The position numbers and the translations under genes are program-made. Positions 1-38,126 of a stretch of DNA of 38,126 bases are shown here, in pieces; within the stretch, counting starts at the first letter, position 1; each line of letters starts with the position of its first letter. The stretch comes from a virus (Duplodnaviria > Caudoviricetes). Location of the stretch: the IMG/VR virus record IMGVR_UViG_3300038520_000467, positions 1-38,126 of that record; one strand, written 5' to 3'. The notes beneath the pieces are model-generated. The model had not been told where the DNA came from. It made no database searches and saw only the letters and a list, made by a program, of their open reading frames with translations.

Positions 1-26
1 CAACAGCAATGGCAATTGCTTTATAA
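1..26 (+). CDS. 3' end of an upstream gene (probable fibre protein), ending ...TAMAIAL*
   Basis: ACA GCA ATG GCA ATT GCT TTA TAA from base 3; hydrophobic C-terminus resembles that of 445..2118 and sits in the same context. Confidence 0.6.
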
Positions 27-40
27 ATAACTAGAAAGTA

Positions 41-50
41 AGTATAATAA
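41..50 (+). promoter_or_regulatory. AGTATAATAA putative phage late promoter (copy 1)
   Basis: Intergenic, followed by AGGAG and ATG at 67; motif recurs nine times between genes. Confidence 0.75.
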
Positions 51-87
51 ATATAGGAGACTAAATATGGCACAAGATTTTGAAAAC
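41..87 (+). repeat. Near-identical direct repeat with 2122..2170 (promoter + RBS + first codons MAQDF)
   Basis: agtataataaatataggagac-taaatatggcacaagatttt versus agtataataaatataggagaccttaaatatggcacaagatttt. Confidence 0.9.
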
Positions 88-393
88 AGCATAGCCAGAA
101 GCACTGGCACTTCAGGGGCAGACATTAGAGTTGCTAATAGTGATGATGCCATTGTAGGATTACGTCTTGCTAATATTCATACAGCAGCAATTACTGTAGA
201 TTGTTTTATTACAAGAAGTAGTGCTAATTATTTTTTAGTTAAAGGTGCTACTATCCCTGCTGGTTCATCTTTAGAATTAATTGATGGGGGTAGTAAAATA
301 GTCTTAGTTAGTGGTGATACATTAAAAGTAGATTGTGATACGGACAACGCATTAGACGTATGGTGCAGTGTAGTAGACACAATTAGTGAATAA
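67..393 (+). CDS. Small beta-rich virion protein, putative fibre adaptor (paralog A)
   Basis: 108 aa, AGGAG RBS; clear paralog of 2150..2479 (KGATIPAGSSLELIDGGSKIVLVSGD vs KGLSLPAGSSVQLLTGGAKMVLKNGD). Confidence 0.7.
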   Translation: MAQDFENSIARSTGTSGADIRVANSDDAIVGLRLANIHTAAITVDCFITRSSANYFLVKGATIPAGSSLELIDGGSKIVLVSGDTLKVDCDTDNALDVWCSVVDTISE

Positions 394-416
394 AATTTAA
401 ACGTATATAGAAAAAA

Positions 417-427
417 TAGTATAATAA
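417..427 (+). promoter_or_regulatory. TAGTATAATAA putative late promoter (copy 2)
   Basis: Intergenic, upstream of AAGGAG and ATG 445. Confidence 0.75.
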
Positions 428-444
428 AATAAGGAGATTAAAGT

Positions 445-2118
445 ATGGGATATATCGGAAATCAACCGGCTGAGACACCAATTAATCAAATTTTAGAAAC
501 AGATTTTAAAATTGGTGAAGATGACGAAACTAAAATAGATTTTGCGGATGTTAATACTATAAACTTTCACGCTAATAACGCGAAAGAAATGGTATTAGTA
601 GAAAATGCTTTGACTCCGGGTGCAAGCGATGGGACTGCATTAGGTACAACTAGCCTTATGTGGTCTGATTTATTTCTTGCAAGTGGTAGTGTCATAAATT
701 TAAATAACGGTGATGTAACACTGACACACTCTGCTAATACTTTAACTGTAGCAGGAGGTACACTTGCAACAGCAGCATTGACTTCAAGCACTATAACTGC
801 GAGTGGTGTTATCCAAACAAATAGCACTACTAATGCTACATCTACAACTGATGGTTCATTACAAACTGATGGTGGATTAAGCGTAGCATTAGATACAGTA
901 TTTGGTGATGATGTATCCCTATTATCAGATGATGCAGTCCTTAATTTTGGAGCAGATAGTGAAATAAAATTAACTCACATTGCAGACACAGGATTAAGAC
1001 TTACAGATTCTGGAGGCACACCTACATTACAATTACATGACCAAAATGAATCAATCGCCTCAGACGGCAGCAAAGTAATTATTACCTCTGGGGGTACTGC
1101 GTTTAGTTTACCTACATCTGACGGAACTAATGGACAAGCATTAGTAACAAATGGTAGTGCTGTATTATCGTTTTCCGATGTAGCATCTAACACACCAACA
1201 AGTGCTGACGGACAAGCATTAGGTTCTGCTTCAGCAGAATGGTCTGATTTATTTTTAGCAGACGGTGGTCAGATATTATTTGGTAATGACCAAGAAATAA
1301 CTTTAACACACGTTGCAGATGATGGATTAATACTTAAACATGTAGGCACTGCAGATGGAAAAGAACCAAGTTTTTCTTTCCATGCGGGTGATAATGACAT
1401 AGCAGCAAATGATGTGTTAGGTTCAATATTTTTCAAAGCTCCAGATGAAGGTTCAGGCACTGATGCTATTTTAGTAGCAGCCGGTATTGAGGCGGTATCT
1501 GAAGGAGACTTTAGTGCTTCTAGTAACGCTACTAAACTATCATTTTTAACAGGTTCATCAGAAGCCGCAGCTGAAAAAATGTCTTTAAGTTCAGGAGGTA
1601 ATCTTACAATTTCTGGGGATTTAACAATTACTGGTGATGATTTATTTATGAACACAAATACAGCAGGACACATTCTTGTTGGTGATGACACAAATTACAA
1701 CCCAGTAGCTGTAAGTGGTGATATTACTTTAGCATCAAATGGTGCAGTTACAATAGCAAATGATGCTGTTGAATCAGGAATGTTAAATGACAATATTATT
1801 TCAGGACAAACAGAAATTACTTCTGGTTTAAATGCAGCAGATGAACTTTTATATTCAGACGGAGGAACTGTTAAAAGAATTGGATTAGACACTTTAGCTA
1901 CTAAATTATTTAGCGTGGCTAGTGCAGATACAGTAGCACAAGCTAGTGACCACATGCTCTTCTTAGATGGTGGTGCGACTGGAGATGTAATTGTAGAAAG
2001 TATTGATGACTTCCTAAGTGCGATTGCAGGTTCAGGTATATCAGTTTCTAGCTCACAATTAACTGCGTCAGGGGGAGTGGATGCAGTAGGAGCTTTAGTT
2101 TTTGCATTAGCAACATAA
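445..2118 (+). CDS. Fibre-like virion protein with internal repeats
   Basis: 557 aa, rich in G/S/T/A/D; N-terminal MGYIGNQP; repeated ALG..S..WSDLFLA.G...LTH units; hydrophobic C-terminus VGALVFALAT. Confidence 0.75.
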   Translation: MGYIGNQPAETPINQILETDFKIGEDDETKIDFADVNTINFHANNAKEMVLVENALTPGASDGTALGTTSLMWSDLFLASGSVINLNNGDVTLTHSANTLTVAGGTLATAALTSSTITASGVIQTNSTTNATSTTDGSLQTDGGLSVALDTVFGDDVSLLSDDAVLNFGADSEIKLTHIADTGLRLTDSGGTPTLQLHDQNESIASDGSKVIITSGGTAFSLPTSDGTNGQALVTNGSAVLSFSDVASNTPTSADGQALGSASAEWSDLFLADGGQILFGNDQEITLTHVADDGLILKHVGTADGKEPSFSFHAGDNDIAANDVLGSIFFKAPDEGSGTDAILVAAGIEAVSEGDFSASSNATKLSFLTGSSEAAAEKMSLSSGGNLTISGDLTITGDDLFMNTNTAGHILVGDDTNYNPVAVSGDITLASNGAVTIANDAVESGMLNDNIISGQTEITSGLNAADELLYSDGGTVKRIGLDTLATKLFSVASADTVAQASDHMLFLDGGATGDVIVESIDDFLSAIAGSGISVSSSQLTASGGVDAVGALVFALAT

Positions 2119-2120
2119 TA

Positions 2121-2131
2121 TAGTATAATAA
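2121..2131 (+). promoter_or_regulatory. TAGTATAATAA putative late promoter (copy 3)
   Basis: Intergenic, upstream of AGGAG and ATG 2150. Confidence 0.75.
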
Positions 2132-2149
2132 ATATAGGAGACCTTAAAT

Positions 2150-2479
2150 ATGGCACAAGATTTTAGAAACCAACTTACACTAGTAACAACGTCTGCTCCA
2201 GCAATTTGGACCGCTGGAGATTATGACGTTATAATTGGTATTATGTTATGTAATTCAGATACAGACGATAATGTTTTAGATGTATATGTTGAAAACAGTT
2301 CTACAAAATATCACGTTGCAAAAGGACTTAGTTTACCAGCAGGTTCATCAGTACAATTACTAACAGGCGGTGCTAAAATGGTCTTGAAAAATGGCGATAT
2401 TTTACACGCAGATATAACCACAGGGGCTAATAACGATACACAAGCAATAGTTAGTGCTATAGATACAGCATCATCGTAA
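2150..2479 (+). CDS. Small beta-rich virion protein, putative fibre adaptor (paralog B)
   Basis: 109 aa, paralog of 67..393 with the same MAQDF start and a similar C-terminus (SAIDTASS vs SVVDTISE). Confidence 0.7.
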   Translation: MAQDFRNQLTLVTTSAPAIWTAGDYDVIIGIMLCNSDTDDNVLDVYVENSSTKYHVAKGLSLPAGSSVQLLTGGAKMVLKNGDILHADITTGANNDTQAIVSAIDTASS

Positions 2480-2488
2480 GGAGGAATT

Positions 2489-3562
2489 ATGCCAGATAAT
2501 TTTTTCGGTAACGCACCTAACCATGCTATGCCTTATGATAGTGTCACTTATAATGGTGGTACTGTCCCAACAACTGCAGGCTATCATTTAGTAAAGCGTG
2601 GTTCGTATGGTGATGTCACATTATCAACAAACAAATGTATTATAGAGTTTGATGGTGGTTGCACACTAGATTCATTAAGAATTACAGCAGACCAATGCAC
2701 TGTTATTTTTGGTCCAAAATTAACAATGACAGGTGATAAGTCAAATGGCATGATAAGTATTACGGGTGACAGAAATTATGTGTATATAGGTCCAAACTCT
2801 GTGATAACAGATAATGGAACACCAAATGCTAGAAACAGCACAGACGGTGGCAATGGTATGGCTTGTGTTATAAGTGGCTCTTACAACACAGTTGAAGGTG
2901 CTAACTGGACTTCAATATTAGTAGGTCCACATAGTGCAGGTGCAGCATATAACTCTAGTGGTACAGCAGAACATAACACATTCAAAAATTTAAGGGGTAG
3001 AAATAGACCTAATAACGGTTCTTATGTGTCAACAGCAGACTGGCATGCTTCTGCACCACATACTACCTTTTATAATTGCTTGTCTGACTATGCTAGTCCG
3101 GGTGGTACTAATACCGAAAATAATGGTGGTTATAAACACGGCACTTTTAAATTAGGACCGATAGCAGGAACAGGTAGTGCAAGCAATAGTAATGGTAATG
3201 GCTATGGTTCTAAAGTTATTTATAGTTATCAGGATTGTTCAGGCAATAGTCCTTATGGCAGTGCAACTTCTTTGCCAACAGGAAGTTCAGCAAATAATAA
3301 TTTTGGCATACAAAACTATGGAGCCCCACATTCGCAATTAATAGGTACATACTTAGATAGTGATGGTCAAACTGCGTCATTAGGTATGTATGAGCCGTAC
3401 ACATTAATTTACGGTTGCGTTTGGGATAGTGCTAGCAACATGTCACAAGAAGCAACTGGTACATGCGTAGCAAGTATATTTAAAGACCCAAGCAATTCTA
3501 ATGGCACACAAACCAATAATGTAGCAGTTGGTGGAAGTATAACAGCGTTGACTAATGATTAA
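2489..3562 (+). CDS. Putative beta-helix (pectin-lyase-like) adhesin / receptor-binding protein 1
   Basis: 357 aa, G/N/S-rich with I.G..N-type turns; AAGGAGG RBS; N-terminal FFGNAP. Confidence 0.55.
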   Translation: MPDNFFGNAPNHAMPYDSVTYNGGTVPTTAGYHLVKRGSYGDVTLSTNKCIIEFDGGCTLDSLRITADQCTVIFGPKLTMTGDKSNGMISITGDRNYVYIGPNSVITDNGTPNARNSTDGGNGMACVISGSYNTVEGANWTSILVGPHSAGAAYNSSGTAEHNTFKNLRGRNRPNNGSYVSTADWHASAPHTTFYNCLSDYASPGGTNTENNGGYKHGTFKLGPIAGTGSASNSNGNGYGSKVIYSYQDCSGNSPYGSATSLPTGSSANNNFGIQNYGAPHSQLIGTYLDSDGQTASLGMYEPYTLIYGCVWDSASNMSQEATGTCVASIFKDPSNSNGTQTNNVAVGGSITALTND

Positions 3563-3570
3563 GGAGATAC

Positions 3571-4605
3571 ATGCCTAAATATGCACAAACAATAAATATA
3601 GAAGGACATAGTGGAATACACAGCGAAGAGTACGAAAGAATTGTATTTACTAGAGGTAGATATACTGCTGTGGAAATTGCAGGCGATTACAATGTAATTA
3701 TTATAAATGCTGGTTGCAGATTTGATGGCAAGTTTGTAGTGTCAGGTGATTACAATAAAATTACAATACACAATGATGTTAACTTTAACAATGGCATACT
3801 TATAGGTGCTGACACAAGTTCAACAGTTGGTGTAGGTAATCACATTAAATGTTTAGGTAAAACTTTTATAACTCGTGACCCTAATGACTATAACGACAAT
3901 ACTCAATACGCTTTGCAGATTAATGGCGACTACACACATTGGGAAGGCAGTGGTATGAATACAAAAGTTGCATTAGAAACTGCGTCAGGTAAAACTACTT
4001 ATGCATGTGTTATTGGTAGACAAGCAAGTGATGGTAATGCAGTAAGCACACCAACAAAATGGTGCATTGTAGAAAAAACAAATTTTATGGTTTTATATAA
4101 CGGCTCATCAAATGGCAGTGGTAAATATTCAATGTATGTAAATGGTAGTACGCATGGTGCGATAGCGTGTGGGCATTTAATTACAAATAACTGGTTTGGT
4201 ACTTTAGGTGGGTACGATAGCTCTATAAGTGCAGGACAAGATACTACAGGGGGTGGTGGTCAAGTTGCTCTTGTTGCTGGTACAACAAGATTCGTAGAAA
4301 ACCACATACAGCCAGTTTATACAGGTGGTATAAATCTTACTGTTGCTGGTAAACGTAACATTGTTTTATTTAATCACGTAGCACATGGTGGCAGTTATGG
4401 TGCTGAAGTATCAGAAGATAATGTTGTTTTTTCAGGTAACTTGGTTTATTGGAATGATGCAAAAGGTACATCTGCAGAACCGATACGTCAGACAAGCAGT
4501 GCTGACAGAATGGTTATGGCAGGTAATAGAGGTGGTAACAAGGCTAGTATTGGAACAAACGCTACGAACAGTCAAGTAGGAAATAACGAGTTAGGGACTT
4601 TATAA
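3571..4605 (+). CDS. Putative beta-helix adhesin / receptor-binding protein 2
   Basis: 344 aa, repeated V/I-x-G-D-Y-N and x-x-G-N motifs typical of parallel beta-helices; N-terminal region aligns with 2489..3562. Confidence 0.6.
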   Translation: MPKYAQTINIEGHSGIHSEEYERIVFTRGRYTAVEIAGDYNVIIINAGCRFDGKFVVSGDYNKITIHNDVNFNNGILIGADTSSTVGVGNHIKCLGKTFITRDPNDYNDNTQYALQINGDYTHWEGSGMNTKVALETASGKTTYACVIGRQASDGNAVSTPTKWCIVEKTNFMVLYNGSSNGSGKYSMYVNGSTHGAIACGHLITNNWFGTLGGYDSSISAGQDTTGGGGQVALVAGTTRFVENHIQPVYTGGINLTVAGKRNIVLFNHVAHGGSYGAEVSEDNVVFSGNLVYWNDAKGTSAEPIRQTSSADRMVMAGNRGGNKASIGTNATNSQVGNNELGTL

Positions 4606-5825
4606 TGGCAGAAACATTTAATTATTTTTCACATCAAAAATTTACACCAAACTACATACATGGTATTGATGGCGAGTTTGAAAATGTAAGTAGTGTTACA
4701 AGCAGTGCCGATTGTACTGCTGTTTTAGAAGCAGGTAACAATATAATGTTTACAGGCAACATGGCACAAGTCGACTGGTCAGCTACTAATGAAGTACCAC
4801 GAAAAGATATGACTTGGAAAACTGGTGTAACAATATCTGACTTACATTATTTTAATGCAGAATACACTACGTTAAATTTACAAGCAGGCACAAGTGCAAT
4901 GCAACCGTTACTTTTTGACGCAGCATATGGCTCAAATGTAAATGCAGTAGGTGCTGCTGATATTACAAACGTAAACTTTACAGGCAGTGGTAGTAGCACT
5001 GTAAGCACAACGCTTGGTGACGAGATAGCAACTAAACCTTATACATTTCAAGGTACTGGTTATGAAACATACATGAAGCATTCAGGTGAGATGGCAATAG
5101 TTGACACCAACCCCGGCGTACAAGACCCAGCAATGGGTGATGTAGATGACGGCTTTGGTACGTTCCACTGTGGTTACGAAGGTTATGACGTTATGAGCAT
5201 GTCATACGCACCTCACAAATTTAGTGCTTCAAGCGATTATCGTGCAATAAGTCATGGTGGTCAGTCGCCTGAATTTGTAGACTTTAGAAATTGCACTGTA
5301 GGAATGGTTAATGGTACACGAACAATGTCAAATTCTAATGGTGTACCGGGTGCAATGTTAACGACACGGAATAGTGAGTATTATTATCTATCATTTATTC
5401 TGGCAGACTTTAGTAGTCATAGGCAGGTCTTTAGAGGTAATGCTGATAAAATGCATATAAGGAATTGTGTTGTTGCAGGATTTACAGACTCAACAAGTAA
5501 TCACAATGAGCCAGACAACAGTTACCTTTACAAAAAAAGCATACTAAGTGGTTTTCAATTTTTAGAAATGGAAAGCAGTGCAGGTAGTAGTAACAGCAAT
5601 CATGATGGTGGTGGTATAGCCAGTGCAGATGATGACGCACTAATTGTTGCTTCTACAATAGAAATGCAAAGTGCAGATGCAGCAGGTGATGCTGTGAGGT
5701 TACTAAGTGGTGCAAATGACAACGTAGTTTATGGTTTAAATATACACAGCAACGATACAAGTTACGGTGATGTCCTTGATGATGCAAGTGATGGAACAGT
5801 AGCAGGAAATAGTAGCAATACATAA
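4605..5825 (+). CDS. Putative beta-helix adhesin / receptor-binding protein 3
   Basis: 406 aa, FRNC and IRNC rung-like motifs, C-terminal GTVAGNSSNT; TAATG coupling to the previous gene. Confidence 0.5.
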   Translation: MAETFNYFSHQKFTPNYIHGIDGEFENVSSVTSSADCTAVLEAGNNIMFTGNMAQVDWSATNEVPRKDMTWKTGVTISDLHYFNAEYTTLNLQAGTSAMQPLLFDAAYGSNVNAVGAADITNVNFTGSGSSTVSTTLGDEIATKPYTFQGTGYETYMKHSGEMAIVDTNPGVQDPAMGDVDDGFGTFHCGYEGYDVMSMSYAPHKFSASSDYRAISHGGQSPEFVDFRNCTVGMVNGTRTMSNSNGVPGAMLTTRNSEYYYLSFILADFSSHRQVFRGNADKMHIRNCVVAGFTDSTSNHNEPDNSYLYKKSILSGFQFLEMESSAGSSNSNHDGGGIASADDDALIVASTIEMQSADAAGDAVRLLSGANDNVVYGLNIHSNDTSYGDVLDDASDGTVAGNSSNT

Positions 5826-5836
5826 AGGAGAAATAT

Positions 5837-6244
5837 ATGGCAACATGGAATGGAACAGATGGTTACACAGATGACCAAGTTACACAATTAAATAAAGTTA
5901 CAGACGCTAGAAAAACTGCTGACACAAATACAGAAATGGTAGAAGCAGTTAGCATGTGGGACCAAGATAGTTTTAAGGAAAGACTTAAAACATATTCTGC
6001 TGACGAAATAAAAGCACTGGTAAACATAAAAAAATATAGTGCTGGTCATTCTGATACAACTGCAACTATTGTGTATGATACAGATGCAAATGATTATACA
6101 AGTGAACAGCAAACATGGATTGCAGGTTTTACAATTAAAAGTAATTGGATACAAAAACTTCCACAGATGTTAGCTGCTGCAGCACGACTAAAAGCATTAA
6201 GTTACACTGACCAAACTATAATAGATATTTTAAGAGAATATTAA
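5837..6244 (+). CDS. Hypothetical protein (possible fibre assembly factor)
   Basis: 135 aa ORF with AAGGAG RBS; function suggested by position only. Confidence 0.6.
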   Translation: MATWNGTDGYTDDQVTQLNKVTDARKTADTNTEMVEAVSMWDQDSFKERLKTYSADEIKALVNIKKYSAGHSDTTATIVYDTDANDYTSEQQTWIAGFTIKSNWIQKLPQMLAAAARLKALSYTDQTIIDILREY

Positions 6245-6250
6245 AAATAT

Positions 6251-6260
6251 TAGTATAATA
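6251..6260 (+). promoter_or_regulatory. TAGTATAATA putative late promoter (copy 4)
   Basis: Intergenic copy of the recurrent motif. Confidence 0.7.
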
Positions 6261-6270
6261 TAAGTAGAAC

Positions 6271-6299
6271 TTGCAAAATGAGTTGGAATAAGTTAAGAT
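6271..6299 (+). promoter_or_regulatory. Sigma70-like promoter TTGCAA-N17-TAAGAT
   Basis: Near-consensus -35 and -10 with 17-nt spacer, upstream of AGGAGG and ATG 6319. Confidence 0.5.
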
Positions 6300-6318
6300 A
6301 CGATTTTAGGAGGTACAT

Positions 6319-6741
6319 ATGCCAATAGAAACTAAAACGTACAAACATTACTGGACGGATAAAAAGTGGTGGCAAAATGAAGACTATGTAGAGTTTCCTG
6401 TTTTAACTTACAAGAAACACTATGCAAGGACTAAAACAGTTGAAAGAAAAATAAAAAGTTTATTAAGAAGAGGTAAATCTTTCATACTTAATACGAACAT
6501 TTTGACTGGAGATGATATACTATATGTAAGTGGTTTCAACGGAATGGTTCAACCATGCGATGATGCATCAGAAGAATGTAAAGAAACATGGCAAACCAAA
6601 AAAGATGAAGGACACTATTTATATGTAAACAATTGTCTACCCTTTTTAAATGGGATTAGACCAGTGTGGGGAGACCCCCCACCGAAAAGAATTAGAAGAG
6701 CCTCAATGAAAAGAGGTATTAGTTCAAGGAGAAATGCGTAA
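6319..6741 (+). CDS. Hypothetical basic protein (moron-like)
   Basis: 140 aa, K/R/W/Y-rich, strong AGGAGG RBS; composition unlike the flanking acidic virion proteins. Confidence 0.65.
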   Translation: MPIETKTYKHYWTDKKWWQNEDYVEFPVLTYKKHYARTKTVERKIKSLLRRGKSFILNTNILTGDDILYVSGFNGMVQPCDDASEECKETWQTKKDEGHYLYVNNCLPFLNGIRPVWGDPPPKRIRRASMKRGISSRRNA

Positions 6742-6965
6742 TGCAAGAAGAGCTTAAACAAGATTTAGAAACTTTAGAAAATGAGGCTGCAGGATTAAGA
6801 CAGCAGTTAAACACTCTTAGTAATCAACGCCAAGTGCTAGTAGCTAGAATACAGCAAGTAGATGGAGCTGCTGCTTATTTAAGAGGTAAACTTGGTGTAG
6901 AAGCCCCAGAAGAACAAGTAGAAGAAAAGCCTGAAGAAACAACGGAGGAAAACTCGGAGGGTTAA
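6741..6965 (+). CDS. Small coiled-coil protein with acidic tail
   Basis: 74 aa, heptad pattern, AAGGAG RBS, TAATG overlap. Confidence 0.65.
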   Translation: MQEELKQDLETLENEAAGLRQQLNTLSNQRQVLVARIQQVDGAAAYLRGKLGVEAPEEQVEEKPEETTEENSEG

Positions 6966-6968
6966 CCA

Positions 6969-8105
6969 ATGCCTACAGCGGCAAACGAACAATTTGATTA
7001 TGTTAGAATCGATACTGGTGGAGGTGTTTTTACCAATAGAGATTTAGAAGCTAGGTCTATTACTGGTACATCATTTTCAGTAATAGAAGGCACTGATGAC
7101 TTTTTATATTTAGGGGACGATGCTAAATTTGATATGGCAGTATTTGATATAGATACACCCGGCAGTTACACAGCACCTTTAAAATATGAATACTTCAACG
7201 GGTCTACTTTTAAAGAATTTATCCCTGACACTCAAGAATTTAATTTAGATGATAATGATGATGGTACATACTCTGGAGAGGCTTATGGCTTTGCAGGAGA
7301 TGGTGTTGAAATTTTTCCAATAAGAGTAATAAGTGATTGGGCTAAAACAACTGTTGATGAAGGACAGTCTGCATATTGGATAAGAATAAGTGCCCCGAAT
7401 GGCATAACCACTGGGGCAACTGTTAAAAATATTAGAAAAAGACCTGTAGAAGCATATTGCACTACACAAGAAGTATTTGAATTATTACAACTTGCAAACG
7501 TAACAGGCACTACAGATTTTACAACAGCCACTATCCCAACTAAAGCTACAGTAGAAACATACATTCATGGGGCTCAAGCTCAATTAGATTATCAGACTAG
7601 GAAGTCTTGGAGAATGAATTATGTTGCAGATGAAAAACATGACTTTAATATATTTGGATTTAAGCCCGACAGACCCGACCCTTATAAGATATTAGAGCTA
7701 GCAGTATGGGATGGCTCTGAATTTGACGTTAGAAGCAAAGGTAGAGATAAAGATTACTTTTTAGTCAGGGATACTGGGATGATACACTTTTCTAGATATT
7801 TCTTTTTACCTGCAAGATTTAGAGGATTTAATACACCAACCTTTAGATTTGGGGGTGGTGAGTTTATAATGCCTATAAAACTAAAATATTTGTATGGTAG
7901 AAACATAGGAACAGATACACGAGAGGGTCCATTTGTCACTGAAATAACTAAGAAATTAGCGGCGATAGAGATACTTAAAAACTCTGACTTTGGTAATTTA
8001 GCAGTAAGTGGTATGGATAGAGTTCCTTTACAAACTAAATTACAATTATTTCAAAATGAAGTAGCAGAGGGTATTGAATCACTTAAACGTGTGGAGATAT
8101 TCTAA
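6969..8105 (+). CDS. Putative head-tail adaptor/neck protein with an extra N-terminal beta domain
   Basis: C-terminal half begins AYCTTQEV, with ...GAQAQLDYQTRKSW and Y.YG motifs like phage head-tail connectors; lies upstream of the tail genes. Confidence 0.6.
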   Translation: MPTAANEQFDYVRIDTGGGVFTNRDLEARSITGTSFSVIEGTDDFLYLGDDAKFDMAVFDIDTPGSYTAPLKYEYFNGSTFKEFIPDTQEFNLDDNDDGTYSGEAYGFAGDGVEIFPIRVISDWAKTTVDEGQSAYWIRISAPNGITTGATVKNIRKRPVEAYCTTQEVFELLQLANVTGTTDFTTATIPTKATVETYIHGAQAQLDYQTRKSWRMNYVADEKHDFNIFGFKPDRPDPYKILELAVWDGSEFDVRSKGRDKDYFLVRDTGMIHFSRYFFLPARFRGFNTPTFRFGGGEFIMPIKLKYLYGRNIGTDTREGPFVTEITKKLAAIEILKNSDFGNLAVSGMDRVPLQTKLQLFQNEVAEGIESLKRVEIF

Positions 8106-8555
8106 ATGCCTACTGAGCCTATACCTGTAAATGAATTTATTACTGAATTAGAAAATCAGTGGACTTTTAGTAATGTTAGTGGCACTTCTAAAAAACCGGG
8201 TTTTATAGAAGTTACAGGGGCTGCTGAACCTATGAGATATAACTTAAATGTTAATGACCAGATTATAGCCAGAGCATCTGGTCCAGCATTACAAGAAATA
8301 CCTATTGGTAATAGAAAGTTTGGTAATAGAATATATAATCTTACTTTAGAAATATATACACAAGAAAGTAGGCAACGATTATATGACGTAATGAGAGAAA
8401 TTAGACGTATTTGTCACGCAAGAATACATAGTCTAACTAATTTTCAACGTATACAATTTTTAGATTTTAATGAATTAACAAATGCACAAGCTAATGTGTG
8501 GGTAGGAACAATATCTGTACAATTAGTTAACACTGCAATTACTTTAGAAACATAG
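8106..8555 (+). CDS. Putative tail terminator/completion protein
   Basis: 149 aa, size, strand-helix-strand pattern and position just before the tail tube. Confidence 0.5.
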   Translation: MPTEPIPVNEFITELENQWTFSNVSGTSKKPGFIEVTGAAEPMRYNLNVNDQIIARASGPALQEIPIGNRKFGNRIYNLTLEIYTQESRQRLYDVMREIRRICHARIHSLTNFQRIQFLDFNELTNAQANVWVGTISVQLVNTAITLET

Positions 8556-8562
8556 TGTTTTG

Positions 8563-8573
8563 TAGTATAATAA
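8563..8573 (+). promoter_or_regulatory. TAGTATAATAA putative late promoter (copy 5)
   Basis: Intergenic, upstream of AGGAGG and ATG 8593. Confidence 0.75.
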
Positions 8574-8592
8574 AGATGTAGGAGGAAATATA

Positions 8593-10374
8593 ATGGCAGT
8601 ATTTCGGTCAGACCAATCGCAACTAACGTATGCGATGGAATCAGCTCCGGGAGGAGATGTAGAATTAAATAACGGGTCAGTAGTATCTAGTAATCCCTTT
8701 CATGCGTTGTTAACAGCAGCTCATTCAGCGGGGGTTACTCAGCTTACGTATGACACAGGCACTAATACGCTTACTGTAGGAGACTTTGTAAGAATAGGTG
8801 CAATATCAGAATCTGCAAACGCAGGAGCTTCAACAGTAGTGCCTTTTGAAATTAGGAGAGTAGAACATTTTACTACTTCTGGTAGTAGTGGCTCTAAAAC
8901 AGGGACTATATTTTTAGATAGACCTATAGGATTTAATCATGCTAACAATGCTAATATTGTTGAAATAGATGGTTCAAGTACAACCCAACAAGCAAAAGTA
9001 ATTACTGAAGTTCCGGGTGTATACGAGTCAGTTACATTGCCAGATTTAACTCCTTCTTATGAACCAAGATACTTTTTAGGTGTAGGTCAAAAAAGAGACT
9101 GGACTAAAATGTATATTGGAGCACAATCATTTACAGGAGCGTTACCGGGATTCATACCGTTGAATGGTAAACCTTTAAGGTGGGCTATCGGAAATGTGTT
9201 TGATGTACCATCTGCAGTAGAATCTGCAACCACAGATATTGATGGTGCTGTAAGTAAAGGTGATATTTACGTAACATTAGATGCGGGGCATGGTTATAGT
9301 GCTGGAGATTTTATATCATTTTCTAGTAGTGCAACGCCTAGAACAGGCACATCAGTTGATGACACAAGTCAAGAGATACAAAGGATTGCGGCATTTCCAA
9401 GCACAAACGTAGCAAGATTAGAAAAACCTTTTAGGTTTGACCACCCAGATGACTCTGCCGCTAGAGAGGTAAGCTCTGGTGCTACAATAAAGCATCACAT
9501 AGTTGAGTCAGTATTGTTAGATACTATGACTTGGCATGCACACATGAGAGATAGTAGCGAAACAGCTGCTAATGATTTTGACCGAAGATACGTTGGGGGA
9601 TTTGTAGGTTCATGTACAATATCTGCTGATGAAGGTAGTATGCTCATGACAAGTTGGGATACAGTGCAGTTTTTAGATATGATGCACAACCAAGAAAACG
9701 TATCACAACCTAACGTAAATCCGGGTTCTGAAGCTAATAACACAGGTTTATTCAGTGGGGATTCATTCTCTGCAGGTATGCCTAGGTTTTCTGAAATGGC
9801 TGATATATTATCTTCAGATATTAATTTGCCTTCTACTGAACCTTTTTATTTCTCACAAGGTTCTGTTAAATTTATGGGTCAAGAATTTGCTAGAGTTAGA
9901 AGTTTTAACTTAAGCATTACAAATGGTGAGGAATCTAGATACTATATATCTCCAAGATTTGGTAGACACAGAGGTCCAGCCGAAATTAGAGAAGGCAGAA
10001 GAAGTTACAGTTTAAGCTGTACTTTAGCACTGCCAGATAGTGCGGCATCTGCTACAGGAATAAGTAGAAATTCAGCAACAGAGTTTTTTAAACAACTGTT
10101 GATGGAAGGTAACTATGGAAGTGGAATGGAAGGATTCAATATTGAACTTACATTTACTAGAGGAACTGATGATAGTATACAAATACTTATCCCATCAGAT
10201 TACACCTCAGCAGATGAAACCACAGGGGCAGCTACAGGATTAGGAGAAAATGGTGCTTTCTTAACATCAGCTCCACACCCAATTAGTGGAGAACCTATTT
10301 TACAAGTAGGAGCAGAGTTTAGCTGCAGAAACTTAAAAATTGTAGTAACAGATACAGAAAAAGTATATACATAG
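8593..10374 (+). CDS. Major tail tube protein with two inserted accessory domains
   Basis: 593 aa; C-terminal SFNLSITNG...EIREGRRSYSLSCTL pattern typical of tail tube proteins; followed by the chaperone frameshift pair and tape measure. Confidence 0.7.
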   Translation: MAVFRSDQSQLTYAMESAPGGDVELNNGSVVSSNPFHALLTAAHSAGVTQLTYDTGTNTLTVGDFVRIGAISESANAGASTVVPFEIRRVEHFTTSGSSGSKTGTIFLDRPIGFNHANNANIVEIDGSSTTQQAKVITEVPGVYESVTLPDLTPSYEPRYFLGVGQKRDWTKMYIGAQSFTGALPGFIPLNGKPLRWAIGNVFDVPSAVESATTDIDGAVSKGDIYVTLDAGHGYSAGDFISFSSSATPRTGTSVDDTSQEIQRIAAFPSTNVARLEKPFRFDHPDDSAAREVSSGATIKHHIVESVLLDTMTWHAHMRDSSETAANDFDRRYVGGFVGSCTISADEGSMLMTSWDTVQFLDMMHNQENVSQPNVNPGSEANNTGLFSGDSFSAGMPRFSEMADILSSDINLPSTEPFYFSQGSVKFMGQEFARVRSFNLSITNGEESRYYISPRFGRHRGPAEIREGRRSYSLSCTLALPDSAASATGISRNSATEFFKQLLMEGNYGSGMEGFNIELTFTRGTDDSIQILIPSDYTSADETTGAATGLGENGAFLTSAPHPISGEPILQVGAEFSCRNLKIVVTDTEKVYT

Positions 10375-10385
10375 GAGAAGACATA

Positions 10386-10760
10386 ATGACAGAACAGTCA
10401 AACGGTGCATCAAAAGCATTTGATGTATCTAAGTATAAAATTAAAGAAGAGAATCAGACATATACAGTAAAACTAGCAGAAGATGAGTTTGACATAGTTA
10501 TCAAACCTATGACATGGCAAGGTAAAAACGAATTGGTTGCTAGATGTATGAAGTTTGATGATAAAGGTAGTTCTACTTTTGATAGTGGAATTTACATAAA
10601 AGAAGTGTTAAAAGAAATTATAGTGGAAGCTCCTTGGGGTGACACCACAGATGAGTTTTTACTCACAATAAATCAAGAGCTAGGAGCTGCTTTAGAACAA
10701 TTAGTGCCTTCAGCTTTTGATTCTAATTTCGCAGAGGTTGACGTAATAAAAAAAGGATAG
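10386..10760 (+). CDS. Tail assembly chaperone (lambda gpG equivalent)
   Basis: 124 aa between tail tube and tape measure; ends in a slippery A run. Confidence 0.75.
   Translation: MTEQSNGASKAFDVSKYKIKEENQTYTVKLAEDEFDIVIKPMTWQGKNELVARCMKFDDKGSSTFDSGIYIKEVLKEIIVEAPWGDTTDEFLLTINQELGAALEQLVPSAFDSNFAEVDVIKKG
10748..10754 (+). other. Programmed -1 ribosomal frameshift site A AAA AAA
   Basis: ATA AAA AAA GGA TAG; the -1 frame reads AGG ATA GAC CGA TTT TTA CGC GGA ATA AAA GTG, open and in frame with 10784..11020. Confidence 0.8.
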
Positions 10761-11020
10761 ACCGATTTTTACGCGGAATAAAAGTGTCAACAAAAGAATC
10801 GGTTTTATTTACGCACTTTGCAACCACGTTGACGCTATTAAATTTAGGATTAAGTTATAAGGAGATAAAGGAACTGGATAATACTGAGGCAGCTATGTTT
10901 TTAGCGATGAGCCATTCTCTTGAGGATTATAAATCAGAGCAAATGGAAAGACAACAAAGACATCAAGAAGCTGCTAAAGCACATCCTACACATTTTCCGA
11001 AATCAACTAAAGGGTTTTAA
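10754..11020 (+). CDS. Frameshift extension of the tail assembly chaperone (gpGT equivalent)
   Basis: The track ORF has only a GTG start with a weak RBS; reachable by -1 slip from 10386..10760. Confidence 0.7.
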   Translation, partial: RIDRFLRGIKVSTKESVLFTHFATTLTLLNLGLSYKEIKELDNTEAAMFLAMSHSLEDYKSEQMERQQRHQEAAKAHPTHFPKSTKGF

Positions 11021-11022
11021 AT

Positions 11023-12090
11023 ATGGCTGAAGAATATACAGTAAATTTTAATCTGTTGCAAGATGCAACTAGAACTGCTGCTACTCAGGGAGCTACGAAT
11101 ATAAATCAATTAAATGAAAATATTCAACGTAGAAAAGATAATGCAGTGGCTGCAGGTCAAAGACAAAAGAATATTTTAGCATTGTTAGGAATACAAGTAA
11201 GTATAGCTGCGTTGTTAAAAAACTCACAGATATTTACTAACTCTTTAGGTGCTTTATTTCAAATCATAGGAGCAGCGATTGATACTATCTTAGCTCCACT
11301 AGCCCCATTAATTGCTACAGGGTTATCAGCTTTAGCTAACTTTCTTCCTACAGTAGCTAGAATTTCAGAAGCAACTTTTCCTAGATTAGTAGCTTTATTT
11401 CAAGGCGTAGGTCAAATTTTAGGTTCTATTGCAGGAGCATTAGGTAATGTATTTAGACCCATAATAAATTTATTTGATAAAGATGGGGTGTCTGCAGATG
11501 GTAGATTAAGGTTGTCTGACATTATAACTGGATTAGGAGCGGCGGCTTTAGGTCCCGGTATAGTAGCAGCATTACAAACAGGTTCTTCAGCAGTAGTAAG
11601 TAACACAGTATTTAGTATGATGACGGGCACAGTCAGTAGATTAAACGCCTTTGTTAGAAGTGCTGGTTTTGTGGGATTACTTTTTTCTGGTGTAAATATA
11701 GCAGCAACATTTAGAGAGCAAGGAATTGAACAAGGTATAAAAGCATTAGGTAGATTCTTTGTAATAACTTTAACTTCAGCTTTAGGAGCAATATTAGGAA
11801 GCATGTTTGGAGTGGTTGGAACAATTATAGGTTCACTTGGAGGTGCTGTATTAGGAGGTAATATTGCAAACGCTCTAATGGGAGGAAGCGGAGTAGGTGC
11901 TGTTGGTGCTGAAATAAATACTGGTGGAGTACGAGGAGGTCGTTCTGATTATGGGGACGCTATAGGAGCTGTTCAAAGTTCACAAATGTACCCTCAATCT
12001 GCAAGTGCAGGATTTATAGGGTCACAAGAAGTAAGTAAATTTGGCATTGATAGACAATCGGCTAGATTAGGCACTACTGGAGGATATTAA
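11023..12090 (+). CDS. Putative tape measure protein (unusually short)
   Basis: 355 aa, A/G/L/I-rich amphipathic and hydrophobic helices; canonical position after the G/GT pair. Confidence 0.65.
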   Translation: MAEEYTVNFNLLQDATRTAATQGATNINQLNENIQRRKDNAVAAGQRQKNILALLGIQVSIAALLKNSQIFTNSLGALFQIIGAAIDTILAPLAPLIATGLSALANFLPTVARISEATFPRLVALFQGVGQILGSIAGALGNVFRPIINLFDKDGVSADGRLRLSDIITGLGAAALGPGIVAALQTGSSAVVSNTVFSMMTGTVSRLNAFVRSAGFVGLLFSGVNIAATFREQGIEQGIKALGRFFVITLTSALGAILGSMFGVVGTIIGSLGGAVLGGNIANALMGGSGVGAVGAEINTGGVRGGRSDYGDAIGAVQSSQMYPQSASAGFIGSQEVSKFGIDRQSARLGTTGGY

Positions 12091-12092
12091 TA

Positions 12093-12563
12093 ATGGCTTT
12101 AGGAGTATGTTTGTATGATGGACTAACCTCTAGTGAAAAAAGATTTGCACTAAAAGCAGACTCTTTTTCTGTTAACTATGTAAAAACTCCTATACAAATA
12201 CCTATAGCTAATGGTGGGGACCCTAGACTAATAGACATTGGACAAATTAGACCTACAATTACAGTTACAGGTTTAGTGGACACGACAGCTCCGGGTTCTG
12301 TAGAAAATGTTACAGGTCCAACAAGAAACAGTAGTCAAGTATATACTGTGCCAAGTAAAGAAGAATTAGAAAACTTTGTAACTAGTAAATTTTATAATGA
12401 GGCAACGTCAAAAGTTGAAATAATGATTTCTGATGGAACATCTACTCCTGTTGCTGCTTATGAAGTTGCTATATCTCAAGCAAGATTTGACTTAGCTCCT
12501 GCAACTGAAGATAGGTTTAGTTTTACATTAGTATTCGTAAGCAGATTTAATTCTGAAAATTAG
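12093..12563 (+). CDS. Putative distal tail (Dit-like) protein
   Basis: 156 aa, tube-like fold pattern (IDIGQIRPTITVTG...FSFTLVF), immediately after the tape measure. Confidence 0.5.
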   Translation: MALGVCLYDGLTSSEKRFALKADSFSVNYVKTPIQIPIANGGDPRLIDIGQIRPTITVTGLVDTTAPGSVENVTGPTRNSSQVYTVPSKEELENFVTSKFYNEATSKVEIMISDGTSTPVAAYEVAISQARFDLAPATEDRFSFTLVFVSRFNSEN

Positions 12564-12576
12564 TTAAGGAGAAAAA

Positions 12577-15500
12577 ATGGCAAGTACAGACCCTTTAGTA
12601 TTTCAATCCTCTAAAGTATACGCATGGATTCAAGTTGGAGAAGTAAGAACTGACATAAATGATACTGCTACTACTTTAGAAATACAACCATCTATTGTTA
12701 CTAGTGAAACAGATACAGTAGGGCATAGAATTGTAAATGGTATGGACATCTTAATTGATAGCGAAATCATGAAAGTATCAGATGTAAGTAGTTCTACAGA
12801 TAATTCTATAACAGTTACTAGAGCAGAATTAGCTAATGCCAAAATTCATGACTCAGCTTTTGGTAGAGGGGGAGCAGCAGCTAGCCATACCGATGGCACT
12901 GCAATATATGCATGGTCAGAATTAAATGATAATAATGGAAACTCTTTAACACAACAATTAAGTTTAGAAAAAACTTTATATCAACCAGACTCTTTACAAT
13001 TAGTATTAAGTAACCCATCAAGAGCTAATGTTTTAACTGATGTAGGTATACTAGATAATGTGATAAAAGAGGGAACCCCAATAAAAGTCATTAATGGAGC
13101 TAATTTTATTGCAATGTTTAGGGGTAGAGTACATTCACTTACCAGACAATATGATAATGCTGCAGGAACAACCCTTCAATTAACAGCTTATGATGCATTA
13201 TATGAGTTAGGTAGAAGTGCTATAACCGGTGACGGAGCAGAAATAGATTTTGATGTAGATAGTAGTGCTCAATCTGATGGCTACACAGAAGATGCCTCTG
13301 ACAGAAAGATATCTTCTGTAATTAAGCTATTAGCCCAAAGATATCAATTTGGGGGTACAGATGGCACAGAGTCTGTATTAACTATGATAGAGCCTATAGC
13401 ATCAAACGCTGAACCTAGATTTCAACCATCTCATACAGCAAAAGAAAGTAGTGCTAGAAATGGTAGAATATCTTTTGCTAGCAGTAAAGATAGAGTATTA
13501 CATACTATGCAGAGATTAGCTCTTACTGATAAAAGCCCTGCAGGAAGCACTTTAGGTTATTATTTTCACACCGACCCTAATCAGTATAATTTTTCTACGG
13601 GTTTAAAACCCACCCCAGTATTAAATTATTATCCCATAGGATTTCAACCTAGTGCAGATTCAGGAAATGCGTCTACTGCCGGTAGATTGTTATTTAATAA
13701 TTTTAGTTCTACTATACCAGATGAAAATGGGACTAGAAAAAGAATGATATCAAATGTATCTTTTGATGAATTTGACACAGAAAATGTTAACATAATTAAC
13801 GTAAGGTATAGAGACCCCATATCAGGATTCATGAGAGAGCTTGAAATGGAAGCCTTTTATGTAGGAACGGGAGGAGCTTTTAGTGATTTACATTTTTCTC
13901 AAGCATACCTACCAAATAGTGCTGCAAGTCTTAGACTAGTAGCTACTAGAGAAGACATTGCAGGTGTTAATGGTTCACATGACCCAGATTTAAAATCTGT
14001 AAGTGACCAAGCTAATTTTAGAAGTAGAGTTGTTGATGCAAGTAACAATATAATTGGATATGTACAGTATGCAGGATTTAGCTCTAACTCTGCTGGTTTA
14101 CTAGTATTATCAGGGACTAGTACAGCTAGAAGTGGCAGTGATGTAGCTGCAGGAGAAACAATTTATCTTGATAATAAAGATAGTGGTAACACTAAAGTTT
14201 TATCTTCAGTAACTGACCCTAACGCTCCAAATTCATTTAGACCTCAAGCAACCAGTGAAAAAAGAGTGGCTATAACTATGGAATTTGGAAATGATGTTAA
14301 CTTTCAACACATTAGAGAAGCAGTTGCAGCTAGATTTTTACAACAAAGCAGACCTAAATTACGAGGTAGGTTTCAAACTTTAGGGCAATTCCCGTCTGAA
14401 AGTTTTCAAGTTCAAATACCATCAAGCGGAGATACAATTACTGAAACAACTGTCGGCAGTAGAACTTATGTAGAATACACTGACGCAAACATAAGTAGTG
14501 GATTAACTGATAGTGGGAATAATTTTACGGCAGTTGGATACCCTTTTACGGGTATGAGAGCTGGCATGCCTATTATGAAACTAGATGGAGATGGTGGAAA
14601 TGTTAGCACTCATGGATATTTAAACTTTGTAAGAAATAGTAATGATAATTCTAACCCTAGTCTAGGTTTTATGTTAGAATCTGGTAGTATTGCCGCAAAT
14701 GATTATTTAAGATTTGCTATTCCATTAACTCCGGGGCACATGATACAAATGACCTCATTAGTGCATGGGGTTGCTGTAGGTGGAGGTGATTTAAAAGGAG
14801 GACGTGGATTAGTAACTTCTATGATGTATCAAGAAACTGCTAGTGAGGCGTTTACAGATATTGAAACAGTGTCTTACAATGATGATTCAGCTGATGTGAT
14901 TGCAGCAAGAATGCCTGATTATAGCAATATAGATGATGATACTGATGATGATTACGGAGGTACATACAACTTCACGCCATATAAACCACACTTTACAGGT
15001 GAAATTTTTGCAGGTCAAACATCAGATGATACCTCTACAGGAAGTGCTGTAGCTGGAACAAATGATGATACTGTGACTTACGGAACAGGGACTTTATATG
15101 TAGGGACAGAGACCTACAGAATAACTGCAACAGATAGTAGAGATGGCACATATGGTATCGGAGCAGGCATGGCTACAAATGATTCTGATAATGATGGCAT
15201 GTCTGATGTATCTTATGTAATGTTTTTTGAGCCTGCTTTATCAAAAACTCGTTTTTATGTAAAAACAGAATCAGAGTTTCAACAAAGGAACTCCGAAGAG
15301 GGTAGTAACACAACATCTGGCAATAATAAACACTCACCTATAGGTCTTAATAGACTTAAGATTGCTAAAATAACTCCTAATGCTACGGGTAGTGATGTCG
15401 CTATAGAGTATTTTATTAGTGTTGGGGCAGCTACAGATGGAGAAAATTCAAATACAGCGAATACTAAAGGATTCCCATCAGGTGTTATTGGTGGTAGAGG

Positions 15501-15942
15501 TCTAACTGGTAATGTAAATAAAAATTGGCTGCCTACTGTAAATTCTAATGGCACTACTGGATTTGAATTAGGGAATAGTAGTTTTGCATGGAAAAAAGTG
15601 TATTCGGCTAATCCTGATGATACATCATCTGACAAAACTTTAAAAGAAAATATTGAACCTTCAGAATTTGGATTAGACTTTGTAAAAAAATTAAAGCCAT
15701 CTAAATATACTCGATTAGAAGCTAGTAAAATTGAACACGGTTTAATTGCTCAAGATGTAGAACAGTTGTTAAAAGATATGGATTTAGACCCAAAAGGTTT
15801 TTCTTTAGTCAGCGGAGTAAAGGGAGATGTTAAAAAAACTAAGATGGGTTTAGCGTACACAGAATTTATTGCTCCTTTAATTAAAGCAATACAAGAGTTA
15901 TCTGATAAAGTAGATAAATTAGAAAATGAAGGTAAAGAATAA
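12577..15942 (+). CDS. Baseplate hub / central tail fibre with C-terminal peptidase S74 intramolecular chaperone
   Basis: 1121 aa; hub-like FRGRV...LQLTAYDALYEL; C-terminal SSDKTLKENI...HGLIAQDVE...LIKAIQEL coiled coil. Confidence 0.8.
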   Translation: MASTDPLVFQSSKVYAWIQVGEVRTDINDTATTLEIQPSIVTSETDTVGHRIVNGMDILIDSEIMKVSDVSSSTDNSITVTRAELANAKIHDSAFGRGGAAASHTDGTAIYAWSELNDNNGNSLTQQLSLEKTLYQPDSLQLVLSNPSRANVLTDVGILDNVIKEGTPIKVINGANFIAMFRGRVHSLTRQYDNAAGTTLQLTAYDALYELGRSAITGDGAEIDFDVDSSAQSDGYTEDASDRKISSVIKLLAQRYQFGGTDGTESVLTMIEPIASNAEPRFQPSHTAKESSARNGRISFASSKDRVLHTMQRLALTDKSPAGSTLGYYFHTDPNQYNFSTGLKPTPVLNYYPIGFQPSADSGNASTAGRLLFNNFSSTIPDENGTRKRMISNVSFDEFDTENVNIINVRYRDPISGFMRELEMEAFYVGTGGAFSDLHFSQAYLPNSAASLRLVATREDIAGVNGSHDPDLKSVSDQANFRSRVVDASNNIIGYVQYAGFSSNSAGLLVLSGTSTARSGSDVAAGETIYLDNKDSGNTKVLSSVTDPNAPNSFRPQATSEKRVAITMEFGNDVNFQHIREAVAARFLQQSRPKLRGRFQTLGQFPSESFQVQIPSSGDTITETTVGSRTYVEYTDANISSGLTDSGNNFTAVGYPFTGMRAGMPIMKLDGDGGNVSTHGYLNFVRNSNDNSNPSLGFMLESGSIAANDYLRFAIPLTPGHMIQMTSLVHGVAVGGGDLKGGRGLVTSMMYQETASEAFTDIETVSYNDDSADVIAARMPDYSNIDDDTDDDYGGTYNFTPYKPHFTGEIFAGQTSDDTSTGSAVAGTNDDTVTYGTGTLYVGTETYRITATDSRDGTYGIGAGMATNDSDNDGMSDVSYVMFFEPALSKTRFYVKTESEFQQRNSEEGSNTTSGNNKHSPIGLNRLKIAKITPNATGSDVAIEYFISVGAATDGENSNTANTKGFPSGVIGGRGLTGNVNKNWLPTVNSNGTTGFELGNSSFAWKKVYSANPDDTSSDKTLKENIEPSEFGLDFVKKLKPSKYTRLEASKIEHGLIAQDVEQLLKDMDLDPKGFSLVSGVKGDVKKTKMGLAYTEFIAPLIKAIQELSDKVDKLENEGKE

Positions 15943-16345
15943 GGTTGTTAGACTAAGGAAACAAAACCCTTTTATGTCTACATCTGAAATTGCAAGACGA
16001 GCAGGGGCAGATATATCGTATGCAAGAAGAGTTTTACTCAAGAATAATCTAGAAACCAACCCGCCTAAACCTAAACCTGTGGTATACTGTAAAGTATGTA
16101 GGTTGGCAACCACGGACCGTTACGGACTACATGATGGTGAATGTAGATTTAAGTGGAATAGAATAAGACTGACTTGTTCTTTTTGCAGAGTTCCTTTTTA
16201 TAGGAGCAGAAAAAGAGTAATGCAGGGATATAGATTAAAACTAAAGAATGTTTATTGCACAAGAGATTGCTATCAAACATATAGGAAACAAAGAAAACAT
16301 GAAAATAGACAACGACCTAATATTACAGTGGGAGCCGAAGATTAA
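15926..16345 (+). CDS. HTH plus Cys-rich (Zn-binding) putative regulator
   Basis: MSTSEIARRAGADISYARRVL helix-turn-helix; CKVC, CSFC and CTRDC motifs. Confidence 0.65.
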   Translation: MKVKNKVVRLRKQNPFMSTSEIARRAGADISYARRVLLKNNLETNPPKPKPVVYCKVCRLATTDRYGLHDGECRFKWNRIRLTCSFCRVPFYRSRKRVMQGYRLKLKNVYCTRDCYQTYRKQRKHENRQRPNITVGAED

Positions 16346-16841
16346 TAAAATGTTGTCAAACATTTATATACAAGGTTATGATAGAGATGACCTTGCACAA
16401 GAATTACGAATGATAGTTTTAAAAGCGGCTAAATTATATAAACCAAATAGAAATGCTATATTCCATACTTATTTACACACGGCTATGGTCAATAGATTAA
16501 AAACATTATGGATGCAAGCAAGTAAAAAAATACAAGGATATAGTTTAGATTTAGAAACATCTGAGGATGGTAACTCTTATAAACTAAGTGACTTTGTAAA
16601 ACAATTAGATGACAATTTAGATGAGGTTGAGTTTGTAGACTATTTAGATTCACTTAATCTAGATAAAGGTGAAAAAGAGTTTTTACTAAAGAAGTTTCAA
16701 AATCACACTATGAAAGACATAGAGGAAAAATTAAAAAGCATTTCTGACACAAAGATTGTCAATGGGCAAGAAGTTGTGGTAAACTATTCGATATACAAAG
16801 TGAAAAAGTCGCTTAGAAATAAATTAAACGAAGAGAAATAG
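16299..16841 (+). CDS. Phage sigma70-family RNA polymerase sigma factor
   Basis: Region 2 signature DRDDLAQELRMIVLKAAKLY...FHTYLHTAMVNRL; region 4-like helix near the C-terminus; start moved to ATG 16299 (MKIDND). Confidence 0.75.
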   Translation: MKIDNDLILQWEPKINKMLSNIYIQGYDRDDLAQELRMIVLKAAKLYKPNRNAIFHTYLHTAMVNRLKTLWMQASKKIQGYSLDLETSEDGNSYKLSDFVKQLDDNLDEVEFVDYLDSLNLDKGEKEFLLKKFQNHTMKDIEEKLKSISDTKIVNGQEVVVNYSIYKVKKSLRNKLNEEK

Positions 16842-16843
16842 TA

Positions 16844-18082
16844 TTGGAAAATTATAATTTTATAGAGTCTGCAGTGATATTTAGTCTGTGTGAATCTAGT
16901 AATTACAAGAATTTTACTTATTCACCTAAAGATTTTGCAGAGCACGGAGAAACTTTTAAGTTTATACAAGACCATATAGATACATATAAAGACTTTCCTA
17001 AGCCTAGTCTGTTGATAGAGAACTTTGATACTCTAAAACCTGATGCTCAATCCGTAAACTTCAATTATGCACTTGATGAGTTTAGTAAACAGGTTATGTT
17101 TAGGAACATAGTCAGCACTATTAACTCAAATCAAGCTATATTAGATGAGAATCCTAAGAAAGCATTAGGTAGTTTGATTGAAGGTCTTAGTGATATTGAG
17201 ATATTACACGATGAAGACGTGAATCAGTATGATAATGGGCAGTTAGATAGGTATGAAGAGTGGCAAAGGCGTAGTAAAATTAGGAAAATGGGAGATGGTT
17301 TGATAGGAATACGCACCCCTTTCCATTTAATTAATGCATCAGGTGTTGGTTGGCAACCCGGAGACTTAATTACGTCTTATGCAAGACCTACAGTGGGTAA
17401 AACTTGGTTATGTTGCAAGTTAGCGGCTGATTCAGTGCGTAGTGGGCATAAAACACTACTAGTATCTACTGAAATGCCTACATCTTCTATAGCTTTGCGT
17501 ATGGATGTGCTATTAGGACACTCATTAGGCTACAATTTGTCTCATAGTGCCCTTAGAAACGGAAAAGAGATAGATGAAGGCGAATATAAACGCTTTTTAG
17601 AAGAAGTAAATTACAAAAACTTGTTAGTATGTGACCACATTAGTGGGGAAGACAGCATATCTTTACCAAGTATAACTAATTTAGTGCGTAAATACAGTCC
17701 AGACGTACTAATTATTGATGGAGTGTACTTAGTTTCTACGGCAGATAAGAATAAAGCTGCATGGGAACAGTCACATTCTTTATTTTATGGACTTAAAACT
17801 ATGGCATTGTCTACTAATACCACAGTAATCGCTTCAACCCAAGCTACAAGAGATGCAGCAAACATGTATTCTCAACCTACAGCAGGTCAAGTAGCTTTTG
17901 GAGATGCTTTGATTAGGGCATCAGACATAGCGATATCTATGTGTATGATTGAAGATGAGCCTCAACTGAGAGAGATAGCATTTCAGAAATACAGAGATGG
18001 AGACTTAGGTCAAAGCACTACAGAGTTTATCTGGGATGTAGATATTGGAAGAATAGAGGAGAATCATGACACGTTTAATTAG
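16844..18082 (+). CDS. dnaB: DnaB-like replicative helicase
   Basis: Walker A ARPTVGKT, STEM, Walker B LIIDGVYL, STQ, KYRDG motifs; TTG start. Confidence 0.9.
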   Translation: MENYNFIESAVIFSLCESSNYKNFTYSPKDFAEHGETFKFIQDHIDTYKDFPKPSLLIENFDTLKPDAQSVNFNYALDEFSKQVMFRNIVSTINSNQAILDENPKKALGSLIEGLSDIEILHDEDVNQYDNGQLDRYEEWQRRSKIRKMGDGLIGIRTPFHLINASGVGWQPGDLITSYARPTVGKTWLCCKLAADSVRSGHKTLLVSTEMPTSSIALRMDVLLGHSLGYNLSHSALRNGKEIDEGEYKRFLEEVNYKNLLVCDHISGEDSISLPSITNLVRKYSPDVLIIDGVYLVSTADKNKAAWEQSHSLFYGLKTMALSTNTTVIASTQATRDAANMYSQPTAGQVAFGDALIRASDIAISMCMIEDEPQLREIAFQKYRDGDLGQSTTEFIWDVDIGRIEENHDTFN

Positions 18083-18269
18083 CATAAAATGTGGTAAATG
18101 TTCCAACAAGGGAACTTTACGCGTTGGTAAAACAATTATTGACACAAACGATTTACTTAATAAAAAGGTTTTAGGATTAGTTCGTAATGACCCATATTGT
18201 TTTCAATGTGGCACAACATTCCCAGACGGTTTTTGGAAGGAAGTTAATGGTTTCATATACCGCATATAG
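18066..18269 (+). CDS. Small Zn-ribbon protein
   Basis: 67 aa with CGKC and CFQC; GAGGAG RBS. Confidence 0.65.
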   Translation: MTRLISIKCGKCSNKGTLRVGKTIIDTNDLLNKKVLGLVRNDPYCFQCGTTFPDGFWKEVNGFIYRI

Positions 18270-18276
18270 AGCTGCT

Positions 18277-19140
18277 ATGATTGATTGGACACAAGCGTTA
18301 CTAAATTTAAACATAGATATACCTGTGGGTAGTGACGAGCTATCTATATTGTGCCCTTTTCATGATGATACCTCAGAGTCTTGCTCAATAAACTTAGAAA
18401 AAGGGGTATGGATTTGTTTTGCTGGATGTGGGCAAGGTAGTTTAAAATCTTTTATAGAGCAATATAAACAGTGGGATTTCAAACAGGTTAATCAATATCT
18501 TGTAAGTTATAAAGATACTTACAATAAAAAGTTATTTATTGTTCCTACTACAGAAGTAGACGAAGAATTACCTATGGTTAAGATTCCTTACAATCTTGGG
18601 GCAGTGCCTAGATGGATATTTGATAGACAGTTTACTAAACAAACCATGAAAAAATGGAACTGTGGAGTAAGTGCAGCAAATGGATTAATTATTCCAGTGC
18701 ATGATAAGGCTGTTAGAACTGTGGGATGGATTACTAGACAAGAAAAACAGATACCTAAGTATTTATATTCTAGGGGTTTGAAGAAATCCCATGTATTATT
18801 TGGACAACCTCATGTGCAAAAAACAAATTATGTATGTGTAACGGAAGGACCTTTAGATACTATGTGGTTAGACCAACTTGGTTTTCCATCAGTGGCACTA
18901 TTAGGTATGAGCATGTCTGAAAAACAAAGAGATTTACTATTGACTTTACCTACAAATGAACTTATACTATGTTTAGATAACGATGAAGCTGGGCAACGGG
19001 GATTGAAAAGAGCAATGAGTTTACTAGGTAATAAAATAAAAGTATCTTACATCAATATACCTAAAGAATATAAAGATGTGCAGGATATAAAATCTTATGA
19101 TATACTAAGTAATGTAATCAAAAATAAAAGATACTGGTAA
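18277..19140 (+). CDS. dnaG: DNA primase (CHC2 Zn finger + TOPRIM)
   Basis: CPFHDD...CFAGC, TEGPLD, DNDEAG; start moved to ATG 18277. Confidence 0.9.
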   Translation: MIDWTQALLNLNIDIPVGSDELSILCPFHDDTSESCSINLEKGVWICFAGCGQGSLKSFIEQYKQWDFKQVNQYLVSYKDTYNKKLFIVPTTEVDEELPMVKIPYNLGAVPRWIFDRQFTKQTMKKWNCGVSAANGLIIPVHDKAVRTVGWITRQEKQIPKYLYSRGLKKSHVLFGQPHVQKTNYVCVTEGPLDTMWLDQLGFPSVALLGMSMSEKQRDLLLTLPTNELILCLDNDEAGQRGLKRAMSLLGNKIKVSYINIPKEYKDVQDIKSYDILSNVIKNKRYW

Positions 19141-19150
19141 AGGAGGACAC

Positions 19151-19882
19151 ATGTCAGGAATCAGTATGATACAAAACAATATACAAAGTAGAGAAAACAG
19201 GTCATCACAATCAAATGAGTCAACTGGAAGAGAAGTGTGGCTTAAAGATGGAGACCAAGTTTTTATGAAAACTATAGCTACCGGAGAAGAAGGTGACATT
19301 CATCTAGATGATTTCCATGTCTATGAGTTTCAACAAGGCATAGAGAAAAGCTGGACTAGCGTACTAGTTGAGAATGGTGAACCTGTAGCCTCTGTACCAA
19401 GTGAAGCTATGGTATACGAAGATGGGAGACGAAGAGCTCCAAGACATAAATTTGCTATGTGGGTGTATGTAACTGAAATATTACACACAGAACAAAGAGT
19501 TGATAGTTGGGAAGAAGTAACTAGCCCCTCTGGTAGTAAATTATATAAAGAGACTGTAAACGATTTTAAAGTTATGACTCTATCTTTTGGAGCACAGAAC
19601 GCTAATTGGAATCAGTTTGTAGATATCTATGAAGATAATGGCACACTAGATAAGTCTGTCATTAGAGTTAAAAGAAGAGGTAGTGCATTAGACACTACAT
19701 ACACAATTACTTCTACTTCAGGCACTATGGAATTACCTGATGATAAACAAGCAGAAGTAAAAAATCTTACTCCTATTAAAGAGTATCTTCACCAGAGGTA
19801 CGGTGCTGATGACACCGCAAGCTCTGATGATGTACCATCAGATGCAGTAAGCATTGATGACGATGACGACTCTTTATTCTAG
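19151..19882 (+). CDS. Putative single-stranded DNA-binding protein
   Basis: 243 aa between primase and polymerase; acidic tail ending DDDDDSLF; KRRGSALDTTY motif. Confidence 0.65.
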   Translation: MSGISMIQNNIQSRENRSSQSNESTGREVWLKDGDQVFMKTIATGEEGDIHLDDFHVYEFQQGIEKSWTSVLVENGEPVASVPSEAMVYEDGRRRAPRHKFAMWVYVTEILHTEQRVDSWEEVTSPSGSKLYKETVNDFKVMTLSFGAQNANWNQFVDIYEDNGTLDKSVIRVKRRGSALDTTYTITSTSGTMELPDDKQAEVKNLTPIKEYLHQRYGADDTASSDDVPSDAVSIDDDDDSLF

Positions 19883-19905
19883 GATAACATCAACCTCCAT
19901 AATTA

Positions 19906-19940
19906 ATGACTCCTCGTTAGATGTCCTTTCGGGGAGTCAT
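19906..19940 (+). promoter_or_regulatory. Stem-loop covering the putative polA ribosome-binding site
   Basis: ATGACTCCTCG / CGGGGAGTCAT, 11-bp stem with one G-U pair and a 13-nt loop; no U tract. Confidence 0.6.
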
Positions 19941-19949
19941 AGTAGTAAT

Positions 19950-21914
19950 ATGATAGTAACACCAGATACATTTACAGACACTATAAACTCTTTACCTACC
20001 TCTCCAATGTGGATAATGGACGTAGAGACAAATGGTTTTAACCCTTACGATATGCATCAGATATGTGGCATAGGGTTAGCTGACCTTGATAGTGAGCATG
20101 CGTATTACTTCCCTTTTAGGCATCAATCAGACGAACCTAATTTATCACAAGACCAATTAAAACAATTAGTTGAGTTTATTAATAATACTTGTAAAACAGT
20201 TGTAGGATATAACGTAAAGTTTGATGCTAAATTTTTACACAATGAAGGCATAAATATAGATGCTATGAATTTATTAGATGTACTTGTTATGGTAAGAATG
20301 ACTGAGCCTACTACAATGAATAGACTTAGTTTGACTGATACTTTAATAAGGACGTATGGAGAAGAAGCTGGGGCATATGATTTAGAAACTAAAAAAGTTT
20401 TAAAAAAGAATAAGTGGTTTAGAGACTTTTCTTTAGCACCCCCATCAGTTTTAGGACCCTATTGTATAGATGACGTTAAATGGACACGAAAACTATACAA
20501 AGATAGATTCAGAAAATTAGTTACTAGTAATCAAATAGAGTTGTTTCATTTCCAAACAAAGCTAACTAAAACTCTTTACATGATGGAGAGACGTGGAGTG
20601 GTAATAGATAATAAGTACGCTGCACAGGCTTATGATAAGACATTAGCTAGAATAGATATTTTAAAGAATAGAATATATGAATTAGTGGGGCATGAGTTTA
20701 ATATTAGTAGCACTAAACAATTAGGGGAAACATTTAATGCTATGGGAATACACTCTCCACTTCGCACTGCAAAAGGTGCAGAGGCGTGGAACGAAGAAGC
20801 CCTTGTAAGATTAAACTCACCACTAGCAGGATTAATACGACAGTATAGAGCCTTAGAGAAGATAAGGTCTACATATATTGAGCCTTACTTAGACATGCCT
20901 GTGCTTCACACCAGCTTTAACAATTGGGGTACGGTAACAGGCAGGTTATCATCTAGCTCGCCTAACTTGCAGAATATACCTAGAGATACAGTTTACATTG
21001 AGGATAGACAACTGTCTGAATCTGATAAAGCAGATGTTAGAGATAGAGTTGCTGCAATTGTGTCAAGTAAGGGTGGTAATGCAAACACAGAACTAACTGA
21101 TGATGTGTTAGATACATGGAGCTTTTTAGGTGGCGATAAGTTTAACGCTAATGATGGTAGACAAATTGCTATTAGAAACTTGTTTATACCTAGAGATGAT
21201 TACAAAATGATAGCATATGATTACTCTCAAATGGAAGTTAGAGTATTTATGAGTTATGTAAATAACGAAGAAATGAATGAACTGATGAAACAGGATGATG
21301 TTGACTTTCATGGAGAAGCGGCAAAGATAGCTTTTAATGTTACAGAGGATGACGAACAGTTCAAATTCTTTAGACAACTAGCTAAATCAATTACGTTTGG
21401 AGTTATATATGGTATTGGTAAAGATAAGTTAGCTTTACAATTAAATACTACTCCTGATGAGGCTGCTCAATATAAAAATACATACTTAGAAAATATGAAG
21501 GGTTCTAGAAAATTCTTCAATGCTGTTATTAAAAAGATAAAAGCAGACGGCAGAGTTAGGAATAAGTATGGTAGAGTATATAGAGTACCTAGTGAATTTG
21601 GATATAAGGGTGTTAACTACTTAATTCAAGGGACTAGTGCAGATATAATGAGTGAACGTATGGTTGCTGTGGCAGAATACCTTAAGGACAAGAAGAGTAA
21701 TCTGTTACTACAAGTACATGATGAAATTATCTGTGAGGTACATAAAGATGAGGTAGATGAAGTAGCCCCTGAGATAAGAAGGTTAATGAAAGAGAATACT
21801 CTTGATATACCTTTAGAGGTAGATATGGAAGTATGTGACCCTTCATGGGCAGTAAAAAAAGATTTTGATGATATAAACAAGTTTAGTTTAGAAGAACATA
21901 TAGATTGGGATTAA
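19950..21914 (+). CDS. polA: Family A DNA polymerase with 3'-5' exonuclease domain
   Basis: Exo DVETNG, YNVKFD, YCIDD; TGRLSS..PNLQNIP; motif A DYSQMEVR; motif B RQLAKSITFGVIYG; motif C QVHDE; likely start ATG 19950. Confidence 0.95.
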   Translation: MIVTPDTFTDTINSLPTSPMWIMDVETNGFNPYDMHQICGIGLADLDSEHAYYFPFRHQSDEPNLSQDQLKQLVEFINNTCKTVVGYNVKFDAKFLHNEGINIDAMNLLDVLVMVRMTEPTTMNRLSLTDTLIRTYGEEAGAYDLETKKVLKKNKWFRDFSLAPPSVLGPYCIDDVKWTRKLYKDRFRKLVTSNQIELFHFQTKLTKTLYMMERRGVVIDNKYAAQAYDKTLARIDILKNRIYELVGHEFNISSTKQLGETFNAMGIHSPLRTAKGAEAWNEEALVRLNSPLAGLIRQYRALEKIRSTYIEPYLDMPVLHTSFNNWGTVTGRLSSSSPNLQNIPRDTVYIEDRQLSESDKADVRDRVAAIVSSKGGNANTELTDDVLDTWSFLGGDKFNANDGRQIAIRNLFIPRDDYKMIAYDYSQMEVRVFMSYVNNEEMNELMKQDDVDFHGEAAKIAFNVTEDDEQFKFFRQLAKSITFGVIYGIGKDKLALQLNTTPDEAAQYKNTYLENMKGSRKFFNAVIKKIKADGRVRNKYGRVYRVPSEFGYKGVNYLIQGTSADIMSERMVAVAEYLKDKKSNLLLQVHDEIICEVHKDEVDEVAPEIRRLMKENTLDIPLEVDMEVCDPSWAVKKDFDDINKFSLEEHIDWD

Positions 21915-22096
21915 TGAAAGTAACAGCAAGAAAAAACGAAACATTTGAAAAACTATTAAGACGTTTTAAAAAGAATTTACAAAAAGACGATATCCTTAAT
22001 ACTTATAGACAGAAACAAGAGTTTGTGCCTAAGAGTGTAAAGAGACAACAACAAAAAGCAAATAAGTTAAGAAAGAGTAGGGAACAAGATGTCTAG
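21914..22096 (+). CDS. rpsU: Ribosomal protein bS21 homolog
   Basis: MKVTARKNETFEKLLRRFKK...ILNTYRQKQEFVPKSVKR matches the bS21 pattern; TAATG coupling to polA. Confidence 0.85.
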   Translation: MKVTARKNETFEKLLRRFKKNLQKDDILNTYRQKQEFVPKSVKRQQQKANKLRKSREQDV

Positions 22097-22460
22097 CAAA
22101 GATATATTCCATTGTGAAGAAAATGATGATGAAGTTATATACTATGATGGTTTAAAAGAAGCCTTTATAGGTTTAGGACATCAACAGTTCAAAGGACCTT
22201 ACGCCATATACGATAGAGAAAAAGCTATTGAAATAATTGCAAGAGATTTTTATAAAGAAAAAAAGAAAGAATATAATTTTGATGATATGGATGCAGAGAC
22301 ACGTTTAAATGTTGTACAGGCAGTAGGGGATGAAGCATATGAGGAAGCAATGGAATACTTTGAATACAACACTGAAGGAGCGTGGATGGGAGATAGAACT
22401 CCTATATTTGTAATTATGAAAGACTTATTAACACCAATAGAACCTATAGAGGAGGACTAA
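22089..22460 (+). CDS. Hypothetical phage protein
   Basis: 123 aa acidic ORF overlapping its neighbours. Confidence 0.7.
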   Translation: MSSKDIFHCEENDDEVIYYDGLKEAFIGLGHQQFKGPYAIYDREKAIEIIARDFYKEKKKEYNFDDMDAETRLNVVQAVGDEAYEEAMEYFEYNTEGAWMGDRTPIFVIMKDLLTPIEPIEED

Positions 22461-22883
22461 ATGTCAGCAGGATGGAAAAACCCAAATGCCCCTTATGATT
22501 TTACACAAGCGATGTGGAATGACTTCAATACAAATTATGCTCATTTATCATGGGAAGAATATATGCAAATGACAAAGTGGGGTATAAAAGAGATAGTAGA
22601 AAAAACACCAGATAAACCTAAAGAAGAAAATAAAAAGTATAGTTTTACTGAGTCATATAATAAATCTGTAAAAGAAACTACTGACCCTGTACACTATCAC
22701 TTTGATATAGAACCTTTTGATTACATACATGACAATCAGATGGGTTTTGCAGAGGGAAATGTGGTAAAATATATAACAAGGTGGAGATATAAAGAAAATG
22801 GTATAGAAGACCTATACAAAGCAAAGCAGTATATAGATATGCTGATCGCAAAGGAACTTATAGATGACGATAACTCACAATAA
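22461..22883 (+). CDS. DUF3310 family protein (T7 gp1.7-like nucleotide kinase family)
   Basis: DPVHY...EPFDYI...GNVVKYITRWRYKENGIEDLYKAKQY. Confidence 0.8.
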   Translation: MSAGWKNPNAPYDFTQAMWNDFNTNYAHLSWEEYMQMTKWGIKEIVEKTPDKPKEENKKYSFTESYNKSVKETTDPVHYHFDIEPFDYIHDNQMGFAEGNVVKYITRWRYKENGIEDLYKAKQYIDMLIAKELIDDDNSQ

Positions 22884-23292
22884 AGATTGGCGATATGATT
22901 TAGATTTTGGAGAAGATGGTGAACATTGGTTATCTAAATTATCAGGTAATGGTAAAGTTGAAGTTAAAACTGAAAGAAATATATGGGCTACATCAGGAAA
23001 CTTAGCTATTGAAGTATATGACGAAAGAAAAAATAAAGGTAATGGGGCACCATCAGGCATTATGACCACTAAAGCAGATTGGTGGGTTCATATATTAAAA
23101 GCTGATGGAGAAGAAGATGGTGCAATAGTAGCCCCCACTTCAATGATTAAAAGATTAGTTGATGAAGCTACAGAAGTAGTGCCTATGGGGGATAAAGATA
23201 GTGACGGGAGAAGTGCACGAGGGGTTTTAATTTCTATAAGAGAATTAACAAATGAAATGCAAAGTTCAGGCAAAAGGAGACTAAATGGCTAA
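22864..23292 (+). CDS. Putative PD-(D/E)XK-fold nuclease-like protein
   Basis: DLDFGEDGE...VEVKTE...SGNLAIEV...PSGIMTTKADWW. Confidence 0.55.
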   Translation: MTITHNKDWRYDLDFGEDGEHWLSKLSGNGKVEVKTERNIWATSGNLAIEVYDERKNKGNGAPSGIMTTKADWWVHILKADGEEDGAIVAPTSMIKRLVDEATEVVPMGDKDSDGRSARGVLISIRELTNEMQSSGKRRLNG

Positions 23293-23518
23293 AGTAGGAT
23301 TAAAATTAGGATTTACATTTAGAGTAGGTCCACTAGATACAAATCAGTATGCAAGAATGGACATGGAGATTCATGACATTGATACTGAGTTACCAATAGA
23401 AGAACAATTAGAAGAAGCAGGACTAACTTTAGATAAAGCATATAAAGCAATATATGATAAAGTTGACGGTGAGATTAGAGGAATCCTGAAGAAGGGTAAG
23501 AAAAAGGATGGAAATTGA
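23285..23518 (+). CDS. Hypothetical protein
   Basis: 77 aa, AAGGAG RBS. Confidence 0.7.
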   Translation: MAKVGLKLGFTFRVGPLDTNQYARMDMEIHDIDTELPIEEQLEEAGLTLDKAYKAIYDKVDGEIRGILKKGKKKDGN

Positions 23519-23789
23519 ACACGTCAGGGCTATTGTTACAGAGCAATTTTTAGCTGAAAGAGAAAACCAAGAAAACAAATGGGGAGAACAGCTTCAACAT
23601 ACCGATGAATATTGGACTGTTATATTAGCTGAAGAGTTTGGAGAAGTAGCTAGAGAAGTTTATGAGAAGAATACAAAAAACTTATATGATGAACTTATAC
23701 AATGTGGGGCTGTATGCATGGCATGGGCTGAAGCTATACAGAAAAGAAACATAAATAAGAGCATTGAAAAAGAGGATGACTTAATATGA
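23508..23789 (+). CDS. MazG-like NTP pyrophosphohydrolase
   Basis: LAEEFGEVAREV...LYDELIQCGAV (EExxE...ExxQ variant). Confidence 0.7.
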   Translation: MEIEHVRAIVTEQFLAERENQENKWGEQLQHTDEYWTVILAEEFGEVAREVYEKNTKNLYDELIQCGAVCMAWAEAIQKRNINKSIEKEDDLI

Positions 23790-24796
23790 GAGAAAATGCA
23801 AAAGAAATATTTAATAACTTACTAAATGATAAAAAAGTAAAAGCTACCACTGGAGATGATACAGTCTTTGAGTATACAAAGATACCTTTTAACATTCCAC
23901 AACTAGATAAAATAACACATGGGGGTATACCTAGAAAAAGGTTTACGCTCTTATTTGGTGGTTTTTCATCTGGTAAGTCTTATGTAGCATCACAATTGTG
24001 CAAAACTGTACAAGAAGATGGTGGAGTAGCCGTATGGATTGATTTAGAAAAGTCATGGGATAATGATTGGATGACTAAGAGTGGATTGAATACTAAAGAA
24101 ATGTTAGTATATGACCCTGATACAGCAGAAGAAGCGTTCAAAGCGGCTAGAAACTCACTACAAGCAGGAGCAGATATAGTTGTATTAGATAGTGTGGCAG
24201 GTTTAGTGCCTAATGATATTTTCACACATGAAGATGGAGTAGGTCATAGTCCTATTGCATGGCAATCTAGGGCGTGGAATCAAATGTTGATGAGACTTAT
24301 ACCTGAGTTAAAACACGGAGGGGCTTTTGTTGCTATTAATCAGACTAGAGGCACTATGGGTAATGTTCAAATGATGGATACAATGCCGGGTGGAGAAGGT
24401 CAAAAATACTTTTCACACTGCTGTATGCACTTTACTAGAGGTTCATGGATAACTAAGCCCGGTAAAAGTGGGTCAAAGAACATGGCAGATAGGATGGGGT
24501 TTGAGATAAACGCTAGACTATTAAAAGACAAGTTTGGTGGCGAGAAGTTTGAACAAGCTATAGTTCCGTTTAAGTTTGATGGTGGTATAGACATGATTGA
24601 GACTTATGTAAGAGTAGCCCTAGAAGAAAATATTATTGAACAGAAAGGTGCGATGTACTATTACAAAACTATTAGTTTTAGGGGTATGAACAATGTTGTT
24701 ACATGGTTTAAAGAAAACCCTAAAGAATACGAGGAGCTTGTAGATGCCACGAAAAAGTCATACCTTACAGGAGAATCTGATAGCGAGAGTGCTTGA
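23786..24796 (+). CDS. recA: RecA/UvsX-like recombinase
   Basis: GGIPRKR, Walker A GGFSSGKS, WIDLE, VVLDSVAGL, INQTR, PGGEGQKY. Confidence 0.9.
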   Translation: MRENAKEIFNNLLNDKKVKATTGDDTVFEYTKIPFNIPQLDKITHGGIPRKRFTLLFGGFSSGKSYVASQLCKTVQEDGGVAVWIDLEKSWDNDWMTKSGLNTKEMLVYDPDTAEEAFKAARNSLQAGADIVVLDSVAGLVPNDIFTHEDGVGHSPIAWQSRAWNQMLMRLIPELKHGGAFVAINQTRGTMGNVQMMDTMPGGEGQKYFSHCCMHFTRGSWITKPGKSGSKNMADRMGFEINARLLKDKFGGEKFEQAIVPFKFDGGIDMIETYVRVALEENIIEQKGAMYYYKTISFRGMNNVVTWFKENPKEYEELVDATKKSYLTGESDSESA

Positions 24797-25028
24797 TGAG
24801 GTGGGCTTACGATATACATGGCAAACGCCTGTAGGTAAGTATGTCCCTGACTTCGTAATAACAGAAATGAATGTTATAATAGAAGCAGATGGTCCATTTG
24901 GACACTTTGCAAAAAGAGATGCACTACGAGATGAGTATCTAAAAGAAGCTGGATATGAAATCGTACACGTAAAAGAAAAAACATATAAAGATATAAAGGC
25001 AAAGATATGGCAGGAATTGAAGCTATAA
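24744..25028 (+). CDS. DUF559/Vsr-like endonuclease
   Basis: YVPDF...IIEADG..GH...RDALRDEYLKEAGYEIVH. Confidence 0.8.
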   Translation: MPRKSHTLQENLIARVLDEVGLRYTWQTPVGKYVPDFVITEMNVIIEADGPFGHFAKRDALRDEYLKEAGYEIVHVKEKTYKDIKAKIWQELKL

Positions 25029-25681
25029 GTAATATGACCCCTTCAAAAGGGAAACGAACTAAAAATCAAGATAGATGGTTATTAAAATCTATAGATAATG
25101 TTCTTGAAAGAAAAAATAGTCCTCCAACAAAAGGTAAATTTTACCCTTCTTTGTTTGGAAACCCTTGTGATAAATACTTATACATGGCGTATAATGGGCT
25201 ACTTGATTGGGATACTATAAAACCTCGCATACAAAGAATCTTTGACCATGGGGGCACGTTTGAAGAACGCATGAAAAAGTATTTAGAAAAAGCAGAGTTA
25301 TATATTGATGATGAAGTATCTATAACAAATGAAGAGCCTCCGATATCAGGTAGGATTGACTTCATAATAAAGCACGATAAGCATGAAGAAGCCTTATTAG
25401 AGTTAAAAACTATAAAGGATGAGGACTTCAAAGATTTAAAAGAAGCTCCAAAACATGAGCACATGATACAGTTACAGATATATCTTAACTTAACTGATAA
25501 AGATTACGGTGTGGTTATGTATGAAAATAAAAATGACCAAAACTTAAAAGCATTTAAAGTTGACAGAGATAAAAAAGTATGGGATGATATACTTAAACGA
25601 TGTGAAAAAATAATGGCAATGACTACAGAACCTGAAACATGCACAGGTATGTGGTATTGCAAATGTAAAAACAGGAGGTAA
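25007..25681 (+). CDS. Cas4-like PD-(D/E)XK exonuclease
   Basis: PSLFGNPC, GRIDFI, ELKT, QLQIY, C-terminal Cys cluster; no CRISPR context. Confidence 0.8.
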   Translation: MAGIEAISNMTPSKGKRTKNQDRWLLKSIDNVLERKNSPPTKGKFYPSLFGNPCDKYLYMAYNGLLDWDTIKPRIQRIFDHGGTFEERMKKYLEKAELYIDDEVSITNEEPPISGRIDFIIKHDKHEEALLELKTIKDEDFKDLKEAPKHEHMIQLQIYLNLTDKDYGVVMYENKNDQNLKAFKVDRDKKVWDDILKRCEKIMAMTTEPETCTGMWYCKCKNRR

Positions 25682-25683
25682 CA

Positions 25684-26178
25684 ATGAAGAAAAAATGGGG
25701 TTATGATGACGTAATGAATTACGCCAAAAAAGAACGTGATTCTGTACCTAGCGTGCCTTGGATTAAATTTAATCAAGAGTTTTTAGACGCTGAAAAAGAT
25801 GTGGATTGGGCGGATGTAAGTTCAGCATCTAATGCACAACTGCAAAAATTACTCAGTATCTATGGCGGGGGTAAAGCTATACTAGAACACGTTGTAGCTA
25901 CTCTAAGAGCTAAGGTAGGAGCTATATCAGCTATCTTTGACGAAGAATACAACGCAGCATTTGCAAAATTTATGCAAGCGTATGAGGGTAAAAAACCGAC
26001 TAGAGATGAAGCTAGAGGTCTAATCATGTCGTCAAATGAAAATCTAATAGCTTTATTTAAACAAAAAGTTGAATTAGAAACTGCATATAGATATGAAGAG
26101 GGTAGATTAAATACTTTTTCACAGTGTTATAACACTCTTTCTAGAATAGTTTCACTAAGAACTGATAAAAATAACTAA
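25684..26178 (+). CDS. Helical protein, possibly a UvsY-like recombination mediator
   Basis: 164 aa with long amphipathic helices, in the recombination cluster; function is a guess. Confidence 0.4.
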   Translation: MKKKWGYDDVMNYAKKERDSVPSVPWIKFNQEFLDAEKDVDWADVSSASNAQLQKLLSIYGGGKAILEHVVATLRAKVGAISAIFDEEYNAAFAKFMQAYEGKKPTRDEARGLIMSSNENLIALFKQKVELETAYRYEEGRLNTFSQCYNTLSRIVSLRTDKNN

Positions 26179-26182
26179 ATCT

Positions 26183-26193
26183 TAGTATAATAA
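26183..26193 (+). promoter_or_regulatory. TAGTATAATAA putative late promoter (copy 6)
   Basis: Intergenic, followed by AGGAGG and ATG 26212. Confidence 0.75.
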
Positions 26194-26211
26194 TAGTAGG
26201 AGGATACTTAT

Positions 26212-26364
26212 ATGATGGGAAAACTAAGACCACAAATATTTCTAGCAATTATAGTGTTAGGACTTTTGAGTGCGGTAGGGGTATATTTTGGATATACAGA
26301 GATAGCCACAGGATGTACAGGTGGCATTATAGCATTAGGTATGAAAGTATTAGAATCAGAATAA
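26212..26364 (+). CDS. 50-aa membrane protein, holin-like (absent from the ORF track)
   Basis: MMGKLRPQIFLAIIVLGLLSAVGVYFGYTEIATGCTGGIIALGMKVLESE*; strong RBS; two hydrophobic segments. Confidence 0.7.
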   Translation: MMGKLRPQIFLAIIVLGLLSAVGVYFGYTEIATGCTGGIIALGMKVLESE

Positions 26365-26380
26365 ATAAAAGGAGAAATAC

Positions 26381-26554
26381 ATGACAAGCAAAGACATAGC
26401 AAAAGGAATAGTAAAAAGTTTACCAGTAGTAGGAGCACTTGCAGTTGGTGTAGGAGCGACTATAGCTGTATTTAAAAGAGATACACTAGAAGATAAAGTG
26501 TATGATAAGTTGACATCTAGACAAATTATAAAGGAAGACATACCTTTACAATAG
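26381..26554 (+). CDS. 57-aa single-TM membrane protein (absent from the ORF track)
   Basis: MTSKDIAKGIVKSLPVVGALAVGVGATIAVFKRDTLEDKVYDKLTSRQIIKEDIPLQ*; AAGGAG RBS. Confidence 0.7.
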   Translation: MTSKDIAKGIVKSLPVVGALAVGVGATIAVFKRDTLEDKVYDKLTSRQIIKEDIPLQ

Positions 26555-26558
26555 AACT

Positions 26559-27038
26559 ATGAAATATTTAGGACTAGATACGTCTAGTAAAGCAATTCAT
26601 ATTGTTGAATTAGATGAAGATGTAAACTTAATAAAGATATATAAAGCTGAATGCAATACTAAAAAAGCGTTCAAAGATAGATTTCCAGAGTTAATGGATA
26701 GCTTCGCTAAGATTTTAGTAGAGGATATCAATATAGACACCGTAGATTATGCGGTAATTGAAGAACCTATATTCGCACAGAACAGAAATGTGGTGCGTAC
26801 TTTATCAGAAGTAGTGGGAGCTGTTTGGGGGACACTATGTTTAAGTGATATCCCAACTACGTTAGTTGACAACGGCACTTGGAAAAAACAAATCTTAGGT
26901 AGTGGTAAATCTACAAAAGATGATATAATGAAATATGCAATAGAAAAGTGGGGAGATAACTTCCCTGAACAAGATTATGCTGATGCTGCGTGCATCGCAT
27001 TATACTCAGTAAAGGAGAATAGAAATGGCAGCACCTAA
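26559..27038 (+). CDS. ruvC: RuvC-like Holliday junction resolvase
   Basis: YLGLDTSS, VIEEP, WKK...G...KDD, DYADAACIA. Confidence 0.85.
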   Translation: MKYLGLDTSSKAIHIVELDEDVNLIKIYKAECNTKKAFKDRFPELMDSFAKILVEDINIDTVDYAVIEEPIFAQNRNVVRTLSEVVGAVWGTLCLSDIPTTLVDNGTWKKQILGSGKSTKDDIMKYAIEKWGDNFPEQDYADAACIALYSVKENRNGST

Positions 27039-27516
27039 AGGATATAGAAAGACTACGGGTCAAAAAAATAAAACATATTTTTATGACACCCCTGAACCAA
27101 AGGATAATAAAATAGAAGATAAATTACCTGAAGGCATGACTGCTGAAGAGTTCAAAGCAAAGTATGCTAAGGTTGTATGGTGTGACTATTACAAATGTAT
27201 ACATAATATACAAACTGAAGGAGCTAAACGAACTATAGCAACTTTATTAGAAAACCCTCAATACAAACCTCTTGGTCCAAAAGACGCAATGATAAGAGGT
27301 GTATGTAGTAGAGCAGAGATAGGTATTAAATTTAAAGAGATAAGCACGACAGGTGGCGTAAAGCACAAAGTCCCAGAGTGTTTTAATGCTGCTGGTAATA
27401 AAAACAAGGGTGGTATGGATTTTAGTAAATTGTTACAATCAGACGGAAGCCCCCACGGAGGAAGCATTGAATCAGGAAACGCTGATACAGGATGGTCCAA
27501 TGCTGCATACATGTAA
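27025..27516 (+). CDS. Hypothetical Cys-containing protein
   Basis: 163 aa, CDYYKCIHN...C...C; AAGGAG RBS. Confidence 0.65.
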   Translation: MAAPKGYRKTTGQKNKTYFYDTPEPKDNKIEDKLPEGMTAEEFKAKYAKVVWCDYYKCIHNIQTEGAKRTIATLLENPQYKPLGPKDAMIRGVCSRAEIGIKFKEISTTGGVKHKVPECFNAAGNKNKGGMDFSKLLQSDGSPHGGSIESGNADTGWSNAAYM

Positions 27517-28019
27517 TGCCTAAGAAATTTTCAAGAACTATAAAAGATAGAGCGTTTAAGTTATACTTAGCTGATGAATATTCTGTGCCTGAAATAGCAC
27601 AACAAATATCTGCAGAGCATAGAACAGTGGTAAACGCTCAAACTATTTATGCGTGGATTAGAACTGATGATTGGAAAGTTAAAAAAGCCGAAACTTTAAG
27701 TAAAGCTGTAGAAAAAGTTCAAGAGAGTGAATCTACAAAGCTCGCTAGGATGCAAGAAGAACATCAGGAACTATACAAAGGTATTAGAGATAAAGCTGGT
27801 GTAGAACTAAACTCACTAACTTTTGAGAGAGCTTTTGATGCAGTTAAAGCATTAGATATAGGTATACAGGGAGAAAGACAAGTTGCTGAGGGTTTGATTA
27901 ATGTTCAGTTTATTCAGGATGTAGTTAACATACTAGTAGAGGAAATAGAAGACCCAGACTTAATTAAAAAGATAGCGGCTAAACTAAAAGTCTTAATGGC
28001 ATCAAAAGATAATGAGTGA
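27516..28019 (+). CDS. Terminase small subunit (putative)
   Basis: N-terminal HTH (AFKLYL...SVPEIAQQI...TIYAWIRTDDW) plus helical region, overlapping TerL; start moved to ATG 27516. Confidence 0.7.
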   Translation: MPKKFSRTIKDRAFKLYLADEYSVPEIAQQISAEHRTVVNAQTIYAWIRTDDWKVKKAETLSKAVEKVQESESTKLARMQEEHQELYKGIRDKAGVELNSLTFERAFDAVKALDIGIQGERQVAEGLINVQFIQDVVNILVEEIEDPDLIKKIAAKLKVLMASKDNE

Positions 28020-29655
28020 CGATTTAACCACATATGATAAAGCCTTTGAATTACTTGCAGAAAAACTTGAAAAAAGTAATAAATATAAGATAGGTAGTTT
28101 TTGGGAGTTTACTAGAGATATATGGTCTCAGGGATTTGAACATCCAGAATATTTTCAAGCATGGCATGTAGCTAAATTAACAGAAGAAGTAGAAAAATGT
28201 ATTGAAGATGGTCTTAACTATTTAGCTATTTTACCTAGAGCACACTTTAAATCTACTATACTAGGACATGCTTTTAGTATTTGGAGAAGTTTAAAGATTC
28301 AAGGAAATGCTAATATTTTATATTTATCTTACAGTGATACTATGGCTAAGTATCATATATCTGAAATAAACAAAGAAGTAAATCGTAATCCTTTATTGAA
28401 AGATATGATGACTAATAGAGCTCCAAAAGCAGATTTTACTTTTAGATATGATACAGGTAATGGTGGCAGTGCTGAAATATTACATGGAGGGTTGTTTTCT
28501 TTCAAAAGAGGTATGCACGTTAATGGGGCGTTAATTGCTGATGACATACTAAAAGACCCTGAAAGTCCTTTAGCATTAGGACAAATGAATAAAATTGAAG
28601 ACCACTTTTTAACAGAGTCTTTATTTATACCTAATCAAGGGGTGCCTGTGGTAATAGTGGGAACTCCAATGATGCCGGGAGATTTACTTACAGTGCTAGA
28701 AAAAGATGATAGATTTGTTTCTAGAAAAATGCCAGCATTAGACCCTGAGCCGGGCAGAAGAGTATTGATGCCTGAATTATATAGTGAAGAGTGGTTATTA
28801 GAACAGCAAAAAGCTAAACCTAAATCGTTTGCATCAGAGTTTTTATTACAACCACACTTTAATACAGAAGCATACTTTGATTCTGAAGATATAGAAAAGT
28901 GTGAAGACGCAAACTTAAGGTCTTTACCTACAACTGTACAACATACCTTTGCAGATGATGAAGATATATTTGCAGGATTTGACGTGGGTAAAAAAAGACA
29001 CCCATCTCATTTAGTTGTATTTAGAAGAAAAGGTGAACGTGTAGAACAGATACATCAGTCTTGGTTAGATGGTTGGGATTATTCAGAACAAATAGAATAT
29101 TTAAATGAAGCCGCAAGAAACTTCGGGCTTACAAAAGGTTATATAGATAATACGAGAGGAGAGTTAGAAGATAGGGGATTAGATAGAACATGGTATCCTT
29201 TATCTTTTAGTTTAAAGTCTAAAAACAATATGGCACATATATTTGAACAGTATGTGCATTCAGGTAATTTATTTTTACTTAGAGATAGTAGACAAAGACA
29301 ACAGATACTATCAGTTAACAATGAATTGAAAGCTCCAGAGACTCCGATGGGTCACGGAGATGCTTTCTTTTCTATAGCAATGGCACTACAAGCTGCATAT
29401 GAAACAGGTATTTATAACATGCAAGCTGTGGGTGATTTACAAGAGTTTGTTAGTGACATAGACCCATCATTAAAATATCAAAATATTGATAAAAATAAGC
29501 CAGAAAAGTTAATCGATTTTGATAAAAACGTGTATAATGATAATAGCAAAAACTTAAAAGCACCCAATCCAAATTGTACAGAGGACTTCTGTGGTCCCTC
29601 ATTATGGGTGCCGGCTAGGGGTTTGTGCCTTTATTGCAATTATAAAAAATCATAG
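28012..29655 (+). CDS. terL: Terminase large subunit
   Basis: Walker A LPRAHFKST, Walker B LIADDIL, VGTP, nuclease GFDVG and HGDAFFS. Confidence 0.9.
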   Translation: MSDDLTTYDKAFELLAEKLEKSNKYKIGSFWEFTRDIWSQGFEHPEYFQAWHVAKLTEEVEKCIEDGLNYLAILPRAHFKSTILGHAFSIWRSLKIQGNANILYLSYSDTMAKYHISEINKEVNRNPLLKDMMTNRAPKADFTFRYDTGNGGSAEILHGGLFSFKRGMHVNGALIADDILKDPESPLALGQMNKIEDHFLTESLFIPNQGVPVVIVGTPMMPGDLLTVLEKDDRFVSRKMPALDPEPGRRVLMPELYSEEWLLEQQKAKPKSFASEFLLQPHFNTEAYFDSEDIEKCEDANLRSLPTTVQHTFADDEDIFAGFDVGKKRHPSHLVVFRRKGERVEQIHQSWLDGWDYSEQIEYLNEAARNFGLTKGYIDNTRGELEDRGLDRTWYPLSFSLKSKNNMAHIFEQYVHSGNLFLLRDSRQRQQILSVNNELKAPETPMGHGDAFFSIAMALQAAYETGIYNMQAVGDLQEFVSDIDPSLKYQNIDKNKPEKLIDFDKNVYNDNSKNLKAPNPNCTEDFCGPSLWVPARGLCLYCNYKKS

Positions 29656-29674
29656 TAACCATAGGAGGTTCATT

Positions 29675-31546
29675 TTGGTCACGTTAACACAACAAGCAGA
29701 AACAGTAGCGTCAAAGAGATATTATTTAAAAGACGAGTCAGGTGAACCTGAAGAAAACGCAAACACATTATTAGAAAGAGTAGCTAAAGCTATTGCATCT
29801 TCTGAAAAATTATATGGTAAATCAGATGCAGATGTAGAGTTAACTACTAAAGAATTTTACGACATGATGACAGAGTTAAATTTTATACCTAACTCCCCGA
29901 CACTTATGAATGCTGGTACAGAACAGGGTACATTATCTGCATGCTTTGTATTACCGTTAGAAGACAGCATGGAAGACATTATGAAGGCAGCTCACGACAT
30001 AGCTATGGTACAAAAGTTTGGTGGTGGGACAGGTTTTGCTTTAAGTAAACTACGACCACGAGGCGACAAGATAAAGACTACACATGGTATCGCATGTGGT
30101 CCAATACAAGTATTACAAACACTATCTAGAGTATCATCTATGATTACACAGGGTGGTAAAAGAGATGGTGCAAACATGGCAGTAATGTCAGTATACCACC
30201 CAGATATATTAGAGTTTATTGATTGTAAAAAAGTAGAGGGTGATATACATAACTTCAACATATCAGTAGGTGTAGACTCTAACTTTATGAAAGCTGTAGA
30301 AGCTAATCTTAATTACCCACTGATTAATCCAAAGAGTAAACAAGTAGTTGGTGAACTAAATGCAAAAGAAGTATTTGATAAGATGGTATATGGTGCATGG
30401 AGAAATGGGGAACCGGGTATGATTTTCTTAGATGAAGTAAATAAAGATAATCATGTCACAGAAGAATATGGCGAAATGATTGCCACTAATCCATGTGGTG
30501 AACAACCATTGTTAGGAAATGAATCTTGTAACCTAGGGTCAATTAATTTAGCTAACTTTGTAGAATCTAGAGAAGTAAGACCTTACATTAAGTGGGATGA
30601 ATTAAGAACCACTATTAAAACAGCTACACGATTCTTAGACAATGTGATTGATGCAAACAAATATGCAACTCCAGAAATAGAAAAAATGACTAAGGCTACA
30701 AGAAAAATAGGTTTAGGTATTATGGGATTTGCAGATATGCTTACACAACTTAGAGTATCGTATGATTCTAAAGAAGGTAGGAAGATAGGGTCTGATATAA
30801 TGAGGTTCTTAAAAACTCATGCAGACCAAGCATCTAAAGATTTAGCAGAAGAAAGAGGAACTTTCCCCGCATGGGATAACAGTGATTACGGTGAAGATGA
30901 AAAATACAGAAACGCTTGCCGACTAACTGTAGCCCCTACAGGAACTATCTCTATGTTTGCTGATGCATCTAGCGGAGTAGAACCACTATTCTCTTTAGCG
31001 TACAGAAAGATGAACATATTAGAAGGGGAGACTCTTTACTATGTAAACAAATACTTTGAACAAGATGCTAAAGAAATGGGTTTTTATTCAGAAGAACTTA
31101 TGGAATACTTATCTGATGGTGGTTCGTTAAAAGATAGAACAGAAGTGCCAGATGAAATAAAAGAAATCTATACAACAGCACCTGAAATATCTCCTGAAGC
31201 ACATGTAGGAATGCAAGCAGCTTTTCAAGAACACTGTGACTCTGGGATATCTAAGACGATAAACTTTGCAAATGATGCTACAATAGAAGATGTGTATACA
31301 ACTTATATGCTAGCTTGGAAGACAAAATGTAAAGGAATTACAGTTTACAGAGCGGGTAGTAGAGATAAAGAAGTATTAGTAACTGCACACAAATCAGAGG
31401 AAACAAATGCCCCTGAAACAGAAGAACAACTTAATTTCTTTCAAGAGATAGAAGAAGCAGACTGTTGTGTAGAACCTAACATAGTAATGGAGTCTGGTTG
31501 TAAAACATGTAAAACATGTGGTTGGAGTGCTTGTCACATAGCATAA
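29675..31546 (+). CDS. nrdJ: Class II (adenosylcobalamin-dependent) ribonucleotide reductase
   Basis: [32 protein letters not shown]-terminal [15 protein letters not shown]; no beta subunit nearby; TTG start after AGGAGG. Confidence 0.9.
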
Positions 31547-31567
31547 ATTCACAGTTTTAGCAAAAAA

Positions 31568-31578
31568 TAGTATAATAA
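31568..31578 (+). promoter_or_regulatory. TAGTATAATAA putative late promoter (copy 7)
   Basis: Intergenic, followed by AGGAG and ATG 31595. Confidence 0.75.
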
Positions 31579-31594
31579 TAGTAGGAGAAAAGAT

Positions 31595-32011
31595 ATGCCT
31601 ATAGGTAATATGTTAAGAGACAGACAAGAACAGTATGTCGCACAAAAAGACGGCACTGGTACTTGGAGAATACTCGATACTTGGCATGAGGATTTAACTA
31701 AATTAGACCCTGAAGATGAGATAGATGATGCTAGTGAAGCAGTTACAGTCTTATCTGAAGGTAGTTTTCTAGCTTTAGTTAGAGAAGCAACAAGATTAGG
31801 GGTGCTACAAAACGCTGCTCTAATGGAGAATGATGCTTTAGCTGACCAAGTAGCAGAGTTAAAAGAAGAAAACGATAGATTAAAAATACAAATTGAGACT
31901 ACCCCTGCAGTTGAAGTCACACATGAAGAAAAAGCAGGGTTAAAACAACATGCAATAGACACAATAGCTAAGATAGTAGCTATAGATAGTGTTGAAATAA
32001 CTAAGGAATAG
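31595..32011 (+). CDS. Hypothetical acidic coiled-coil protein
   Basis: 138 aa, good RBS, directly upstream of the portal. Confidence 0.7.
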   Translation: MPIGNMLRDRQEQYVAQKDGTGTWRILDTWHEDLTKLDPEDEIDDASEAVTVLSEGSFLALVREATRLGVLQNAALMENDALADQVAELKEENDRLKIQIETTPAVEVTHEEKAGLKQHAIDTIAKIVAIDSVEITKE

Positions 32012-32016
32012 GGTAT

Positions 32017-33999
32017 ATGAAATTAGGAGAATATCTTCCAGAAGTTCCTGAAATGGCAAAGTCCATGGGAAAACTTGGTTCTCAGATAGATATGTTTGGG
32101 GACATGATGGAGTTGAGTAAAGCTGCTGGAGATACAGGTAGTGGACCAACATTCGGTGTTGATTACATAGTAAATACTTATGTAAGAAATCAACTTGCAT
32201 ATAGAAAACAATTAATTCAAGACTTACAAACCGTAGCGTATACTTGTGAAGAATTAAGAGCCCCTATAATGCACATTACTGGTGAGGTGTTTAGACGAGG
32301 TATAGAGTTTGAACCCTTAAAAGAAGACCCCGATGAAAGTCAATTAGACAGAATAAAATTATTTTTAGAAGACTGTAATGTTTTTGACCAAGGACTTGAA
32401 GAGGTTTTAAGACAGTTTCACTGGGATTTAAACACTGTAGATGATGCGTTTTTATACTTTGCAAAAGAATATTATGATGGGGGAGATGGTAAGTTAACTT
32501 CTAGAGTTACTGAGATTAGAAGAATTAATCCTGCACTTATAGAATTTGACTTAGACGAAACAGGATTACCTAAAAACTCACATTTCTTTTGCCCTATACA
32601 CAGAGAGCAAATAAAAGAATCTCCAGAAGAATGCCCTGAAGAAGATTGTAAACAAACTTTACAACCTGCTATGTATAGATATTTATACAGAACAGAAGTA
32701 CATTACTTTTTAGATACTGAGATTGTACACTTATCTAAATTTAACCCAACCGAAACTTATGGTTGGTCACCTATTTTAACAATATTTGAAAAAGCTCTAA
32801 CCTTAATTGGTATGGATAGAAACTTATACAGATATTTCTTTGAAAGAAAAATGCCTGCATCTATGGTTATGGTAACCACAGATGACCCAGAAAGTTTAAA
32901 AAGAGAACGTGAAGCACTTGCTGCAAAAACAAGGCAAGACCCTAACTACATACCTATGATTGCTGTATCTTCTAGAACAAATAGAGGTAGAGTAGACATG
33001 GTAAGACTATTCCACACACTACAAGAGATGGATTACTTACCAGTAAGAGCTGAAATACGGGAAAGAGTATCTGCTATATATGGTGTATCACCAGTATTCC
33101 AAGGAGCACCTGACTCATTTGGTGGATTAACGCAACAAACTTTACAATTAACAGTAATGAGTAGGGTTGTTGAAAGAGACCAAAGACAAATCATGGAAAA
33201 GATATTTGGGGCTATAGTAGATAATTTTGGTATTACAGATTTTAAAATGGTTCTACCAAACCCAGAAGAAAAAGCAGAGGCTACACGAATTGCTCAATCT
33301 CAACAAAGAGCAGCCATAGCTAACCAAATGTTAAACATGGGCTTTGATGTAGCACTTAATGGCAATAAATTAAAGATTGATGAGCTTGACTTTGTGGTGA
33401 GTGGGGATGCTGTTCCTACAGCTAAACTACAGGGAGAACAACAAGCGTTGGCTCTTGAACAAGCTGAAATGCAAGTTGCTCAAGCCCAAGCAATGCAAGA
33501 AATGCAAGCTGAACAAGCTGGTCAAGAGGCTGGTCAAGAAGCTCCTCAAGAACAGGGTACAGATGAAATGCCAAAGGATGAAAATCCAGAGGAAGAAGGT
33601 TCACGAGAAGAGCCTATTGAAAATGCCGTAACAGATATACCTGAACGAATAGCTAATATAGAATCTAAAAATATTAAAAATCCTGACTTAAGAAAAGGTG
33701 TGACTACATCCACATGGATTGATAGTCTAGCAGAGCAAGGTTATCAGTTTCCTATAATTAAAGAAGTGTCTGCAGATGGACGACAAATATGGTTTTCTAA
33801 TGGTGGAGAAGAATATGTAGGAAACTTAGGAGGCTCTGGTATTAATAATATAGAAAAGGCTTACTTTGGAAACCCAGTGTTCTCTGAAGCAGGCGGTAAA
33901 AAATATGTAGGTGACCAGTATCAATATGAAAGTGGGGATGGAAGTTCTAAACCTAAAGCTGTAAACGTAGAGCGATATGATGATGAGGACGATGACTAA
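32017..33999 (+). CDS. Portal protein
   Basis: DLNTVDDAFLY, EIVHLSKF....YGWSPI, YFFERKMP, IRERVSAIYGVSP match HK97-type portal motifs; Q/E-rich C-terminal extension. Confidence 0.85.
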   Translation: MKLGEYLPEVPEMAKSMGKLGSQIDMFGDMMELSKAAGDTGSGPTFGVDYIVNTYVRNQLAYRKQLIQDLQTVAYTCEELRAPIMHITGEVFRRGIEFEPLKEDPDESQLDRIKLFLEDCNVFDQGLEEVLRQFHWDLNTVDDAFLYFAKEYYDGGDGKLTSRVTEIRRINPALIEFDLDETGLPKNSHFFCPIHREQIKESPEECPEEDCKQTLQPAMYRYLYRTEVHYFLDTEIVHLSKFNPTETYGWSPILTIFEKALTLIGMDRNLYRYFFERKMPASMVMVTTDDPESLKREREALAAKTRQDPNYIPMIAVSSRTNRGRVDMVRLFHTLQEMDYLPVRAEIRERVSAIYGVSPVFQGAPDSFGGLTQQTLQLTVMSRVVERDQRQIMEKIFGAIVDNFGITDFKMVLPNPEEKAEATRIAQSQQRAAIANQMLNMGFDVALNGNKLKIDELDFVVSGDAVPTAKLQGEQQALALEQAEMQVAQAQAMQEMQAEQAGQEAGQEAPQEQGTDEMPKDENPEEEGSREEPIENAVTDIPERIANIESKNIKNPDLRKGVTTSTWIDSLAEQGYQFPIIKEVSADGRQIWFSNGGEEYVGNLGGSGINNIEKAYFGNPVFSEAGGKKYVGDQYQYESGDGSSKPKAVNVERYDDEDDD

Positions 34000-35150
34000 T
34001 GGCTAAGAAAATTAAATTTTCTCCTAAAGATACTAAGTATTCTAAACTGCCTAAGTCAGCAGCACCAAAGTCACCTAACGAACCAGATGAATATGAAGAC
34101 CATTCTTATAGCCATAGGGAAGTACGACCCGATGGTGCTACAGTGTACTACTATGATAATGGTGTAAAAGCCATACATCATCCTAAAAAAACTGGTGCAG
34201 ATTATCACAGAAGAGCTTCTAAACATCATTCCGAAAAAGCTCAAGAATTTATTGATGCTAAAAAAACTGAAAGTGCTTTGTCTCATCTTAAAGCAAGGGT
34301 AGGGCACAGATTAGCAGCAAAGAAAAAAGAAGATGAAGAGTCTAAAGTAGATAAATTATACAAAGACTTTGGAGGGGCAGATTCAGGAGCAGGAGATATA
34401 GTGGCTGTTTCATCTGACCCCGGTATATTTACAGAAACTTATAGTGGTACTAAATCAAAAAAGAAAAAGTCTAAAAAAGATAAAGTAGAAGAGAACAAAG
34501 AAAATAAAAAGAAAGCAAGTGGTCCAGATAAATTAGACAAGTGGTTAGAGGACACCCAAGAAAAAACTCTGGATTTAATGTCAATCACTAAAACTGATGC
34601 TAAGAAATATGATTTAGGGCGTACAGGTGGTCTTACTCCTGATGCATCTATAAAAACTTCAGAAGAAGAAAGAGATGTAGAGGAGTTTATGGAGACTAGA
34701 AGTAAGAACGCAGAGAACAGGGCTATGGGCATAAAGGAAACTAAGAACGGTGATATAAAAATTGATGAGTCTATCCACCTTTCTAAGACACAACAGTTTA
34801 GTAAATATGTAATAAACTTAATTAATGATGTTCGTCTTGACTTGCAAAAAGAAGATGCTAAAGAAAATGAAGAAGAAGTTATGTATGAAGATGGCAGAGA
34901 TGAATTAGATAGACTTAGACTTGAAGAATTACTTGACAATCTTACTAAAATGGAAACTGATTGGTCAAAAAGCAAAAAAGATGATAAACTAAATAATATG
35001 CCTTTTTTAGGTAGTTATAAAAAGTCGGTAGAGGGTAGGAGAGAAAATCCTCCACCACAAGTAGAAAAGCAATATGGGGCAAAAAGAAGCCCTAGACCTG
35101 ACCCAAATGGGTATAGGAATCCACCAAACAGGAGGGTTCCAAAGGATTAA
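33999..35150 (+). CDS. Highly charged hypothetical head-module protein
   Basis: 383 aa, K/E/D-rich low complexity, TAATG-coupled to the portal. Confidence 0.65.
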   Translation: MAKKIKFSPKDTKYSKLPKSAAPKSPNEPDEYEDHSYSHREVRPDGATVYYYDNGVKAIHHPKKTGADYHRRASKHHSEKAQEFIDAKKTESALSHLKARVGHRLAAKKKEDEESKVDKLYKDFGGADSGAGDIVAVSSDPGIFTETYSGTKSKKKKSKKDKVEENKENKKKASGPDKLDKWLEDTQEKTLDLMSITKTDAKKYDLGRTGGLTPDASIKTSEEERDVEEFMETRSKNAENRAMGIKETKNGDIKIDESIHLSKTQQFSKYVINLINDVRLDLQKEDAKENEEEVMYEDGRDELDRLRLEELLDNLTKMETDWSKSKKDDKLNNMPFLGSYKKSVEGRRENPPPQVEKQYGAKRSPRPDPNGYRNPPNRRVPKD

Positions 35151-35162
35151 GAGGAGAATAGC

Positions 35163-36521
35163 ATGACAACATTCGTCATTCCAGAAGAGGCAAAGGAAGA
35201 GATAGTAAAGAGAAAAATGGCAGGAGCAACATGGAGTGCTCTATCAAGATGGGTAGAAGATAGATGGGGTGTAGCAGTTCATAGAACTACACTACAGAAG
35301 TGGTATGATAGAGAAGTAGAGTTACTCGATGAACAACAGTCAGAAGACATGGAAGATATGCAGACAGACTTTACACCTGAAGCACATGTCAAAATGGCTA
35401 GGAAGATAGAAACTTATAAAGGTGAAGCTAGATACTGGAAGAAAGTTGCGGAAGCAGCTATCAAAAAAGAAGCTAAAGAAGATTTATTAGTAGACTCTAT
35501 CAAAAAATTTACCCCTTCATATAAAGAAGTAAAAAAGTATAAACGCCGAAAACCCACAGGTAAAATAAAAGGCAACAGTGTACAGTCTATGATTGCACCT
35601 CTTACAGATACCCACATTGGAGACAATGTTGAGTCAGAAGAAATGATGGGTTTGAATGAGTACAATATTGATATATTTAATAAAAGACTTTATGGATGGG
35701 CAAACCAAGTTATTACATTAGCAGAACTCAGACGTAATTCCGCAGAGGTTGGAGAGCTTATAGTTCCGATGCTGGGAGATATGATTAGTGGAGACATCCA
35801 TGAAGAATTAGCTAGAACTAACAATGACCATTGTATGGGACAAATGATTAGAGGGGCTAACCTTATATCACAAGCACTAATGCTTATTGCTCCACACTTT
35901 GATAAAGTAAGAGTTCCATGTGTAGTTGGTAATCATGGTCGGATGACTAGAAAACCACCTATGAAAAATAAGTATATGGATTGGGATTACATGTTGTATC
36001 AATGGATATCTGTGTTCTGTCAAAATCAAAAGAACATAGAATTTCACATACCTAAAACATTTATGACTACGATTGACGTATGTAACAGAAATATATTGTT
36101 AGCTCACGGAGATTTTATTAGTGGTGGTGGTAGTGGCACTGCAATCAACCGAGGTGTAAGCAATATGCGAAATGTTCTTTCATTTAGGAAAGGTCTAAAA
36201 GAAGAACTTAATCATATACAGGATAACAGTTTAGAAAATGTGCCTGATAATTATGACTCAGCTTTACTAGGGCACTTCCACAGAATAGATGAGATAGATA
36301 TTGGTACAGGTGCAGTTCACATATGTGGTTGCATGAAAGGTGGAGATGAATTTGCAATGCAAAGAGTCCAAGCTATTAATAAACCGAGACAGTTAGTCCT
36401 ATATTATCACCCTAAATACGGCGAAATTGGTAAAGAAATTATATACTTAAACAGATATGACTCTCGTAAGGGTCAGTTCAATGACACATTACCTGATGTT
36501 TGGTCTAAAACTTTTAGCTAA
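35163..36521 (+). CDS. Calcineurin-like metallophosphoesterase with N-terminal HTH
   Basis: DTHIG, GDMISG, GNHGR, HGD, GHFH motifs; N-terminal TWSALSRWV...HRTTLQKW. Confidence 0.85.
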   Translation: MTTFVIPEEAKEEIVKRKMAGATWSALSRWVEDRWGVAVHRTTLQKWYDREVELLDEQQSEDMEDMQTDFTPEAHVKMARKIETYKGEARYWKKVAEAAIKKEAKEDLLVDSIKKFTPSYKEVKKYKRRKPTGKIKGNSVQSMIAPLTDTHIGDNVESEEMMGLNEYNIDIFNKRLYGWANQVITLAELRRNSAEVGELIVPMLGDMISGDIHEELARTNNDHCMGQMIRGANLISQALMLIAPHFDKVRVPCVVGNHGRMTRKPPMKNKYMDWDYMLYQWISVFCQNQKNIEFHIPKTFMTTIDVCNRNILLAHGDFISGGGSGTAINRGVSNMRNVLSFRKGLKEELNHIQDNSLENVPDNYDSALLGHFHRIDEIDIGTGAVHICGCMKGGDEFAMQRVQAINKPRQLVLYYHPKYGEIGKEIIYLNRYDSRKGQFNDTLPDVWSKTFS

Positions 36522-36534
36522 ATAGGTTCAAATC

Positions 36535-36544
36535 AGTATAATAA
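36535..36544 (+). promoter_or_regulatory. AGTATAATAA putative late promoter (copy 8)
   Basis: Ends 3 nt before ATG 36548; no SD present. Confidence 0.7.
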
Positions 36545-36547
36545 AGT

Positions 36548-36958
36548 ATGGATGAAGAACTAATTATCAATACATACTTTAAACAGGCGGCTTTAAAAGC
36601 TATAGAAGCCACAGTGCGTCAAGTATTTGCTACTTCTTTGCAAAAATGTCCGTTTAAAACTGGTAGACTTAGAAACTCTGCAAGTATTATTAGTGCTAAC
36701 CCAGCAGCAGGACAATTTGTAGTTGGTTATAACACAAATGACACAGCTCCTTATGCTGAATTAGTTGAAAAAGGAGGCACTGTTGCTGGACACTTTAGAA
36801 AAAGTCGTAAGACAGGGCAACCATACCCTGTTCAAAGCTATGATGTGCCCGGTAGTTTCTATTTAAGAGACGCTATAAGCGAAACTTTGAGCGGTAACTA
36901 CAATGAAATAGTGGTGACTGCAAATGTAGATAGTCAAGGCTTCAGTATTACTTTATAG
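36548..36958 (+). CDS. HK97 gp10-like neck/tail completion protein
   Basis: CPFKTGRLRNS...APYAELVEKG...FYLRDAI pattern. Confidence 0.7.
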   Translation: MDEELIINTYFKQAALKAIEATVRQVFATSLQKCPFKTGRLRNSASIISANPAAGQFVVGYNTNDTAPYAELVEKGGTVAGHFRKSRKTGQPYPVQSYDVPGSFYLRDAISETLSGNYNEIVVTANVDSQGFSITL

Positions 36959-36970
36959 AAAGAGGAAAAG

Positions 36971-37183
36971 ATGGAAGAATTAGAAATTACACAAAATCAA
37001 GAGTGGATTATAGCAAAACACTCTAGAATGGTAGGAAAAGTATTAGATTTAGTAGAGGCAGCTATGCCAGAAGGCAAACAGTGCGAAAAACTTAAAAAAT
37101 TATTACAAGTTCCCCTATATGATTTTAGAAATGACATGTTACGTTTAGAAAACGGCGAAGCAGATACTGATATCGTAGAATAA
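36971..37183 (+). CDS. Hypothetical protein
   Basis: 70 aa, GAGG RBS. Confidence 0.7.
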   Translation: MEELEITQNQEWIIAKHSRMVGKVLDLVEAAMPEGKQCEKLKKLLQVPLYDFRNDMLRLENGEADTDIVE

Positions 37184-37214
37184 CGCTTATATTTTTTTAT
37201 ATTTATACTTAAAT

Positions 37215-37225
37215 TAGTATAATAA
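37215..37225 (+). promoter_or_regulatory. TAGTATAATAA putative late promoter (copy 9)
   Basis: In the longest intergenic gap, with an AT-rich upstream tract. Confidence 0.75.
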
Positions 37226-37232
37226 AAGTGAC

Positions 37233-37253
37233 TATAAAATATAATATTTTATA
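37233..37253. repeat. Perfect inverted repeat TATAAAATAT-A-ATATTTTATA
   Basis: 10-bp arms with a 1-nt spacer, just downstream of the promoter motif. Confidence 0.75.
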
Positions 37254-37347
37254 TATATTGTGAACAAGGTCGGAGGTGGCTTAGACCAACCTTTTTCTGG
37301 TCGAACAAGTTTTTTAATAAACAAAACCTTAAAACAAGGAGGCTATA

Positions 37348-38126
37348 ATGGCTGATGAAATTCTAAACAGAATTGAAAAGCACATGGAAGGTACGTCATT
37401 AGGTTTGGCGGCTCTTGCAGAAGTGCTACAAAAAATGGATGGAAGAATGGAAGCAGATGATGCTTATGCACTTGAAAAAGCAGAGCAAGAGCAGGCAGCT
37501 TATGAACACGCGGCATTAGTAAAGAATATTGCTAAGTCAGTATTAATAGAGCTATCGGACCAAGGTATGGACGTAGACGGTACAGCTATCGAAAACGTAG
37601 GAAAGCCAGACCCGACTAAATCAGCAACTGCAACACCTAACTATATAGGTGATGCTGATGACTCATCTGAAACTATAACTCCAAGGTCTAGTATTGAAGA
37701 CCAACAGGCTTCAATCATGGCTGAAGATAATGATGAAGAAGAAGATGATAACAAAAAAATGGAAAACGCTATGCACCCTAAAGTAGAAAACGCTATGAAG
37801 GATGACAAAGACGAAGAAGATAACGGTGAAATGAAAAAAGCCGACAAAGAAGATAACGAAGACAAAGATATTGAAGAAGCTATGAGTTTGAAAAAACAAC
37901 TAGCAAACCTTCAAAAACAAATTGAAGCCCTAGATATCTCTAAGGCTGTCAAAGCAGAATCCGAGAACAGACTACGAAAAATGGGATTCAAGGAAGAGAA
38001 TGGATTACAAAGACCACAATTGAGCACTAACGTGTTTGGAGCAGATACAGAAACTCCAATCAAGAAGGCTCAAACTGTGAACGATGTAGTCGACCAACTA
38101 ACAAACTTGTCTTACAAAGAACTCAG
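37348..38126 (+). CDS. Probable capsid scaffold protein, truncated by the window end (absent from the ORF track)
   Basis: AAGGAGG + ATG GCT GAT GAA...; MADEILNRIEKHMEG... open to the end; acidic, low-complexity, coiled-coil; downstream of the portal. Confidence 0.65.
   Translation, partial: MADEILNRIEKHMEGTSLGLAALAEVLQKMDGRMEADDAYALEKAEQEQAAYEHAALVKNIAKSVLIELSDQGMDVDGTAIENVGKPDPTKSATATPNYIGDADDSSETITPRSSIEDQQASIMAEDNDEEEDDNKKMENAMHPKVENAMKDDKDEEDNGEMKKADKEDNEDKDIEEAMSLKKQLANLQKQIEALDISKAVKAESENRLRKMGFKEENGLQRPQLSTNVFGADTETPIKKAQTVNDVVDQLTNLSYKEL

What the first reader, a model, noticed from the sequence alone, without database searches (positions are those of the whole stretch)
1..2530. Candidate daisy-chain fibre system: hydrophobic C-tail, ~108-aa adaptor, G-N-x-P N-terminus, repeated twice
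Seen: the same three-part junction occurs twice. A gene ending in a short hydrophobic tail (...TAMAIAL* at 26; ...VGALVFALAT* at 2118) is followed by a promoter motif and a 108/109-aa MAQDF paralog, and then by a gene starting with aromatic-x-G-N-x-P (MGYIGNQP at 445; MPDNFFGNAP at 2489). The 557-aa protein carries both an N-terminal and a C-terminal motif, as a middle link would. Inference: the small proteins are couplers that join the C-tail of one fibre segment to the N-terminus of the next, so a long appendage is built from interchangeable segments and capped by adhesins. I do not know of a description of this mechanism, but I could not search for one.
Basis: partly seen in the sequence, partly recalled or inferred. 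Interest (0 to 1): 0.85.

Follow-up and report, generated by a model that had tools for sequence, protein, structure and literature searches.

The report
Universal coupler for segmented phage fibres
Many abundant aquatic phages place the gene for a small 108-residue protein between a fibre gene that ends in a conserved hydrophobic tail and a fibre gene that starts with a conserved short tag, and this protein likely clips the two segments together, so that host-binding fibres would be built from swappable parts.

Summary
The 108/109-aa proteins (40% identical) belong to a large unnamed phage family (1,718 clusters at 50% identity) with a predicted small jelly-roll fold. In related loci 186 of 193 members follow a gene ending in a hydrophobic C-tail (background 64 of 1,503) and 161 of 188 precede a gene starting with a Y-I-G-type tag (background 113 of 1,525). 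The reverse tests also hold: 100 of 112 AxAIALG* ends are followed by the protein, and 38 of 38 MAYIGNxP genes with 5 kb of upstream DNA have it upstream. The tags sit on otherwise unrelated fibre bodies. Tail types pair with coupler types, and 'middle links' carrying both tags recur in 8 loci, including phage Melnitz. Best reading (0.7): a two-faced coupler that joins fibre segments. Binding is inferred, not shown; the complex predictor was unavailable. Two corrections: the promoter motif is not part of the junction, and many loci have two or more tagged tips per coupler, so the structure may branch or carry alternative tips. Closest precedents: the T4 gp35 knee, the KP32 docking peptide and the HFTV1 turret base.

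The parts
3..26 (+). End of the proximal fibre segment (761 aa in the near-identical contig L001) with C-terminal plug type 1, ...GFATAMAIAL*
   Evidence: F, A, A, L invariant in 42 tails chosen for this type
41..50 (+). AGTATAATAA promoter-like motif (phage-wide, not specific to the junction)
   Evidence: 8 copies against 0.51 expected
67..393 (+). Coupler 1, 108 aa, predicted small jelly-roll beta-sandwich, MAQDF subtype
   Evidence: (pLDDT 92)
418..427 (+). AGTATAATAA promoter-like motif before the 557-aa gene
445..2118 (+). Middle link, 557 aa: N-terminal plug MGYIG (445-459), repeated beta-hairpin fibre modules, C-terminal plug type 2 VGALVFALAT* (2086-2118)
   Evidence: pLDDT 60, both ends low-confidence in the monomer; best matches Bdellovibrio Bd2439/Bd1334 fibres E 3e-4 to 7e-4; T5 L-shaped fibre E 1e-2
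2122..2131 (+). AGTATAATAA promoter-like motif
2150..2479 (+). Coupler 2, 109 aa, paralog of coupler 1 (40% identical)
2489..3562 (+). Candidate distal tip, 357 aa, N-terminal plug variant NFFGNAP; beta-helix-like by a weak lead only
   Evidence: Atlas 0.86, Beta_helix/pectate-lyase-like clusters, a lead only; N4 and F5 invariant, F6, G7, N8 at 90% or more in 10 sequences
3571..4605 (+). Second candidate tip or adhesin, 344 aa, without a clear plug; membership in the system is inferred from position only
   Evidence: same order in L003; no family hit; no BLAST likeness to its neighbours
4605..5825 (+). Third candidate tip or adhesin, 406 aa, without a clear plug; membership inferred from position only

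Best explanation
The small protein is likely a two-faced structural coupler: an oligomer of small jelly-roll domains that would bury the hydrophobic C-terminal plug of one trimeric fibre segment on one face and grip the M-x-Y-I-G N-terminal plug of the next segment on the other. In this phage the inferred chain is 761-aa proximal segment, coupler 1, 557-aa middle link, coupler 2, 357-aa tip (possibly with the 344- and 406-aa proteins). The tail plug comes in types that pair with coupler types, which would fix the order of assembly. The N plug is nearly universal, so tips would be interchangeable and several may compete for, or share, one coupler. Shown: gene order, two-way co-occurrence, tags on unrelated bodies, protein-level conservation, type pairing, recurrent middle links, fibre-family matches in the flanking genes. 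Predicted: the jelly-roll fold. Inferred: binding, stoichiometry (trimer or hexamer), trimeric state of the segments, and place on the virion.
For: Forward test (176 loci, 194 hits): hydrophobic tail upstream in 186 of 193 and N tag downstream in 161 of 188; after clustering couplers at 70%, 36 of 42 and 28 of 40; other genes of the same loci 64 of 1,503 and 113 of 1,525. Reverse test from the tail: 100 of 112 evaluable A-x-A-I-A-L-G* ends are followed by a coupler within about 480 nt. Reverse test from the tag: 67 of 101 MAYIGNxP genes lie directly behind a coupler, and 38 of 38 with 5 kb or more of upstream DNA have one upstream. The tags sit on different bodies: 146 upstream proteins fall into 19 clusters and 105 downstream into 12; the 120 tails show 107 different DNA spellings. 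Ends are swapped between bodies (P0270: YIG start with AMAIAL end; P0330: 761-type start with 557-type end). Polarity fits: upstream genes hit tail-fibre PHROGs, collagen and Mtd_N; downstream genes carry C1q, S74 chaperone or Gly-rich domains. Type pairing: MANTF with xALG* 72, MAQDF with AMAIAL* 60, no cross pair; MAxPNIV with xxFG(G)* 4; YKxLG with LLSGM* 4. Eight middle links. Natural fusions of the coupler domain to a LamG-like lectin domain: P0255 above the Pfam cut-off, P0267 just under it. Fold analog: the HFTV1 turret base (Z 9.9, rmsd 2.4, 93 aligned), a separate small hexamer that holds the N termini of a trimeric glycan-binding head (PMC12494034 section 9). Homologs are annotated 'virion structural protein' in several isolates.
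Against: No interface was computed or observed. The N tag is short and less strict: 12 of 40 coupler clusters lack it in the next gene, and an unrelated MAYIGNFP-starting family shows no coupler in the DNA held (L334, with 4,977 nt upstream, and L343, L389, L393, L395). Twelve of 112 tails are not directly followed by a coupler, and five T4-like fragments hold none in the record (the fragments are 2-30% complete). Type pairing is confounded by kinship, because the loci came from clade-specific searches that kept the best 80 of 561 and of 550. The top fold match is a capsid cement trimer (KHP40, Z 10.1, tied with HFTV1), and jelly rolls are common, so the fold shows no function. The 557-aa model is of low confidence (pLDDT 60).
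Confidence: 0.7

Rival explanations
1. Branching hub rather than a linear link: the coupler caps one proximal trimer but offers several sockets (for example as a hexamer like the HFTV1 turret base), so different tagged fibres are carried side by side and the appendage is a tree. This overlaps with the best reading and differs in stoichiometry.
For: 29 of 55 couplers have two or more M-x-Y-I-G genes within 8 kb downstream. L291 and similar T4-like loci hold several coupler types in series. The HFTV1 turret base is a hexamer. Branched receptor-binding systems with docking peptides exist (PMC13352976).
Against: 18 of 55 couplers have exactly one tagged gene and 8 have none by the strict pattern. 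Alternative tips competing for one socket on different fibres explain the same gene counts.
Confidence: 0.14
2. One-sided partner: the small protein binds only the C-tail, as a cap or a trimerising or solubilising chaperone in trans (a C1q/TNF-like 'foldon'), and the Y-I-G peptides dock on something else, such as the tail bundle or another virion protein.
For: The link to the tail is tighter and type-specific, while the tag is shared across coupler types. C1q/TNF heads and needle knobs are among the weak fold matches. 34 of 101 tag genes are not adjacent to a coupler.
Against: The gene directly behind the coupler carries the tag about 12 times more often than background. Tag genes with enough upstream DNA had a coupler upstream in 38 of 38 cases. 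In the fusions the coupler domain itself carries the distal lectin domain. A pure cap would leave segments without a receptor-binding end, which is hard to explain for middle links.
Confidence: 0.11
3. No protein contact: the tail is a membrane anchor or a DNA-level recombination boundary, and the genes are neighbours only because they travel as one cassette.
For: The tail is wholly hydrophobic, and the genes lie in a variable fibre island.
Against: The hydrophobic stretch is only about 9-10 residues and has exact invariant positions and an exact end. Synonymous sites vary freely, so selection is on the protein. The bodies on both sides are unrelated between phages while only the junction-facing ends are kept.
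Confidence: 0.03

Closest known systems
T4 long tail fibre gp34-gp35-gp36-gp37 (PMC5537660, abstract and passages)
   Same: A fibre built end to end from several trimeric gene products, with a separately encoded protein (gp35) at the joint next to the C terminus of the proximal segment.
   Different: Here the joint protein is a 108-aa jelly roll with no hit to any named family, recognises short portable plugs, is used repeatedly in one genome, and occurs in podo-, sipho- and myoviruses.
Branched receptor-binding systems: KP32 gp37 branching domain and gp38 conserved N-terminal peptide (PMC13352976, abstract and section 21)
   Same: A short conserved N-terminal peptide docks a distal host-binding protein onto a proximal one and is portable between proteins (shown by experiment there).
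   Different: There the socket is a domain inside the first receptor-binding protein. Here it is a separate gene, and the proximal protein ends in a second, C-terminal plug instead of a receptor-binding domain.
HFTV1 turret base protein gp30 with turret head gp31 (PDB 8QPG; PMC12494034, passages and section 9)
   Same: Same size and fold class (Z 9.9, rmsd 2.4 over 93 residues, 12% identity); a stand-alone base that holds the N termini of a trimeric glycan-binding protein encoded by the next gene.
   Different: It anchors in the capsid hexamer by its own stalk. The upstream gene has no hydrophobic tail, gp31 does not start with Y-I-G, and there is no convincing sequence likeness (6.5 bits; HHalign probability 2.4%).
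PHROG 1276 and 26609 (unknown function); GenBank 'putative (virion) structural protein' of HMO-2011, HTVC010P, S-TIM5, CRP-9 and others
   Same: The same protein family, with the same tail-coupler-tag order in HMO-2011, S-TIM5 (tag variant HIG), Melnitz (twice), YerA41 and OspM_OC, and tail-coupler in HTVC010P.
   Different: The records assign no function and do not note the flanking plugs.
A1002 chain-like fibres (PMC13730344, abstract only)
   Same: A chain-like fibre built from more than one protein.
   Different: Fibre dimers are strung along one long rope protein; the abstract describes no end-to-end coupler.

Membership tests
T4-type long tail fibre with gp35 knee | Fibre made of several gene products joined end to end | tested here: inconclusive
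   Gene anatomy and fibre-family hits fit; physical joining not tested
T4-type long tail fibre with gp35 knee | Joint protein homologous to gp35 | tested here: inconclusive
   No credible PDB-sequence or Pfam hit for the alignment; gp35 not among the listed fold matches, which does not exclude it
KP32/CBA120-type branched receptor-binding system | Socket is a T4 gp10-like branching domain inside the primary receptor-binding protein | tested here: not met
   The candidate socket is a separate 108-aa gene; the proximal proteins end in a hydrophobic tail
KP32/CBA120-type branched receptor-binding system | Conserved short N-terminal docking peptide on the distal protein | tested here: met
   M-x-Y-(I/L/V)-G on 12 unrelated body clusters; docking itself is inferred
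HFTV1 turret base (gp30) | Small jelly-roll fold | tested here: met
   model; Z 9.9, rmsd 2.4, 93 aligned
HFTV1 turret base (gp30) | Sequence homology and the same gene context | tested here: not met
   6.5 bits, HHalign probability 2.4%; gp29 end and gp31 start lack the plugs
HFTV1 turret base (gp30) | Hexamer inserted in the capsid hexamer | not testable with these tools
   The complex predictor was not available; there is no virion structure
C1q/TNF-like trimeric heads | Pfam C1q match | tested here: not met
   None of 74 family members hits PF00386 at E 0.05; only generic fold likeness, Z 7.5
Capsid cement/decoration trimers (KHP40 type) | Jelly-roll fold like 7DOU cement | tested here: met
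   Z 10.1, rmsd 2.8, 103 aligned, 10% identity
Capsid cement/decoration trimers (KHP40 type) | Gene tied to the major capsid gene rather than to fibre genes | tested here: not met
   The gene lies between fibre genes. In the complete relative G010 the scaffold and the likely capsid gene lie near 75-77 kb, the coupler at 26.4 kb (the capsid call is by position and size)

The most novel reading that the evidence does not exclude
A universal plug-and-socket standard for phage appendages, shared by SAR11, SAR116, Roseobacter, cyanobacterial, OM43 and rhizobial phages of all three tail types. A free jelly-roll coupler joins any fibre that ends in a typed hydrophobic plug to any fibre that starts with Y-I-G. 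At least four to five orthogonal plug-coupler pairs act as an address code that orders multi-segment or branched fibres, and host range changes by exchange of whole tip genes across unrelated phages.
Probability: 0.45. Interest if true: 0.9.

Novelty: new variant of a known kind. Interest (0 to 1): 0.78.

Why it matters
It gives a concrete, testable role to an unnamed protein family of some of the most abundant ocean phages (HTVC010P-, HMO-2011- and T4-like types) and explains why their variable fibre islands consist of many short genes with stereotyped ends. It predicts which genes are the host-binding tips (those with the Y-I-G start and no tail) and how they are swapped between unrelated phages. 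The tail pattern alone occurs in about 4,100 stored stretches of the viral collection. A two-peptide, genetically encoded coupler with orthogonal types would also be a useful part for building protein filaments and for ordinary phage host-range work.

Tried and rejected
Complex prediction (coupler x3 with tail x3) was not available, so nothing was folded and there is no result either way. Pfam gave nothing for either coupler or for the 557-, 357-, 344- and 406-aa proteins; PHROGs gave only two unknown-function families for coupler 1. PDB sequence searches gave only a repeat-driven hit to a designed WD40 protein and nothing credible for the 557- and 357-aa alignments. Foldseek on PDB had no match at E 0.001 for the coupler. 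Apparent fusions of upstream fibre and coupler (P0121) and C-extended couplers (P0001, P0009) look like stop codons read as Q by a gene caller and were not used as evidence. The promoter motif was rejected as part of the junction. My recollection of 'cage proteins' on crAss001 fibres was not supported: 0 occurrences in the main text of PMC10172136. A motif search of the literature returned 553 papers; the 20 listed were unrelated name or sequence matches and the rest were not seen. Searches and passages of the Melnitz (PMC9004378: 0 hits for adaptor or connector), YerA41 (PMC9023294), marine-proteomics (PMC12014285), S-SCSM1 (PMC9602691), P-SSP7 (PMC5520035) and Klebsiella RBP atlas (bioRxiv 10.64898/2026.05.12.724579) papers showed no description of this junction. 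Subscription papers and all supplements were not seen, so absence from print is not proven. The S-TIM5 paper was not obtained; that its 'virion structural' label rests on proteomics is recalled, not checked. One scan of prokaryote genomes with a MANTF-type alignment gave only 6 loci, all on MAG contigs; five were inspected and show phage-like gene runs with the same tail-coupler order.
Full report
Context. The window is a 38,126-bp viral record, about 49% complete, of a tailed phage with PolA, primase, helicase, RecA-like protein, ribonucleotide reductase, terminase and portal. It has a separate tail module at 8.6-15.9 kb: tube (PF18906) and a 1,121-aa spike with an S74 chaperone. The genes at 1-5825 have no family names, except weak hits of the 108-aa protein to PHROG 1276 and 26609, both of unknown function.

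Observation. All four ORFs and both junctions are as described. The near-identical contig L001 (12 mismatches in 10,000 nt) adds the missing first gene, 761 aa ending KGFATAMAIAL*. The paralogs are 40% identical. The AGTATAATAA motif is real (8 copies against 0.51 expected) but also precedes the 557-aa gene and five other places, so it is not part of the junction.

The small protein. It has 831 homologs of near length at E 0.001 in the 90% database and 1,718 clusters at 50% identity. AlphaFold2 gives a confident small beta-sandwich (pLDDT 92). It has 103 matches at E 0.001 among predicted viral structures, those listed being unnamed or 'virion structural', and none at that level in PDB by Foldseek. 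The wide aligner ranks the KHP40 cement trimer (Z 10.1) and the HFTV1 turret base (Z 9.9) first, ahead of other jelly rolls at Z 8.6 and below. Homologs occur in 36 and 45 phage records for two queries: pelagiphages, HMO-2011, roseophages, S-TIM5, Melnitz, rhizobial T4-like phages, YerA41, OspM_OC and phiW-14.

Forward test. I pooled 176 loci: 170 IMG/VR loci (including the best 80 of 561 and the best 80 of 550 candidates of two alignment scans) and 6 annotated isolates. They gave 194 hits to the 74-member profile. Of 193 hits with an upstream neighbour, 186 follow a hydrophobic, uncharged C terminus (172 by a strict pattern). Of 188 with a downstream neighbour, 161 precede an aromatic/aliphatic-hydrophobic-Gly tag within the first 15 residues. 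Other genes of the same loci score 64 of 1,503 (strict 2 of 1,503) and 113 of 1,525. With couplers clustered at 70% the counts are 36 of 42 and 28 of 40; the misses include two doubtful distant hits and divergent types.

Reverse tests. A DNA pattern for A-x-A-I-A-L-G-stop, which uses no coupler information, matches about 4,100 stored stretches; 120 loci were returned. Of 112 with at least 140 nt behind the stop, 100 have a coupler within about 480 nt. Of the 12 misses, two look like chance matches (L117, L214), one has the coupler one gene further (L182), two have it elsewhere in the record (L210, L218), and seven are small fragments with no hit in the record. Three of those seven are T4-like, with the tail gene directly before the neck gene (PHROG 211 for L108 and L147). 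A pattern for MAYIGNxP returned 123 loci. Of 101 distinct evaluable genes, 67 lie directly behind a coupler, and all 38 with at least 5 kb upstream have a coupler upstream. L334, with 4,977 nt, has none and belongs to a different MAYIGNFP family.

The plugs are portable and selected as protein. The 100 residues before the tail fall into 19 clusters among 146 proteins, and residues 16-115 behind the tag into 12 clusters among 105. The 120 tails have 107 DNA spellings with free third positions. Among the 120 best homologs of the 557-aa protein, P0270 joins its start to an AMAIAL end and P0330 joins the 761-type start to its type of end. Upstream genes hit tail-fibre PHROGs, collagen and Mtd_N; downstream genes carry C1q (4 of 33 scanned), S74 (3), Gly-rich (2) or weak T7-fibre N-domain hits (3). 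The 557-aa model (pLDDT 60, ends low-confidence) matches Bdellovibrio Bd2439/Bd1334 fibres (E 3e-4 to 7e-4) and the T5 L-shaped fibre (E 1e-2) over about 105-145 columns. The 357-aa protein has only a lead towards a beta-helix.

Types and chains. Among distinct couplers, MANTF pairs with xALG* 72 times and MAQDF with AMAIAL* 60 times, with no cross pair. MAxPNIV pairs with xxFG(G)* 4 times, YKxLG with LLSGM* 4 times and MAQDF with VFxLAx* twice; 5 pairs fall outside these classes. Kinship can produce such a split, so it is suggestive only. Eight middle links with both plugs were found: L001, L003, Melnitz, L245, L247, L269, L272, L291. The second junction uses another tail type than the first in L001, L003, L247, L269, L272 and L291; it uses the same type in Melnitz, and the first tail is not seen in L245. 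Positions that separate MAQ(D/N)F from the other couplers (3-4, 26-27, 33, 73, 76, 103-107) differ from the shared ones (for example G14, T15, N36, P64, G66, D97). By the strand order, most of the first set would lie at one pole of the sandwich and the shared ones named at the other. This is my inference from topology without coordinates, and residues 3-4 define the classes. It predicts a typed face for the tail and a common face for the tag. Against a simple line, 29 of 55 couplers have two or more tagged genes within 8 kb, 18 have one and 8 have none. Natural fusions P0255 and P0267 carry a LamG-like lectin domain behind the coupler domain.

Mechanism. The most economical reading is a two-faced coupler: proximal segment, typed hydrophobic plug, coupler oligomer, Y-I-G plug, next segment, repeated until a receptor-binding tip (0.7). 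A branching hub (0.14) and a tail-only cap or chaperone (0.11) are the live rivals; a membrane-anchor or DNA-level explanation (0.03) fits poorly. No interface was computed, because the complex predictor was not available. Where the chain sits on this virion is unknown. In relatives the upstream genes have tail-fibre hits, while in T4-like fragments the tail gene occupies the slot before gp13, where T4 has fibritin (recalled).

Comparison. T4's long fibre has a joint protein, the gp35 monomer, next to the gp34 C terminus (PMC5537660, passages). KP32's second receptor-binding protein docks by a conserved N-terminal peptide on a branching domain of the first (PMC13352976, section 21). HFTV1's turret base is a hexameric small protein that contacts the N termini of a trimeric head (PMC12494034, section 9), but it has neither the plugs nor convincing sequence likeness. 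This system works like a blend of the three and is a member of none. Ten literature searches found no description of it; subscription papers and supplements were not seen. An earlier scan note (e1-5632193) describes a neighbouring docking grammar (GPIT...W ends), which I saw independently in these loci (22 of 40 against 93 of 1,575).

Verdict. A real, very widespread and apparently undescribed fibre-junction module. New variant of a known kind, interest 0.78; binding remains to be shown.

Noticed in passing
L013, L014, L015, L017, L019, L020, L023, L027, L037 and HMO-2011 (L087:8338-14690): A second docking grammar behind the Y-I-G genes: proteins ending GPIT...V.V..G..(W/L).I(I/L/V)* are followed by small proteins starting MS.(L/I).(V/A/T)(D/N).I in 22 of 40 cases against 93 of 1,575; many of these small proteins end in GDLA*.
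   Followed up: partly
L147:3344-4768; L108:3440-4988; L162: In T4-like fragments a 190-230-aa gene ending AMAIALG* sits directly before the neck gene gp13 (PHROG 211), the slot of T4 fibritin (recalled); no coupler in these fragments. The system may also build neck whiskers.
   Followed up: partly
L291:10001-19799 (also L272, L294, L299): A T4-like locus with about seven coupler-like genes of several types, some in tandem pairs (MANSYKILG + MAQSYEILG; MAAAYKILG + MPTNTYKILG), each group behind a short hydrophobic tail: possible hetero-oligomeric couplers.
   Followed up: no
window 41, 418, 2122, 8564, 26184, 31569, 36535, 37216: AGTATAATAA occurs 8 times on the + strand against 0.51 expected, mostly just before genes; the phage encodes a sigma-70 region-2 protein at 16248-16841. 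Likely a late promoter.
   Followed up: partly
window 2489-5825: Three similar-sized Gly/Asn/Ser-rich proteins (357, 344, 406 aa) follow coupler 2 here and in L003, without mutual BLAST likeness; only the first has the plug. They could form a heterotrimeric tip or separate adhesins.
   Followed up: partly
L334, L343, L389, L393, L395: A family of about 203-aa proteins starting MAYIGNFP (or WP) follows a large gene with a shared end and shows no coupler in the DNA held; a false positive of the tag, or a tag used by another socket.
   Followed up: no
L010, L012, L016, L021, L038, L042 and others: Behind MAQDFRN-type couplers lies a tiny 57-60-aa gene with the Y-I-G set 8-12 residues in (e.g. GIQYIG, GPLYIG): a minimal second adaptor.
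   Followed up: no
L106:4030 (214 aa): A coupler with an insertion of about 85 residues, still between an AIALG tail and a MAYLG gene.
   Followed up: no
L307:13527-14894 (G010): The likely major capsid protein of the complete relative (455 aa, by position behind the scaffold) is followed by a 107-aa and a 342-aa protein that may be head decorations.
   Followed up: no
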